Origin: Candidatus Magasanikiibacteriota bacterium
GTDB taxonomy: Bacteria > Patescibacteriota > Patescibacteriia > Magasanikbacterales > JACTTX01
Length of the DNA stretch: 64,000 nucleotides
Reading direction: 5' to 3'
Assembly (NCBI GenBank): GCA_015661005.1
Contig: JACTTX010000002.1
Span: 856-64,855, forward strand
A program made the translations under genes and the position numbers. The notes under the pieces are model-generated. The model had not been told where the DNA came from. It made no database searches and saw only the letters and a list, made by a program, of their open reading frames with translations. Shown here in pieces: positions 1 to 64,000 of the stretch; within the stretch, counting starts at the first letter, position 1, and each line of letters begins with the position of its first letter.

Positions 1-130
1 CCAAACCGCTTCTATCCCGCAGATCAAAAAAAGCAATCTTGCCCAAATTGCGGCGCACATGCACCCAACCCGAAAGGGTCATTGACTCCCCGACACGCCC
101 GACAATTTCTACCGCGTAAATTCTTTTCAT
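1..130 (-). CDS. aspS: aspartate--tRNA ligase, N-terminal fragment (gene continues beyond window start)
   Basis: Minus-strand translation MKRIYAVEIVGRVGESMTLSGWVHVRRNLGKIAFFDLRDRSGL matches the class IIb aaRS anticodon-binding OB fold N-terminus (GWV..RR..G...F.DLRDR.G). AsnRS is encoded separately downstream, so AspRS is the more likely identity. Confidence 0.55.
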   Translation of the reverse strand, partial: MKRIYAVEIVGRVGESMTLSGWVHVRRNLGKIAFFDLRDRSGL

Positions 131-131
131 A

Positions 132-740
132 TTATTTACTGATGTTGAGTGATGAAATAATTTGCTGATAAACCTCGCCATAGCCAAAAATTGCCAGGTC
201 CGTTTTCCCGCCGGGCAGAGTCATAATCAACCGATCAACTTTTTGTACACCGACGACCGCGTCCTGATCGTGATAAATTTTGGCGCCATAGCCGGAGACG
301 ATAATATTTTCAATTTTTTCATCCGGCAATGGGACGCGGGGCATTCCCGGCTGAATGACCACTCTTACGGTATCAAATTTTTGCTGATCAGTGAAGATGT
401 ATTCTTGGTTGGTGGGGTCAGTGAAAGAGACGCTGACATTGTAGTCGCTCGGATAGAAAAATGTGAGCGTGCCGAACGGTAGCGCGATCGTATAATGCTT
501 GAACGGGGCCGACGGTTCACATCGTCCGGCCGCCATCTGACTCCCGCTCTCACGCCGACAGGAAAAACCAGTCGGACAAGGAATTTCAATTTCCGTTCCG
601 CAGACCGCCGCTTGTCCAATCTTGATAGATTCGGTTGGTAATGTGCCGCGCCGTGAAATCGTGAAGACACCACTAAAATATGCGAGGATACCAATCAGTC
701 CGATGAGCAAGATGATGGCCGTGATCACACGCAGGGACAT
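132..740 (-). CDS. hypothetical membrane-anchored protein
   Basis: 202-aa ORF with a single N-terminal hydrophobic helix (ITAIILLIGLIGILAYF) and no recognisable motifs. Confidence 0.5.
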   Translation of the reverse strand: MSLRVITAIILLIGLIGILAYFSGVFTISRRGTLPTESIKIGQAAVCGTEIEIPCPTGFSCRRESGSQMAAGRCEPSAPFKHYTIALPFGTLTFFYPSDYNVSVSFTDPTNQEYIFTDQQKFDTVRVVIQPGMPRVPLPDEKIENIIVSGYGAKIYHDQDAVVGVQKVDRLIMTLPGGKTDLAIFGYGEVYQQIISSLNISK

Positions 741-767
741 AAAAGTTTCCGCGAAAATAAATTCTGA

Positions 768-2060
768 TTAAGGTGTTAAACGATTCAACATTCGCGGAAA
801 AGGAATGGTTTCCCGAACATGTTCCAACCCGCAGATCCAGGCGACGGTGCGCTCCAAACCAATTCCAAATCCGGAATGCGGAACGGAACCGTAGCGGCGC
901 AAATCCGTGTACCACTTAAACGCCTCCGGCGGCAGGTTGTGCTCTTTAATCCGTTGTTCCAGCAATGCCAAATCAGCAATCCGCTCGGAGCCGCCGATAA
1001 TTTCTCCGTATCCCTCCGGCGCCAGCAAATCATTATTCAGAACGCGCGCCGAATCCTCCGGATCCGGTTTCATATAAAACGCTTTGATGTTAACCGGATA
1101 ATGATGAATGAAAATCGGGCGGTCAAATTGTTTGGTGAGAATGGTTTCATCATCACCGCCAAAATCGTCGCCGGATTTGATATCTGATCCGAGGCGCGTG
1201 AGCTGGCTCACCGCTTCATCATAATGCAAACGCGGAAAATTTCCTTCCGCCGTTTTTTGGAGAGCCGTTAAATCACGCTCCAAAATTTTTAAATCATCGG
1301 CCCGGCGTTCCAGCACGCGGCGAACGACGTACACAACCAGTTCTTCCTGTAATTGCATATTCTCCTGCCAGTCCATAAAACTGGCTTCGGCTTCCAGCAT
1401 CCAAAACTCGGTCAGATGTCGGCGTGTTTTTGATTTTTCACTGCGAAAGGTCGGACCAAAACAATAGGTCTTCCCCAAAGCCGCGCTCGTTGCCTCCTGA
1501 TAAAGCTGGCCGGACTGCGAAAGATAGGCCACATCATCAAAATATTTCACTTCAAATAAATCCGTGGTGCCTTCAACGGCATTAGCCGTGAAAATCGGCG
1601 AATCGGCGCAAACAAAACCACGCTGGTGAAAAAATTCCCGGAAAGAAAACTCAATCTCATCTCTAATTTTCATTATGGCCGTTTGCCGCGCCGCGCGTAA
1701 CCAGAGGTGACGGTTGTCCATCAAAAAATCCGGACCATGCTCTTTTTTGGAAATTGGAAATTCTTCGGCGCGCTGAATAAGCGTAACGGATGTTCCCTGG
1801 ACTTCAAAACCGGACGGCGCGCGCGGTTCTTTTTTGACGACGCCGGTAATCAGAACCGATGACTCAATGGTGATTTTTTCACACGCCCCCCAAGCGGCGG
1901 CGCTGACCTCACTTTTAGAAATAACAATTTGTGCGCGGCCCGTGCCATCGCGAAATTGCAAAAAGAAAATACTTCCCGAGGAGCGGAAGTTATAGATCCA
2001 GCCCTTCAAGGTGATTTCTTTTCCTTCAAATTGCGCGATTTCTGACACGCTCGGCATACG
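768..2060 (-). CDS. asnS: asparagine--tRNA ligase
   Basis: Class II aaRS motifs: FGPTFRSEKSKTRRHLTEFWMLEAE, GEIIGGSER and DLRRYGSVPHSGFGIGLERTVAWICGLEHVRETIPFPR closely parallel E. coli AsnRS. Start moved to the internal Met (MPSVSEIAQ) from the longer ORF 768..2153. Confidence 0.85.
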   Translation of the reverse strand, partial: RMPSVSEIAQFEGKEITLKGWIYNFRSSGSIFFLQFRDGTGRAQIVISKSEVSAAAWGACEKITIESSVLITGVVKKEPRAPSGFEVQGTSVTLIQRAEEFPISKKEHGPDFLMDNRHLWLRAARQTAIMKIRDEIEFSFREFFHQRGFVCADSPIFTANAVEGTTDLFEVKYFDDVAYLSQSGQLYQEATSAALGKTYCFGPTFRSEKSKTRRHLTEFWMLEAEASFMDWQENMQLQEELVVYVVRRVLERRADDLKILERDLTALQKTAEGNFPRLHYDEAVSQLTRLGSDIKSGDDFGGDDETILTKQFDRPIFIHHYPVNIKAFYMKPDPEDSARVLNNDLLAPEGYGEIIGGSERIADLALLEQRIKEHNLPPEAFKWYTDLRRYGSVPHSGFGIGLERTVAWICGLEHVRETIPFPRMLNRLTP

Positions 2061-2149
2061 AAAAGCACTGGAAATTATAGAAAAAAATGGCCGGAAAGGC
2101 AATGGCTCGCAGAAAGGCGGGGCCGCGGCGCGGCCGCGGCCTAATGCGC

Positions 2150-2659
2150 TCATCCTAAACTTTTCAAATCAAATTCCAGATATTTTTGCACGGCGGCGCG
2201 GGCGTCTCCGATCACCGCGCCATAACCGAGACGCTTGATAACTTTTTTAGCGAATTCTTCCCACACTTCACGGCAAGCAATCAAGTTTGGGGCGGCATCA
2301 AGAGCATTCTCGGCCAAAAAAAATTCATCAAAAAGCGCCGGGTCGGAAACGCCGTCACGAGTCGCGCGCAAAAGCAATTCAGCGGCCGCGCTAAATAAAA
2401 CCAACCGCTCATGGGAGATATTTTTTGGCCGCCAAAGAGATTGCGCCTGCGCCACTTTGTCAAATCGCCGTCCGGCGGCGATCATCACTCTCACCATGGT
2501 GAATGGCTCTAAATGTCCGGAGAGTTTGCTGGTAATTTTTTTAGCGCCAACGGCAACCGCCGTGAGCCGACCACGCCCTTTGGTGTAGAAAGTCAAACGC
2601 TTATCGTTTTCACGGAAGTTTGTGCGTTCCAACACGATGGCCGAGTCGGTGAAGGTCAT
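2150..2659 (-). CDS. recO: DNA repair protein RecO-like (short form, N-terminal OB domain only)
   Basis: N-terminal pattern AIVLER..F.E.D+.LT.+T...G+L...A.GA+K..SKL.G.LEPF resembles the RecO OB fold. At 169 aa it lacks the C-terminal zinc domain. Confidence 0.5.
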   Translation of the reverse strand: MTFTDSAIVLERTNFRENDKRLTFYTKGRGRLTAVAVGAKKITSKLSGHLEPFTMVRVMIAAGRRFDKVAQAQSLWRPKNISHERLVLFSAAAELLLRATRDGVSDPALFDEFFLAENALDAAPNLIACREVWEEFAKKVIKRLGYGAVIGDARAAVQKYLEFDLKSLG

Positions 2660-3042
2660 ACTGCCCTCTTCTGCATATATGCCGCCAAAATCTCCACCGC
2701 CGCGCCAATATCTTTTTGCTTGGCGCCGGCTTTGTCCGCGGCGATGCTGGTGAAACGTTCATCCATCAAATCAACCGGCGTGTGAACGCGCTCCCGCAAA
2801 GCGCTAACAAAATCCTGCACAACAATGGCCTGCGGCCCAACCTTGCCGGATAAAGTCAAGGGCATTCCAACCACAATCCGGCTTACGTCTTCCGCAACAA
2901 CAATTTTGGCAATCTCCGCACACAACTCTTTCACCCCGCGATTTTCTAATACGCCGTAACCAACCGCCAAAGTACTCCCCTCATCGGCAATCGCCAATCC
3001 CACTCTCCGCTCGCCATAATCAATTCCCAAAACGCGTTTCAT
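2656..3042 (-). CDS. ruvX: putative pre-16S rRNA nuclease / Holliday junction resolvase-like YqgF
   Basis: MKRVLGIDYGERRVGLAIAD is the canonical YqgF/RuvX N-terminus; length 128 aa fits. Confidence 0.8.
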   Translation of the reverse strand: MKRVLGIDYGERRVGLAIADEGSTLAVGYGVLENRGVKELCAEIAKIVVAEDVSRIVVGMPLTLSGKVGPQAIVVQDFVSALRERVHTPVDLMDERFTSIAADKAGAKQKDIGAAVEILAAYMQKRAV

Positions 3043-3839
3043 ATTGTCTCACTTGGCCGCCGCGTCAAAACCTCCGCGCCTTTTTCCGTGATGGCAATCG
3101 TGTGCTCAAAATGGGCGGCCAATGATCCGTCTTCCGTTTTCACGGTCCAACCGTCTTTGTCAATGAAAACTTTTGAACCGCCGCTGGTGATCATCGGCTC
3201 AATGGCAATCACCAGTCCGGGCTTCATTTCCACCACCGGCGATTTTGGATCAACGTAGTTCGGAACTTTCGGTTCTTCATGCACTTCATAACCAACGCCG
3301 TGTCCGACATATTGCCGCACAATTCCAAAACCGAACGGCTTGATGTATTCCTGAACGGTCGCGCCGATGTCGGAAATTTTTGCGCCCGGCTCTGCCACGG
3401 CAATGGCGCGATACAAACTTTCCCGCGTGGCGTCCACCAGCTCATAAGATTTTTTGGAGCCGCGGCCGACAATGACCGTCAAAGCCGTGTCCGTGTATAA
3501 TCCGCGCCCCTTGGCCGGATAAATCATCCCAATATCCAAACCAACCACATCGCCGGTTTTCAAATGATGCTCGTGCGACGGAACGCCGTGAACAACTTCA
3601 TTGTTCACGGAAACGCAGATGGCGCAAGGGAACGATGCGTTCGGACTGCCGTAACCTTTGAAAGCTGGTCGTCCGCCCGCTTCCAGAATCCATTTCTCGG
3701 CCAAGACGTCAATTTCACCGGTGGTTTTGATTTGGCCGGAGGCAACGCCGCGCTCAAGGCGTTCTAAAATCGCGCCCAATTTCAAACCGCCCTCGCGAAG
3801 GACGGCAATTTCATCTTTTGATTTATATGTTATTGGCAT
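3039..3839 (-). CDS. map: methionine aminopeptidase type I
   Basis: 266 aa with the pita-bread fold motifs (PCAICVSVNNEVVHGVP, GDVVGLDIG, HGVGYEVHEEP). Confidence 0.9.
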   Translation of the reverse strand: MPITYKSKDEIAVLREGGLKLGAILERLERGVASGQIKTTGEIDVLAEKWILEAGGRPAFKGYGSPNASFPCAICVSVNNEVVHGVPSHEHHLKTGDVVGLDIGMIYPAKGRGLYTDTALTVIVGRGSKKSYELVDATRESLYRAIAVAEPGAKISDIGATVQEYIKPFGFGIVRQYVGHGVGYEVHEEPKVPNYVDPKSPVVEMKPGLVIAIEPMITSGGSKVFIDKDGWTVKTEDGSLAAHFEHTIAITEKGAEVLTRRPSETI

Positions 3840-3861
3840 CTTTGTGTCCGCAATTTCATAC

Positions 3862-4512
3862 CTATCTGTTCAACACGGGTCCCAAAATTGCTTTTATCTC
3901 CGCAAAAACATCATCAATGGATCCGGCGGCGTAGATTTTACGCACCAATCCTTTTTGCTCAAAAGCGGCCAAGACCGGCTCGGTATCCGCGTGATAAATT
4001 TTCAGACGTTCGCGAATGGCTGACGGTTTGTCGTCATCGCGCTGAATCAAAGCGCCGCCGCATTTGTCGCAAATCCCTTCCGCGGTCGGCGGATTGGTGA
4101 TGGTGTTATAAACGGCGCCGCATTTCTGACAAGTAAGCCGCGCGGACAAACGTTCCACCGCCACATCATCCGGCAAATCAAGCAAGATAACGTGACTGAC
4201 CGGACGCAAGGCGCCCAAAGCCGCCAACTGTTCGACGTCCCGCGGGTAGCCGTCCAAAATTACGCCGCCGCTCACATCATCTTTGTCCAAACGTTCCGCG
4301 ACAATCCGATTGGTGAGTTCCGATGGCGCCAATTTTCCGGCATTAATGTATTCCTTGATCTTGGCGCCAATCGGCGATTCGTTCTGAATGTGCGTGCGAA
4401 AAAGATCGCCGGTGGAGACGGCGGGAATGCCGTAGGCCGCGGATATTTTTGCGGCTTGCGTTCCTTTCCCTGATCCCTGCGGCCCAATGAGCACGATATT
4501 AAGTTGCGCCAT
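3862..4512 (-). CDS. adk: adenylate kinase with zinc-binding LID
   Basis: P-loop IVLIGPQGSGKGTQA and LID cysteines CQKCG...CDKCG. Confidence 0.92.
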   Translation of the reverse strand: MAQLNIVLIGPQGSGKGTQAAKISAAYGIPAVSTGDLFRTHIQNESPIGAKIKEYINAGKLAPSELTNRIVAERLDKDDVSGGVILDGYPRDVEQLAALGALRPVSHVILLDLPDDVAVERLSARLTCQKCGAVYNTITNPPTAEGICDKCGGALIQRDDDKPSAIRERLKIYHADTEPVLAAFEQKGLVRKIYAAGSIDDVFAEIKAILGPVLNR

Positions 4513-4550
4513 AAATTATATTTTACGATGCGATATAAATTCCGCCGGAT

Positions 4551-4835
4551 TTATTTACTCCGGCGCGTTAAAATTTTTTCCAAAAGTTTTTGCTTGCGGG
4601 CCAGATATTCGTTCGGATAAAGATACAGCAAAATCCTCTGCGCTTTTTCTCCGTAAAGCCAGCGGCCGGAGCGGGCGTGTTTAAGCGCCTCGTAAACGGT
4701 ACCGAAGACGCTGTGATCATCCGTGTGATGATGCTTTGTCCGCGGAAAACCAATCTCAAAAATCCAGCGTTTCAGGTCAATGCTCGGAACGTAGTACATG
4801 GCGTTCAAGGAACCGCGGCGTTTTTCTTCAGCCAT
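4551..4835 (-). CDS. hypothetical small protein
   Basis: 94-aa ORF filling the secY-adk gap, on the same strand as its neighbours; no recognisable motif. Confidence 0.35.
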   Translation of the reverse strand: MAEEKRRGSLNAMYYVPSIDLKRWIFEIGFPRTKHHHTDDHSVFGTVYEALKHARSGRWLYGEKAQRILLYLYPNEYLARKQKLLEKILTRRSK

Positions 4836-4873
4836 ACATCGTCAAATTAAAGACGCCAGTTTGAGAATGATCT

Positions 4874-6151
4874 CTACACGCGGTCGTATTGGCGCATGGT
4901 CAGTTGCGCATCAATCTGATTCACGATTTCAATCGCGACCGAAACCACAATCAAAAGCGACGTGCCGCCGACAACCAATGAACGCGTATGCGTCAAAAAT
5001 TGTTGAACGGCCAACGGCAAAACGGCAATGATGCCCAAAAATAACGCGCCGGCCAAAACAATCCGCACCATCACTTGTCCCAAATAAGCGGAAGTGGCCG
5101 TGCCCGGCCGAATGCCGGGAATGAAACCGCCCTGCTTTTGCAAATTTTCCGCCACTTTGTCCGGCTGAAAAATCACGGCCGTGTAAAAAAAAGTGAAACC
5201 GATGACGAGCAGAAAATAAATCACGCCATAGACCAATTGATTTTGAAAAGTGCGGATGACCCATTCGGCGGCGCTCACAATCCAAGCGGTTTTGGCCTTG
5301 ACCAAAAATTGCGCGATCATCGGCGGAAAAAGAATCATGGAAATGGCAAAGATGATCGGGATGACGCCGGCCATATTCACTTTAAGCGGCAGGAAACTGG
5401 TTGAGGCCGCCGTCATTCTGGTCCCGCGCATCTGCCGCGCATACTGCACCGGAATGTTGCGCTGACCTTGAGTGATGACCACAACGCCAATGATGGTAAT
5501 GAGCGCCAGCGCCACAAAAAGCACCGTATCAAAAAGCTGGGACTGATCATAAGTGGCGTAGAGTTGCTGGGCGTAAGTTGGCAAACTGGAAACAATGCCG
5601 GCAAAAATTAAAAGGGAAATGCCGTTCCCGATTTTTTTTTCGGAAATCAATTCACCAATCCACATCAGAAACATGGTGCCGCCGGTGATGGTGATCATGA
5701 TGGTGATGATTTGAAAGGCCGACAAATCCCCAATGACACCTTGGGCGCTCGTACGCAAAAGCGTAATCATGCCGTAAGATTGAAGAAGCGCCAACGGCAC
5801 CGCCAAAAGACGCGTGTACTGATTGATTTTTTGCTGACCCTGCTCCCCTTCTTTGCCCAACTCTTCAAGTTGCGGCACGATCATTTGTAAGAGCTGAAGA
5901 ATAATGGAAGCGGTGATGTACGGAGCAACGCCCATCAGCACCACGGAAAAATTTTCAAAAGTGCCGCCGGAAAAAATGTTCAAGAGTCCGAAGACCTGAT
6001 TGCTTTCCAAAAAGAGCCGCAACTTCACCAGGTCCACGCCCGGCACCGGAATGTGCGCGACAAACCGAAAAAGCACCAGCATCCCCAAAACAAAGAGGAT
6101 GCTTTTACGCAACTCCGGAACGGTCCAGATTTGTTTAAACTTTTCCCACAT
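4874..6151 (-). CDS. secY: preprotein translocase subunit SecY
   Basis: 425 aa, ten hydrophobic segments, SecY-like N-terminus, and the expected position after L15. Confidence 0.93.
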   Translation of the reverse strand: MWEKFKQIWTVPELRKSILFVLGMLVLFRFVAHIPVPGVDLVKLRLFLESNQVFGLLNIFSGGTFENFSVVLMGVAPYITASIILQLLQMIVPQLEELGKEGEQGQQKINQYTRLLAVPLALLQSYGMITLLRTSAQGVIGDLSAFQIITIMITITGGTMFLMWIGELISEKKIGNGISLLIFAGIVSSLPTYAQQLYATYDQSQLFDTVLFVALALITIIGVVVITQGQRNIPVQYARQMRGTRMTAASTSFLPLKVNMAGVIPIIFAISMILFPPMIAQFLVKAKTAWIVSAAEWVIRTFQNQLVYGVIYFLLVIGFTFFYTAVIFQPDKVAENLQKQGGFIPGIRPGTATSAYLGQVMVRIVLAGALFLGIIAVLPLAVQQFLTHTRSLVVGGTSLLIVVSVAIEIVNQIDAQLTMRQYDRV

Positions 6152-6185
6152 ATATAGAGTAAGTGGGCTGCCTCATAAGCGCATA

Positions 6186-6614
6186 TTATTCCGTTATTGA
6201 CCCACCAGCGCTGATGATCTTTTCTTTAGCGCCCGCTGAAGCCGCCACGCCTTTGACCGCCAACTTTTTTGTCATTGTACCATTCCCCAGCACTTTGACG
6301 CGAGCGCCCAATCCCTTCTTTTTGAGCGTTTCCGGTGAAACAGTTTCGCCATCATTGAAAAGACGCGCGAGCGTATCCAGATCAACAACCTCCGGTCGCT
6401 CCTTTTGTGATTTGACCCCGCGCAGTTTGGGCGTCTGCAAAATATTGCCGCGCATACCCAAAAGATGCAAACCCTTGCGTCCGCCGGTGCGCGCGCGCTG
6501 TCCTTTGGTTCCGCGTCCGGCCGTGGTTCCCAAACCCGTGCCGTGACCGCGCCCAACCTTAAACTTTTTTTTCCTGGCGCCTTTATTTGATTTTAGCGAG
6601 TGCATGGTAATCAT
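6186..6614 (-). CDS. rplO: 50S ribosomal protein L15
   Basis: Gly/Arg-rich N-terminal half (GRGHGTGLGTTAGRGTKGQRAR) typical of uL15. It overlaps the rpsE stop directly, so no L30 gene lies between S5 and L15. Confidence 0.9.
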   Translation of the reverse strand: MITMHSLKSNKGARKKKFKVGRGHGTGLGTTAGRGTKGQRARTGGRKGLHLLGMRGNILQTPKLRGVKSQKERPEVVDLDTLARLFNDGETVSPETLKKKGLGARVKVLGNGTMTKKLAVKGVAASAGAKEKIISAGGSITE

Positions 6615-7192
6615 ACCGTTTGTTTTCTCCGTAACTGTTGAAGCGCTGCAAATGTTGCTCGCACATTATTAACCTTGTTCTTTCCACCCATAATTTTGCT
6701 GGAAATATTCGGCACACCAGCCAATTCCAGCACCACCCGAACCGCCCCGCCAGCAATAACACCCGATCCTTTTGGCGCCGGCATCAATAAAACTTTAGCC
6801 GCGCCGTCTTTGACAAAAGAGCGGTGCGGAATGGATTCATTGATGAGCGGAACGGTGATCACGCGTTTGCGCGCCTGCCGCGCCGCCTTATTGATGGCAA
6901 TGGACACATCTGCGCCTTTGGCCAAACCATAGCCGACGCGCCCTTTGCGATCACCAATGATAATCAAAGCCCGAAAACGCATCCGCTTGCCGCCTTTGGT
7001 CACGCGCGTCACGCGGGAAAGTTCCAACGTTGCTTGATCAAACTCTTTATCTTCCTGTTCACGATCAAACCCGCCGCGGCGTTCACGCCGTTCACGATCG
7101 CCGCCACCGCCGCCTCCCCGCCCCTGTCCGCCGCCACGTCCTTGTCCCGGTCCGCGTCCGCGCTGATTAAATTGTCGTTGAGGTCCTGGCAT
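6611..7192 (-). CDS. rpsE: 30S ribosomal protein S5 with Gly/Arg-rich N-terminal extension
   Basis: uS5 core VTRVTKGGKRMRFRALIIIGDRKGRVGYGLAKGADVSIAINKA, preceded by a ~60-aa RGG/GGQG low-complexity extension. Confidence 0.9.
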   Translation of the reverse strand: MPGPQRQFNQRGRGPGQGRGGGQGRGGGGGGDRERRERRGGFDREQEDKEFDQATLELSRVTRVTKGGKRMRFRALIIIGDRKGRVGYGLAKGADVSIAINKAARQARKRVITVPLINESIPHRSFVKDGAAKVLLMPAPKGSGVIAGGAVRVVLELAGVPNISSKIMGGKNKVNNVRATFAALQQLRRKQTV

Positions 7193-7227
7193 AACAGTTG
7201 AATTGAGAATTGAGAATATGGAAGTGA

Positions 7228-7596
7228 TTAAAATTTCAATCCACCATCGCGGGCGCCGTCGGCTAGGGCGGCGACACGTCCTTGATAAGCAAACCCGCCG
7301 CGATCAAAAACAACAGCGTCAACTCCTTTGGCCAGGGCTTTTTCCGCCAACAACTTCCCGGTCAAATAAGCGGCCGCCACTTTCCCCTTCCGTTCGCCGG
7401 CGTTCCCTTTTAATCCGCGGCTCTCTGCGGCCACCAAAGTTTTTCCAGTAGCATCGTCAATCAATTGCGCCGTAACATAACGCAAACTCCGAAAAACGGC
7501 TAATCGCGGACGGACGGCCGTGCCAATAATCTTGGCGCGCACCCGCTTGTGCCGCCGTTCCCGTTTCATCAATTTTTCTTTGGCCTTTGATTTCAT
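7228..7596 (-). CDS. rplR: 50S ribosomal protein L18
   Basis: uL18 motifs ([18 protein letters not shown]...GFAYQGRV). Start set at the internal ATG (MKSKAKEK, 122 aa) of ORF 7228..7758. Confidence 0.85.
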
Positions 7597-7612
7597 ATTC
7601 CCGCTTAAAACT

Positions 7613-8164
7613 TTACGCCGCTCCGGCCGACTTGGCCGCCTTACCGGCCTTGCGACGAATGACTTCATCCAGATATTTAATACCTTTACCCTTATACGGC
7701 TCCGGCGGACGCAAATGCCGGATTCGCGCCGCCGTTTCCCCAACCAACTGCTTGTCAACGCCGCTCAAAGTAATTATATTCTTCTCAATAACCGCGGCGA
7801 CTCCCGCTGGCAGTTTGAATTCCACCGGATGAGAAAAACCGAGTTCCAGTTTCAAAGCGCTACCTGCCACGGCCACGCGAAAACCAATGCCGTTCACTTC
7901 CAATTTCTTTTCATAACCGGCCGTGACGCCAAGAACCAAATTCTTGACGAGCGCGCCGAACAATCCCCAAAGAGCGCGATTCTTTTTGACCGTCTCATCG
8001 GAAACATGAACATGCAACCCGTCATCTTCTTTAACAACCGTGATATGCGGATGCAAAACCAATTCCAATTTTCCTTTTGGTCCTTGGACGCCAACCTTCC
8101 CATCAGTCAACGTCACGTTGACTCCGGTTGGCACGGCAATTATTTGTTTTCCGATTCTGGACAT
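7613..8164 (-). CDS. rplF: 50S ribosomal protein L6
   Basis: [19 protein letters not shown]...GIGFRV is a uL6 signature; 183 aa. Confidence 0.92.
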
Positions 8165-8165
8165 A

Positions 8166-8555
8166 TTAGTAGACCTCGCAGATCATCTCTCCGCCCAACT
8201 TCTGTTTGTGCGCTTCTTTATTGGTCATCAAACCCTTGGACGTTGAAAGAATAGATATGCCAAACCCGCTCTGCACCACTTTAAGCTCATCCGCCTTAAC
8301 ATAAGCGCGATGCCCGGGCTTGCTGACGCGCTGAATGGAAGTAATGGCTGGCGCGCGTTCCGCATACTTCAGACGAATCCTAATCTGCGCAAATTTATCA
8401 TCCGTTTTTTCCACGCGACCCACATATCCTTCCCGTTCTAAAATCTGCGCGATATTCATTTTTAATTTTGAGTGCGGCAAAACCACCAGCGGCATATGGG
8501 CCTGCTGGGCGTTTCTGATTCTCGTCAACATGTCGGCGATGGGATCGGTCATCAT
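8166..8555 (-). CDS. rpsH: 30S ribosomal protein S8
   Basis: MTDPIADMLTRIRNA is the uS8 N-terminus. Start trimmed to an internal Met of ORF 8166..8672. Confidence 0.88.
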   Translation of the reverse strand: MMTDPIADMLTRIRNAQQAHMPLVVLPHSKLKMNIAQILEREGYVGRVEKTDDKFAQIRIRLKYAERAPAITSIQRVSKPGHRAYVKADELKVVQSGFGISILSTSKGLMTNKEAHKQKLGGEMICEVY

Positions 8556-8557
8556 AT

Positions 8558-8743
8558 TTACCAACTTGATTTTGTAATTCCCGGAATCTCTCCGCGATTG
8601 GCAAGTTCCCGGAAGCAAATGCGGCACATTCCGAAATCGCGCATAAAACCGCGCGCCCGTCCGCAACGCCAACAGCGATGCACAACGCGGGTGCGGAATT
8701 TTGGTTTCTTTTGCGACTTGGAAATTTGTGCTTCAGTTGCCAT
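8558..8743 (-). CDS. rpsZ: 30S ribosomal protein S14 type Z (zinc-binding)
   Basis: 61 aa with CWRCGRARG...CRIC zinc ribbon. Confidence 0.9.
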   Translation of the reverse strand: MATEAQISKSQKKPKFRTRVVHRCWRCGRARGFMRDFGMCRICFRELANRGEIPGITKSSW

Positions 8744-8763
8744 ACAATAATTAATGTTGTCTG

Positions 8764-9312
8764 TTATTTGTTGTTTGTTGTCTGTTGGAATGGAAACCCC
8801 AGGGCTTTGGCCAGCGCCAGACCTTCCGCAGAATTCCTGGCGGTTGTCCGCACCGTCACCTGTACGCCATGGACGGCTTCCACTTCATCCGGACGAATTT
8901 CCGGAAAGGCCAAGTGTTCGGTGAAACCAAGAGAAAAATTTCCTCCGGCATCCATAATCTTTGGCGAGAGACCGCGAAAGTCCCTCACCCGAGGAAAGGT
9001 CACGTGCACGAGCTTCTCCAAAAAGTCGTACATGCGCTTTCCCCGCAAAGTGCATTTGAGGCCAACCACTTGACCCTCGCGCACTTTGAAATTAGAAATG
9101 GATTTACGCGCCTTGGTCTCCGTCGGCTTTTGCCCGCAGATGCGCGTCAAGGTCTTCACGGCCGCGTCCACATTTTTCTGATCCTTGCTCATCTTGCCGA
9201 CGCCAACATGAACCACCACCACCGAAACTTTTGGCGCCTGCATGATGTTTTTGTAACCAAACTCGGCCTGGAGTTTTGGGATGATTTCTTTTTGGTAGCG
9301 TTCTTTCAACAT
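8764..9312 (-). CDS. rplE: 50S ribosomal protein L5
   Basis: MLKERYQKEIIPKLQAEFGYKNIMQAPKV is the uL5 N-terminus. Confidence 0.92.
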   Translation of the reverse strand: MLKERYQKEIIPKLQAEFGYKNIMQAPKVSVVVVHVGVGKMSKDQKNVDAAVKTLTRICGQKPTETKARKSISNFKVREGQVVGLKCTLRGKRMYDFLEKLVHVTFPRVRDFRGLSPKIMDAGGNFSLGFTEHLAFPEIRPDEVEAVHGVQVTVRTTARNSAEGLALAKALGFPFQQTTNNK

Positions 9313-9325
9313 ATCATTTCACGAT

Positions 9326-9577
9326 TTATTTGGCCCGATGACGCACCGGCTTACCGGCCTCATTCAATAGCATCACGTTGGAAGCGTCAAGGGGCGCCGC
9401 CAATTCAATCTTTTGTCCTTTTTCTCCGCGCTTGCGGCTACGCAAATGCTTTTTCATGACATTGGCGCCTTCCACGACAACTTTATTGGCCGCTTTGAAG
9501 ACCTGAAGTACCTTGCCGGTTTTCCCGGCATCTTTTCCGCGCATTACTTTGACATTGTCTCCGGTTTTAATCTTCAT
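9326..9577 (-). CDS. rplX: 50S ribosomal protein L24
   Basis: MKIKTGDNVKVMRGKDAGKTGKVLQV is a KOW motif; 83 aa. Confidence 0.9.
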   Translation of the reverse strand: MKIKTGDNVKVMRGKDAGKTGKVLQVFKAANKVVVEGANVMKKHLRSRKRGEKGQKIELAAPLDASNVMLLNEAGKPVRHRAK

Positions 9578-9602
9578 ATTCTTTATTCGTCAAATAGTGA
9601 TG

Positions 9603-9974
9603 TTAGAGCACTTCCGGCGCGAGCGAGATTATCTTCTGAAACCCGCGGGTGCGCAATTCCCGAGCGACCGGCCCAAAAATGCGACTGCCCTTTGGTTCAC
9701 CATTGGCTTTATCAATGATGACGGCCGCGTTCTCGTCAAAACGGATGGCTGTGCCGTCCGGCCGCGTGCTTTCTTTGCGCGTCCGCACCAAAACGGCGTG
9801 GACAACATCTCCTTTTTTCACCAATCCGTGCGGCACCGCTTCTTTGACGGCGCACGTAACAACATCCCCCACGCGGGCATAATGTTTTTTATACCCGCCG
9901 AGGACGCGAATACACTGGAGCTTTTTAGCGCCGGTATTATCCGCAACCACGAGCATGGAACGATGTTGAATCAT
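9603..9974 (-). CDS. rplN: 50S ribosomal protein L14
   Basis: [17 protein letters not shown] is the uL14 N-terminus; start overlaps the rpsQ stop as ATGA. Confidence 0.92.
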
Positions 9975-10207
9975 ATAACGCGCCAACGTTTATCTTTGGA
10001 GAGCGGCCTAGTTTCCACAAACCGCACAACGCTTCCAACCGGATGCCCGCCTTTTTCATCATGAACTTTGTACTTTTTGGAAACGACGTACTGTTTGTGA
10101 TATTTGGGATGCGCTTTCGTCCGGTCAACCTTAACCACGATGGTCTTGACCATCTTATTGGAAACAACTGTTCCCGTAAATTCTCTTTTGTGTCCAGTAT
10201 GCTCCAT
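9971..10207 (-). CDS. rpsQ: 30S ribosomal protein S17
   Basis: 78-aa OB-fold sequence [16 protein letters not shown]....HPKYHK. Confidence 0.9.
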
Positions 10208-10224
10208 ATTCCGTTCGTAATGTT

Positions 10225-10422
10225 TTATGTTTTATGTTTTATGTTAGCTTTAAGAATAGTCAGCGCTTGCGCCACCGTTTTTTTGGCATCGCGATACTGA
10301 TGGGAACGTTTCATCTGCCCTTGCATTGACTTAAGTTTCAATTCCAACACACTCCGGCGGCTGTCCGCAAGAATCCGCTGTAACTCCGCTTCCGATTTTT
10401 CCCGCAATTCTTTCATCTTCAT
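10225..10422 (-). CDS. rpmC: 50S ribosomal protein L29
   Basis: MKMKELREKSEAELQRIL is the uL29 N-terminus. Start set to the internal Met of ORF 10225..10521. Confidence 0.85.
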   Translation of the reverse strand: MKMKELREKSEAELQRILADSRRSVLELKLKSMQGQMKRSHQYRDAKKTVAQALTILKANIKHKT

Positions 10423-10423
10423 A

Positions 10424-10837
10424 TTATTCTCTGGCCACCACTTTACTGGTAACCGGCAACTTATATCCGGCCAAATGCAGGGCTTTCTTGGCATCCGCTG
10501 ACGGCACACCGTCAATTTCAAACATCACGGTGCCCGCTTTCACGATAGCCACATAATGATCAACCGCGCCTTTTCCCTTGCCCATGGGCGTCTCCGATCC
10601 CTTTTGGGTGATGGGCTTGTCCGGAAAAATGCGGATCCAAACTTTTCCGCCGCGCTTCACAAAACCGGTAATGACACGCCGCGCCGCTTCAATCTGCCTT
10701 GAGCTTACCCAGCCATATTCCATGGACTTCAAGCCGAACGCGCCGAAAGCCACGGTCGTTTTGCTGGTGGCGATGCCGGTATTTCGACGCCGCCCTTTGT
10801 GCCATTTACGATGTTTAACTTTTTTTGGAAGCAACAT
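10424..10837 (-). CDS. rplP: 50S ribosomal protein L16
   Basis: [16 protein letters not shown] is the uL16 N-terminus. Confidence 0.93.
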
Positions 10838-10846
10838 ATCTTAATT

Positions 10847-11551
10847 TCACGATTCAGTCCTGACCTTTTGTTTATCCTTTTGTTCACCGGCGCCGCGGAC
10901 AGTCGGTTTTTTCTTTTCTTCAAAGATATCCCCGCGATAAATCCAGACCTGAATGCCGATGGTGCCGTAAATTGTCCGGGCAATACCATACGCAAAATCA
11001 ATGTCGGCGCGCAAGCTGGTCAAGGGAATTTTTCCGCTGGCCAATTTTTCCGTACGCGCGATTTCCGCGCCGTTCAACCGTCCGGACATCCGCACTTTGA
11101 CACCATGGGCTCCGGCTTTCTCAATGCGATCAATCCCCATTTTCATCACGCGACGAAAAGGCATGCGTTTTTCAATATCCGTAATCATATTCTGCACCAC
11201 GATCGGCGCGGAAAGCGAGGGACGCGTAACTTCCTGAATGTTCAACTTGACATTGCCTTTGCCGAAGAATTTTTTCTGGAGCTTTTTGCGCAATTCTTCC
11301 GCGCCGGCGCCGCCCCGCCCAATCACGAACCCGGGCTTGGCCACGTTCAAAGTGATGGTTACTTCATGCTGATTGCGTTCAATCACCACGGAATCCAAAC
11401 CGGCGTCTTTCAGTTCACCGGTTAAAAATTCGCGGACATGAAAATCCTGCGCCAAAAGTTTTGGCATTTCTTTTTTACGCGAATACCATCGCGAGTCCCA
11501 AGTGCGGGTCATGCCAATGCGGAAAATTTTTGGGTGGACTTTGTGAGGCAT
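10847..11551 (-). CDS. rpsC: 30S ribosomal protein S3
   Basis: KH domain and MPHKVHPKIFRIGM N-terminus. Start set to the internal Met of ORF 10847..11629. Confidence 0.88.
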   Translation of the reverse strand: MPHKVHPKIFRIGMTRTWDSRWYSRKKEMPKLLAQDFHVREFLTGELKDAGLDSVVIERNQHEVTITLNVAKPGFVIGRGGAGAEELRKKLQKKFFGKGNVKLNIQEVTRPSLSAPIVVQNMITDIEKRMPFRRVMKMGIDRIEKAGAHGVKVRMSGRLNGAEIARTEKLASGKIPLTSLRADIDFAYGIARTIYGTIGIQVWIYRGDIFEEKKKPTVRGAGEQKDKQKVRTES

Positions 11552-11555
11552 ATAT

Positions 11556-11978
11556 TTACGCGATCTTTTTGACGCGCTGGACGCGTTTTTCTTTGTCGAC
11601 GCCGACGAATTTCTTTCCCGGACACGCAACCTTCATCTTTGGCGGTTCTGTGTCCAGCACGAGCATGATGTGCGAAGTGCGTTTTCTGATGGGTGCGGCC
11701 CGCCCATGCGCGCGCGGATGCGAACGTTTGAGTACCGGACCGCCGTCAACGTAAGCGGTTTTGACCCACAAGTCAGCGGCATTCAACTGCTGATTGTGTT
11801 CGGCGTTGGCAATGGCGGACTTGAGAAGTTTCCAAACCGGCTTGGCCGCGGCTTTCGGCATAAATTGCAGATGCGTCAAAGCGTCATTCACGCGTAAGCC
11901 GCGAACAACATCAACCACTAATCGCACCTTGCGGGGCGACATGCGGAGCATTCGGAGTTGTGCGCGGGTTTGACTCAT
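11556..11978 (-). CDS. rplV: 50S ribosomal protein L22
   Basis: uL22 fold; MSPRKVRLVVDVVRG at the N-terminus. Confidence 0.9.
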   Translation of the reverse strand: MSQTRAQLRMLRMSPRKVRLVVDVVRGLRVNDALTHLQFMPKAAAKPVWKLLKSAIANAEHNQQLNAADLWVKTAYVDGGPVLKRSHPRAHGRAAPIRKRTSHIMLVLDTEPPKMKVACPGKKFVGVDKEKRVQRVKKIA

Positions 11979-11981
11979 AAA

Positions 11982-12317
11982 TTATTTTTTACCCGGTCCA
12001 GCCGCAGGCGCTGGCGCGGCTTTGGTTCCTTCCGCTTGCTTGGTTTCCAATTCTTTCTGCATCTTACCGCCGTGGCGCGTGAACTTGCGGGTTGGCGAAA
12101 ATTCACCGAGCTTGTGTCCGACCATATTTTCCACCACATAGACGCTGATGAAATCGCGGCCATTGTGCACGGCAAAAGTGTGCCCGACCATTTCCGGGGT
12201 GATGGTGCTGGCGCGCGCCCACGTCTTCAAGACCTTCTTCTCACCCTGACGAAGATTTTGGACTTTTTTCATCAATTTTTGATCCGTGTACGGACCTTTC
12301 TTTAAACTTCGTGACAT
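11982..12317 (-). CDS. rpsS: 30S ribosomal protein S19
   Basis: [19 protein letters not shown]...[10 protein letters not shown]. Start set to the internal Met of ORF 11982..12497. Confidence 0.88.
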
Positions 12318-12318
12318 A

Positions 12319-13179
12319 TTATTTGACTTTGATGGCGCCTTCCACCTTCTGCCCGCCGCGGCGTTGAATGATGAATTTGTTTGACCATTTGTTGCGCCGA
12401 CGAGTTTTGATGCCAAATGCCGGTTTGCCCCAAACATTTTTTGGCGCCTTGAGACCAATCGGGTGCTTGCCTTCACCGCCGCCGTGCGGATGATCAACCG
12501 GATTCATGGCCTTGCCGCGAACGTGCGGACGAATGCCGCGCAAACGCATCCGGCCGGCCTTGCCCCAACGAATCAACCGACGATCCGGATTTCCCATCTG
12601 TCCAATTGAGGCGCGACAATCCTTGGCAACGGTGCGCATTTCTCCGGACGGCAGGCGCACGATGGCGTACTTTCCCTCAATGGCCATGAGTTCAGCGCTC
12701 AACCCGGCGCCGCGCACCATTTTTCCGCCGCGGCCCGCCGCGAGTTCAATAGAGTGTACCATGACGCCGGTCGGAATGAACGCCAGCGGCATACGGTTTC
12801 CGGTTTTCACTTCAATTTTTTTCTCTGACGAAAGCGCTTCATCCCCAACTTTTAATCCAAGCGGCGCCAAGATATAACGGCGTTCTTTATCAGCGTATTC
12901 CACTAGGGCAATTCTCGGGCCGCGGTTCGGGTCATATTCTATCGCGATAACTTTGGCCGGAGCGTCCAGTTTATCCTGCAAAAAATCCACGATGCGAATG
13001 AAGCGCTTGACACCGGCGCCGCGGCGGCGCACGGTAATTTTTCCGTTCATCCGTCCGGCCATTTCTTTTTTGAAGACAATTAAATTCTTCTCCGGTTCAA
13101 ACTTGGTGATGTCGGCAAAATCGTCAACCGAAGAAAAACGACGACCGGATTTATTTTTTTTGTGGAGTTTGACGGACAT
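12319..13179 (-). CDS. rplB: 50S ribosomal protein L2
   Basis: 286 aa with the GRNxxGxITxRxRGGGHKR-type motif near the C-terminus ([21 protein letters not shown]). Confidence 0.93.
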
Positions 13180-13217
13180 AGGGGTTAGAAGCCGGAAGTT
13201 GGAGAATGGAAGTGGAA

Positions 13218-13658
13218 TTAGACGCCCTCGTGCAGGGTTAACGTTTCTCCCTTCTTCAGCGTGACGATAGCGTGTTTGCGCACGCTGCGTTTTCCGGTCA
13301 AGCGTCCATAATGGACAACTTTGGCCGGCAAACGCACCATGCGCACTTGAATTGGGTGGACGCCGTAAAGACGTTGCACCGCTTTGGCGACTTCATTTTT
13401 ATTAACGCCGTCATCAACGATAAACGTGTACACGCCGAACTGTTCGCGCCCGGCGCTTTTTTCCGTCACGTGCACGCCGCGGATCAGATGCAAAGGAATG
13501 GCGGCCGTCTCTTTGATGGCCGTCAAGACGGCCTCCGGTTTTTTTTCCGCCAAATCCGCCACCGCTTTTTTCTCCGCCACGGTTTGAACCGAACCGACCG
13601 CGCCTTTGCCCGGTTCTTCTTTTTTCTTTCCTTTTTTGAAGATATCAAACCAGCCCAT
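13218..13658 (-). CDS. rplW: 50S ribosomal protein L23 with N-terminal Lys/Glu/Ala-rich extension
   Basis: uL23 core (AIPLHLIRGVHVTEKS...KVVHYGR) preceded by a ~50-aa charged extension. Start set at the internal Met (MGWFDIF). Confidence 0.8.
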   Translation of the reverse strand: MGWFDIFKKGKKKEEPGKGAVGSVQTVAEKKAVADLAEKKPEAVLTAIKETAAIPLHLIRGVHVTEKSAGREQFGVYTFIVDDGVNKNEVAKAVQRLYGVHPIQVRMVRLPAKVVHYGRLTGKRSVRKHAIVTLKKGETLTLHEGV

Positions 13659-13659
13659 A

Positions 13660-14295
13660 TTATGACAAACGTTTTTCCAGCGCTTTAACGGCCTCAACAC
13701 TCAAAATCACATAATCATTATTGATGAGTGACAAGATATCCGCGTTCCGCGCTTCTTCGGCGGTGATCTTGGGAATGTTTTTCACGATTCGCACCAGACC
13801 GCGATCCAATACCGGCGTCAGCACCAATGTTTTCCGTCCGCTTCCCGGAAGCGCGGCGCGCACTTTGGAAAACCATTTGGTTTTAAGCTCAACCGGTTTC
13901 AAATCATCAACCACAATCAGTCGTTCGGTTTTTGCTTTATCCGTCATCACCATGCGCAAAGCCACTTTAGCCAGACCGTGATTGATCTTGCGCTTATAAT
14001 TTTCCGCGTTGCGCGGACCCCAGACTACGCCGCCGCCCTTCCAGATTGGCGAACGGATGGAACCATGACGAGCGCGACCAGTGCCCTTCTGCGCCCAAGG
14101 TTTCTTGCCGCCGCCCTTAACTTCCCCTCTGGTTTTGGTATGGGCCGTGCCTTGACGGGCATTCCCGGCGGCCGCTGTCACGACTTCATGAACAACGCCG
14201 GGTTTTATAATCGCGCCAAACACACGATCCGAGAGTTCAACTTCTCCGATCGTTTGTCCGGCGAGATTGTAGAGTTTTGTTTTCATATCAGACAA
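13660..14295 (-). CDS. rplD: 50S ribosomal protein L4
   Basis: uL4 motifs (KPWAQKGTGRARHGSIRSPIWKGGG); position between L3 and L23. Confidence 0.9.
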   Translation of the reverse strand: MSDMKTKLYNLAGQTIGEVELSDRVFGAIIKPGVVHEVVTAAAGNARQGTAHTKTRGEVKGGGKKPWAQKGTGRARHGSIRSPIWKGGGVVWGPRNAENYKRKINHGLAKVALRMVMTDKAKTERLIVVDDLKPVELKTKWFSKVRAALPGSGRKTLVLTPVLDRGLVRIVKNIPKITAEEARNADILSLINNDYVILSVEAVKALEKRLS

Positions 14296-14304
14296 CAGAT
14301 AACA

Positions 14305-15021
14305 TTAGACGGATGGAGGGACGGTTTGCTCCGGCGCCGCCGACACCACTTCTTCTGCCGACGCCGCTTCCGGCGCCGTTTCAGCTTGCGGGGCAACCTC
14401 AACCTGCAATTCTCCCGGCCCTTTGATGATGAGCAGTGATCCAAAAGCGCCCGGCACCGCGCCTTTCAAAAGCAGTTCGTTTTTCTCCGCATCAATAGCC
14501 ACGACTTCCAAATTTTTAATGGTCACGCGTTCGCCGCCCATTCGTCCGGCCATGCGCACGCCTTTGAAAACCCGTTGCACGCCGCCGGCGCCGATGGCGC
14601 CCGGCGCGCGCAGGTTGTCTTTGTGTCCATGCGAGGCCGGACCGCCGGCAAAATGATGGCGCTTGACAACACCGGCAAACCCTTTTCCTTTGGAGGTGCC
14701 AATCACTTCCACCATATCTCCGGGCGCGAATGTTTTAACGGTGATGATCGCGCCACGCGTTATGTTCTCTCCAATTTTTTCCGGTTGAATGTCGCGCAAA
14801 AAACGCATTGGGGCAAGACCTTTCAGATGTCCCAGTTGGGGTTTAGCCAAATTTCTGGAAGAAGCAAAACCAATCTGGACGGCGGCGACGCCATCCTTCT
14901 CTTTGGTTTTGACTTGCGTGATGACACAAGGTCCGGCGGCCACTTTGGTAACCGGCCAAACTGTTCCGTCATCGCGGAAAACCTGTGACATCATCATTTT
15001 TTTCCCCAGGATCGCTTTCAT
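14305..15021 (-). CDS. rplC: 50S ribosomal protein L3 with Ala/Glu/Pro-rich C-terminal tail
   Basis: uL3 core (MKAILGKKMMMSQVF...GKGFAGVVKRHHF) followed by an acidic low-complexity tail. ATG at 15021 chosen inside ORF 14305..15171. Confidence 0.85.
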   Translation of the reverse strand: MKAILGKKMMMSQVFRDDGTVWPVTKVAAGPCVITQVKTKEKDGVAAVQIGFASSRNLAKPQLGHLKGLAPMRFLRDIQPEKIGENITRGAIITVKTFAPGDMVEVIGTSKGKGFAGVVKRHHFAGGPASHGHKDNLRAPGAIGAGGVQRVFKGVRMAGRMGGERVTIKNLEVVAIDAEKNELLLKGAVPGAFGSLLIIKGPGELQVEVAPQAETAPEAASAEEVVSAAPEQTVPPSV

Positions 15022-15188
15022 ATCTATCCGGCTTTTATGTTTTAAACAAAAAGCCAGAAGTCGTTTCACCACGATTGGACGTGATGGAGCGGCTTCTCGG
15101 CCTTTCGTCTTCCTCACCCCAAGGGTATCCGCTTTCCTGCCCGGACCCGTCAGGGTTTTTGCGAACGGCATTCTTAATTGACAATCTA

Positions 15189-15542
15189 TTACATTTTAAT
15201 TTCTATGTCAACACCGGCCGGCAGATTTAAACTCATCAAGGCATCAATGGTCTTTGGCGTTGGATCAATGATGTCAATTAATCTTTTGTGCACGCGCATT
15301 TCATATTGCTCGCGCGCGTCCTTATGCACAAAACTGGAACGGTTCACCGTGTATTTGGATTTCTCCGTGGGCAGTGGCACCGGCCCGACCACTTGGGCGC
15401 CACTGCGTTCAGCGGTATCCATAATGGTTTTAGTGGCCGCGTCAATGATCTTGTGATCATAAGCGCGAATCTTTATACGGATCCGCTGACCGTTGCCGGT
15501 TTCTTCTTTTTTCTTAACTTGTGTGGCTGTTGCTTCCGCCAT
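15189..15542 (-). CDS. rpsJ: 30S ribosomal protein S10
   Basis: [16 protein letters not shown]...[19 protein letters not shown] is the uS10 signature. Confidence 0.92.
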
Positions 15543-15607
15543 ACGGCTGGAATATCCAGTTTATGAACTCTGAAGCCCGCCGCTATTCTGCGACGGGCTT
15601 CCAACAA

Positions 15608-16798
15608 TTACTTAATTATCTTCACGACCGCGCCCGCGCCCACGGTTTTGCCGCCTTCGCGAATGGCGAAACGTTGTTTCTCTTCAAGCGCCACCGGCGT
15701 GATCAGCTTGACCGTGATGTCCACCGTGTCGCCGGGCATCACCATTTCCGTGCCGGCCGGCAAGGTTACTTCACCGGTCACGTCTGTGGTGCGCATATAA
15801 AACTGCGGCTTGTAACCGTTCATAAACGGCTTGTGACGTCCGCCTTCCTCTTTGGTCAGCGCATAAACCTGCGTTTCAAATTCCGTGTGCGGTGTCACAC
15901 TTCCCGGCTTGGCCAAAACCATGCCGCGTTCCACTTCATCTTTCTTGGTGCCACGCAACAAGAGTCCGGCGTTGTCACCAGCGCGACCTTCATCCAACTG
16001 CTTATTGAACATTTCAATGCCGGTCACCACGGTTTTGCGCGTTTCCGCCAAACCGACGATTTCCACTTCTTCATTGATATTAATCTTTCCGCGCTCAATA
16101 CGTCCGGTTACCACCGTGCCGCGGCCTTCAATGGAGAAGACATCTTCAATCGGCATGAGGAACGGTTTGTCTACATCGCGCTGTGGTTCAGGAATGTATG
16201 TATCCAGAGTGCTGATCAAATCCAAAATTGGTTTGGAAGCGACTTCATCCGAGGGATTCTCCAGCGCTTTCAAAGCCGAACCGCGGATGATTGGCGTGGT
16301 GTCCCCAGGGAATTGGTATTTTTTCAAAAGGTCTTTGATTTCCTCTTCCACCAAATCAATGAGTTCCGGATCCGACACTTGGTCAACTTTATTCAAAAAT
16401 ACCACGATGTAAGGCACACCAACCTGACGAGCGAGCAAAATGTGCTCACGGGTCTGGGGCATGGGGCCGTCCGCGGCGGAAACCACAAGAATGGCGGCAT
16501 CCATTTGCGCCGCGCCGGTGATCATGTTTTTAACGTAGTCAGCGTGACCCGGACAATCAACGTGCGCATAATGGCGCGCCGCCGACTCATACTCAACGTG
16601 AGCCGTGGCAATGGTGATGCCGCGGGCTTTTTCTTCCGGCGCGGCGTCAATTTCATCAACTTTCTTATCTTGAGCCGTCATGCCGTGGGCCTTCAAAACC
16701 TGAAGAATGGCCGCGGTTAAAGTTGTTTTACCGTGATCAACGTGACCGATCGTGCCCACATTGACGTGGGGCTTGGTGCGTTCAAACTTTCCTGCCAT
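15608..16798 (-). CDS. tuf: elongation factor Tu
   Basis: 396 aa; [11 protein letters not shown]1 motif, [12 protein letters not shown]. Confidence 0.97.
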
Positions 16799-16905
16799 AT
16801 TATTGGTATTTTAGGATTTTTTGAGTGAATAAAAGAGACGGCCGCAAGTATAACAGAGGGATAAAAATCGTGCAAGTGGGGCTGTGGAATAATTGCCGAG
16901 CGGGT

Positions 16906-17391
16906 TTACTCCACCGGCTCAAAAAAGAATTGCGTTTCCGTTTTCTTTTCTTCTTTTTCCGGCCCCAAAGCCGCTGGCGATTCTTCATCTTGCGTCTCCA
17001 TCAAAATATCTCTAAGCGCGGACAACCCGCTCCAAGCCGGAGCCGCGACCGGTTCCAAGTATTGCGGTTCTTCTGAAGGTGTCACTTCTAAAGGTGCCAC
17101 TTCTAAATTTTCTCTTACAGACGCCGCCAAATCCTCCGTCGTTTTTTCTTTCTTTTGAGTTTCTCTCCAGAGCGCCACATCGCGATTGATTTTATCAATC
17201 AACTGTTCACCGCCGGTTTCTATTGGCGCCGCCGGAGCCGCCGAGTTTCCGTCCACTGCGGGCAAAACTAACCGTTCATATTCAGGCACGGTCATGACGA
17301 CGTAGGAATTATCACCGTCAATCACAATGGCGCGATCTCCGGTTTTTTGAATGAGTTTAAGGAGGCGTTCAATGGGAAACATAGTGAACAT
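16906..17391 (-). CDS. hypothetical protein, Phd/YefM-like N-terminal fold followed by an acidic disordered tail
   Basis: N-terminus ERLLKLIQKTGDRAIVIDGDNSYVVMTVPEYERL resembles the Phd/YefM antitoxin fold. The rest is E/P/A-rich. A sigma70-like promoter (TTGACT-17-TAAAAT) lies about 30 nt upstream. Confidence 0.4.
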   Translation of the reverse strand: MFTMFPIERLLKLIQKTGDRAIVIDGDNSYVVMTVPEYERLVLPAVDGNSAAPAAPIETGGEQLIDKINRDVALWRETQKKEKTTEDLAASVRENLEVAPLEVTPSEEPQYLEPVAAPAWSGLSALRDILMETQDEESPAALGPEKEEKKTETQFFFEPVE

Positions 17392-17515
17392 AGTGTGGTT
17401 ATTTTAAAACCTTTATGAATACGAGTCAAATAATTAGGTTTACCGCCATCATTGACTTTCAATCTTTTAATATGATATACTCGCATTGTAGGTAATCCCT
17501 ACCGGATTTTGATCA

Positions 17516-17550
17516 AGGCCCGCCCCGCCAGGGGCTGGCCTTTGAAATTT
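17516..17550. terminator. GC-rich hairpin plus T-run, possible intrinsic terminator
   Basis: GGCCCGCCCC-gcca-GGGGCTGGCC stem followed by TTTGAAATTTT, immediately 3' of the NYN gene stop. Confidence 0.4.
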
Positions 17551-18161
17551 TATCGTCTCTGGAAACGATCCATATCTAAGCGATATTTAAAATCGTCGGC
17601 ATACAAAAGTCTCTGAATCACCCCATCTTTTACAGCATCGACAACTTCTCGCCCCACATGTCCGCGGGCACCAAATACATAGGACATCTTACGAAACGCA
17701 TCTCTCAAGTATCTAAGCGCATATACTAAATCGCCATCGCCAGAAAATAAAACAATGTCATCGTACTGATCACGCAAACGTATCAAATCCACTGCCATTT
17801 CAACATCAAAATCGCATTTCTTTTCATACCCGTTCGCCTTCAACGAATCATGAATATATTTTACCGGCTTTGTGATCACTTCAAAGCGATTCATGTTAGC
17901 CCGATTCAAAATACTAGCGGACCACAAAGAAAGTGTCGTTGATCGTTCTTTGGGTCCGAAATCGGAACCATAATAAAAGCGACGTAGTTCTTTATTGCCG
18001 TAGGAAAAAATCTTCACCAACCGCGATAGTTCCTGAATACCAACTTTCCATCCAAGATTTTCCTTCCATTTATCAACATTCCCGAAATCAACCACAACAA
18101 TAATGCGTTCCTGTTTTTGCGTAAACGAGTTAAGAAAAGTTGTAATCTCCGCAGGATTCAT
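17550..18161 (-). CDS. NYN/LabA-like (PIN-like) domain protein
   Basis: IIVVVDFGNV N-terminal acidic motif and the DIVLFSGDGDLVYALRYL 'SGDGD' motif of the LabA/NYN (DUF88) family. AT-rich gene. Confidence 0.6.
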   Translation of the reverse strand: MNPAEITTFLNSFTQKQERIIVVVDFGNVDKWKENLGWKVGIQELSRLVKIFSYGNKELRRFYYGSDFGPKERSTTLSLWSASILNRANMNRFEVITKPVKYIHDSLKANGYEKKCDFDVEMAVDLIRLRDQYDDIVLFSGDGDLVYALRYLRDAFRKMSYVFGARGHVGREVVDAVKDGVIQRLLYADDFKYRLDMDRFQRR

Positions 18162-18212
18162 ATATCGACTTTAGGAGATTATGACGAATCATTTAAGAGA
18201 GGCCGTCGTTCT

Positions 18213-19376
18213 TCAAAACAACGGCGCCGGAATGCCGAGATTCAGTGATTTAATGTCCGTTACATTTAACGGAATGGCGCCGGTGATGGCTTCCCAACCG
18301 TTTGGCGTCTGTTTTACATAGACACGCGCGACATCATCTCCCGCATAGGTCTGCACACCAACGCGAGCGTAGGATCCCAAAATTTGTTCCGTGTGGGCAA
18401 AGGCTTTTTGTTTGTACTCCGGGTCAGCGTTAATTTTTGCTTGCGCCGCTTTTTCCATTTTTTGTTTCTCGCCGGAATCAAGCTCATCGGTTTGATCGCG
18501 ATACAAAATCATTTCCGACGGCAAACGATAATCACCGGTTGATTTCCAATCATTTAATTTCCAAAGCAGAGTGCCGTCTTTTTGATAATTCAAGGAGGCC
18601 GCGCCGAGAACTTTTTCCGTTCCAACAATGCGAAAATTCACGGAAGAATTGTTTGGAACGGTGAACTCGCCGCTCATATCTCCTTCCAAAGTGCGAATGG
18701 CCGGAGCCGCGGCGGATAAAACCGCCACTAATTTGCCGCTGAATCTTGTCCCGGCCTGTTGGCTGTTCAAGACAACGGAATTGGTGGCGGGCGCGCCGTC
18801 AAAAGTCGTAACTTCAAGACCCGTCCATTTGCCGACGTATTTTTCCGGCGCAATGATGGCTTCTGCCGATGGAACCGTTGGCGCCGCCGCCGCTGATTTT
18901 TCCGCAATGGACGCAAAAACGCCGCGTGAGTCCGCATCATCCGTCACATACTCGGCATAAAAACGGTACGACGGTAAAATTTTGCGCGCCGTTTTTACGA
19001 TTTCCGGTTTGGCGGCCTTTTCAAAATCCGTTCGCGCGTCTTGGTTGTCCGCCTTGTCCGGCACAATGTAGATCCAAAGATGATTTTTATCTAAACCCTC
19101 ACCCGAAAAAATCCGAAAAGTATTTATTTTCATTGAAGTCACCCACGATGGATTGGCCGCCAGCGCATAACCCCAATACTTCGGGAGATTGATGGTGGAT
19201 GATTCACCGTAAGAATCGTCAAAAAAATCAACGCGCTCCCCGACTTCAGCGCTTGGCGCCGCGCTGGCCGCCGCCGGACTCTTTGACGGTTCAGTGGTTG
19301 GGCCGGTTTTCCCGCATCCGGCGCCAAGGAGCATCAACATTGTAAACGCGCTAACCAATAAAAATATTTTTTTCAT
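18213..19376 (-). CDS. lipoprotein, hypothetical
   Basis: Signal peptide with lipobox LLGAGC, then an Ala/Pro/Ser linker. Confidence 0.6.
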   Translation of the reverse strand: MKKIFLLVSAFTMLMLLGAGCGKTGPTTEPSKSPAAASAAPSAEVGERVDFFDDSYGESSTINLPKYWGYALAANPSWVTSMKINTFRIFSGEGLDKNHLWIYIVPDKADNQDARTDFEKAAKPEIVKTARKILPSYRFYAEYVTDDADSRGVFASIAEKSAAAAPTVPSAEAIIAPEKYVGKWTGLEVTTFDGAPATNSVVLNSQQAGTRFSGKLVAVLSAAAPAIRTLEGDMSGEFTVPNNSSVNFRIVGTEKVLGAASLNYQKDGTLLWKLNDWKSTGDYRLPSEMILYRDQTDELDSGEKQKMEKAAQAKINADPEYKQKAFAHTEQILGSYARVGVQTYAGDDVARVYVKQTPNGWEAITGAIPLNVTDIKSLNLGIPAPLF

Positions 19377-19492
19377 AATTTTTTGATCAAAATTATTCGC
19401 GCCTTCTTGTCGGCTTTTTTCTTTAATTTATTTGCGGCAACTAATCCTCCGGTTCCGCCGCCTAAAATGATGACTGTTTTTTGATCGGCCAT
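19373..19492 (-). pseudogene. remnant (39 codons) of an FAD/NAD(P)-binding oxidoreductase N-terminus (sulfide:quinone oxidoreductase / NDH-2-like)
   Basis: MADQKTVIILGGGTGGLVAANKLKKK is a Rossmann GxGxxG dinucleotide-binding start. It ends after 39 codons with a TGA that overlaps the lipoprotein ATG, and its start overlaps the pyrD stop. Confidence 0.5.
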
Positions 19493-19494
19493 AG

Positions 19495-20556
19495 TTATTG
19501 ATTAATCCCTTTATTTATTTCTCCGATAAGCTGAGGGCCTTCGTAAATCATTCCTGTTATCAATTGAATCAAGTCCGCTCCTGCGCTCAATCTTTCTCGC
19601 GCATCGTCTGCCGAGAAAATGCCGCCACAACCGACAATCACCACATTCTTACCAAAGACATCCCTGGTGTGCTTAATGAGTCTTTTCGAATTTTCGGCCG
19701 TCGGTTTGCCGCTAAAATTGCCTTTTACGTCTTTAACTCTGAAAATTTCTTTCTTGTCAAACGCCTGATTGTTTCTGTCTTTGACAAGATTAGAAAAAAT
19801 AAAACCACGAATGCCATTCTCTAAGGCCGAGCGTACCAACGTATCACTTTTGTCAAAATCGATTTCATTTGGCATTTTTACGAATATAGGTTGTGTTATA
19901 CCGCAAGAAGCCACAGCTTGGACAAGCTCCTTAAAATTTTTTAGATTAGAAAATGATTCCGACATTACCGCGTTAGGACAGCTTATATTCAGTTCAAAAT
20001 ATTTGACATAGGGTTTATCTTTGAATATGCGAAAAGTCTCCAAATAGTCATCTATGGCTTTGTTGATAGTGTTGACATCTGGAACATTGGAACTCCCCAC
20101 GCTTATACCGATCAAATGCCCCTCTAATCTTTTCCCATCTAAACGCTTGGCAACAGCTTCTGCTCCATCTGATTTAAAACCTTTATTCACCAAAATCGAT
20201 TTTGATCGTGGAAGTCGCGCAAGACGCGGCGGCTTGTTCCCCGCATATTTTTGCGCCGTTACTGTTCCCACTGTATTAAAACCAAACCCCACATGCCTCA
20301 TAACTTTTGCTAAATGTCCATTATAATCAAAACCAGCCGCCAGACCAACAAAACTTTCAAATTCCAAGCCCAAAATATTCTTTTTGATAGTTTTCTCTCC
20401 GCGCGGCAATAAAAAGCCTAGCGGCCATTTCCGATTCTCAAGACCTTCACCGATTTGCGTCACCATATTATGAACAAACTCGGCATCCAATTGGAAAAGC
20501 GCGGGCTTGATGAGATTTTTATACAAAACGCCGACTATTTTATTGTTCATATTCAA
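19495..20556 (-). CDS. pyrD: dihydroorotate dehydrogenase (quinone), class 2
   Basis: Close parallel to E. coli PyrD: KPALFQLDAEFVH, GLEFESFVGLAAGFDYNG, GFGFNTVGTVTAQKYAGNKPPRLARL, ELNISCPN, IVGCGGIFSADDARERLSAGADLIQLITGMIYEGPQLIGEI. Confidence 0.85.
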   Translation of the reverse strand: MNMNNKIVGVLYKNLIKPALFQLDAEFVHNMVTQIGEGLENRKWPLGFLLPRGEKTIKKNILGLEFESFVGLAAGFDYNGHLAKVMRHVGFGFNTVGTVTAQKYAGNKPPRLARLPRSKSILVNKGFKSDGAEAVAKRLDGKRLEGHLIGISVGSSNVPDVNTINKAIDDYLETFRIFKDKPYVKYFELNISCPNAVMSESFSNLKNFKELVQAVASCGITQPIFVKMPNEIDFDKSDTLVRSALENGIRGFIFSNLVKDRNNQAFDKKEIFRVKDVKGNFSGKPTAENSKRLIKHTRDVFGKNVVIVGCGGIFSADDARERLSAGADLIQLITGMIYEGPQLIGEINKGINQ

Positions 20557-20557
20557 T

Positions 20558-20908
20558 TTAAAATGTTAAAACTTTATCACTTTCCTTGATCAAGTTTGCC
20601 AGATCGCTCATGTGTCCCACAACAATTCCATCAATCAGTTTTTCTCGGCTTATACCACAAACTTTGAGACAGCTGGAACAGGCGACAAAAGGAACATTTT
20701 TTGCGAGCAATTCTTTCGTCAGCTCTTCCAAATTATATTCCTTTCCTTTCGCCTCTTGGTTTTCTTTACCAACATCCACGCCGTCTTCCAAGAGAAAAAT
20801 TTTAACTTTTACATCTTGGTCTAATAATTCACCGACAAGCCGTAGCGCGTTCCACGCTTTATCGTTTTTGTAGGGAAGCTCATTGATAATAATAGTAATT
20901 GTTTGCAT
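20558..20908 (-). CDS. DsrE/DsrF/TusD-like sulfur-relay family protein
   Basis: 116 aa; IIINELPYKNDKAWNALRLV...FLLEDGV...VACSSCLKVCGI matches the DsrE-family pattern with a conserved Cys. Confidence 0.6.
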   Translation of the reverse strand: MQTITIIINELPYKNDKAWNALRLVGELLDQDVKVKIFLLEDGVDVGKENQEAKGKEYNLEELTKELLAKNVPFVACSSCLKVCGISREKLIDGIVVGHMSDLANLIKESDKVLTF

Positions 20909-20912
20909 AGCG

Positions 20913-21251
20913 TTAAAATTTTTCTAATAATTTACCGTCGGCTTCCAGTTGGTCTTTCAGGGCTTTTCTTAAAGCATCATAAGCCACAAGAATTTTAGGA
21001 TTGGCGAGGGAATAGAGAATAGCGACGCCATCCCGCCGAGTTTTAACGATGTTTTGCTGACGCATTAAGCTCAGGTGTTGGGAAACATTGGCTTTCATAA
21101 TACCAAGCTTTTCAGCCATTTTAGAAACGCCCATTTCTTTTTCATCACGAAGCAAATCAATGATCTCGAGTCTCTTGGGATGAGAGAGCGTTTTACGTAC
21201 CTCGGCGTGAAGCTCAAAAATTCTTTTGTCCAGATGGTTTTTATCAGTCAT
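20913..21251 (-). CDS. ArsR/SmtB-family transcriptional regulator (no cysteines)
   Basis: HPKRLEIIDLL...VSKMAEKLGIMKANVSQHLSLMRQQNIV...RDG..ILYSL winged-HTH. It has no Cys and no alpha5 His cluster, so a metal or persulfide sensor is unlikely. Confidence 0.8.
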   Translation of the reverse strand: MTDKNHLDKRIFELHAEVRKTLSHPKRLEIIDLLRDEKEMGVSKMAEKLGIMKANVSQHLSLMRQQNIVKTRRDGVAILYSLANPKILVAYDALRKALKDQLEADGKLLEKF

Positions 21252-21540
21252 AATTATCTATTTGCAGAGTTTCGCATATATGATATATTGTAAGTATATG
21301 AAATAAAATGCCAACCAAGTTTATCCTGCCAATGAATAATATTTTGCCAATCAATATAAACATTCGACGTTTTATTAAAAATATCTTCAAGTTCTTTGAT
21401 GACCCATGGAAACAACTCTGCCAATCTTTCAATTCTTTTTGTCTTTGGAACAAACTTACATCTAAAACGCGAACATTATAGCCCGCGCACCTTTTTTTGC
21501 AAACAATTTTTTGCCAATCGCCCCGAATGTAAATCGCGCC

Positions 21541-23619
21541 TTATTTTTTCTTTCCTTCAATCACTTGCTGGGCAACATTGTTGGGCACTTCGGCGTAATG
21601 AGAAAATTCCATGGAGTATGAACCGCGGCCTTGAGTGGCGCTCCGCAATTCCGTGGCGTAACCGAACATTTCGGCCAGTGGCACCTGTGCGTCCACCACT
21701 TTAATGCCAACGCGATCGCGCATTTCCTGAATTTGTCCGCGTTTGGAATTCAAATTGCCAATAACGTCTCCCATAAATTGTTCCGGGATCAAAACTTCCA
21801 CTTTCATCATTGGCTCCAGCAATACCAAACCGGCGCGCTTGGCGCCCTCCTGAAAAGCCATGGAACCGGCAATTTTAAAAGCCGCTTCCGAGGAGTCCAC
21901 CTCATGATACGTTCCGTCATAAACGGCAACGCGAGCGTCAACCAAAGGATAGCCGGCCAAAACGCCTTTTTCCATTGCTTCTTTGATGCCTTTTTGAATG
22001 GCCGGAATATATTCGCGCGGAATGGCGCCGCCTTTGATCTCATCAACAAATTCAAAACCTGTTCCGCGCGCCATTGATTCCACGCGCAACCAGCAATGCC
22101 CGTACTGTCCGCGGCCGCCGGACTGTTTGATGTACTTCCCTTCCGCTTCCGCCGTCCCCTTGACGGTTTCTTTATACGCCACCTGCGGCGTGCCGACATT
22201 GGCTTCCACTTTGAATTCCCGTTTCATCCGGTCAACAATAATATCCAAATGCAACTCACCCATGCCGGAAATAATTGTTTGCAAGGTCTCTTCATCTGAA
22301 CGCACGCGGAAAGTGGGGTCTTCTTCCGCCAATTTGGAAAGAGCCATGCCCATCTTTTCCTGATCCTGTTTAGTTTTCGGTTCAATCGCCAGAGAAATAA
22401 CCGGCTCCGGAAACTTTATCTCTTCCAAAATAACACGATGGTCTTCATCCGAAAGAGTGTGGCCGGTGGCCGTATTTTTCAAACCAACGGCGGCCGCGAT
22501 TTCTCCGGCGTAAACATCCGTCACATCTTCCCGCGTGTTGGCGTGAAGCCGCACGATGCGCCCGATCCGTTCCTTTTCACCATTGGTGGTGTTCAAAACG
22601 TAAGATCCAGCGGAAAGATGTCCGGCGTAGACGCGAAAAAAAGTCAGTTTGCCGACAAAAGGATCCGAGGCCACTTTGAAAGCCAAGGCCGTGAACGGCT
22701 CATCGTCCGAAGCCGGACGCGCCACCACTTTTGTTTTGTCCTTGGGATCAAAAGCCAAAGTGGGAGGAATGTCCAAGGGCGAGGGCAAATAATCCTTGAC
22801 CGCGTCTAACATAAATTGCACCCCTTTATTTTTAAGGGCGCTACCACAGAGCACCGGTACAATTTCAAAGGCGCAAACGGCCTTGCGCAAAACGCGCTTG
22901 AGTTCTTCAAGTATTGGTTCGGTCCCGGCCAAATACTGATTCATCAATACCTCGTCATTCTCCACAATTTTTTCAATCAATCGCGCCCGATATTCTTCAA
23001 CCTTTTCTTTCATATCCGCCGGAACGTCTTCTTCTCTAATGTCTTTGCCCAAATCGTCCAAATAAATGTAGGCCTTGCGGGTCAGCAAATCCACGATTCC
23101 GCGAAAATTGGCTTCGGTGCCAATGGGGAGCTGTAAAGGATAAGCGTTTTTGGTCAAACGATCATGAATGGAAGCCAGATCAGTGTAAAAATCCGCGCCG
23201 GTGCGATCCAATTTATTGATAAAGCAAAGACGGGGAACTTTATAATCATCGGCGTAATGCCAGTTGGTTTCCGATTGCGGCTCAACGCCGGCCACGCCGT
23301 CAAAAATCACGCAAGCGCCGTCCAGCACGCGCAAAGAACGTTTCACTTCCACGGTAAAATCAATATGCCCGGGGGTGTCAATCAAATTAATGCGAATGCC
23401 TTTCCAAAAACAAGTGGTGGCCGCGGCCGTGATGGTGATGCCGCGCTCGCGCTCCTGTTCCATCCAGTCCATGGTGGCTTCCCCTTCATGGACTTCACCG
23501 ATTTTATGTTTCTTACCGGTATAAAATAAAATACGCTCGGAGACCGTGGTCTTGCCGGCGTCAATATGCGCGATGATGCCGATGTTCCTAGTGTTTTCCA
23601 ATGAATATTCTCTGGGCAT
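21541..23619 (-). CDS. fusA: elongation factor G
   Basis: 692 aa; [10 protein letters not shown]1 motif, DTPGHIDF, and EF-G domain IV/V signatures. Confidence 0.97.
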
Positions 23620-23714
23620 AAATTGTCCCTCTGTCGAATTGTCCCTCTGTCGATCTGATGTCTGCTGTCTCTATCCATCTGTTTGCTGTCTAACTGTCGG
23701 CCGCTCCTCTGTCC

Positions 23715-24182
23715 TCACCGCGCAAAATGCGCAAAGGCCTTGTTGGCCTCCGCCATGCGGTGCACGTCATTGCGTTTTTTGACGGCGTCGCCTTCGCCGT
23801 TGGCGGCCATCAAAAGTTCTTCCGCCAATTTTTGCACCATTGGTTTTCCGTGCCGATTGGCGGCCGCGCGAATAATCCATTTGACGCCCAAAGCAAAACG
23901 GCGTTCGCCGCGCACCGGAATTGGCACCTGATAATTGGCGCCGCCCACGCGTCTTGATTTCACTTCCACGCTCGGCCCGACATTTTTCATGGCTTCTTCA
24001 AAAATTTCCACCGGTTCTTTTTTGGATTTTTCTTTGACAATTTCAAAAGCGCCGTACACAATTTTCTGGGCGACGGATTTCTTGCCGCGTTGCATCACAT
24101 AATTGATGAGCTTGGCAATATCCGTCCGTCGAAACTTGGGATCAGGATTGATTTCTCGTTTGGGGGCTTGTTTTCCTCTCAT
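23715..24182 (-). CDS. rpsG: 30S ribosomal protein S7
   Basis: 155 aa; uS7 motifs [31 protein letters not shown]. Confidence 0.93.
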
Positions 24183-24227
24183 ACCTTTATATTCGTATTA
24201 TTAGTGCCCATTCGCATATTAGTATCG

Positions 24228-24641
24228 TTACTTTTTCTTGGCACCGTAGAGTGAGCGGCTCCGTTTGCGGTTGGCCACTCCCTGCGTGTCATAAACGCCG
24301 CGCAGGATATGGTAACGAACGCCCGGCAAATCTTTGACGCGGCCGCCGCGGATCATCACAATGGAGTGCTCCTGCAGATTGTGGCCTTCGCCGGGAATGT
24401 AAGCCGTCACTTCCATGCCGTTGGATAATCTAACGCGCGCGATTTTACGTAAAGCCGAGTTTGGTTTCTTAGGCGTCATCGTGCGGACAACAGTGCAAAC
24501 CCCACGGCGAAAGGGAGCGCCTTTGGGAAAGTCCGTGCGGCGGCGGTGCAAAGAATCAAGCCCGACCTGCATGGCCGGCGCTTTGGACTTGTAATTGATT
24601 TTCTTGCGGCCATGGCGCAAAAGTTGTCGCATCGTGGGCAT
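24228..24641 (-). CDS. rpsL: 30S ribosomal protein S12
   Basis: [14 protein letters not shown]...[10 protein letters not shown]. Start set to the internal Met of ORF 24228..24767. Confidence 0.9.
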
Positions 24642-24900
24642 ATAAAGGTATGGCGATAGTTTATAGGAAACAAAAAAAGGCGTCAATAGGCGAAACATTT
24701 GGGAGTCATCCCATAAATTCCTCTTTGGGAATCTTTGATTGTTTAACGATTGCGAGCAACGCCCCAATGTGGATCGGTTCGTTTTTCCCGTGTACGGGCG
24801 CCGACACCATTATTCCGGATTCTCCATGCCTATAGATCAGGGGCTTCCTCTGTGCCGCACGAGCATAAAACCGTTGCGCTCCAATACGACAACGAGTTTC

Positions 24901-25179
24901 TTAGCCGAAATTGGGCGCATACAGAATCTTTGCCTTCTTTGGCGCTCGTGCCTCTACCTCGTCAATAATTGGACGCAAAGCATGAGCCGGAATCTCCGCG
25001 CCTGATTCAGCCAATTCTTCCAACCAAAGCTCAAGAACTTCATGCGCCATTTTTTTTGCTTCTTCAAAAGTTCTGCCAAAAGTTACGCAACCGGGCAGCG
25101 CCGGAAATGAAACGTTATACCCACCTTCTTCGGCCGGTTCAAAAACCGCAGGATATTGTAAAATTGTCTCTTTTTTCAT
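24901..25179 (-). CDS. HicB-like (UPF0150) antitoxin-fold protein, apparently orphan
   Basis: YPAVFEPAEEGGYNVSFPALPGCVTFGRTFEEAKKMAHEVLELWLEEL is the HicB N-terminal RNase-H-like fold. No HicA-like ORF is adjacent. Confidence 0.55.
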   Translation of the reverse strand: MKKETILQYPAVFEPAEEGGYNVSFPALPGCVTFGRTFEEAKKMAHEVLELWLEELAESGAEIPAHALRPIIDEVEARAPKKAKILYAPNFG

Positions 25180-25353
25180 ATATGCACAGTGTATAATGTT
25201 GCGCATAAAAAATCAAAAGACTTAGGCGATTTAACGCATGGTGTTTTTGCCGTGTGCGAAACTGGAAAAAATCTAATTTTATTTAGATTGCAATTTTTGT
25301 TGCAGATTTTTTAATTTTAGCGTACTATAATGACTAATTACTGAATTAACCAT

Positions 25354-26145
25354 GTGATAAAACCCTACTTCGATAAACCGAATTTCAAACTCTACCGCGC
25401 TAACAGCATTGACCTGCTGGCTGAACTCCCCGAGAACTCCGTGGATATGATTTTTGCCGACCCGCCCTATCTTCTATCAAACGGCGGTTTTACCGTTCAC
25501 GCCGGTAAAATGGTAAGTGTAAATAAAGGCGAATGGGATGTCAGCAATGGTCTAAAAAAAGATTTTGAATTTCAACTGACATGGATTGAAGCGTGCCGCC
25601 GAGTATTGAAACCTGGCGGCACCATTTGGATTAGTGGCACCTACCACTCAATTTACCAATGCGGCTTTGCGTTGCAGGTTAAACACTTTCATATTCTTAA
25701 TGATATTGCGTGGTTTAAACCAAATGCCTCGCCAAATTTAAGTTGCCGTTTTTTTACGGCTAGCCACGAGACACTTATTTGGGCTCGCAAAGAAAAGAAA
25801 GCCAAACACAAATTTAATTACGAGACAATGAAAAATGGCCATTGGCCAGATGATTTTTTGAAAAAACCCAATCTACAAATGCGCAGTGTGTGGGCTGTAT
25901 ATCCGCCAAAAAGTTCGGAAAAAATCCATGGGAAACATCCGACCCAAAAACCGATTGATTTACTCGTACGTATTATTATGGCCAGCACTGACAGAGGCGA
26001 TGTAATTTTAGATCCTTTTACCGGCTCATCAACGACAGGTTTAGCGGCTATGCTAAACGATCGAAAATTCATCGGGATTGATTTAGAAAAAAAATACCTG
26101 GACTTATCAATCAAACGTTACAACGACTTAAAAAAATTGATATGA
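25354..26145 (+). CDS. type II DNA methyltransferase, beta-class N6-adenine (or N4-cytosine) MTase
   Basis: Motif IV FADPPY at the N-terminus and the AdoMet motif ILDPFTGSSTTG near the C-terminus give the beta-class order. DPPY favours N6-adenine. Strongly AT-rich. Confidence 0.85.
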   Translation: MIKPYFDKPNFKLYRANSIDLLAELPENSVDMIFADPPYLLSNGGFTVHAGKMVSVNKGEWDVSNGLKKDFEFQLTWIEACRRVLKPGGTIWISGTYHSIYQCGFALQVKHFHILNDIAWFKPNASPNLSCRFFTASHETLIWARKEKKAKHKFNYETMKNGHWPDDFLKKPNLQMRSVWAVYPPKSSEKIHGKHPTQKPIDLLVRIIMASTDRGDVILDPFTGSSTTGLAAMLNDRKFIGIDLEKKYLDLSIKRYNDLKKLI

Positions 26146-26666
26146 AAAAACGCGGAAAAGGCGGGGCAAACACACAAACAGGATTAAGATTTGAAAGCAA
26201 AGTTGATTTTTTGACTTTTATAAAAAACCAAGAAAAGTACAGCGTCAAAGGCGCTGTTATTTTTTATGATGGCAAAAAGGTCGGTCTAACTTTTAAAAAA
26301 CACGGATTTTACAAATATCTGGGGGAGAAAGGAATTGATTACAAAGAAATAATTTCACAAAAATTGCTTCCGGATGACGCAATATTTGTTATTGCTAATA
26401 ACACCATGCACATTATTGAAATTAAATTCCAAGAAGGAAGCGGATCAACTGATGAAAAATTACAAACTTGCGATTTTAAAATAAAACAATACAGAAAATT
26501 GTTATCAAGATTGAATGCGGAGGTTAAATATATTTACATCTTGAACGAGTGGTTCAAAAAACCAGGGTACAAAGATGTATTGGACTACATCATCTCCGTT
26601 GAGGGTTGCGCCTACTATTTTAATTATCTGCCTTTGCAAAAAATTGGATTGCCAGTGCCAAAATAA
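26142..26666 (+). CDS. putative type II restriction endonuclease (PD-(D/E)XK)
   Basis: Start overlaps the MTase stop (ATGA). 174 aa with PDDAIFVIANNTMHIIEIK, a PD...EIK nuclease motif. Same AT-rich composition. Confidence 0.5.
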   Translation: MKKRGKGGANTQTGLRFESKVDFLTFIKNQEKYSVKGAVIFYDGKKVGLTFKKHGFYKYLGEKGIDYKEIISQKLLPDDAIFVIANNTMHIIEIKFQEGSGSTDEKLQTCDFKIKQYRKLLSRLNAEVKYIYILNEWFKKPGYKDVLDYIISVEGCAYYFNYLPLQKIGLPVPK

Positions 26667-26757
26667 TGATGTTTTATGAACGAAATTATTTACATTCCCA
26701 TTAACGAAGTAATGCCCGGATATGTGAAAATTGGCCGAACTTCGACAGACGTCCAAA

Positions 26758-27399
26758 TTATATCGGCAACGTTCCCCCGCCAACAAACAACTGAAACAAC
26801 CAATTAATGACCGGCCGCAGGGCCTCAAAGAAAAAGAAGATGAAAATGAAAAGCAAAATTATTCCGTAGCGCTCCAAAAAAAATTTAACATTGTCATAGC
26901 GTGGCGGCAAAAAAGCGTATAAAACTTTGGAGCCGTCCAAGGGCGGAATCGGCACTAAATTGAAAACGGCCAAGAGGACGTTCGCGTAGACAATAATCGC
27001 GAGCAAACCGGAAAAAGCCCCCAAAGGCAAAACACGAACAATCATTCCAAAAACCAAAGCCACCAATAGATTGGCGCCCGGCCCGGCCAAACCAACCAAA
27101 GCCGACCCCCATTGCTGATTTTTGAGATTATACGGATTGTAGGGCACGGGCTTGGCATAAGCAAAAACAAACGAGCCCTGCGAAATCAAAAATAAAAAGA
27201 GCGGCATTAAGATGGTGCCGTAAAGATCAATGTGCGCCAAAGGATTCAAGGTGAGCCGTCCGGCCAAACGCGCCGTTGGATCGCCCATGGAGTTGGCGGC
27301 TAAGCCGTGGGCGTATTCATGGAGAATCGCGGAGGGAATAATGATGAGAAAAAAGAAGAGAAGTTGCATGCTTGCAGAATTTTTTGGAGAATGATACAA
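26758..27399 (-). CDS. site-2 protease family (M50) zinc metallopeptidase
   Basis: HExxH (LHEYAHGLAA) in a transmembrane helix plus NLVPIPPLDGSKV (LDG motif). The true start may be the internal Met at 27369. Confidence 0.8.
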   Translation of the reverse strand: MYHSPKNSASMQLLFFFLIIIPSAILHEYAHGLAANSMGDPTARLAGRLTLNPLAHIDLYGTILMPLFLFLISQGSFVFAYAKPVPYNPYNLKNQQWGSALVGLAGPGANLLVALVFGMIVRVLPLGAFSGLLAIIVYANVLLAVFNLVPIPPLDGSKVLYAFLPPRYDNVKFFLERYGIILLFIFIFFFFEALRPVINWLFQLFVGGGTLPI

Positions 27400-27432
27400 T
27401 CACTCTATCATAATTTTTCACGATTAACCAGT

Positions 27433-27609
27433 ATGGCAAAAATCTGCATTGCCTGCGGCCGCGGCCCGGTCATTGGCGCCTCGCGCAGTCACTCCAACAT
27501 CAAATCAAAAAAGTGGGTCTATCCAAATTTGCAATGGAAACGCGTTGATAATAAACGCGTGCGTCTTTGCACCAGTTGCATTAAGACAAAAATTAAAAAA
27601 GTCAGATAA
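27433..27609 (+). CDS. rpmB: 50S ribosomal protein L28
   Basis: MAKICIACGRGPVIGASRSHSNIKSKKWVYPNLQ matches bL28. ATG at 27433 lies inside ORF 27307..27609. Confidence 0.85.
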   Translation: MAKICIACGRGPVIGASRSHSNIKSKKWVYPNLQWKRVDNKRVRLCTSCIKTKIKKVR

Positions 27610-27611
27610 GC

Positions 27612-27684
27612 AAAAAGGACAGCGCATTGCAAATAGCGTGTTCTTCAATCAAGAACGCCATTGGCAATGCGCTGTCCTTTTTTG
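27612..27684. terminator. bidirectional intrinsic terminator / palindromic element, copy A
   Basis: 14-bp perfect outer stem GGACAGCGCATTGC/GCAATGCGCTGTCC around the inner core CGTGTTCTtCAATCAAGAACG. Flanked by an A-run on the 5' side and a T-run on the 3' side, between convergent rpmB and 27701..28174. Confidence 0.6.
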
Positions 27685-27700
27685 TCCCTTTGTCCATCTG

Positions 27701-28174
27701 TCACTCAAACCGAATTTCAATTTGATCCTTGTCTTTCATTTTATAATTTTCAAAGTCGCTGTTCGGCGCGCCGTTCACAAAAAATTTAACCGTGCCGTCC
27801 GACCCGTTGCACTGGTCAAAAATACAATCGCGATCAAACTTTTTTCCCCAGATGCCAAAAAATCGGCCGAGCTTAGTGTCACTTTCATGCACTGTGCCGC
27901 CGTATTCCAGATGAATAATGCCGTCGGCGGCATGGGTGTGTAGCGGACTTTCCACCGGCCCTAAACCCACTTCTTCCGGAATTTCTTGCGCTACACCTTT
28001 GATAGAGATGGCAAGATGCGGATGCCAGTGAATACCAGAACGAGAAATAATTTGATCCCCGCTCACAGTTGCTCCATTTTCTTGGGCGGCGTTTCCTTTA
28101 TGCGCCACCAGCCAACCAAAGCCGGCAATGACCGCAACGACGGCAATAATTTCCAAAATAATTTTCTTGTTCAT
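27701..28174 (-). CDS. hypothetical membrane-anchored protein with HWHPH motif
   Basis: N-terminal TM helix, then GIHWHPHLAI...HTHAADGIIHLEYGG His-rich motifs suggesting metal binding. Last gene of the BlaI-headed operon. Confidence 0.5.
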   Translation of the reverse strand: MNKKIILEIIAVVAVIAGFGWLVAHKGNAAQENGATVSGDQIISRSGIHWHPHLAISIKGVAQEIPEEVGLGPVESPLHTHAADGIIHLEYGGTVHESDTKLGRFFGIWGKKFDRDCIFDQCNGSDGTVKFFVNGAPNSDFENYKMKDKDQIEIRFE

Positions 28175-28176
28175 AG

Positions 28177-28785
28177 TTATTGGTGGTGAGAGTTATGTTC
28201 AGCGGCGGACATAGTGTTCGGCGCCAGTGGAACGGAAACGGCCGCTGTCCGCGCTGACGGCGTCGCGACGGTCATTTCTTTTTTCACTGTCGCGATCAAC
28301 CATTGATTATACACAAGCAAAACTATAATAACCGCGCCAACGGTTCTTGGCAACGTTAGCCAACGGCTTTGAAGAAGGATAGCGCCCAAAGAAAAAATTG
28401 CCGCGCCGTATCCAATCCCTTGAAACCAGAGACGCAGGCCGGTGATATCCGGCATCCACGGCAATGCCGCCAAGAGCAATCCGGCATTCAAGGTCAAAAG
28501 ATTTTTTGTGAGCGTCGTCCGGTGTCCGCGATAAGCCAAAAATCCCAGAAGCAAAAAAATTATACCAGCCACCCAAAAATATTTCTGATACGTTACGGCA
28601 AACATGAAGGGCAGAAAATTGAGCGTCAATCCAAGCGACGCCAAGACAGTTACAATCCCTAAACATACCGAATGACAAACCGACGGCGCACTGCCAAGCG
28701 AACTCAAAGCCGCGCAAAGAATCGACGAACGCTTGGCCGGCATTATAGCGGATGGTGTGGCGGGCATACTTTTTAACGCGCTCAA
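28177..28785 (-). CDS. hypothetical polytopic membrane protein
   Basis: 202 aa, about 5 hydrophobic helices, N-terminal Cys cluster (ILCAALSSLGSAPSVCHSVC). Confidence 0.5.
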   Translation of the reverse strand: MSALKSMPATPSAIMPAKRSSILCAALSSLGSAPSVCHSVCLGIVTVLASLGLTLNFLPFMFAVTYQKYFWVAGIIFLLLGFLAYRGHRTTLTKNLLTLNAGLLLAALPWMPDITGLRLWFQGIGYGAAIFSLGAILLQSRWLTLPRTVGAVIIVLLVYNQWLIATVKKEMTVATPSARTAAVSVPLAPNTMSAAEHNSHHQ

Positions 28786-28786
28786 A

Positions 28787-29125
28787 TTAACAGCCGCCGA
28801 CCATATCCGGCAGAGCGGCGTTGCTTCCCGCGGCGGCAGCCGGAGCGGCGGACGACGCGCCGCCGGTAGCCGCCTTCACGGTCAAAGCGCCGGCTTTGGA
28901 TTTCAAACTGTACAATTGCACCGTCTGAAAGATGGTGACAATCGCCAAAAGCGCCAAAACAATCACCTGCATGTTCAGTTTTGGAATGCTGATCGTTAAA
29001 GTGCGGGCGGCGCTTTGCGGCGCTGACGCATTTGGCGACGCGGCGGCAGGCGCGACTGGCGTGCCGGACGCGTTAGCCGCGGCTGGCGCTTGTCCCTCCG
29101 AAAACGCGTGATTAAAGTAGTCCAT
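28787..29125 (-). CDS. hypothetical small membrane protein ending in GGC
   Basis: 112 aa; Ala/Pro-rich with one TM helix and a C-terminal MVGGC. Confidence 0.4.
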   Translation of the reverse strand: MDYFNHAFSEGQAPAAANASGTPVAPAAASPNASAPQSAARTLTISIPKLNMQVIVLALLAIVTIFQTVQLYSLKSKAGALTVKAATGGASSAAPAAAAGSNAALPDMVGGC

Positions 29126-29150
29126 AAGATTGAATTAAAGAATTAATAAA

Positions 29151-30461
29151 TTAAAGTTTGAAGCCGTGCATACCGTCGCTCCCCGCGCCGCCGTGATTGG
29201 CATGACCCAAAACATTTCCTCGTCCGGTGGCCAAAAGATAATCTTCAATCACGCCTTTCGGATACCAAACACCTTTCCAACGCTGAAGCTCGCCTAAAAT
29301 TTCCTCATCGGAATATTTATCGCCGTAATTTTTCAAGAGATATTTGGCAATGCTCCTCCATGCTTGGGCATGGCGACAGCCGCAATTGTTGATGTGAGTA
29401 ACGCGCGTCGGTCCGCCACAGCAATAATCGCAAGTCATCGTGCTGATAATTTTTTCAAAGCGCGATTCCAACGCGCCGTCCAAAGTGATTTGCGATTCAT
29501 ATGACTGCCAGCGTTCCAATGATCCCTCTCCGTCATCAAAAGAAATTCCTTCCGGCGCGTAAAAAGGGACGCCAGTTGGCACCATCACCACCCGCGCGTC
29601 CGCCACCGTGTCTCCGGTGTTGGGCTCGGCCGGAACTTCGGTGATGGTGGGCCACGAACCCAAGGTGGTGGTGCGCCCGTCCGGATTTAATTTGGTGGAA
29701 ATAATTTGTTTGGCGGCCGCCGCTGATGGTTTAAACAGATTCGCAATGGCGGACAACCCGGTTGTTTTTAAACCCATCGCCAACGCGGCTTGTCCAATCA
29801 TAAAGTGATTGAAAGTGAGAACGATGATCAACACGGCTGTCACCATACTTTCAATGGAGAAAATTTTAGGCAAAACTTCCGCCGGGCGCGACGTATTTTC
29901 TTCAGACGCATTTTCTTCCATTGCTTTGTCCGGAATTTCGCAGTCGGAACATTCGGCGTTCATGGCTGCCGCCGATTTTTTTGCCGAATACATTGTTGTG
30001 AAAGCCAAAAAACCAATGCTCGCGATTTTAAACTCCAATCCTTTCAACGGAAAAGCGGCTACACCACTCGCCACGCCGAGGAGTTGCAATAAAAATGCGC
30101 CGCAGATCGGGCAAGCGGAACCGAACGCGCCAAAAATCGCGCCGAAACTACCAACGCTCCCGATTTTTATTTTTCCCAATCGCGAATGCCGCCAATGCCA
30201 AGCCGTAAACGCGGCGGCCGCGCCGAACAGCAAAATCATTATGACGGTGAGCAAAATATAAGTGACGGCGTAAGCCACGCTGAAACGCCCGAAATCTCCC
30301 GTTTTAGTCATGCTGATAAACTGCCCGATAGTGGTAACTTGAAGAAACAGCCAATAATTCAGATACGCAAACCCCAAAGCGGCAACCAACGCCAACCAGC
30401 GGTAAAACCGCGTTTTGAAAACCAAACGGCCGAAAGAAATTGTTTGTTTCAACAAATTCAT
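29151..30461 (-). CDS. Cys/His-rich polytopic membrane protein with CPIC motif and C-terminal putative metal-binding domain
   Basis: N-terminal half has about 6 TM helices with GSACPICGAFLLQLL. The C-terminal soluble part carries CDYCCGGP...NNCGCRHAQ and HANHGGAGSDGMHG. Confidence 0.5.
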   Translation of the reverse strand: MNLLKQTISFGRLVFKTRFYRWLALVAALGFAYLNYWLFLQVTTIGQFISMTKTGDFGRFSVAYAVTYILLTVIMILLFGAAAAFTAWHWRHSRLGKIKIGSVGSFGAIFGAFGSACPICGAFLLQLLGVASGVAAFPLKGLEFKIASIGFLAFTTMYSAKKSAAAMNAECSDCEIPDKAMEENASEENTSRPAEVLPKIFSIESMVTAVLIIVLTFNHFMIGQAALAMGLKTTGLSAIANLFKPSAAAAKQIISTKLNPDGRTTTLGSWPTITEVPAEPNTGDTVADARVVMVPTGVPFYAPEGISFDDGEGSLERWQSYESQITLDGALESRFEKIISTMTCDYCCGGPTRVTHINNCGCRHAQAWRSIAKYLLKNYGDKYSDEEILGELQRWKGVWYPKGVIEDYLLATGRGNVLGHANHGGAGSDGMHGFKL

Positions 30462-30462
30462 A

Positions 30463-31614
30463 TCACTGGGGTGTTCCGGTGGCGCTCAAACCTGCCGCCG
30501 CGGTCTTGGCGGCCGGACGAATCACCAAATTTTTAGTCAGGTCTTTATAGATAACATCGCCAATGGCCTCAATTTTTCTGAAAACGTAAGCGCCGTCTTT
30601 TTCCACGGTTCCGACCGCCGGCCAAACGCTTTTGAGCTGGTTGTACACATCTGCATCTTTAGAAAGAATAATTGTCGGCACGTTGACGATTTTATATTGA
30701 TTGACCAATCCTTTTCCTTGAGGCGAAGACACATCAACTACTTCACTGTTGGTCACCGCCACGCCCATACTGGATAAAAGGCCATTGTGTTTGGCAGGAT
30801 CATAACATTCATTACACGATTTGTCGGCGAGCATGGTCATTCGCAATTTGCCGAGAATTTTATTTTGCGCCAGATCAAAATATGGCGGGATCATTTGCCG
30901 GAAAACGTAAACGCCGTCGCTTTGCGTTTCACCGATAGTTAAATTTTTAAAGATGTCATAATACTTCACGTCCTCGGAAAGAATGATTTGCGGAAAAGCG
31001 GTAATTTTATATTTTGCCGTCAAACTTTTTCCATCTTCGGAAAAAGGCGACACGGTTTTGGTATCGGCAATAAAAATGCCGGCATTCTTCATTTGATTGA
31101 TGAGCTCGCTCGGCTGCGCACAGCCAACGCATAATTTAGGATCGTTCAAAATAGTAACATAAATTTTTCCGCGCTCGGCGCCGTCTTTGGGATCAATGTA
31201 GACCGGCGGGGTTTTGGTGAAAATAAAATTATTGTTAGCCAGTCGGCCGTTTTGCGCAATAAACCCCGCCAGCTTTTCATTGGTAACGTCTCCGCTCGCC
31301 ACAAAAGTTGGAAGCCGCTCCAGTCCAAAATCCGCCACCAGTTTTTTCCCTTCTTCGCTGTCAAAGATCAGCGTCTTTTCCGCCGTCACTTCCACCGGAA
31401 ACTTTTTAAACGCCGCCACGGCTTTCTGAATATCAAAACAATCTGGACAACTCGGCGTCGTCAATATCTGGAGTGTGATTTTTGCCGGTTGATTTTTTTC
31501 TTCGGCCACTTTGATTTGTTTGCCAATGGCGGTGTTAGTTTGAAAAGAAATAATAGCGCCAGACAGTGCGGCAAGAAAAGCAATCCCAAGTAGCGCGCGA
31601 TTGACAGTGATCAT
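30463..31614 (-). CDS. membrane-anchored protein with three tandem thioredoxin-like CxxC domains
   Basis: Three ~110-aa internal repeats, each with a CxxC (SCPDC, CVGC, CNEC) and a downstream cis-Pro-like motif (LPTFVAS, FPQIIL, VPTIIL). Confidence 0.7.
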   Translation of the reverse strand: MITVNRALLGIAFLAALSGAIISFQTNTAIGKQIKVAEEKNQPAKITLQILTTPSCPDCFDIQKAVAAFKKFPVEVTAEKTLIFDSEEGKKLVADFGLERLPTFVASGDVTNEKLAGFIAQNGRLANNNFIFTKTPPVYIDPKDGAERGKIYVTILNDPKLCVGCAQPSELINQMKNAGIFIADTKTVSPFSEDGKSLTAKYKITAFPQIILSEDVKYYDIFKNLTIGETQSDGVYVFRQMIPPYFDLAQNKILGKLRMTMLADKSCNECYDPAKHNGLLSSMGVAVTNSEVVDVSSPQGKGLVNQYKIVNVPTIILSKDADVYNQLKSVWPAVGTVEKDGAYVFRKIEAIGDVIYKDLTKNLVIRPAAKTAAAGLSATGTPQ

Positions 31615-32432
31615 AAATTATAGGGAATTTTGTGAATCGGATTTAAAATCATTGGCGACTCGGCGGATTGACTTTCCGAACACGGCAAAACGGCAACCGT
31701 TTGCGCTTTTGTTGACGGGACAAAGGCCGCCAGTAAAATCGCGAGTACCATAACGCTCACAAAAATCTTTGTCAAGGTGAGCGGCGCAAATTTCAATCCC
31801 CTGCCTTCCAAAACAGCGATGCGAATGGCAAGAGTTGACTGTTCGGCAAATCCAAAAAATGCGGCCGGTGCGGACGGACGTCCCGAGAGTTTAATCAGAG
31901 CCGAGACCAAAGAAATTTTTCCCTTCTCACCGTTTTGAGCGGCGGCATCAGCGGCCACTTCTCTGGCGGCCAGCCATCTTTTTTCAAAATCCGCCACGAT
32001 TGGCAAAAACCAAAAAGCGGTGCGTGCGGCGTGAAGCAAAGCGCCCATCAGCGGATCATATGATTGCTGATGATGCCGCTCATGAGATAAAACCGCCAGC
32101 AGTTCCGCCTCCGTCAGAACGCTCGCCGCCGAGGTACTCAAATAAATTTGCGGTTTAAAAAATCCAACGCAAAAACATTTTGATTGATCGGACGCAAAAA
32201 TCCGAATATTATTTATTTGCTTGTTTTCAATCAAAGCGGCAAGACGCGGCGGAACCGCCGCCGACGCCAACAATGAGAGTGAGCGCAATAATTTTCCGGT
32301 GGCCAGAACTTGGCGAACCAAAGAAACAATAAAAATTCCTAAAACCGACAATCCGGCCGCCCAACCAACGCCATGCCAAAAATTGCCATGCGTAATCGCG
32401 GAAAAAAAATTGTCACAGCGAGTGATCGCCAT
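31611..32432 (-). CDS. BlaR1/MecR1-like M56 peptidase-domain membrane protein (no sensor domain)
   Basis: HERHHQQ is an HExxH in an M56-like 4-TM context, and the gene lies immediately downstream of a BlaI-family repressor. At 273 aa it lacks a C-terminal sensor domain. Confidence 0.6.
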   Translation of the reverse strand: MAITRCDNFFSAITHGNFWHGVGWAAGLSVLGIFIVSLVRQVLATGKLLRSLSLLASAAVPPRLAALIENKQINNIRIFASDQSKCFCVGFFKPQIYLSTSAASVLTEAELLAVLSHERHHQQSYDPLMGALLHAARTAFWFLPIVADFEKRWLAAREVAADAAAQNGEKGKISLVSALIKLSGRPSAPAAFFGFAEQSTLAIRIAVLEGRGLKFAPLTLTKIFVSVMVLAILLAAFVPSTKAQTVAVLPCSESQSAESPMILNPIHKIPYNL

Positions 32433-32433
32433 A

Positions 32434-32826
32434 TTAACTCCGGCCGCGTTTTAAATCCGCCAACAACTTTTTCAACTTCTTGCGATCAACTTTGTCCGTC
32501 TCTTCCAAAAAACAAGCAATGGCAACCTCTCCGAATTCTTTTCTAATCCGTCCGAGCGTTTCTCCGGCCAGCGTCCGATAAAATTCTTGCCGCGTCAGAC
32601 GCGGACAAAAAACATGCTGACCGGCGCGAATATTTTTTTTGAGCACGCCTTTCTTAACCAGCCGATTCATAATGGTCATGATGGTGGTATAGGCGACATC
32701 AATTTTTTTATGCAAATGATCAACGACGTCCCGCACCGAACCCCCCTCCGGACGCGACCACAAAATATCCAGGATGTCTTTTTCCCGTTCGCCAAGCAAG
32801 CGTCCAACATGAGACGGTGTCCGCAT
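32434..32826 (-). CDS. BlaI/MecI/CopY-family transcriptional repressor
   Basis: LGEREKDILDILWSRPEGGSVRDVVDHL...YTTIMTIMNRLVKKGVLKK winged helix of the penicillinase-repressor family. No C-terminal Cys cluster, so BlaI-like rather than CopY-like. Confidence 0.8.
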   Translation of the reverse strand: MRTPSHVGRLLGEREKDILDILWSRPEGGSVRDVVDHLHKKIDVAYTTIMTIMNRLVKKGVLKKNIRAGQHVFCPRLTRQEFYRTLAGETLGRIRKEFGEVAIACFLEETDKVDRKKLKKLLADLKRGRS

Positions 32827-32837
32827 ATAAAAATTTA

Positions 32838-32857
32838 TCTACTACATTATGTAGAAG
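32838..32857. promoter_or_regulatory. putative BlaI-family operator (palindrome CTACA-TTA-TGTAG)
   Basis: The 13-bp perfect dyad contains TACA/TGTA half-sites like bla/mec/cop boxes. It sits 12 bp upstream of the blaI-like start and shares the 11-mer TACTACATTAT with 33311..33325. Confidence 0.5.
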
Positions 32858-32920
32858 ACAAGTCCAACGGTCAACCGGTTTTATCCACAGCGCAAAATTT
32901 TACCTCAACCATTCCCGTTT

Positions 32921-33301
32921 TCATCTGACCCACTCCCGCCACGATTTTGGCCAACCGCGTAGCAACAACAAGGCCAGAGGCGCGCCCCAGTTGGCCCATC
33001 TTTCCACAAAATCCCAAAACGATTCGCCAACCAACGGACGTAAAATGGCGGTCCAGAAACCCCAAACGGCGGCCCAAGCCAGCACACCGCGCACCGGCTT
33101 CACCAAAATAATCAAAGCCACAATCAGATCCATAATACCAATCGCCAACAAAATTTTGCCGGCCAAGACGGCGTCTGTCTGCAAAATTTCCTGAATCCAT
33201 TTGATCCACTGCGCTTTGCCTTGAATGGCAAAGACGCCGTGTCCGACGAATTCTCCAAAAATCGCGAGCCGCAAGGCCCAATGAGCAAGTTTATTTTCCA
33301 T
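32921..33301 (-). CDS. DoxX-like small membrane protein
   Basis: 126 aa with 3-4 TM helices and DoxX-like topology; weak assignment. Confidence 0.4.
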   Translation of the reverse strand: MENKLAHWALRLAIFGEFVGHGVFAIQGKAQWIKWIQEILQTDAVLAGKILLAIGIMDLIVALIILVKPVRGVLAWAAVWGFWTAILRPLVGESFWDFVERWANWGAPLALLLLRGWPKSWREWVR

Positions 33302-33310
33302 ATATTTATT

Positions 33311-33325
33311 TTACTACATTATACC
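33311..33325. promoter_or_regulatory. second TACTACATTAT box (operator half-site)
   Basis: ATTTATTTTACTACATTATACC lies 10 bp upstream of the DoxX-like start and shares ATTTAT..TACTACATTAT with the blaI operator region. Confidence 0.4.
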
Positions 33326-33329
33326 ACGA

Positions 33330-33716
33330 TTACTTGACGCCCTCCGGAAGAACGCAACCGCTTTCCCGCGCCAATCCGCTTAATCCTAATTCCCCCGCTA
33401 ACTTGCGACCGTCGGAAAAGATCCAGGTCGGATATTTTTCCACACCCTTATCAAGGCATGTTTGGGGATTATTCGGACACTCCACGTACTTCACAAATTG
33501 GAACGCGTCCCCGAAAGCCGCTTTTTCATTCTGGCAATGCGGACACCAGGCGGCGCCGTACATCGTGATGTCTTTTGTGGCAAGGCATTGGGCAAAAGAA
33601 TCCAGCGGCGCGGTGGCTGATTTTTTTTCCGACCATCTTGATATCGTCACAATTCCCGCAACAATGAGCGCGACTACCCCCGCCGAAATTAATAATGATT
33701 TCATATCATACAGCAA
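33330..33716 (-). CDS. membrane-anchored thioredoxin-like protein (VKOR-associated Trx-like type)
   Basis: MYGAAWCPHCQNEKAAFGDAF...YVEC closely matches the Trx-like domain usually fused to bacterial VKOR homologues. Confidence 0.7.
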   Translation of the reverse strand: MLYDMKSLLISAGVVALIVAGIVTISRWSEKKSATAPLDSFAQCLATKDITMYGAAWCPHCQNEKAAFGDAFQFVKYVECPNNPQTCLDKGVEKYPTWIFSDGRKLAGELGLSGLARESGCVLPEGVK

Positions 33717-33747
33717 ATATTTGAATTTTGAAAGTGACCTGCCAGTG

Positions 33748-33882
33748 GCGAATGGAAAGGCGCAAATGTCGTGTTGCTTAGAACAATAACGCTACAGTGA
33801 CTGGAGAATGGAAGGACGCAAATATCGTGTTCTCCAATCAAGAACGATATTTGCGTCCTTCCATTCTCTATTCTCTATTCTC
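33748..33882. repeat. palindromic element copy B (plus a degenerate half copy upstream)
   Basis: 24-bp perfect inverted repeat GAGAATGGAAGGACGCAAATATCG/CGATATTTGCGTCCTTCCATTCTC around the same inner core CGTGTTCTcCAATCAAGAACG as copy A. It is preceded by a partial left-arm copy and followed by a (TTCTCTA)n run. Confidence 0.6.
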
Positions 33883-33884
33883 TG

Positions 33885-34340
33885 TCAACAACATTGTTCC
33901 ATCTTCTTCTCCAGATCTTCCACGCGCCGCTGACTCCCGCCGGACTTACCAACACGCAGGCATATGGCGGCCGTCACGAGCATCACCGTCAAAGCCAAAA
34001 GCAGAATCCACCACCAACTTTGAGTCACGCCATAAACGGCCGTGAAGCCGGCCGGAATAAAAATCATTTTCCAAGCGAGCGGCTTAATGTGCGGCGCCAG
34101 ATATTTCTCCGCTTGATAAGCAATGCCGACAACGGATCCGCCCATCAGAATTGTCGGCACAAAAAGATCAATCGTGAATCCCGCCGGATGCCAGCCGCCA
34201 AAATAAAGCGCCAACATCCAAATCCAAGTTCCGGCCGCACCGGCGCAAATTGGACACAAACGCTTGCCGGTCGCGCGGTTAAGCAGCGCCGCCAGCCCGG
34301 CAATCGTGTAAAGGGAAATTAAAGCGATGAGAATATTCAT
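33885..34340 (-). CDS. DsbB/VKOR-like candidate: small polytopic membrane protein with CPIC motif
   Basis: 151 aa, about 4-5 TM helices, LCPICAGAAG at a TM boundary, C-terminal QCC. Neighbours a Trx-like protein of the VKOR-partner type and CcdA. Confidence 0.4.
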   Translation of the reverse strand: MNILIALISLYTIAGLAALLNRATGKRLCPICAGAAGTWIWMLALYFGGWHPAGFTIDLFVPTILMGGSVVGIAYQAEKYLAPHIKPLAWKMIFIPAGFTAVYGVTQSWWWILLLALTVMLVTAAICLRVGKSGGSQRRVEDLEKKMEQCC

Positions 34341-35119
34341 AACAGAAAAATTATTACACCAAGAATGACCATCAACAAGCCGTCGGCCCAGCGCATTTTT
34401 CCGCGGACGCGCGCCTGCCAGACCTGAACTTTTTCAATGACCGCGCTTTTACTCGCGATTACTAAAATAATCACGAGCGGCAGAATAAAGATTAAATTGT
34501 AGTAGAGAAGATACGCCAAACCGCGCAGGAAGGTGGCGTTGTCATGCAAGAGTCCGAGCACCATGAGATACGGGCCGCCAGTGCAGGGAAATTCGCAAAG
34601 CCCAACGAGCGCTCCCAAAAGAAAAGCCGTTGGCGCGGAAGCGCGATCCATAAGCGCGGCCATGCGATGATGAACGCCTTGCGGAATACGGAGCTTGATT
34701 GGGAACGAAGGAAAGTATTCATTCACCAAATTCACGAGACCAAGTACAATCAAAATCCCGGCGCCGATCTTGGCCATGAAATGCGGCGTGTTGAAAAGAT
34801 GCAGGGTCTGCAAAATCCCCAGCCCAATCAAGATGTAGACCGCAAAAATCCCAAAAATGTAAGTGCCGCCAATAGCCAGAATCCGCCCGCGCAATTTTCC
34901 GATGCTTGCCAAAAAGGCAATCGTCAGAATCAAGATGGAAAAAGCGCAGGGGTTGATGCTGTCAACAACGGCCGCCACGGTAACGAGCGGCAGGAGCAAT
35001 TGTCCGCCATTGCTGATTTTCCACAAAACACCGGCCCCGGCCGCGCCGGAAAAACCGATAATTGATACAACAACAAACGCCGCCGACACTACAATAATGA
35101 ACAACCATTTTTTTTTCAT
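34337..35119 (-). CDS. ccdA: cytochrome c-type biogenesis protein CcdA / DsbD transmembrane-domain family
   Basis: Conserved Cys in TM1 (DSINPCAF) and TM4 (LCEFPCTGGPYL); 260 aa. Confidence 0.8.
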   Translation of the reverse strand: MKKKWLFIIVVSAAFVVVSIIGFSGAAGAGVLWKISNGGQLLLPLVTVAAVVDSINPCAFSILILTIAFLASIGKLRGRILAIGGTYIFGIFAVYILIGLGILQTLHLFNTPHFMAKIGAGILIVLGLVNLVNEYFPSFPIKLRIPQGVHHRMAALMDRASAPTAFLLGALVGLCEFPCTGGPYLMVLGLLHDNATFLRGLAYLLYYNLIFILPLVIILVIASKSAVIEKVQVWQARVRGKMRWADGLLMVILGVIIFLL

Positions 35120-35127
35120 AATCGCGA

Positions 35128-35622
35128 TTAAGGCGTGACCGTGGCCGTAAAATTCAACTCCAGCGGCCGACCGTTCGGATTATCCAAGTAAACGATGCGG
35201 GAGATTTTTCCAACACCGGCCGGTCCGTGCGCCGCCGGATCAAACGTTACTTCCACGGTGGCCTCTTCACCCGCTTCTATAACTTCATTGATGGTCGGAA
35301 CCGGCAGATGTCCGGGCATACCAACCGGTCCGAAAGTTTTTCCGTTATGCATGACTTTCGCCTCCGTGCACATGCAGGACGTATAGAACTTCACGATTTT
35401 CGCCGACTCACTGCCGTTGTTTTTAACTTTGAATTCATGGGTAACTTTCCCTTTGGCCATGGAAACCGTGCCGAAGTCATAAGAATTTTCCAGTGCGGTC
35501 AAAACGCCTTTGGCGTCAATGGTTTGTTTTTCCTCCGGCGCCGCGCCGGATCGGGCAAACCAAATCAGGGCTCCGGCAATGACGGCAATCGCCGCCACGT
35601 TGATAATCATTTTTGAATTCAT
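35128..35622 (-). CDS. DUF1573 domain-containing membrane-anchored protein
   Basis: N-terminal TM helix, then an Ig-like domain with the CMC motif (FYTSCMCTEAK) typical of DUF1573. Confidence 0.6.
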   Translation of the reverse strand: MNSKMIINVAAIAVIAGALIWFARSGAAPEEKQTIDAKGVLTALENSYDFGTVSMAKGKVTHEFKVKNNGSESAKIVKFYTSCMCTEAKVMHNGKTFGPVGMPGHLPVPTINEVIEAGEEATVEVTFDPAAHGPAGVGKISRIVYLDNPNGRPLELNFTATVTP

Positions 35623-35719
35623 ATAATTTTTGGTGATTAAACACGTTTACTCGCGAAACAAAAAATCCGCGTGAACGTATGAAACCGGCCGCCCCGACGT
35701 AATGTCAAGACCGACCGGA

Positions 35720-36106
35720 CTAAATCAATGACGGGCTGAATTCCAATTGCGCCAACCAGCGCAAAAAACTTTTTTGCCTTTGCAAAATTGCTTTCAGAAA
35801 AAGACGTTGCCGCGTTTTTACAAACCGCGTTCCATCAACGGCACAGGCAGTGTAAAATGACAAGAAAAAAACAGCGCCCAGCAAACCCAAAAAAATAAAA
35901 TCAACAATGACGGCGTTGGTAAAATTACGGAAGGCGGCAAAATGAAAAGCCATGGAGTCATCGGTGTGGCGCTCGTTCGGACATTCGGCGCCAAAAGCAA
36001 TGGCCGCCAAGCAACGGCCGTTTTGCGCGCCGCGACCCATTCCGCTGAATGCGCCGACGGAAATTATCACCAGCAAGGCAACAGTAATGGCAATAAAAAA
36101 TTTCAT
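35720..36106 (-). CDS. hypothetical small membrane protein
   Basis: MKFFIAITVALLVIISVGAF signal/TM region followed by a GxC...AEC segment. Start taken at the ATG at 36106, which follows the structured leader. Confidence 0.35.
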   Translation of the reverse strand: MKFFIAITVALLVIISVGAFSGMGRGAQNGRCLAAIAFGAECPNERHTDDSMAFHFAAFRNFTNAVIVDFIFLGLLGAVFFLSFYTACAVDGTRFVKTRQRLFLKAILQRQKSFLRWLAQLEFSPSLI

Positions 36107-36332
36107 GAAGCGAGTATAAACGTTTTTCAAAAAAATTACAATGGGAGTCCCCTCTGCGACCGCCGGACTCGTGACCTATCCCGTGAGGAACAGGTGGGTC
36201 GCCGCACGCGTGGCCCAAGGGCCGCGCAAATATTGGCATCCCTATTGATGAGATTGTAGAGAAAGTCATCGCCCGACGGCGGCAGGAAGAGGACACTTTC
36301 AATATACCGCGCCGCCAAGCGCGATGCAACAT
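36107..36332 (-). promoter_or_regulatory. promoter and structured ~190-nt 5' leader with terminator/antiterminator-like alternative pairings
   Basis: Minus strand: TTGCAT-17-TATATT promoter at 36329..36301. The leader ends in the hairpin GAGUCC-(14 nt)-GGACUC followed by UUGUAAUUUUUUU about 30 nt before the ATG. The 5' segment GUCCUCUUCCUGCCGCCG is complementary to the loop and 3' half of that hairpin. Confidence 0.4.
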
Positions 36333-36351
36333 GACGTAATATGCCGCAACA

Positions 36352-36391
36352 CGCGACAAAAAAAGAACGACCACTGATGTTAACAGTGGTC
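36352..36391 (-). terminator. intrinsic terminator
   Basis: Minus strand GACCACUG-uuaacau-CAGUGGUC (8-bp perfect stem) followed by GUUCUUUUUUUUG, about 55 nt after the stop of the 91-aa ORF. Confidence 0.65.
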
Positions 36392-36445
36392 GCCCCCTTA
36401 ATTCGTGTTGCCCCCTTGGACAGTGCCCTTGTTCACAGGACACTG

Positions 36446-36721
36446 TTACACTGTTGTACCGAAGACATGCTCGTCGCCGGAGAGTATAGCATCCAGATGT
36501 TCGTACGACTGGAATCTCCCGGTCCACTCCAGCTCGAGCTGACGTAGCTGTTCCACATGTAGCGGCTCCGCAAGGCCACTATTCACGCGCTGCTGCAAAG
36601 AATAGATGGCCATGTCCAAACGGGCGAGCGCTGTTTCTTGCTTGGCGTGCGCCGTCGTGACTGCTGGATAGCTGTCGCTGATCCTTCGCCAACGAACTTT
36701 CCTACCATCACCTTCTTCCAT
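36446..36721 (-). CDS. hypothetical small protein (91 aa)
   Basis: ATG at 36721 is preceded by AAGGGGG 6 nt upstream. Protein-like composition (MEEGDGRKVRWRRISDSYPAVTTAHAKQETALARLDMAIYSLQQ...). The unit is bounded by a leader upstream and the strong terminator downstream, with locally higher GC. Confidence 0.4.
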   Translation of the reverse strand: MEEGDGRKVRWRRISDSYPAVTTAHAKQETALARLDMAIYSLQQRVNSGLAEPLHVEQLRQLELEWTGRFQSYEHLDAILSGDEHVFGTTV

Positions 36722-36799
36722 ACAGCCCCCTTGGTTGATGTCCGTGTGGTCGGCCTTCGCGCCCCCTTTGAGGCGAAAGCCAAACCATTCGTGCGGCAA

Positions 36800-36890
36800 C
36801 CATATAAACTAAACCGCCCCGACGGACGTCGGGGCGGTGTGTGTCTTTCGTAATCTTATCTCATACGACACCGCCCCGGCTCAAGGATAG
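36800..36890 (-). promoter_or_regulatory. GC-rich alternative hairpins (three GGGGCGG/CCGCCCC segments) followed by U-run; either the ndk terminator or an attenuator
   Basis: Minus strand GGGGCGGUG-(29 nt)-CACCGCCCC GACGUCCGUC GGGGCGG UUUAGUUUAUAU. The middle CCGCCCC can pair with either flanking GGGGCGG, so the two structures are mutually exclusive. Confidence 0.35.
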
Positions 36891-37008
36891 CAAAAAGGAC
36901 GAACACCTTCTTAATGGTCATCGCGCGATCCGAGTGGCGGCAAACTTGCGTCATACTTTATCTATCAGACCACGGCGGCAAAAACCCTGTCAAATGAGTT
37001 ATCCACAA

Positions 37009-37461
37009 TTACTCCAGCTCCTCCGCCACATAAACGTGGATGTATTCACCCTTGTCATATTCCAAAAGTTCTTCCGGTTTAAAAAATCGCGCGATTTCTT
37101 TGGCCGCCGTCTCCACGGAATCCGAAGCGTGCACAACGTTGCAAGCCACACTCATGGCCAAATCTCCGCGGATGGAACCGGCTTCGGCGGCGCGCGCTTT
37201 AGTGATGCCGGAAATTAAACGCACCGCTTGCACGACTTCCAATCCTTCCCAAACGGAAACCACAACCGGCGAACTTTGCATAAATTGAGCGACGCCCGGG
37301 AAAAAAGGTTTGTCGGCAATGTGGGAATAATGCTCGCGCAGAACGGCTTCATCAAGACGCATCATTTTTGCGGCGACAAGTTTCAATCCTTTTTTTTCCA
37401 AACGATTAAAAACTTCCCCGACCAGTCCGCGTTGGACGCCATCCGGTTTCACGATGACCAA
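37009..37461 (-). CDS. ndk: nucleoside diphosphate kinase
   Basis: NVVHASDS (NxxHGSD) active-site motif; TLVIVKPDGVQRGLVGEV N-terminus, apparently with a TTG start. Confidence 0.9.
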   Translation of the reverse strand: MVIVKPDGVQRGLVGEVFNRLEKKGLKLVAAKMMRLDEAVLREHYSHIADKPFFPGVAQFMQSSPVVVSVWEGLEVVQAVRLISGITKARAAEAGSIRGDLAMSVACNVVHASDSVETAAKEIARFFKPEELLEYDKGEYIHVYVAEELE

Positions 37462-37600
37462 AGTTTTTTCTTTGACGCTGTGTCAACGTCAAGCCACTAA
37501 AGCCAGAACCCGAAGCGTTGGCTTCGGGTCCCGTATTGTTTCACAATATCAAAAACGCGAACTGTCCGCCAGTCCGCGTTCCCGCAAAAAAACGAATTTT

Positions 37601-39007
37601 CTAAAACGGCTGATTACCCATGCCACCGAACATGCCGCCAGTATTGGATGGTCCGCCATTATCGGACGGTCCGCCGCTGAAACCTTTTGGAATTTGCATT
37701 TGGCTGAACTGTTGAGGCGCGTTCCCCGGCATAAATCCTTCCTGTTCATGCTGTTGTCCGGTCAGTTCATCAACGCCATCGCGGAACTCGGACATCTTTT
37801 GTCCGAATTCTTCAAAAGAAGCAATCATGGAATCAGGGTCGGTCACGTTTTTAATCGCGGCCTTGACTTCCTCAAAGTTACTTTTAATTTCATTCTGCAG
37901 GGTCTGAAGTTCTTCAACGTCCAATTTCTTGGCTTTGAGCTGGCGAATCATCGCGTCATTTTTTTTAATCTCGGCCGCGATCTGTTTGGCGTACCGTGTA
38001 AATCCGGTGACCGCGTCAACAACCCCGCGAAGCTGACGCAACTCATCCATTTTCTCAAAAACATTGGTCTGTAGAGTGTCCATCACTTCTTGCGCATCTC
38101 CGCCTTTGAAAGCCTCACCGGCATGATTACGGCCGTCTTTGATGGCGGTGATTGCGGCGCTCATATTACTCAAGAGCTCACCGGCTTCAACACCGGTTCG
38201 TTTCAACCGCGCCACATCTTGAATAAATGTTTTATCTAGTTTGGCAATTTCACGATCAACTTTCTTGAACATTTCCGGAACACGGCTCAACTGTTCCAAA
38301 TCCCGCATTTTTTCATTCAAGTCCTGCATTAAATCGCCGATGTCGCCCATATCCACATCTTCAATTTCATCCATTAATTGCGCGTTGGTAACGCTCGCAA
38401 CAATGCTTTTTAATTTTCCCAGGGTCTCTAAAATTTCAGCAGGCGGTTCAATGCTGACTTTCTTGCGAAAACGGGTCAACTGTTTATCAAACTGCGTGAT
38501 CATTCGCGAAATCTGTTTGACATTTTGTTTCATCTGTTTCAAACGCTGTTCGTCTTGGCGTTTCTGTTGTTCATCCTGCATTTTTTGTTGCCGCTCCATA
38601 TCCTCATTCTGCCGATCTTCATTCATTTGATCCGGCATTTGTTTCATCATCGGCTGGGTTGACGGCAAAGGTTGCGCTTCAAATGATTTCATCTCTTGCT
38701 TTTGTTGCGGCTCCATTTGTCCTGACCGTTCTGATTTCTGCATCGGCTCAACACTTGGCATCGGCGCCGACATTGGCGAAAAACTCTGGCCGCCCGAATT
38801 CTCCTCTGCATAAACCACCTCGGCCATGGAGGATGGCGTCACATAAGCGGCGTAAGTTGAAAATGAACCCACAATAACACCAAAAAGACCAATCAAAAGC
38901 GGTCTGACGGCCGAAGATAAAAGAGCTGATAACATATATAAAGAACGAAAAGGTGATGGATTGTCTTCCCCAAGGCGCTTATCGCCGCGAAGAACAAAAT
39001 CCATCAC
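37601..39007 (-). CDS. hypothetical membrane-anchored protein with Gln/Met/Glu-rich low-complexity region and coiled coil
   Basis: The long ORF reaches 39109 and overlaps uvrD, so an internal start was chosen (Met at 39007 or 38935). TM helix LLIGLFGVIVGSF, then a QQKQEMK/MPDQMNEDRQNED low-complexity stretch and heptad-like repeats. Confidence 0.5.
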   Translation of the reverse strand: MMDFVLRGDKRLGEDNPSPFRSLYMLSALLSSAVRPLLIGLFGVIVGSFSTYAAYVTPSSMAEVVYAEENSGGQSFSPMSAPMPSVEPMQKSERSGQMEPQQKQEMKSFEAQPLPSTQPMMKQMPDQMNEDRQNEDMERQQKMQDEQQKRQDEQRLKQMKQNVKQISRMITQFDKQLTRFRKKVSIEPPAEILETLGKLKSIVASVTNAQLMDEIEDVDMGDIGDLMQDLNEKMRDLEQLSRVPEMFKKVDREIAKLDKTFIQDVARLKRTGVEAGELLSNMSAAITAIKDGRNHAGEAFKGGDAQEVMDTLQTNVFEKMDELRQLRGVVDAVTGFTRYAKQIAAEIKKNDAMIRQLKAKKLDVEELQTLQNEIKSNFEEVKAAIKNVTDPDSMIASFEEFGQKMSEFRDGVDELTGQQHEQEGFMPGNAPQQFSQMQIPKGFSGGPSDNGGPSNTGGMFGGMGNQPF

Positions 39008-39096
39008 CCATTTAATTACCGCATCAGTATACCATTTTTTGCACGATTTGGCAAGTTTTTGCAGTGCGACGTAAAAAATATTCTTTGTTGCGCGAT

Positions 39097-41136
39097 TTAC
39101 GCCGACCAAAGCAACCGCTTTCCTATTTTAGACGCGGACTTGGCTTCTCCGTCGTCATCAACATATCGAGCGTCCTCATTACCCAAAGTCCCGACGGTTT
39201 GACCATCACGTTCTATGTCTAAGAGTCCTCTATCAACACCATCAATGAACGGCGAAGCCGCGGAAATTTGGGAAGCGTCGCGGCCGCCGAGAATGGGATA
39301 AGTCAAAAAAAGATGGCGCCGCGCCCTTGTCACGGCCACATAGAAAAGCCGCCGCTCTTCCTCAATGCCGTTTGGTTCTTTGAGCGCGCGCTCGTTGGGA
39401 AATCCGCCATCCGTCAAATTAATCACAAAAACCGCGTCCCATTCCAAACCTTTGGCTTGATGAACGGTGGAGAGCACCACTTGCTCGCGTTGATTTTCTT
39501 TTTGATCGCGATCGCTGGCGTAGGATTCTGAAAGCGAAGCGTCCGCCAAAAAATGAGAAAGGTCGCGGGAGCGTTCGGCAAAACGAGTGAGCTGTTCAAT
39601 GTCATCCAAGCGATCGCGCCAATTGGTGAACTCCCCTTCCACAAACTCTTTGTAAAAAGAATTAACGCAAGCGCGAATCAGTTCCGCCGGTCTTTCTTTG
39701 GAGGCCGAGATCATGGCCTCGGCAATGCGCTGAACTTGCGCCCAGCCAGTGGCGGCGCGCGGCCCAATCTGCGCCGCCACATCCATCAAGACCACGTCTT
39801 CAAATTTCTCCATCTGCTTTAGGGCGGCGGTTATTTCTTGCGCCGTCCGCTCCCCCACTCCGGCTTGCAGTTTCAAAATTCTTGACCAAGCAATGACATC
39901 GTGGACATTGTTGAAAATGCGCAAAAATGAAAGCACGTCTTTTACATGCGCGCGGTCAAAAAATTTGAGTCCGCCGCGATAATCATACGCCACGCCGCGC
40001 TTCATCAATTCCAATTCCAACATTTGCGAATGAAAAGTGGCGCGAAAAAGCACGGCAATCTCTTTGGCGGGCACGCCGCGATTCAGAAGGGAAATAATTT
40101 TGTCGGCAATGATATGCGCTTCTTCATATTGAGTGGGCGCGGGAACAAGCAAAGGTTTGGCGAGTGGCCCACAGACGGCTTTCAAATTTTTTGGGTATTG
40201 TTTGACGTTTTGCGCAATGACGCAGTTGGCCAGATTCAAAATATCCGGCGTGGAACGATAATTGGTTTCTAAGCGGAAAACTTTGGCGCCGAAAAATTGT
40301 TTTTCAAACGCCAAAATATTTTGGATGTCGGCGGCGCGAAAAGAATAAATGGATTGGGCGTCGTCCCCGACAACCAGAATATTTTTGTGATGCGAAGACA
40401 AGGCATTTACAATACTCGCCTGAAGGCGATTAGTGTCTTGATACTCGTCAACCAGCACATATTGAAATTGTTCGGAAAATTTCTGACGCACGGACGCGTT
40501 TGTCAATAAAAGATTATTTAATTTCACCAATAAATCATCAAAGTCCATCACATTGGCCTCGCGTTTTTTTTGTTCATATTGCCGACTGATGTGTTCAATC
40601 ATTTCCAGCCGATCTAAAAATCGCGGATACTTGAGATCAAGAGTGTCGGAAATTGTGCCTTCGGCATTGCGAGAATAGGATAAGGTATCTTGAATGATGG
40701 CCAATGACGGCATTTGTTTATTTTTAACATCAATGCCTTCATCGCGCGCCACAAGTGCGATCATGCTCTGGCTGTCATCGCTGTCCAAGATGGTAAAATT
40801 AGGAGTGTGCCCCACTTCTTGAGCGTAGGCACGCAAGATTCGCAAAGCGATACGATGAAAAGTACCGCCCCAAAGCCGCGGCAAAGTCCGGCCAAGAATT
40901 GTTTCCACGCGGCCGAGCATTTCCCGCGACGCTTTGTTGGTAAAAGTAACGAGCAAGATGCGATCCTCCGGAATGCCCTGCTCCAGAAGATAAGCGACGC
41001 GATAAGTGATGGCCCGCGTTTTGCCGGAACCGGCGCCAGCCAAAACTAAACAAGCGCCGTCGCCTTTGGTCACAACGGTATACTGCTCATCATTTAAATC
41101 GGCGCGAAAATCAATCATGGAAAATCCACGAGACAA
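39097..41136 (-). CDS. uvrD: ATP-dependent DNA helicase, UvrD/PcrA/Rep family
   Basis: Helicase motifs I (AGAGSGKTRAIT), Ia (TFTNKASREM), II (VLVDEYQDTN), III, V (VHQAKGLEWDAVFV) and VI (LFYVAVTRAR). Confidence 0.93.
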   Translation of the reverse strand: MSRGFSMIDFRADLNDEQYTVVTKGDGACLVLAGAGSGKTRAITYRVAYLLEQGIPEDRILLVTFTNKASREMLGRVETILGRTLPRLWGGTFHRIALRILRAYAQEVGHTPNFTILDSDDSQSMIALVARDEGIDVKNKQMPSLAIIQDTLSYSRNAEGTISDTLDLKYPRFLDRLEMIEHISRQYEQKKREANVMDFDDLLVKLNNLLLTNASVRQKFSEQFQYVLVDEYQDTNRLQASIVNALSSHHKNILVVGDDAQSIYSFRAADIQNILAFEKQFFGAKVFRLETNYRSTPDILNLANCVIAQNVKQYPKNLKAVCGPLAKPLLVPAPTQYEEAHIIADKIISLLNRGVPAKEIAVLFRATFHSQMLELELMKRGVAYDYRGGLKFFDRAHVKDVLSFLRIFNNVHDVIAWSRILKLQAGVGERTAQEITAALKQMEKFEDVVLMDVAAQIGPRAATGWAQVQRIAEAMISASKERPAELIRACVNSFYKEFVEGEFTNWRDRLDDIEQLTRFAERSRDLSHFLADASLSESYASDRDQKENQREQVVLSTVHQAKGLEWDAVFVINLTDGGFPNERALKEPNGIEEERRLFYVAVTRARRHLFLTYPILGGRDASQISAASPFIDGVDRGLLDIERDGQTVGTLGNEDARYVDDDGEAKSASKIGKRLLWSA

Positions 41137-41177
41137 AGAGGGCGGCCTAAGCTGGCCACCCTCTTTAATTCATGCGC

Positions 41178-41627
41178 TTACGCTACCCGCAGGCGATGCA
41201 ACATCATTGCCGATGATTTTGGTATCGCTTTTTCTTCCGCCAAAACATCAATCAGCATATCAAACTTCTTATCAACGCGATTGAACCCGCCCTGAACTTC
41301 CAATCGCGTAAGTTCAAGCGTTTCCCGAAGCTCGCCAATCTGCGGAAGAATGTTCACATCCATGAACTCAATAATGTCTTGACGGAGACGATCAATTTTA
41401 TTATCTTGGGTCTCAAACCGCTTGTCCATGGTGGCAAAACGCACATCAATGGCGTCAAACCGCTTGTCCATGGTGGCAAAACGCACATCAATGGCGTCAA
41501 ACCGCTTGTCCATCATTTTTCCCAATTTTTCTAGGTCTTTATCATCCAACATATATGGTCTTTCACACATTAAAAGCGTTCGACCTTTCCCTGTCCCCCA
41601 CAAGGAACCCTCCTTGCAAAAAGACAA
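41178..41627 (-). CDS. hypothetical protein with internal 14-aa tandem repeat (DKRFDAIDVRFATM x2.3)
   Basis: The ORF contains a 42-bp direct DNA repeat. The start is uncertain (Met at 41552 or 41570 are alternatives). Confidence 0.45.
   Translation of the reverse strand: MSFCKEGSLWGTGKGRTLLMCERPYMLDDKDLEKLGKMMDKRFDAIDVRFATMDKRFDAIDVRFATMDKRFETQDNKIDRLRQDIIEFMDVNILPQIGELRETLELTRLEVQGGFNRVDKKFDMLIDVLAEEKAIPKSSAMMLHRLRVA
41417..41513. repeat. 42-bp perfect tandem direct repeat, 2.3 copies, in-frame within the CDS
   Basis: ACCGCTTGTCCATGGTGGCAAAACGCACATCAATGGCGTCAA occurs twice, followed by a 13-bp partial third copy. Confidence 0.85.
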
Positions 41628-41718
41628 CGCCTCTGGGTCATTATATCGGCAGAAAAATCAATGTCAAACAGTCAAATTGCGTGCAAATTCCAACAATGTG
41701 GATAAACTGTGGACACTA

Positions 41719-43077
41719 TTACGATCCAGCAATAATAATCATGACCTTGGCTCCGCTGGCTTTCTTTTCCGGCGGCACCCAATCGTGGGCGGCGTTCAAA
41801 ACAACATTTTTGTCATATAAATAATTTTCACCTTTGCGCGTTCCCGGATCATTGGTGATGAATTTGTCTTTGGTGAATCCTTTGATCACGAGCATATGAT
41901 ATTCCGGCCCGCCGTTTCTAAAATTGGGATTACCGAGCATTTTACCATTGGCTGGCACAATGACCGGCACGCCACGCGCTACACTCCGTTCAATCGCGTC
42001 AAGAGTCAGCGGCGCGACGGAAACATTTTTATAACCAAAATATTCTCGCGCGATTATTGCCGTTTCTTCCGCGGTGGTGTCTTCAAAATATCCAAAACGC
42101 GTTTTCTGCCAAGCAACAAGTTTGAGTAAGGCATCTTCGGCCGATACTTTCGTCAATGACTTTGTGCCTTTGAAGTACGCATCCACCATAATAAGCGATG
42201 CTTCTTCACATGTCTCTTCATGAACCGGATCCCAGTTGGCAAATGGCGCCTGCGACGTGAAAGGCACGGCCAGATTTTTTTGCGTGCCGACCGTTGGCGT
42301 TGACACCGAGGCGACCACAGAATTAATTTCCGGCGGCGGGCTTTCTTTGGTAACATCAGTAAAAAGCTCCGCCGTCGGGACCGCCACTTGTTTACGCAAA
42401 TCATCAAAGGCATCGCGTAAACGAACGCGATAAAAAAAGGCGAACACCGATAACGCCAGAACGAGAGCGATGAACAGTCCGGCCAGCCGCGATTTTGATT
42501 CGGAAATTGTTTTTTTTCGCCAGAACATAATAAGAATGATTAACGTTAGCACGATCAATCCATAATTGGCAAGCATGAAGACCGGCGTTCCCCAGGAAAT
42601 GCCGTTGACATATGGCGTCGTCAGCGGAAAAAGAAAGGGGGTTGGGAAAAATACTTCGGCGTGTGTGGGGATATCAATTAAAATATGCAGGCCCCAAGAC
42701 AGGAATGGCCAAAAAAAATATTCGCGCCATTGGTGACGGGCGCCGGGACGCAGACGGGCCAGGTGATTCCGCCGCAAAATGGAAAACAGAATCAGCAGGA
42801 GAATAAAAACAAACAGCGAATGGGTAAGATTGTAGGCAACATGAACATACGAGGGCACAACAAAAGTCCGCGGATCAAATTTTCTCACGAGCCGACCGAC
42901 AACGTTTGGTAGTTCAAATAAAAATTGCAGGCCAAAAGAAAATAGGTCCGGCGCGATGCCAAAAAAAATGGCCAGCCAGCGATCCCTTTTTCTGAATCGC
43001 GTAAAAACAATGTTGCTCCAAAGACCATGAGCGAAGATGTCCATGCGATTGATTATAACAGATAACATGAAACGCAA
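41719..43077 (-). CDS. polytopic membrane protein with C-terminal papain-like (peptidase C39-like) domain
   Basis: N-terminal ~230 aa has about 6 TM helices. The C-terminal domain has a Cys-containing segment (APFANWDPVHEETCEEAS) and His/Asn further on, resembling C39_2/BtrH-like folds. Weak assignment. Confidence 0.4.
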   Translation of the reverse strand: MRFMLSVIINRMDIFAHGLWSNIVFTRFRKRDRWLAIFFGIAPDLFSFGLQFLFELPNVVGRLVRKFDPRTFVVPSYVHVAYNLTHSLFVFILLLILFSILRRNHLARLRPGARHQWREYFFWPFLSWGLHILIDIPTHAEVFFPTPFLFPLTTPYVNGISWGTPVFMLANYGLIVLTLIILIMFWRKKTISESKSRLAGLFIALVLALSVFAFFYRVRLRDAFDDLRKQVAVPTAELFTDVTKESPPPEINSVVASVSTPTVGTQKNLAVPFTSQAPFANWDPVHEETCEEASLIMVDAYFKGTKSLTKVSAEDALLKLVAWQKTRFGYFEDTTAEETAIIAREYFGYKNVSVAPLTLDAIERSVARGVPVIVPANGKMLGNPNFRNGGPEYHMLVIKGFTKDKFITNDPGTRKGENYLYDKNVVLNAAHDWVPPEKKASGAKVMIIIAGS

Positions 43078-43129
43078 AACATGGGAATACTTGCGGCGAC
43101 GATGATTTCACGATACACTTTTGCCGATT

Positions 43130-44365
43130 ATGGAAATTTTTTTTGAACGGACATCACAAGACGGTCGCGCCCGCGCGGGCGTGCTTCACACCGCTCACGG
43201 CGATGTGGAAACGCCGGTCTTTATGCCTGTTGGCACGCAGGCCACGGTCAAAGCCCTGGACTCGCGGGATCTGGCGGAGAGCGGCGCGGAAATTATTTTG
43301 GCCAATACTTATCATCTTCATTTGCGTCCGGATGAAGACGTCATCGCCCGCGCCGGCGGCATTCATAAATTTATGAATTGGAACCGCGCGCTCTTGACGG
43401 ACAGTGGCGGTTTCCAGGTTTTCAGTTTGGCGCAAAAAAAACATACTGGGGACAGGCACCCGACGCTTCGCGTCGTGAGCCAGTCCCAAGTGTTGGACCA
43501 GCCCCCAACACTTGTCTCCATTGACGACGACGGCGTTACCTTCCGTTCGCACTTGGACGGTTCCACGCATCGCTTCACGCCGGAGGAATCAATCATGATT
43601 CAGAAAAAAATTGGCGCTGATATTATTATGGCGTTTGACGAATGCACGCCGGACGACGCTGATCGCGCCCGCGTACAGGACGCAATGGACCGCACGCACG
43701 CCTGGGCTGAACGCTCTTTGGCGGAACATAAAAAAAATCCGGAGAGCATTGTGTTCGGGAACGACGGCGCCGTAAGAGGCCACCGTCAATTTCTTTTTGG
43801 CATCATTCAAGGCGGGTCGTATAAAGATTTGCGAGAGGAAAGCGCTCGCGCCATTGCTACTCTTCCCTTTGACGGCATTGCCATCGGCGGCGAATCAATT
43901 GGTTACAATATGTCAGCGACGGCGCATATTTTGGATTGGCTAGCGCCGCTCTTGCCGGAAAATAAACCGCGCTACACCATGGGCGTTGGCGTTTCACCGC
44001 TGGATCTTTTTGAAGTTGTAGAACGCGGCGTTGATATGTTTGATTGCGTGGCGCCAACGCGCATGGCGCGCAATGGTTCACTTTACTTAAAATCCGCCGG
44101 TGTTAAAAATAAATTCCGTCTTAACATCACGAACGCGCAATTTTCCGAAGATCAAGGCGCGATTGATCCCGATTGCCGTTGTTTCACTTGCGTCAATCAC
44201 ACACGCGCTTACCTCCATCATCTTTTCAAAGCTGAAGAACTGCTGGCTTACCGTCTAGCCACCATTCATAATATTCATTTTCTGCTGTCGCTAATGCAAG
44301 AGATGCGTCAAAACATCAAAAACGGAAAATTCCGCGAGTTTAAACAATCGTGGGTTGACGCCTAA
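43130..44365 (+). CDS. tgt: queuine tRNA-ribosyltransferase
   Basis: GRARAGVL..HG.VETPVFMPVGTQATVK, LTDSGGFQVFSL, and the C-terminal zinc site CRCFTC...H. Confidence 0.92.
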   Translation: MEIFFERTSQDGRARAGVLHTAHGDVETPVFMPVGTQATVKALDSRDLAESGAEIILANTYHLHLRPDEDVIARAGGIHKFMNWNRALLTDSGGFQVFSLAQKKHTGDRHPTLRVVSQSQVLDQPPTLVSIDDDGVTFRSHLDGSTHRFTPEESIMIQKKIGADIIMAFDECTPDDADRARVQDAMDRTHAWAERSLAEHKKNPESIVFGNDGAVRGHRQFLFGIIQGGSYKDLREESARAIATLPFDGIAIGGESIGYNMSATAHILDWLAPLLPENKPRYTMGVGVSPLDLFEVVERGVDMFDCVAPTRMARNGSLYLKSAGVKNKFRLNITNAQFSEDQGAIDPDCRCFTCVNHTRAYLHHLFKAEELLAYRLATIHNIHFLLSLMQEMRQNIKNGKFREFKQSWVDA

Positions 44366-44401
44366 TGTCTTTTGGACGATCTTCCGCTATAATGTGCGTA
44401 T

Positions 44402-44800
44402 ATGGAAGGTGAAGGCCGGGACAAACCCATTCCCTTAAACGCCAAACTAGAAATGAAACAAGAGCGGCTCAAAGCTGACGGCCTTTTTTTAATTGACATC
44501 ATCCCGGGCGGCGCCAAACAGAGCGACTATGGCCTGTTCAAACAAGAAGAGGTTGAACAAATTAATCAACATTTAGCGCACCTGAACCAAACATTATTGA
44601 ATGGTGAATATGGGCACGCTTTGCGCCATGTAAAAAAAATTGCCGGGGAACTGGAAAAGATATTTGAGGAGCGCAAACATGAGTCGCGATTTTTAAAAAT
44701 CAAGGCCGGAAATTTAATTGACTTAGACGCTCCGGTGCGAGCATCCCTCAAAAAAATAAAAGAACTCGCCGCAATTTTAAAAACTAAAATCACAAAATAA
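44402..44800 (+). CDS. hypothetical protein
   Basis: 132-aa ORF downstream of tgt; helical and charged; no recognisable motif. Confidence 0.4.
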   Translation: MEGEGRDKPIPLNAKLEMKQERLKADGLFLIDIIPGGAKQSDYGLFKQEEVEQINQHLAHLNQTLLNGEYGHALRHVKKIAGELEKIFEERKHESRFLKIKAGNLIDLDAPVRASLKKIKELAAILKTKITK

Positions 44801-44801
44801 T

Positions 44802-45482
44802 ATGCATCCTTTTCAATTTACACTGGCCCTTCTTGAACAAACCGTCAAAGGCGCGCCGCGATGGTTTGCCGAAGAACGGCGGCAATCAATGTTGGAGACG
44901 CTCAAAGCATATGAAATGAATCCCACCGTCGGGCGGGAAGAATTGGACAATGTCATCATTGCTTTTGGAAAAGAAATTTGGCCTTACCGCAAAGCGCTGG
45001 CCGCTTTGCATGAAAAATACGCCGCCCCGCGCGAAGAAAAATATATTCGCGCCGCTTTGGGTCAGGCGCTGGTCGGAAAATTTGATACCTATCTGCGGGA
45101 AGGCAATTCCATCACGGATTTCAAACAAGGCAAGCAGTTTGAGACATTCTTCACGCCGGACGAGCAGGCGGAAATTGTGGCCAAATACTTGGACGCTCAT
45201 GACAAAGTGATGGATGAATTCCAAAGCGAGTGCATGGGACCGCGGTTGGATGAGTGCAATCAGTTGGTGGAAGATTTTAAAAATGAATTGCCAAAAATTG
45301 AAGACGCCATTATGCGGCTTTCACTCTTGGCTGATGAATCACCAAAATGGCGCGATGAAATCATGGATAAAGTGCGCGTTTTTGAAGAGGGCTGGAGCGG
45401 CGAGGAAAAAGACGTCACGCGGGAGACGGCGGAAAAAGAAATTGAGTTTTATAAGGATGCCATTCAAGGGGAAACGGAATGA
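44802..45482 (+). CDS. hypothetical protein
   Basis: 226-aa ORF adjacent to the previous one; no recognisable motif. Confidence 0.4.
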   Translation: MHPFQFTLALLEQTVKGAPRWFAEERRQSMLETLKAYEMNPTVGREELDNVIIAFGKEIWPYRKALAALHEKYAAPREEKYIRAALGQALVGKFDTYLREGNSITDFKQGKQFETFFTPDEQAEIVAKYLDAHDKVMDEFQSECMGPRLDECNQLVEDFKNELPKIEDAIMRLSLLADESPKWRDEIMDKVRVFEEGWSGEEKDVTRETAEKEIEFYKDAIQGETE

Positions 45483-45539
45483 CGCGCGGGCAGATCAATA
45501 GCCGGAAATAAACCCGACCCCGCGGCAAGTCGCGGGTTA

Positions 45540-46592
45540 TTACGGGCTGGCAATAAACATCGCGTCGCCAAAAGAAAAAAACCGATATTTTTTGGCAATG
45601 GCTTTTTTGTAGGCGGCCAGAATAGTTTGACGGCCGACAAAAGCGGCAACGAGCATCAGGAGCGTTGATTTTGGCAGATGAAAATTGGTAATCAGCCCGT
45701 CAATAATTTGGAACTGGAACGCGGGCGTAATGAAGATATTAATGTCGCCGGAAAATTTTTTGACCGATCCATTTTTTTGCGCCACGCCTTCAAGAGCGCG
45801 CACCGCCGTTGTGCCAACGGCAATCACTCGCCTTCCTTTTTTTTTGGCGGCGCGGATTTTTTGCGCCGCCGCCGCGTCAATCTGAACCCACTCGCTGTGC
45901 ATGGTGTGATCTTCAATTTTTTCCGCCTTAACCGGACGGAAAGTTCCGACGCCGACGTGCAAAGTGATGGTTGTTGTTTTTACGCCCAAACTTTTAAGCT
46001 GGCGGAGTAGATGTTTGGTGAAATGAAAAGAAGCCGTCGGCGCGGCCACGGAACCGACGCGTTTGGCGAAAATTGTTTGATATTCTTCAAAATTCTGCGG
46101 CTCGGTCTTTATATATGGCGGAACCGGAATATGCCCAACGCGGTTAGCCAGCGCGATCACCCGCTCCGACGCCATGGGAAATTTTACCAAGAGTCGACCG
46201 TCAGAAAATTTTTCCGTCACCTCGCACCAAAATTTTTTTGTGAACTCCACGCGGGTGCCAATAGACAGAATTTTTCCGGGCCGACCAAGCGCTTCCCAAT
46301 TGTTGCCGCTCGTCGGCCTTAACAAAAAAATTTCCGCGTCGCGCCCGCGAGGTTCGCCTGTATTCGCGGACGTTCTAATCGCGCCAAGCAAACGCGCTTT
46401 GAAAACTTTGGTGTCGTTAAAAACTAAGAGATCGCCGGGCCGCAAAAATTTCGGCAGATCAAAAAAATGACGGTGTTTGAGAGAACCGCTCCGGCGGTCA
46501 AAAATCATGAGACGTGAGTGATCCCGGGGCTGAATGGATTCTTGAGCGATCAATTCTTTGGGTAGTAAATAATCGAAAAGGGAGGTAAACAT
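45540..46592 (-). CDS. queA: S-adenosylmethionine:tRNA ribosyltransferase-isomerase
   Basis: MFTSLFDYLLPKELIAQ..PRD.SRLM N-terminus and VGTTAVRALE motif. Start at 46592 inside ORF 45540..46667. Confidence 0.88.
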   Translation of the reverse strand: MFTSLFDYLLPKELIAQESIQPRDHSRLMIFDRRSGSLKHRHFFDLPKFLRPGDLLVFNDTKVFKARLLGAIRTSANTGEPRGRDAEIFLLRPTSGNNWEALGRPGKILSIGTRVEFTKKFWCEVTEKFSDGRLLVKFPMASERVIALANRVGHIPVPPYIKTEPQNFEEYQTIFAKRVGSVAAPTASFHFTKHLLRQLKSLGVKTTTITLHVGVGTFRPVKAEKIEDHTMHSEWVQIDAAAAQKIRAAKKKGRRVIAVGTTAVRALEGVAQKNGSVKKFSGDINIFITPAFQFQIIDGLITNFHLPKSTLLMLVAAFVGRQTILAAYKKAIAKKYRFFSFGDAMFIASP

Positions 46593-46596
46593 ATTT

Positions 46597-46665
46597 GGGG
46601 ACAGTTCTAAAGGGGACACTTCTAAACGCAAAGCGTTTAGAAGTGTCCCCTTTAGAACTGTCCCC
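46597..46665. repeat. 69-bp perfect palindrome (33-bp arms, 3-nt loop)
   Basis: GGGGACAGTTCTAAAGGGGACACTTCTAAACGC-aaa-GCGTTTAGAAGTGTCCCCTTTAGAACTGTCCCC lies between the queA start and the mltG stop. Confidence 0.9.
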
Positions 46666-46673
46666 ATCCCATC

Positions 46674-47705
46674 TCAAAGAAACTTTCGGTTGGAGGCATG
46701 TTCTTCAAGCGTTCGTCCGTAATGGACAACACCGTCGCGACCGGTCAAATAAAACCAAAAAGAGTTGGACTTGGGACGCAAAGCCGCTTCAATGGTGGCG
46801 ACACCCGGATTGCTGATGGGAGAGAGCGGCAAACCCGGATATTTATAAGTGTTCCAAAAAGAATCCACTTGACGATCATCAGCCGTTGTAAACAATCCTT
46901 CTTTGCCGGTCAAATAATTCACCGAGGAATCAACTTGCAAAGCCATTCCCCGTTTGAGCCGCCGCCACAAAATGTCCGCCACCATAGCGCGATCAGTGAC
47001 CTGCGGCACTTCTTTTTCCAAAATTGACGCCACAATCACAATCTCATAAAGCGAATGTCCACTCTTGTCAATCTCGCTACCGTAGACATCCACAATTTTT
47101 TTCTGAAACGTACCGAGCATTTTTTTAATAACATCTTCAAGCGTGGCATTTTTGGCTACGCGATAAGTATCGGGAAACAAAAAACCTTCCAGACTCACAT
47201 AACTCGGTTTCACTTTCAAAAAAACAAAATCATTGGAAAAATTATCGGGCTGGGGCGCGGTTTTATTCCGACGATAATCTATCGCGACTTGACCGGAAAC
47301 GGCAAAAAAATCTTTCTGCGCCGCAATCCCTTTGCTTTCAAAATATTCGGCGATCTCCCGCAGATCCCAGCCCTCGGGAATCGTGATTGTTTCTTCGGAA
47401 GTGACAGATGAGAGTAAACGCGCCAGCGCGTCTTGGATGCTCAAACCCGCGGGCATTGTGAAACTGCCGGCTTTAAGCGCGCCGGCCTTTTTTGTAATTT
47501 TGGCATACCATTCAAAAAGACGCGGATAAGTGATGACGCCTTTTTTTGCCAACTCCGCGGCAATCATGGCCGCACTCTGTCCTTTCTCAATAAAAATTGG
47601 AACCGTCGGCGCGTTGGTTTTTGGACTGCGCCAATAAACCTGATACGCGTACCAGAGAGAACCGGCGACAAAAAGAAAAATAATTAATTTCACCAACTTA
47701 AACAT
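46674..47705 (-). CDS. mltG: endolytic murein transglycosylase MltG (YceG family)
   Basis: N-terminal TM anchor and YceG-like core (TIPEGW..REIA; LASILEKE). Confidence 0.85.
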   Translation of the reverse strand: MFKLVKLIIFLFVAGSLWYAYQVYWRSPKTNAPTVPIFIEKGQSAAMIAAELAKKGVITYPRLFEWYAKITKKAGALKAGSFTMPAGLSIQDALARLLSSVTSEETITIPEGWDLREIAEYFESKGIAAQKDFFAVSGQVAIDYRRNKTAPQPDNFSNDFVFLKVKPSYVSLEGFLFPDTYRVAKNATLEDVIKKMLGTFQKKIVDVYGSEIDKSGHSLYEIVIVASILEKEVPQVTDRAMVADILWRRLKRGMALQVDSSVNYLTGKEGLFTTADDRQVDSFWNTYKYPGLPLSPISNPGVATIEAALRPKSNSFWFYLTGRDGVVHYGRTLEEHASNRKFL

Positions 47706-47708
47706 ACT

Positions 47709-48785
47709 TCACAAATATTGTTCCATCCCCCGTTTCTTCAATTCTTCCACAATATCTTTGACCTCCGCCACCCGATCTAGCGGCACCACCAAAAGCGCGT
47801 CCGGCGTGTCCACAATCACCAGATTATCAACGCCGACGGCGGTAACAACTTTCCCTTCCGGCGCATAAATCAAGGAACAAGTGGTGTCTTTGTGAATCAC
47901 AGCGCCGCGCGTTACCACATCCGAATGCGACGTGGCCAAGAGTTTCCGCACCAGCGACCACTTCCCAATGTCCGACCAGCCGACGGCGTTGGAAGTGCTC
48001 ATGATTAAGTCCGGCGCGCTGTGCGTGATGGCCGACTCAATCGTGATTGGAGAAAGCGTGGCAAAAAGTTCCCGCGCCCGCTCAAAATTATTTTGGCGTT
48101 GCGCATGGACCGCTTGTTCCACGATCATGGCCATCTCCGGACGCAACTCGCGAAACAAATTCCAAATGGCGCCGAGCCGCCAAACGTACATGCCGGTGTG
48201 AGCAAAATACCGGCCGCTCGCCACCAACTCTTCGCAAAATTCCTGCGACGGTTTTTCCACCCAGCGTTTGACGGTAAAGAGCGCCTCTTCTCCACCGTCG
48301 CTGACGCGGTCTCCCATTTCCAAATAACTGAAGCCAACGTCAACGTGACGGGGCAGGACCGCCGGTGTGACAATCGCGTCAGGATTTTTTTTAATGTAAT
48401 TTTCCGCCAGCCGCAACATTGCCGCAAAGGCCTCCACGTTCACAATGGCGTCATCCGAGGGCAGGGTGGCCACAATGGTTTCCGCGCCCCAAAGATCAAT
48501 CAGAGAAGCCACTTCAAAAGCAATCGCCGGGCCGGTATTGCGCATCTGCGGCTCTTCAATAATTTGCACGCGCGGATCGGGAATGAGCGCCCGCACGCGC
48601 GGGCTAAAATTAACATTGCTCGTGACGGCAATACTTTCCGGCGACGCAAAATGTGAAACGCGATCAAACGTTTCTTCAAGAAGCGTCCGCTCGGAGATGA
48701 GCGGCAAAAATTGCTTGGGATTATTTTGGCGGGAGAGCGGCCAGAGCCGACTGCCTGAACCGCCGGCGCGAATCACGACGTTCAT
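47709..48785 (-). CDS. manC: mannose-1-phosphate guanylyltransferase
   Basis: VIRAGGSGSRLWPLSR..PKQF nucleotidyltransferase N-terminus; 358 aa. Confidence 0.8.
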   Translation of the reverse strand: MNVVIRAGGSGSRLWPLSRQNNPKQFLPLISERTLLEETFDRVSHFASPESIAVTSNVNFSPRVRALIPDPRVQIIEEPQMRNTGPAIAFEVASLIDLWGAETIVATLPSDDAIVNVEAFAAMLRLAENYIKKNPDAIVTPAVLPRHVDVGFSYLEMGDRVSDGGEEALFTVKRWVEKPSQEFCEELVASGRYFAHTGMYVWRLGAIWNLFRELRPEMAMIVEQAVHAQRQNNFERARELFATLSPITIESAITHSAPDLIMSTSNAVGWSDIGKWSLVRKLLATSHSDVVTRGAVIHKDTTCSLIYAPEGKVVTAVGVDNLVIVDTPDALLVVPLDRVAEVKDIVEELKKRGMEQYL

Positions 48786-48791
48786 ATTGGG

Positions 48792-49424
48792 CTACGCCTT
48801 ATTAAACGACGGCGTAGGCAATGCTTTACCCAATATATAAGCAGTGATGACGCCAAGTGTCAACCCGCCGATGATGTCCAACGGATAATGCACACCGACA
48901 AAAATGCGCCCCAGTCCAACCAACGCCGCGGCCAAAATAAACCAACGCCCCAATTTTTTGTCCAAAAAATGAATCGCGAAAGCTAAAGCGAAAGCAACCG
49001 TGGCATGACCGGACGGAAAAGATTTTTCCGCTGGCGATTTTTCTATGAGCTGATGAACACCGGGGAGCGCGACGAACGGCCGTGGCCGAAACTTGAAGGC
49101 GCCAATCATAATATTCACGCCGTAAGCGATGGTCACAATCAAAACGACTTTAACTAAGGTTTGCAAAAAAAAATGCGCACCGAATTTTTTCCAATAGGTG
49201 CACAAAAAAACAATCAGACCTACGCCCATCACCATTATTAAATACTTGGCGAAAAAAATTCCCGCCAAGTCCAAAACACGCAAGCGTCCGGCCAATTCAT
49301 TGATGGCACGGAAAAGAATGATATCAAGAATCATAATTAATATTGTACCACAAAAAAAGAAAACCGGCCTGTCTGGAAAATTATTCCAAAAGAGGCCGGT
49401 GTTGTATGCGGGAAACGCACCCAC
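48792..49424 (-). CDS. PAP2-family phosphatase (undecaprenyl-diphosphatase-like)
   Basis: KFRPRPF, PSGHAT and GRIFVGVHYPLDI form the KxxxxxxRP/PSGH/SRxxxxxHxxxD triad. Confidence 0.8.
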   Translation of the reverse strand: MGAFPAYNTGLFWNNFPDRPVFFFCGTILIMILDIILFRAINELAGRLRVLDLAGIFFAKYLIMVMGVGLIVFLCTYWKKFGAHFFLQTLVKVVLIVTIAYGVNIMIGAFKFRPRPFVALPGVHQLIEKSPAEKSFPSGHATVAFALAFAIHFLDKKLGRWFILAAALVGLGRIFVGVHYPLDIIGGLTLGVITAYILGKALPTPSFNKA

Positions 49425-49995
49425 TCGCGTTCCTGCACACTCTCCTTAGCCGCAGTTGACCCGCCGCGGCAAAAAAGTTACCACCTTCCTGCTTCTGGGG
49501 TGTTCGGTATCAGGCGTCAAAGACGCGGGCGCGTGATGTGCTCCCGAAAGAGCGGCGCGTTTATGGATTGCCGAAACACGAACGATCCTCGACTCAAAGA
49601 TCGCTAAACCGGAACAGAGAAGGTAAGGGGAAAAATTCATACAGCCAGATTCTGATGAGCGGGGACTTAACGGCGCGCAATCTCCTGGAAGTCCTGTGAA
49701 ACATTAGCGGCCAAAACTGTCGTGCCCTCAATAAACCATTTGGAGAACTGGGTCATCAAGATTGTGTGTAAAAATAGTCCGGCCAGCACTCCGCCAAAAA
49801 AAATCGCGATGACGGGCAAGCGTTTATAAACATGGCGCTTGAAAAATTTGTAAAAAAAGAATGGGCGGCGTTTTGATTTCATACGAGGTCTCCGTATGAT
49901 CCACGCTCCCATTCAGCGTCAGACCGATTTTGCGCCTAAATCACGTTAACAAAATATAGTATACCAGAAAAAATCGCTTTTGTCAAAATCTATTT

Positions 49996-50550
49996 TCAAT
50001 CACGATGGCACAAATTGTTAATCTGCTGCCTAATCCCATAACCGCGACAATGTTTCAGCACCCCCAGATACGATTGCAGACTTTGTTCAAACGCTCCATT
50101 TTCCAACAAACCTTGATTAAACTTTTCATATTTAATCTTCAAACGCTTCAATAACCGCCGCTTGGTCTTGGTTCTAAGAATTGTATAATGCGGGAACGTC
50201 ACATAACCCAAAAAATCAACGCCTTGATGCCACTTGCGGAGTACGATTTTTTTAGGGTGTAGCGTTAATTGCAGGTTGCTCTCTAAAAAATCCCGAATCA
50301 TTATGGTAATACTTTCTAAAAATATCTTGCTCCGCGCGATTACCACGATATCATCGGCATACCGAATATAATTTTGAAAGCCAAACCGTTTGGTGATAAA
50401 CTGATCCAGTTCATCGAGATAGATATTTGAGAACAGCTGACTGGTGAGATTCCCGAGCGGTATTCCCTTTCCTGGTTGGTTATGAAAGCTGTATACAATC
50501 TTTTCAATCAGTCCCATCAGCTTTTCGTCAGCAACGCGCCGCCTAATCAC
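49996..50550 (-). CDS. diversity-generating retroelement (DGR) reverse transcriptase, apparently 5'-truncated (motifs 4-7 and thumb only)
   Basis: GIPLGNLTSQLFSNIY carries the DGR-specific xGxxxSQ variant of RT motif 4. Motif 5 YADD (YIRYADDIVVIA) and motifs 6/7 plus thumb are present. The ORF starts with GTG directly after the TR hairpin, with an in-frame TAA four codons upstream. No fingers or motif A (N-terminal palm) region was found. Confidence 0.75.
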   Translation of the reverse strand: MIRRRVADEKLMGLIEKIVYSFHNQPGKGIPLGNLTSQLFSNIYLDELDQFITKRFGFQNYIRYADDIVVIARSKIFLESITIMIRDFLESNLQLTLHPKKIVLRKWHQGVDFLGYVTFPHYTILRTKTKRRLLKRLKIKYEKFNQGLLENGAFEQSLQSYLGVLKHCRGYGIRQQINNLCHRD

Positions 50551-50571
50551 CCCGGCCGTTTAGCGCCGGGG
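50550..50571 (-). promoter_or_regulatory. GC hairpin between TR and RT
   Basis: Minus strand CCCCGGC-gcuaaacg-GCCGGGG lies immediately 3' of the TR and immediately before the RT start, the usual position of the DGR TR-associated stem-loop. Confidence 0.5.
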
Positions 50572-50577
50572 CAAAGA

Positions 50578-50698
50578 CTTCGGGAGAAAGAGACACCAAG
50601 ATTGTCATTGGAGTTGTCCGGTTTCCGGTTGTTGACGTTCGCGCCATCGGCATTGAAGTTGCCAACGTTCACCAGCTTCCCATTAGACGAGCGGCGCT
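50578..50698 (-). repeat. DGR template repeat (TR), non-coding, AAY-codon-rich
   Basis: About 121 bp that is ~75% identical to the 3' ends of genes 50921..53770 and 53782..54747. Read in frame with the VRs it gives RRSSNGKLVNVGNFNADGANVNNRKPDNSNDNLGVSFSRS, with 13 AAC/AAT/AAA/AAG codons. Roughly 30 mismatches to each VR, all but 1-2 at TR adenines (coding strand). Confidence 0.85.
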
Positions 50699-50920
50699 CT
50701 CTACACCTCTCCTATCCAGGGCAAGGACAAGCGGCCAAATAAGGCCGGATGCTGTATGAGCATGTAGCGGCAGCCCGGTCGCCTCAAGCGACCAGATCCG
50801 CATGAGAAAAGTGTAAGCAGTCTTTAGATATTGGCGAGGCGCATCCGTGAACGCGCCTTCATTAGCCGAGATTAGTATACCGAAACCAAATCAAAGTTTC
50901 AAGACTCAAAGTTCAAAGTT

Positions 50921-53770
50921 TCAATGACTGCGGGAGAAAGAGACGCCAAGACCGACATCGGAGTCGCCCGGCGCCCGGTCGCTGACGAGCGCGCCACCGG
51001 CATCGAAGCGGCCAACGAGCACCAGCCCCCCACCAGACGAGCGGCGGTTAGTCCATGTAAACTTATCCTCTAATAAACGGCTGTTAGTTTCAAAATACAT
51101 TAAAAGATCATACAATACTTCGGTCGGCGATTGCCGAGTAAGTTGATTTATTTTTAAGTCACCAAGTTTTTGAGCATACTTTGGCCAGTCACTGCTTTCG
51201 AGCAATACTTGTATCTCCGAATCACTCTTGCCCTGAAAATTTTGCGCGTAATAGCGCTCAAACTCGTCAATGGCGTCTTGATATTCCTGTGGCCTGGCGG
51301 CGGAGTCCTTAAAAACTTCATCAATTACATATCTGACCAGTTCCTGCGTTTGTTGAAGATAGTTCTTACTGGTTGAATTTGGAATATTTTCTTTACTCGT
51401 CAGCGCCCAGCGTACTTCCGACGTGTCGGTTTTATAAAATTTTTCGTTTGGATACCAATCTACTTTATACAGCACTTTTCCTTTCTTGCCTTTTTCAAAT
51501 TTATCTCCCAAAAGTTTATTCATCTTCTTCATGGTCAGCGGAGCATGGTCTGACGTCTTGTCAACGCGAAGCACTAAAAATTGGCCAAGCTCTTTTGCCA
51601 GTTCAAGGTCGGCTTCGGAAAAAGGAATCTCCGGAATTTCCTTGGTGTCCAATTTGATGCCAAAGGTCGCTTCCACCGCCTCTTGGCCCAAAAAATCGGA
51701 ACCCATAATTTCTGCCGCGCGTTCCAAACTGACTTCGTTTTCTTTCCCTTTGCGCCTTTCAGGCATCTTGGCCCCTTGCTTGTACAACGATAAGACGGGC
51801 TCATTGGTATCCTTGGTGACGCCAAGGAACTCATATACTTTTCCATCGGTATGTCTGATAAAATGACCCTCGCGTGCTTTGAAATCAGGCGTATAGCGTA
51901 CCCCGCCGATATCAAGCGAAGTAATAATATACTCTATCCGCTCTCCATCCTCATTCACCAAATAACTTTCAGCCACTTCCGCCTCCTCCGTTAACACCTT
52001 TTCGTATTTTACCCGCGGCGACAAGAGACCTATATCAACGGCTGTTAAATTTTCAAACTGCCGATCTTCATCCCGGGCGGGATTGTCAACATCAATAGCA
52101 AAATTTTTTAAAAATTCTTTTACCAATATTCGATCCTCGTTCGGGTAAGCGGCGCGATCCAAAAATTGCGTTTTTAACTTTTTGCCAATGAAACTTTCTA
52201 AACTCATGGCGCGACCGAGCGCTCCATACTCCTTAAGCCAACCAAGCACGGTGCCTATGTCAATAATTAAATCTTTAACATACTGCGCGTCCCCCTTGGC
52301 CTTTAATACGGTCTCACGATGTGAGAATGATTTGTTCAGCTCGTTTAAGGCATTGGCAAAACGCCAGAGATACCCCCCGCCGTTGGTTAGTTCACGTGTT
52401 TGCACATTCGCTTTCACCATTTTCCCCGCGCGTTCAATATTCTTTTTCTTCTCTTTATAGATATACGCCGGGATCACTTCAGATTTTGCCACGCGCATCC
52501 GTCCATTTTCGTCAATCAACGCGGCGAGCATCATTTCATAAATTTCCGGATCATCTCCGCTTTGTGGCGGATAATCCAAATCAACCTTGGCGAATTTGCG
52601 GAGCACTTCCGGCGGAATCTTTTTGCGCTCATAACGTTGCGAGGCCAAATTAACCATGGCGCAGTAGAGAAAATCCAAAGCGACGGTTACTTCCTCATTC
52701 GTTACCGGCATGCGGACGCGCTTGCCCGGGGTCCAAGCGGCGATCCGCGCCAACCTCTCGGTTTGTTCCGCCGACCCGAGCAGGTTAAACTCGTCATCAG
52801 CCACAATCCGACCGCGGTGCACGGGTTCGCCATCAAGCGTACTTGTTTTCCCCGTTACCGCTTCACCAATTTCCTTATATTCGTAATAAGTTCTGCCATC
52901 GGGAGCAATTTTTGGTTTGGCGATAAGATCTTGGAACCGCACATCCTTGCCGGGCGTTTCGTTATTGACGCGTTTAGTCAGGATGATGGCCGCTTGTTCA
53001 ACTAAACGAGTTTTCCCCGTACCGGATTCACCGGAAAGTAGCACCGGCTTGCCCGAAAGCGCCGCCAATTCCATTTCTTCCAAAAACTCACGACGCGAAG
53101 GCGACCAAATAAAATTATCGCGCCGCAGTTGCCCCGAGTATCCTTTGAGCGTTTCATATTCCACAAGACCGCCGAGTTCGGGATTGGTAGTTACCAAATC
53201 CCGCAGTCGTTCACGATTTGCGGAGAGCTGCCGCTTATTAGTTTCAAACATCAAGACCTCAATCTCATCGGCGGCGCCGCTACGACCCGCAAACATTTGC
53301 CGCACTGATGCGTCAAAAGCATTCTCTGCCACCTTAATTTGCTTGTCTAACGCCAGATATTTTTCATAATTGCCGTTGATTGAATCAATTTCCTTGAGAT
53401 ACCGCTTAGAGCCGACCAGATATGCCTCTCTAGTTTTCTTGTCTTCATATAAATTTTTTAAAATTGACAAGCCATTTTTCATTTTGGAAATTTCCACAGC
53501 GCCCGCCTTGACTTTTCTTCCGCTGACCAAACCCTTGATCTCTTGGAAAGCGGCCCACAGCGATTCTGCTCGCTGTTCGGGAGAAAGATACGAAAAATCT
53601 GCCGTACTTGCAGATATCTTTGCCAGCCCGGAAATCTGGTTGCATTGCTCGATCAACAAACCTACCGGATCACTTTTGATTTTCTCCGGCTTACCTAATG
53701 GCGCTCTCTCCAAACTGCTAAATTGTATTCCTCGTTCTGCCATACGATAAATCAAAGTTTCAAGACTCAA
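50921..53770 (-). CDS. AAA+ (MoxR/AAA_5-like) ATPase-containing multidomain protein with DGR-diversified C-terminal ligand-binding domain
   Basis: 949 aa. Walker A GKPVLLSGESGTGKTRL and Walker B IVADDEFNLL of the AAA_5 type. The C-terminal ~300 aa are paralogous to gene 53782..54747. The extreme C-terminus (...GLGVSFSRSH) is VR1. Confidence 0.75.
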   Translation of the reverse strand: MSLETLIYRMAERGIQFSSLERAPLGKPEKIKSDPVGLLIEQCNQISGLAKISASTADFSYLSPEQRAESLWAAFQEIKGLVSGRKVKAGAVEISKMKNGLSILKNLYEDKKTREAYLVGSKRYLKEIDSINGNYEKYLALDKQIKVAENAFDASVRQMFAGRSGAADEIEVLMFETNKRQLSANRERLRDLVTTNPELGGLVEYETLKGYSGQLRRDNFIWSPSRREFLEEMELAALSGKPVLLSGESGTGKTRLVEQAAIILTKRVNNETPGKDVRFQDLIAKPKIAPDGRTYYEYKEIGEAVTGKTSTLDGEPVHRGRIVADDEFNLLGSAEQTERLARIAAWTPGKRVRMPVTNEEVTVALDFLYCAMVNLASQRYERKKIPPEVLRKFAKVDLDYPPQSGDDPEIYEMMLAALIDENGRMRVAKSEVIPAYIYKEKKKNIERAGKMVKANVQTRELTNGGGYLWRFANALNELNKSFSHRETVLKAKGDAQYVKDLIIDIGTVLGWLKEYGALGRAMSLESFIGKKLKTQFLDRAAYPNEDRILVKEFLKNFAIDVDNPARDEDRQFENLTAVDIGLLSPRVKYEKVLTEEAEVAESYLVNEDGERIEYIITSLDIGGVRYTPDFKAREGHFIRHTDGKVYEFLGVTKDTNEPVLSLYKQGAKMPERRKGKENEVSLERAAEIMGSDFLGQEAVEATFGIKLDTKEIPEIPFSEADLELAKELGQFLVLRVDKTSDHAPLTMKKMNKLLGDKFEKGKKGKVLYKVDWYPNEKFYKTDTSEVRWALTSKENIPNSTSKNYLQQTQELVRYVIDEVFKDSAARPQEYQDAIDEFERYYAQNFQGKSDSEIQVLLESSDWPKYAQKLGDLKINQLTRQSPTEVLYDLLMYFETNSRLLEDKFTWTNRRSSGGGLVLVGRFDAGGALVSDRAPGDSDVGLGVSFSRSH
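50924..51047 (-). repeat. DGR variable repeat 1 (VR1) at the 3' end of the AAA+ gene
   Basis: Aligns to the TR with substitutions confined to positions where the TR has A on the coding strand. A shared non-A difference near the 3' end (GGC/CGC in VR versus GGT/CGA in TR) is consistent with IMH versus IMH*. Confidence 0.85.
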
Positions 53771-53781
53771 AGTTCAAAGTT

Positions 53782-54747
53782 TCAATGACTGCGGGAGAAA
53801 GAGACGCCAAGATTGCCATAGGAGCTGTCCGGCGGCCGGTCGAAGACGCCCGCGCCACCGGCATCGAAGTCGCCAACGTCCACCAGCCTCCCATTAGACG
53901 AGCGGCGCTTGGTCCAAGTGTAATCTGTCTCTAAAATCTTCGTTCCGGTATTTTGAAAATGAATGAGCATATCATACAGAGCGTCAGCCGGAGATTGCCT
54001 AGTAAGTTCATTAAGCTGTAATTCTGAAAGTTCCTTGGCATAACGCTCCCATTCGCTATCTAATAATTGTTTGATTTGCTCGGGTGTTTTGCCTTGAAAA
54101 TTGCGATCATAGTACGTTTGAAATTCATTGATCGCGGCCTGATATTGGGGTGGCAGATCCTGGTCTTTAAAAACTTCTTCAGTCAGATATTGGATTAAGG
54201 CCTGTGTTTGTTCTACATAGTTTTTGCTCTTTGAATCCGAGATGAGAGTCCGCGATGAGAGCGCCCAAGTTGCTTGAGGCGTTTCGGTGGTAAAAAATTC
54301 TGATTTTATTTTCCACCCTTCCTTTGTATCATACAATACCTTGCCCTTCCCGGCTTGGGAAAAATCAGCTTGTAAGAGTTCGTGCATTTTCCGCATGGTG
54401 AGTGGTTGACCATCTGGGGCTTTATCCGCGCGAAGCACTAAAAACTGCCCCAGCTCCTTGGCTCGTTCCAAATCTACTTTTAAAAATGGAATCTCCGGTA
54501 TTTGCTCTCGCGCCAGCCGAATACCGAACGCTTTTTCCACCGCTTCTGGTCCAAAAAAATTCTCCCGACCGATAATTGTTTCGGCCTGTTCCATCGTCAG
54601 TTTCTCGCCTCTTTTAAATTCCGGTTGCTTGTGCTTCTCCGGCCCGCCGAGTTTAGCTACTTCAGCGGTACTTAAAACTTTAAAATGGGACGATAAAGCG
54701 TCTTTAGTAATAACAAATGGTCGGTTTGATTTCAGACCTTCACGCAT
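53782..54747 (-). CDS. stand-alone paralog of the variable C-terminal domain (DGR target 2)
   Basis: 321 aa aligning to residues ~640-949 of the AAA+ protein (FGPEAVEKAFGIRLA...EIPEIPF...AKELGQFLVLR...KNY.EQTQ....DVGDFDAGGAGVFDRPPDSSYGNLGVSFSRSH). Its 3' end is VR2. Confidence 0.7.
   Translation of the reverse strand: MREGLKSNRPFVITKDALSSHFKVLSTAEVAKLGGPEKHKQPEFKRGEKLTMEQAETIIGRENFFGPEAVEKAFGIRLAREQIPEIPFLKVDLERAKELGQFLVLRADKAPDGQPLTMRKMHELLQADFSQAGKGKVLYDTKEGWKIKSEFFTTETPQATWALSSRTLISDSKSKNYVEQTQALIQYLTEEVFKDQDLPPQYQAAINEFQTYYDRNFQGKTPEQIKQLLDSEWERYAKELSELQLNELTRQSPADALYDMLIHFQNTGTKILETDYTWTKRRSSNGRLVDVGDFDAGGAGVFDRPPDSSYGNLGVSFSRSH
53785..53909 (-). repeat. DGR variable repeat 2 (VR2)
   Basis: Same TR-derived segment. 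All mismatches to the TR but one fall at TR adenines. The 3' flank is identical to that of VR1 for ~45 nt (AACTTTGAACTTTGAGTCTTGAAACTTTGATTT after the stop). Confidence 0.85.
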
Positions 54748-54751
54748 AAAA

Positions 54752-57247
54752 CTATGTTATTTTCCGTGGCCGTAATTTTTTAAATTCGTGGACGATATCT
54801 TTACCCAATATCTTTGGCAATTCTGAAAATGAGGATAAAGGCGGAGCGGCGTCGGCGCTTTGGGAAGATCCGCCAATCGTATAACTTCTAACTATCATTC
54901 CCTTAGCCTTTAAGTGCCGATGCTTAGTTTCGGTAGCTTCAAAATCATCGGGAGCGCCATCGGAAATCTCGGCGGTGTAATGAATTGGCTGTTTTTCCAG
55001 TTGAATATTCTTTTGGCGCAAATCCGCTAATTCTTTATCCAAATCGCGCTCAATAAGCTCTAAGGTTTTATGCGTTGGCGTGCCACCGCTCGCGAGCTTG
55101 GTCAGGGCGGAATAAAACGCCCACTGTTCCTTGGGTCCCCATTTATCAGTTAAATGCAGACGCACCTCCCCGGCGTCTGAAGCTAAAGTTACCATAATCT
55201 TTAAAGGGAGTAAATCCGAATCTTCCCCTTCCTGGCGGCCAATGTAGGCGCACTGCATCAAGCCGTCAACGAACAAAAGCGCGACATCGCGCTGGACGTC
55301 CGCTTTAGTGCGGCCGCTCGCCCCGTCCGGCTCGCCCATAGAACCGGATAAATCAAAAGAAAAATAGACATTGATGCCGCCAAAGTGTGTTTCTATTTTC
55401 TCAACCACCTCATCTTTTTCAAAGCCGCCGGGGTTAAACTCGCGGGAACGGATATCAATTGCGGCCTCGACCGGATTTTCCAAACGGTCGCCTTCATCCA
55501 TCCGCACCGGCCCCCGATAATCATGTCCGGCCACTTTGCGCTCTTCCACGATCTTACGCCACTCCTCTTTCACCAGGTCGCTGATAGACACGCCGGTTTC
55601 ATCTTTAATTTCCCGCACGCGATCGAGCGCTCTTAAAAATTTCCGCGCTTGTTCAGGCGTACATTCGGCCAGCTCCGAAAAGTGTTCTTCGACAACGTCA
55701 AAACGCGATTTTTTCTTTTCTCCCCCGCCACCGGCTTCTTTCTTTTTTAGATCCTTTAATTGTTTTTTAGCTTCATCCGCGGATGCCAACTCTTCATCAG
55801 GATGTTCATAGTCGCCCTCGCCGGTTTCGCCTTCTAGATCACGTTTCTGTTCATCTTCATCAATCGTCGGATCGCCTTTTGGCGTTGCGTCTAATTTGAT
55901 CGCCCGACGACTTTGGCCGTCCCAAACTTCGAGCCAAGCGTGGCCGTTGTCGGCGTGCATAATCGCGTCACCATCTTCCGTCCGGTCTTTGACATAAAAT
56001 CCGGTGACATAACGAAAATCTTTATCTATCTCAAGAAGCGCACGACAAGCAAGATCATTAGCAATCTTGCAGTCCGCCTCTTTTTTCTCCCAAATACGGT
56101 TAAAATATTCAGCGGGTCTGGCGCGATAATAACGGTATGCTTCCGGACTGTTAGAATATTTCAAAGAGTTGTGAATTAGCTTAACAATTTCTCTTTTCAG
56201 TTTAATCTTAGGAAACCGCTTGGCTTTTAGTTCTTCAATTTTTACTTTCAGGTCATTAGGGATTTCACCGGTCATCCCGACCTCTCTGAATTTTTCCGTT
56301 TCCCCAATGTATAACCGACGCCCGGCTCGCAGATTATATTGGGACACACCGGCGGCGCTGATACGCAGATACCACAAACCGTCCTGGTTTCTTGAAAGTT
56401 CAGCTGATCCTTCGGGAGCGTCAGTTTGCAGATTTTCTGGATCAAACACCCAATCGTCGGGCAGGGGCAAAGATAGGGGTTCACCGCCGCGAATTTTTCC
56501 GAAAAAAACTTTGGCGGTAGATATTTCAAAAGATTCAGGCCCGGCTTCGCTAAACTTATTTTCTTCTTTGCTCCAGCGGCCGCTTTCAACATCAAAATTT
56601 TCAAATACCAGTTGCTTGTAATAACCACCAAAAAATGGTTTGACACGAAAGAGCGGTGTGGGCGGACCTTCTTTTTTCTCTCTTCCTGTTTCCATTGACG
56701 ATCTCGCCTCTTCACTGGTTGACGGCACATCATTTTCGTCCGGTTCAGATTCTTTTTCCTCCGCTGGGACTTCAGGCGCTTCTTTCGGTTTGGCCAAATC
56801 GGTCAGATCGCGGTCAGCCAACCATTCAAGCGCCGTCTTAATTTGTGTATCGTAAATTTTCCGCTTTAAATTCCAGGAAACATCCGTGTTGGTTAGTGTT
56901 TCAAAGACGTTGATATACCCACCCCTTGTTTTTACGTTCGCTAACGGTTGTATGAACTTCAAAACCCGAACATTAACGTCTTTAAGATCAATTAATTGTT
57001 TCTGCGCCAGACAAGCCCCCAAGGTATACAAAAACTGATCGGTTAAAGGTAGCCCGCTGTCGCTCGGGGCAGGCGCTACTCCCTTCATGGCGCTTTCGAC
57101 TAAACGGCGAACGGCATGAGGTACTTCTTGTTTCCAAATCAGATACTCCTCGGCATCGGTAGCGTCTTTAAATTCAAAAGCCGCCGCCTCTTTGCCGGTT
57201 TCAATGGTTGCAATTATGGGTCGTTTTCCTTCTCCGCGTTCAGGCAT
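54752..57247 (-). CDS. transglutaminase-like cysteine protease domain + von Willebrand factor A (vWA) domain protein
   Basis: 831 aa. TGase-like triad context CKIANDLACRALLE...HAWLEVWDG. vWA MIDAS motifs VYFSFDLSGSMG and ISDGAPDD. Lies 4 bp upstream of the paralog gene on the same strand. Confidence 0.75.
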   Translation of the reverse strand: MPERGEGKRPIIATIETGKEAAAFEFKDATDAEEYLIWKQEVPHAVRRLVESAMKGVAPAPSDSGLPLTDQFLYTLGACLAQKQLIDLKDVNVRVLKFIQPLANVKTRGGYINVFETLTNTDVSWNLKRKIYDTQIKTALEWLADRDLTDLAKPKEAPEVPAEEKESEPDENDVPSTSEEARSSMETGREKKEGPPTPLFRVKPFFGGYYKQLVFENFDVESGRWSKEENKFSEAGPESFEISTAKVFFGKIRGGEPLSLPLPDDWVFDPENLQTDAPEGSAELSRNQDGLWYLRISAAGVSQYNLRAGRRLYIGETEKFREVGMTGEIPNDLKVKIEELKAKRFPKIKLKREIVKLIHNSLKYSNSPEAYRYYRARPAEYFNRIWEKKEADCKIANDLACRALLEIDKDFRYVTGFYVKDRTEDGDAIMHADNGHAWLEVWDGQSRRAIKLDATPKGDPTIDEDEQKRDLEGETGEGDYEHPDEELASADEAKKQLKDLKKKEAGGGGEKKKSRFDVVEEHFSELAECTPEQARKFLRALDRVREIKDETGVSISDLVKEEWRKIVEERKVAGHDYRGPVRMDEGDRLENPVEAAIDIRSREFNPGGFEKDEVVEKIETHFGGINVYFSFDLSGSMGEPDGASGRTKADVQRDVALLFVDGLMQCAYIGRQEGEDSDLLPLKIMVTLASDAGEVRLHLTDKWGPKEQWAFYSALTKLASGGTPTHKTLELIERDLDKELADLRQKNIQLEKQPIHYTAEISDGAPDDFEATETKHRHLKAKGMIVRSYTIGGSSQSADAAPPLSSFSELPKILGKDIVHEFKKLRPRKIT

Positions 57248-57447
57248 TTTGACTCGTATATCAAGGTAACTCTAACATAAAAAGCGTAGCTTGCCAATTT
57301 GGCGCTCATAATTTCTGAAAAACATGACCGAATAGTGAAAGGAAAATGGGTGGAAGAACTACTGCCGATTCATTTGTTTTTAATTCCATATATGTCTGAA
57401 ACGACTATAACACGACCAACTAAAAATTGCAACTCTTTTGTCAAAAA

Positions 57448-60102
57448 TTAGATTGCTCCTTTAACGCCAACACTGCGGTATTTGCCCAAGAAAATCCGTT
57501 TTGCCGCTTCAATGATCGTGATCTCAACGGCCACAATGAGGAGAATCCACCCCCAAGCCGAAACCGTGAGCGGCACGACGCCAAGTATTTGCGTGAGTGG
57601 CGGAAAATAAATAGCCGCCATGAGAAGCAGAATCCCGCCGACCACGGCAAAGTTTAAATAGCGGTTGCCAAAAATATCGCGATTAAAAATTGCCCGCGGC
57701 AGTGACCGAATGCTGTAAGCGTAAATCAAGGAATCAAGCGCGGCGACCGCAAAAACTATACTCCGCGTTTCAGAAAGCGCCACGCCGCCGGCATTAAGCT
57801 GCCAAAAGAGACCAATCACGACGGCGGCGCTTACCAAAAAAGTAACACCCATGAAAGAGCCCATTCGCCCATCAATAATCGGATCACTAAGACGCCGCGG
57901 CGGTTCCTCCATCACGCCCTTGGTATCATGCTCGGTCGTGAGCGCCATATTCGGAAGACTGTCTTCAATCACGTTAATCCATAAAATTTGCGTCGGCAGA
58001 AGCGGCAAAGGCCAGCCGGCGATCATCGCCGCCAAGAAAAGCGCGATTTCCGCAAAATCATCGGCGAGAAGAAAAATAAAAATTTTCTGAATCGTCCGGA
58101 ACATGGCGCGTCCTTGGCCGATGGCATTCACGAGCGTATGAAAGTTGTCATCAAGAAGAACAATGTCGGCAACTTCCTTGGCGGCTTCCGTTCCTGATCC
58201 CAGAGCCACGCCAACATGCGCGCTCTTCAAAGCCGGAGCGTCATTCACGCCGTCGCCGATCATCGCCACCACTTCCCCGTTTTCACGCAAAGCCCGCACG
58301 ATTCTTAATTTATGAAGTGGCGAGACGCGCGCATAGAGAGTGATTGAGCGGACGCGCTCTCTTAGTTCAGCGTCAGACATTTGATCAAGCGCTTGACCCT
58401 CAATTGCCTCTTCCGCCGACACGGTCAACCCGGCGCGGAGAGCCACGGCCAACGCGGTATTTTTATGATCGCCCGTTACGAGCACCGTGCGCACTCCGGC
58501 GCGCGCCGTCTGGATCAGCGCCTGGCGCGCATCCGGACGCACCGGATCAGTAAGGGCAATAAAACCGATGAGCGTCAGCTCGCGGACGGCGTTTAAGAGT
58601 TCACCGCGCCGCGGCCGTTCTTTTAAATGACGGTGCGCCGCGAGGACAACCCGATACCCCTCGGCTGTAAGCTCCTCAAAGCGGCGTAAAATTTTTCCGG
58701 TGTATTCGGCAGTAAAAGGCTTTGAACCGCCATTATAATCAATCCGGTTGCACGATGGAATAAGAAAATCCGGCGCGCCCACCACTTCCAGCACATAATC
58801 GCCGTCAGTCCGCATGAGCGCAATACTCATCTTGCGCGACGAATCAAAAGGAAGATGATCCACACGCCGCGCATTTATCTTCTGCCAATCAATTCCCGCT
58901 TCCGTGGCGGCCCGCAAGAGCGCTTGTTCTGTTGGCGAACCGTGAATGATTAGATGATCGCGCGCTGAATCCGGATTCTCTATAAAAGCGGAGGAGGTTT
59001 GGACGATGGCCGTCAACGCTTTAAGGTGCGAAGCGTGATGATTATTTTTTGCGCGATCGGAATCGTGAAGAAGTTCGGCAAAAGTTGTAAGAATATTGGT
59101 GACGCGCATCTGACCGGTCGTAATCGTGCCGGTTTTGTCCGTGCAAATCACGGTAACGGCGCCGAGCGTTTCATTGGCAATGAGCCGCCGGACCAGCGCC
59201 TGGCGCTTAACGAGCCGCCGCATTCCAAAAACGAGCACAATGGTGATTCCGGGGAGCAGACCGGCGGGGATTGCGGATACGGAAAGCGCCACGGCCGAGA
59301 GAAACATTTCAAAAAGAGGAAGACCGCGCAGAAATCCCAATATGAACACGATGAGGGCAAAACCCAAAACCAGAACGCCAACGAGCCGCGCCAGTTCCGC
59401 AAGTTTTTTCTGCAGAGGTGTGGGCGGCTCTTCAATGTTCCTCACCGCGCCCACGATTTTTCCAAACTCGGTAGCGGCGCCGGTTGCCGTAACGCAGGCC
59501 GTCCCTTCCCCTTCAGCAACCGTCGTGCCAAGCCAGAGCATATTCGTCCGACTATAAAGCGGAGCGTCTTCCGGAACCGGATCAATCTTTTTTTGAACGA
59601 CATCCGATTCTCCAGTCAGCGCCGCTTCATTTGTTTTAAGCGCATGCGCTTCAATGAGCCGAGCATCAGCCGGCACTTTGGCGCCGAGCCGCACGGCAAT
59701 GATATCTCCAACAACCATATCCTCGGCGTCAATGACGCGCCATGATCCGTCGCGCAAGACAACCGCTTCGGTCTTGGCAAATTTACGCAGAGCAATGAGC
59801 GCGGTCTGGGCTTTTCGCTCCTGAATAAAACCAAGTAGGCCATTGGCGATGACAACAACCGAAATAAAAAAACCGTCTACCAGATGGCCAATCGTGAAAG
59901 TAACGGCGGCGGCAAAAATCAGAATATAACCGATCGGATTGGTAAATTGCCGGATGAAAAGACGCAAGGCCCCGAGAGGGCGCTCGCGGGGAAGCGCGTT
60001 GCGGCCCCACTGTACCAGCCGCGCCGCCACTTCCTTTTGGCTTAAACCGTTCCGGGCGGCGTCAATTTCACGAACGATATTTTGGGATGAGCGTTCACTC
60101 AT
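57448..60102 (-). CDS. cation-transporting P-type ATPase (P2-type, Ca2+/Mg2+-ATPase-like)
   Basis: 884 aa. Phosphorylation motif ICTDKTGTITTG, TGES actuator motif (LTGESD), hinge GDGVNDAPALK, about 10 TM helices. Confidence 0.9.
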   Translation of the reverse strand: MSERSSQNIVREIDAARNGLSQKEVAARLVQWGRNALPRERPLGALRLFIRQFTNPIGYILIFAAAVTFTIGHLVDGFFISVVVIANGLLGFIQERKAQTALIALRKFAKTEAVVLRDGSWRVIDAEDMVVGDIIAVRLGAKVPADARLIEAHALKTNEAALTGESDVVQKKIDPVPEDAPLYSRTNMLWLGTTVAEGEGTACVTATGAATEFGKIVGAVRNIEEPPTPLQKKLAELARLVGVLVLGFALIVFILGFLRGLPLFEMFLSAVALSVSAIPAGLLPGITIVLVFGMRRLVKRQALVRRLIANETLGAVTVICTDKTGTITTGQMRVTNILTTFAELLHDSDRAKNNHHASHLKALTAIVQTSSAFIENPDSARDHLIIHGSPTEQALLRAATEAGIDWQKINARRVDHLPFDSSRKMSIALMRTDGDYVLEVVGAPDFLIPSCNRIDYNGGSKPFTAEYTGKILRRFEELTAEGYRVVLAAHRHLKERPRRGELLNAVRELTLIGFIALTDPVRPDARQALIQTARAGVRTVLVTGDHKNTALAVALRAGLTVSAEEAIEGQALDQMSDAELRERVRSITLYARVSPLHKLRIVRALRENGEVVAMIGDGVNDAPALKSAHVGVALGSGTEAAKEVADIVLLDDNFHTLVNAIGQGRAMFRTIQKIFIFLLADDFAEIALFLAAMIAGWPLPLLPTQILWINVIEDSLPNMALTTEHDTKGVMEEPPRRLSDPIIDGRMGSFMGVTFLVSAAVVIGLFWQLNAGGVALSETRSIVFAVAALDSLIYAYSIRSLPRAIFNRDIFGNRYLNFAVVGGILLLMAAIYFPPLTQILGVVPLTVSAWGWILLIVAVEITIIEAAKRIFLGKYRSVGVKGAI

Positions 60103-60135
60103 ATAAGCTGAATCGTATATAAAGCATGAAGCGCG

Positions 60136-60963
60136 TCATTTCTGACACTTGGGACAAAAATGCGTTCCGCGGCCGCCAACGCGAATTTTTTTAATAATTC
60201 CACCGTCGTTGCGGCGACATTTTTCTCCGTCACGATCATACACTTTAAGAAACGGAACGTATGTCCCCTGCTGGCCGTGCGCGTCAAGATAAGCATCAGC
60301 GGATGTCCCGCGATTTTTGATAGCCGCGGTTAAAATTTTTTTGGCGGCCGTGAACATAATCTTTAATTCGGCGGCGGATAGCCGATTGGCCGGACGCTCC
60401 GGATGAACGCCAGCCGCAAAACAAATTTCGTCAGCGTAAATGTTACCGATGCCGGCAATACAGGTTTGCTCCATTAAGACCTGTTTAATTTTTTTTCGGC
60501 CGCGGCCGCGAATACATTCAACAAATTTTTTGAAGCTGAACGCGGCGGTCAATGGTTCGGGTCCGTAATTTTGCGCCGCCAATTCTTTTTGCAATCCGGC
60601 GTCATCCATCAATTTCAAAAATCCGAACTTGCGATAGTCCTCAAAGTAAAGATCATTCTTGCCGGAGAGAATAAATTGGATATGCGTGTGCTTATTTGGC
60701 GATGTTCCCTTTTTAACAATTAAAAACCGGCCGGTCATTTTAAGATGCCCAAGCATTCTTAACCCATTGCTTAATTCAAAGACCAAAAGTTTGGCGCGTC
60801 GGCCGACGGCAAGAATCTTTTTTCCTTTGAGCATTGTCCTAAATTTTTCTGATGAAACATTCAAGCGTTTCCTAAAATTTACAATGACGCCACGGATGGT
60901 GGCGCCAACAATTTCTTTTTGCAGTTGGCGACGGATGGTTTCAACTTCCGGAAGTTCGGGCAT
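60136..60963 (-). CDS. mutM: formamidopyrimidine-DNA glycosylase
   Basis: MPELPEVE N-terminus and C-terminal zinc finger C..C...CPKCQ. Confidence 0.9.
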   Translation of the reverse strand: MPELPEVETIRRQLQKEIVGATIRGVIVNFRKRLNVSSEKFRTMLKGKKILAVGRRAKLLVFELSNGLRMLGHLKMTGRFLIVKKGTSPNKHTHIQFILSGKNDLYFEDYRKFGFLKLMDDAGLQKELAAQNYGPEPLTAAFSFKKFVECIRGRGRKKIKQVLMEQTCIAGIGNIYADEICFAAGVHPERPANRLSAAELKIMFTAAKKILTAAIKNRGTSADAYLDAHGQQGTYVPFLKVYDRDGEKCRRNDGGIIKKIRVGGRGTHFCPKCQK

Positions 60964-60998
60964 AATAAGACAACAGACAACGCAAGAAGGGATAGCTT

Positions 60999-62597
60999 CT
61001 AAATAAGCGGCCTCCCGCTCATCTCCGGCGGCGGCGCAATCCCGAGCAGTTTCAAAATCGTGGGCGCTACATCCGCCAAAACACCAACCGGTTGGGATAA
61101 ACTCAAATCCCCTTCAATGGCGTCGTTACCCATCGCGTTTTGACCTTCCCATTGCTTGCCGCAAACAATAAAGGGGATGGGATTGGTGGAATGCTCTTTG
61201 TCCTTTTCACCGGTTTTTAGATTCACCAACTCCTCGCCGTTTCCATGATCAGCCGTGAAAACCAAAACGCCGCCATGCGCCAGCGTCAAATCCAAAATCG
61301 GCCCGAGCGCTTTATCAATCGCTTCCACGCCTCTGATTGTTGCCGCCAGATCTCCGGTGTGTCCGACCATATCAGCATTCGCGAAATTCATTAAAATGCA
61401 ATCGTACTTGCTGGATTCAATGGCCGCCGCGCATGCTTTGCCTAACTCCGCCGCCGCCATTTCCGGCGCCTCGGCGTATGATGCCACCTTGGGCGAAGGA
61501 ATAATCTGGCGATCCTCTCCCGGAAACGGATCTTCAATCGTGCCATTTAGGAAAAAAGTGATGTGGGCGTATTTTTCCGTTTCCGCCAAATGAAGTTGCT
61601 TGAGTCCGGCGTTGGCCAGAAGTTCCGCCAAAGAATTTTTAATGACGTCCGGCGGATAGGCCACCGTTACCGGCAAACCCTTTTCAAATTCAGCCATGGT
61701 GGCAAAAAAAAGATTTTGAATCCGCGGACGAGTGAACTTATCAAAACTCGGAAGCACAAATGCCTTGGTCAATTCCCGCGCGCGATCCGGACGGAAGTTC
61801 ATAAAAATGACGGCATCATTGTCTTTAACATTGCCAACGGGCGCGCCATTCTTCACCATTGTTACCGGCAAAAATTCTTCATCATACACTTTGGCGGCGT
61901 AAGACGTCTCTATGGCTTTAAGCGGATCTTCAAAGATGGGTGCGTCTGACGCTGATGTCCAAGTCATGGCGCGATACATTTTTTCCACGCGCTCCCAGCG
62001 GTTATCGCGATCCATGGCAAACATCCGTCCACCGAGCGAGGCAATTTCACCAACACCAATCTCTTTCATCCGGCTCATGGCGCGGCCGATAAAGTCCTTG
62101 CCGCTGTCAAACTTAACATCGCGACCGTCAAGAATGGCATGGACTTTAACGTTGGATATTCCTTGTTGTTTGGCAAATTGGCAAAGAGCGTAAAGATGAT
62201 CTTCGGCGCCATGGACGTTCCCCGGAGAAAGAATGCCCAAAAGATGCAAAGTGGAATTATTTTTTTTGACGTGCTCGGCGGCTTGAAGGAACGCCGTGTT
62301 TTTAAAAAATTCTCCGGTCACGATTTCTTTATTGATGCGCGGAAAAGTTTGATAGTACACGCGTCCGGCTCCAATGTTCAAATGCCCGACTTCCGAGTTG
62401 CCCATTTCTCCCCAAGAAAGTCCGACTTCAATACCGGATGCCACGATGGTAACCGCCGGATATGTCCGCACCATCCGATCAAAGTTTGGTTTTTTGGCGA
62501 GGGTAATGGCATTGCCGTCCGAAGGCGGCGCCACGCCCCAACCGTCACAGATCACAAGAACGAGCGGACGAGGACGATTGGCGGAGGCGTCAGTCAT
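60999..62597 (-). CDS. gpmI: 2,3-bisphosphoglycerate-independent phosphoglycerate mutase
   Basis: 532 aa; VICDGWG, EMGNSEVGHLNIGAGR, ILDGRDV, FTADHGN. Confidence 0.92.
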   Translation of the reverse strand: MTDASANRPRPLVLVICDGWGVAPPSDGNAITLAKKPNFDRMVRTYPAVTIVASGIEVGLSWGEMGNSEVGHLNIGAGRVYYQTFPRINKEIVTGEFFKNTAFLQAAEHVKKNNSTLHLLGILSPGNVHGAEDHLYALCQFAKQQGISNVKVHAILDGRDVKFDSGKDFIGRAMSRMKEIGVGEIASLGGRMFAMDRDNRWERVEKMYRAMTWTSASDAPIFEDPLKAIETSYAAKVYDEEFLPVTMVKNGAPVGNVKDNDAVIFMNFRPDRARELTKAFVLPSFDKFTRPRIQNLFFATMAEFEKGLPVTVAYPPDVIKNSLAELLANAGLKQLHLAETEKYAHITFFLNGTIEDPFPGEDRQIIPSPKVASYAEAPEMAAAELGKACAAAIESSKYDCILMNFANADMVGHTGDLAATIRGVEAIDKALGPILDLTLAHGGVLVFTADHGNGEELVNLKTGEKDKEHSTNPIPFIVCGKQWEGQNAMGNDAIEGDLSLSQPVGVLADVAPTILKLLGIAPPPEMSGRPLI

Positions 62598-62813
62598 ATT
62601 TTTGCGCTACAAAATTTTAATCAGATTTTCAATCGTGATATCAATATCATTTAATATAACCCTTCAGAGTTTTCGGCGCCATATCGCCGCTATGATATGG
62701 TATAACCGCAAAACGTCCATCTTTATGGCGAACAAAATAATGACTTCTTTTTTGCCGCTCAATAAAAAAGCTCGCCATGGCGCTTTTAATTCACGACCGA
62801 CAAGGTACCCGCA

Positions 62814-63044
62814 TCAACCCAATTTTTTCTTCATCTCTTCAAACTGTTTTTCCGTAATTTCTCCTTTAGCAAAGCGTTCTTTCAAAATATCAAGCGGCCG
62901 GTTGCCCGCGCCACCGCTCTTAAATTCACGGAGGAGCCAACGCGCAACCGCGGCAACGACCGCGATTATAATAACCCACCAAACAATCATCATCAACATC
63001 CCTAACCAACTAAATACTCCAGACCCGTAATATGGATACATCAT
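62814..63044 (-). CDS. SHOCT-domain small membrane protein
   Basis: N-terminal TM helix followed by DILKERFAKGEITEKQFEEMKKKL (SHOCT motif). Confidence 0.7.
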   Translation of the reverse strand: MMYPYYGSGVFSWLGMLMMIVWWVIIIAVVAAVARWLLREFKSGGAGNRPLDILKERFAKGEITEKQFEEMKKKLG

Positions 63045-63048
63045 AGAA

Positions 63049-64000
63049 TTATTTTATTTCCCGCTCAATTTCCATTAAACGATTATATTTTTCCACACGC
63101 TCGGAACGCGACAGCGATCCGGTTTTGATAAATTCGGCGTTCACGGCCACGGCCAAGTCAGCAATGAAGGTGTCCGCCGTTTCACCGGAGCGGTGCGACA
63201 CAGAAATTTTGTAATTATTTTTTTGCGCGAGGAGAATGGTATCAATGGTTTCCGAAAGCGAACCGATTTGATTTAATTTTATCAAAATGGCGTTAGCGGC
63301 TCCCGTCCGGATACCTTGAGCTAAGCGCTCCTTGTTGGTGACAAAAAAATCATCGCCGACAATCGTGAATTTGTGGCCATGCTTGCTGGTGAAAGATACC
63401 CAGTTGTCCCAATCATCTTCCGCGAGCGGATCTTCAATGGAGATGAGCGGATACTTCCGGCCCCAACCCGCCGCCATCTCCATCATTTTCTCCGGCGTAA
63501 GTTTTTTTCCTTCAAAGTTGTAAATGCCGTTTTCAAAAAATTCCGAAGCGGCCACATCCATACCGAGCATAACATCATGGCCGACCTTATATCCGGCTTT
63601 GGTGATGGCCCGAACAATAACTTGCAGAGCTTTTTCCGATCCGCCGAGCCGCGGCGCAAAACCGCCTTCATCGCCAACCGAGGTGGCAAAGCCGTCGGCT
63701 TTCAAAATGCCTTTGAGGGCGTGAAATACTTCCGCGCCCATGCGCACGCGCTCATTCATTTTATTATTTTGCGGAATAATCATAAACTCCTGCACGGAAA
63801 GGCCGGAGTCCGCGTGCACGCCGCCGTTAATAATGTTCATGGTGGCCACCGGCAGACGAAAATTTTTGTGTTTCAAATTGAAAGCTTGCCGCAGATATTG
63901 GTAGAGCGGCTCCTTTGCCGACGTGGCGGCGGCACGGGCCACAGCCAAAGAAACACCAAGGATGGCGTTCGCGCCCAATCGCGATTTATTTTTTGTGCCG
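63049..64000 (-). CDS. eno: enolase, C-terminal ~315 aa (N-terminus beyond window end)
   Basis: GANAILGVSLAVARAAA, MNIINGGVHA and SHRSGETAD. The reading frame is open to the window edge. Confidence 0.9.
   Translation of the reverse strand, partial: GTKNKSRLGANAILGVSLAVARAAATSAKEPLYQYLRQAFNLKHKNFRLPVATMNIINGGVHADSGLSVQEFMIIPQNNKMNERVRMGAEVFHALKGILKADGFATSVGDEGGFAPRLGGSEKALQVIVRAITKAGYKVGHDVMLGMDVAASEFFENGIYNFEGKKLTPEKMMEMAAGWGRKYPLISIEDPLAEDDWDNWVSFTSKHGHKFTIVGDDFFVTNKERLAQGIRTGAANAILIKLNQIGSLSETIDTILLAQKNNYKISVSHRSGETADTFIADLAVAVNAEFIKTGSLSRSERVEKYNRLMEIEREIK

Follow-up and report, generated by a model that had tools for sequence, protein, structure and literature searches.

DGRs with an inactivated reverse transcriptase (RT) and intact TR/VR pairs have been known since 2012 (PMC3521204). 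In the DiGReF survey, Schillinger et al. (2012, PMC3521204, Fig. 4) recorded inactivated RTs accompanied by TR/VR mismatches at adenines only, and read them as cases of very recent inactivation. Among the DGRs of CPR bacteria, target proteins with P-loop/Midasin-type AAA ATPase domains have been described (Wu et al. 2018, PMC5758913), and the 949-aa target protein reported here is of this kind.

In this study, we analyzed a 64-kb stretch of DNA (hereafter the window) that contains a canonical chromosomal DGR of Candidatus Magasanikbacteria (CPR/Patescibacteria) with two target genes, each bearing a C-terminal VR, and with a truncated RT gene. In all probability, the truncation was caused by a single clean deletion of ~840 bp in a canonical CPR DGR that was recently disabled. 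The locus adds one more example to a known phenomenon, ordinary decay; it is not a new kind of enzyme, and it reveals no minimal or split RT.

Organization of the DGR locus

The minus strand of the window carried, in order, a transglutaminase-like gene (57247..54752), a 321-aa target gene (target 1, 53782..54747), a 949-aa target gene (target 2, 50921..53770), a non-coding spacer, the template repeat (TR), a hairpin, the RT remnant, an 81-aa ORF, and a PAP2 gene. An enolase gene that seemed truncated among the listed ORFs was set aside, as it runs past the end of the window. Target 1 was recognized as an ORF and by synteny with a 340-aa target in the related locus L005 and a 324-aa target in L062, and it ends with VR2 (~53909..53783). 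Target 2, annotated as a 940-aa AAA_5 protein and also syntenic in L062, ends with VR1 (~51046..50922), so that both VRs lie at the 3' ends of coding genes. The 949-aa protein had a Pfam AAA_5 match (6.9e-08) and belongs to a family of ~940-aa proteins distributed across Patescibacteria.

The VR ends, together with ~35 nt past both target stop codons, were 100% identical over 58 nt (50945..50888 vs 53806..53749), and the genes of the 321-aa and 949-aa targets could also be aligned at the nucleotide level over the stretches encoding their C-termini. Given this shared stretch and alignment, the two targets are paralogues, and the duplication that produced them took in the 3' flank. The short target occurs alone in L005, and both targets are present in L062. 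On the other side of the locus, the best promoter-like match of the region (TTGACA-17-TATACT with an upstream TG, 11/12; 49986..49958, minus strand) was located just after the RT remnant, where it precedes the 81-aa ORF (49912..49667, minus strand), which has a hydrophobic stretch.

The reverse transcriptase remnant

The RT ORF (49996..50550, minus strand) comprises 184 codons, starts with GTG, and encodes LGNLTSQ at residues 32-38; four codons before its start, the loop of the hairpin at 50571..50550 contains an in-frame TAA (50562..50560). Its product was an exact match to GenBank MBF8280357.1, encoded on a 73.9-kb contig of a Candidatus Magasanikbacteria MAG, and showed 47-71% identity to the listed relatives, many of which come from Patescibacteria MAGs. 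The retained portion includes LGNLTSQ with the SQ dipeptide and YADD, as in DGR-clade RTs, the sequence pattern KWHQGVDF, and the C-terminal (thumb) part. A full-length member of the RT set, P0005, aligned to the Bordetella phage bRT (PDB 8ub7) over residues 7-267 with E = 1.7e-39, and the assignment to the DGR RT family is therefore secure.

The fingers and motifs 1-3, including the motif-A aspartate, were absent. The Pfam RVT_1 match of the ORF was confined to profile positions 117-203 of 205, and in a BLASTP alignment its residue 1 was paired with residue 130 of P0005 (315 aa), immediately past motif A ('CDIRKFFDSVD' / 'CDIRKFFDSVDQEILLSI'). Likewise, only positions 130-311 were matched in a 313-position RT HMM built from 59 full-length relatives. 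These results confirm the sequence-only reading of this DNA, which had described a 184-aa ORF with a GTG start, LGNLTSQ near its N-terminus, a stop codon four codons upstream inside the hairpin, and neither N-terminal fingers nor motif A, and which had proposed a profile HMM alignment as a check on where the match begins. Two further claims of that reading, that RT motifs 1-3 are encoded in none of the three frames across the TR or the spacer and that no Avd-like ORF is present, also stood in the six-frame translation of the 64 kb. The N-terminal half of the RT was found there neither by tblastn nor by an HMM of that half (best E 0.22 in the window vs 6.8e-60 for the L005 positive control), and an Avd HMM built from 39 sequences found no counterpart of the accessory protein (Avd/bAvd) that the intact members of the clade possess (best E 0.79 vs 1.8e-46 for the L005 control). 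The 81-aa ORF was rejected as a candidate Avd, with no match to the Avd HMM or to Pfam, and it did not resemble the 102-aa ORF located after the L005 RT.

The bRT requires Avd, and a palm without the motif-A aspartate is unable to catalyse synthesis. Because the motif-A aspartate, the fingers, and Avd are all gone, the locus should be unable to make cDNA alone. We infer that the 184-codon ORF is a gene fragment, devoid of the fingers and of one of the three catalytic aspartates, which cannot polymerise on its own. The case calls for caution, as the locus scores as a DGR on TR/VR criteria and its protein bears the name reverse transcriptase in GenBank, yet on this reasoning it cannot work alone.

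A deletion relative to syntenic relatives

The closest relative of the locus, L062 (GenBank JAUSJV010000062.1), shared 79% nucleotide identity with the window over 6673 nt. Collinearity began at 57202, within the transglutaminase gene, took in both targets, the spacer, the TR, and the hairpin, and broke off exactly at 50549. Past the equivalent of that base, L062 reads 'TTTCTTTTTACTTG...' with a T-run and enters the 3' end of avd on the opposite strand, after which the contig ends. The closest RT (71% identity) was that of L005, in which positions 3848-4352 matched 51064-50549 of the window and positions 5217-5592 matched 50522-50147. After its hairpin, L005 continues with a T-run, bAvd (4359-4658, minus strand), an intergenic region, and the RT from ~4805, and homology with the window resumes at 'ATTAGG' (L005 position 5192, window 50547), which is the IR of the RT sequence 'IRRRV'. 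Thus, ~840 nt are absent from the window: the T-run, the complete avd gene, the intergenic region between avd and the RT, and the first ~129 codons of the RT. The junction lies at 50548..50549 (+/-1 nt, minus strand), with TR-hairpin sequence on its left and RT codon ~130 on its right. The breakpoints shared homology of at most 1-3 nt, and no flanking repeat was found in L005. The intact layout, in which avd directly precedes the RT in divergent orientation, was present in at least 35 relatives' loci.

Among the options that the sequence-only reading had placed side by side, a decaying cassette whose VRs retain past diversification is the one borne out by the comparison with these two relatives. 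In the relatives, avd is encoded on the other strand, so that it converges with the TR and diverges from the RT. A single deletion would have taken avd, the intergenic (promoter) region, and the 5' part of the RT together, with its left breakpoint at the base of the 3' arm of the hairpin, at the cost of the T-run, and its right breakpoint ~10 codons past motif A. With both RT and Avd gone, the cassette would no longer be able to diversify itself, and both VRs would be frozen in their last state.

The template repeat as a putative transcription unit

The TR (50572..50698, minus strand) is 127 nt long and rich in adenine (28 A within its 116-nt core, 50696..50581). VR1 is separated from it by the non-coding spacer or leader (50699..50920, minus strand), which the sequence-only reading had rightly recognized as a spacer; its length is 222 nt rather than the 210 nt given there. 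The spacer is conserved in relatives, being ~71-72% identical to those of L005 and L006 and collinear with that of L062. A promoter-like site, TTGAAA-17-TATACT (50874..50902, minus strand), just downstream of VR1, is positioned for a transcript of the leader and TR and may serve as its promoter. Its counterpart in L005 lies at 4008-4035, and TTGAAA-N16/17-TATACT follows the VR in both the window and L005. Directly 3' of the TR, folding predicted a GC hairpin (50550..50571, minus strand) that corresponds to the intrinsic-terminator stem-loop of the relatives, here without the T-run. In at least 10 relatives' loci, the TR is followed by a GC hairpin and a T-run, and the hairpin sequence varies with the stem kept. 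A scan of 49400..51300 against Rfam matched no family, and the window hairpin was not called as a terminator.

In the clade, the TR unit seems to consist of a promoter-like site after the VR, a leader of ~180 nt, the TR, and a GC hairpin with a T-run facing the 3' end of the convergent avd. Elements of it were observed at 50902..50550 (minus strand) in the window, at L005:4008-4352, and in the TR 3' flanks of L012, L015, L017-L021, L029, and L043. This arrangement suggests that the TR may be transcribed separately, as a short unit convergent with avd, with putative promoter and terminator roles for the two flanking elements.

TR/VR differences and timing of the loss

In the 116-nt core, VR1 differed from the TR at 23 of the 28 TR adenines and VR2 at 16 of the 28, and each VR differed at only one of the 88 other positions. 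The sole non-adenine change is common to both VRs and falls at the same site, 50595, in the invariant IMH/IMH*-like 3' block. The differences are thus restricted to adenines as in DGRs, and the combination of a disrupted RT with TR/VR sequences free of non-adenine drift is that of a 'recently dead' DGR as defined previously (PMC3521204). Since the TR and VRs differ essentially at TR adenines only, and since all 184 codons of the remnant are still open, these results indicate that the loss is recent. With the locus unable to make cDNA by itself, the VRs would record past diversification. The deletion itself would likewise be recent on an evolutionary scale, as would the loss of activity. Each target protein found in the protein collection comes from a single contig.

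Damaged DGRs and misleading entries among relatives

Other RT lesions were identified in at least six of ~42 Patescibacteria relatives (species-representative genomes). A different deletion in L012 removes the 5' part of avd and RT profile positions 1-39, the RT of L049 is truncated N-terminally at profile position 111 (L049:2837-3652), and a Gribaldobacteria MAG (L059) shows an in-frame loss of profile positions 124-213, including SQ and YADD (L059:5827-6639). In addition, L015 has a single in-frame stop at profile position 117 (L015:4340-4342), and the RTs of L043 and L050 contain frameshifts. Because the RT breakpoints differ among the relatives, there is no conserved split architecture.

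In L012 (MAG H51-bin222_1; 5237-5485 and 5453-8236), the 5'-truncated avd is joined directly to RT profile position 40, and the RT frame is open for 928 codons from stop to stop, as if the RT stop had been lost or the RT had been fused to the downstream gene. A recurring split RT, represented by entries of 180-200 aa starting at the same residue, was also considered and rejected, as the contigs revealed gene-calling artefacts: an N-run and an internal start call account for P0052, a frameshift within a T-run for P0019, and a contig edge that cuts the gene for P0023. Many public RT entries of 180-200 aa that start just past motif A (P0019, P0023, and P0052; loci L007, L004, and L001-L003) are such gene-calling products and not real short RTs.

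The repeat at the TR position of L005 (L005:4206-4330, equal to L006:988-1112), between the spacer and the hairpin, is adenine-poor, with 7 A vs 25 in the TR of L062. It has 24 differences from the L062 TR, 18 of which fall at TR adenines, and the same sequence is present in two assemblies. Its IMH-like end carries a VR-type base, reading CCCGCAGTC in place of CCCGAAGTC. The TR of L005 has the look of a sequence overwritten through mutagenic homing or VR-to-TR conversion. In that case, this cassette would be unable to diversify, even though its avd is present and its RT gene retains the 5' half that the window has lost.

Alternative explanations

An artefactual origin of the junction was evaluated with a second assembly. 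L008, a 1360-nt MEGAHIT contig (ENA analysis ERZ27247315) that encodes the identical 184-aa protein, matched window 50945..49586 at 99.85% without gaps and spanned the spacer, an identical TR, the hairpin, the junction, and the whole remnant; its two mismatches, at 49685 and 49627, are far from the junction. A one-off assembly artefact is thus unlikely, with the independence of L008 being partial. The sequence-only reading had listed an assembly or indel artefact among its options, and in its broader form this explanation holds that the truncation is an artefact or a minority allele, and that the dominant genome has an intact avd-RT between 50549 and 50548. It is true that DGR repeats often break or confuse short-read assemblies, that L008 itself ends inside the 58-nt stretch common to both VR ends, and that several short RT database entries are artefacts. 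However, the junction in the second assembly is identical and gap-free, and the relatives' breakpoints, with their minimal homology, offer no long or collapse-prone repeat. Moreover, unique sequence can be joined only where reads span the junction, and at least part of the population therefore has the deletion. The protein collection (a 5.8-billion-cluster database) contained no protein above 71% identity to the RT, so that no intact allele had been assembled in it. In JGI metagenome contigs, two scans for exact matches, one to the 3' end of the TR and one to the hairpin, found no other alleles. An intact avd-RT in the dominant genome is very improbable. Still further from credible is a genuinely split or minimal RT, also among the earlier options, in which the 184-aa protein would work alone or with a separately encoded N-terminal half. 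An intact ORF with a possible GTG start would suit such an enzyme, but the other half was not found in the window, no clade of relatives shares the split (the breakpoints of L012, L049, and L059 all differ), and the look-alike short entries are due to N-runs, frameshifts, and contig edges. Furthermore, the start codon lies within the hairpin stem, the RT's own upstream region is deleted, and the lack of the motif-A aspartate is incompatible with catalysis by established knowledge of polymerases.

The deletion may also be real, and the cassette still diversified in trans by a full-length RT and Avd that are encoded elsewhere in the genome or on a co-resident element and recognize the TR RNA. 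This explanation would also accommodate the lack of drift at non-adenine positions in the TR and in both VRs, the 184-codon remnant that is still open, and the promoter-like site and hairpin retained by the TR, and several DGRs occur in ~10% of completed DGR-containing genomes (Wu et al. 2018, PMC5758913). If true, an orphan TR and its two targets would still be serviced, and the locus would be a natural case of trans-complementation in a DGR deprived of its own RT and Avd. Nevertheless, no second RT or Avd was found within the 64 kb, and the protein collection, as noted above, holds no closer RT. The components of DGRs largely co-evolve as a cassette (Wu et al. 2018, PMC5758913), so that cross-recognition by a diverged RT and Avd is not a given, and recent inactivation accounts equally well for pristine repeats (PMC3521204). 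We therefore regard diversification in trans as unlikely, although less so than the two explanations above, and retain the recent single deletion as the preferred explanation.

Comparison with known systems

The DGR of Bordetella phage BPP-1 (bRT-Avd; PDB 8ub7) resembles the present locus in the SQ motif, YADD, the adenine-specific differences between TR and VR, and the IMH-like 3' differences. In BPP-1, however, avd, TR, and brt follow one another on one strand, whereas the TR in the clade of the window is apparently a unit of its own, with a hairpin and T-run, and convergent with avd. Residues equivalent to those of bRT up to ~153 are missing from the window.

The DGRs of CPR/Patescibacteria (Roux et al. 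2021, 'Clade 2'; Wu et al. 2018, 'CPR set', category g1, UVR4) are from the same host phylum. They share with the present locus the presence of several targets per TR and, as seen in one of the window's targets, an AAA_5 ATPase domain upstream of the C-terminal VR. In the intact relatives, the RT measures ~300-320 aa and avd is divergent from it, whereas the copy in the window has neither Avd nor the RT fingers and motif A. Together with the lesions in at least six of the ~42 relatives, this locus adds to the evidence for a noticeable damaged fraction among CPR DGRs.

The closest parallel is provided by the inactivated DGRs of Schillinger et al. (2012, PMC3521204), in which a truncated RT likewise stands beside TR/VR pairs that differ at adenine sites only. 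Those examples arose by nonsense mutations, frameshifts, and IS insertions, whereas the window shows one deletion of ~840 nt covering avd, the intergenic region, and the 5' half of the RT. The locus thus provides a base-resolved example of DGR loss in which one deletion takes avd and the RT 5' half together.
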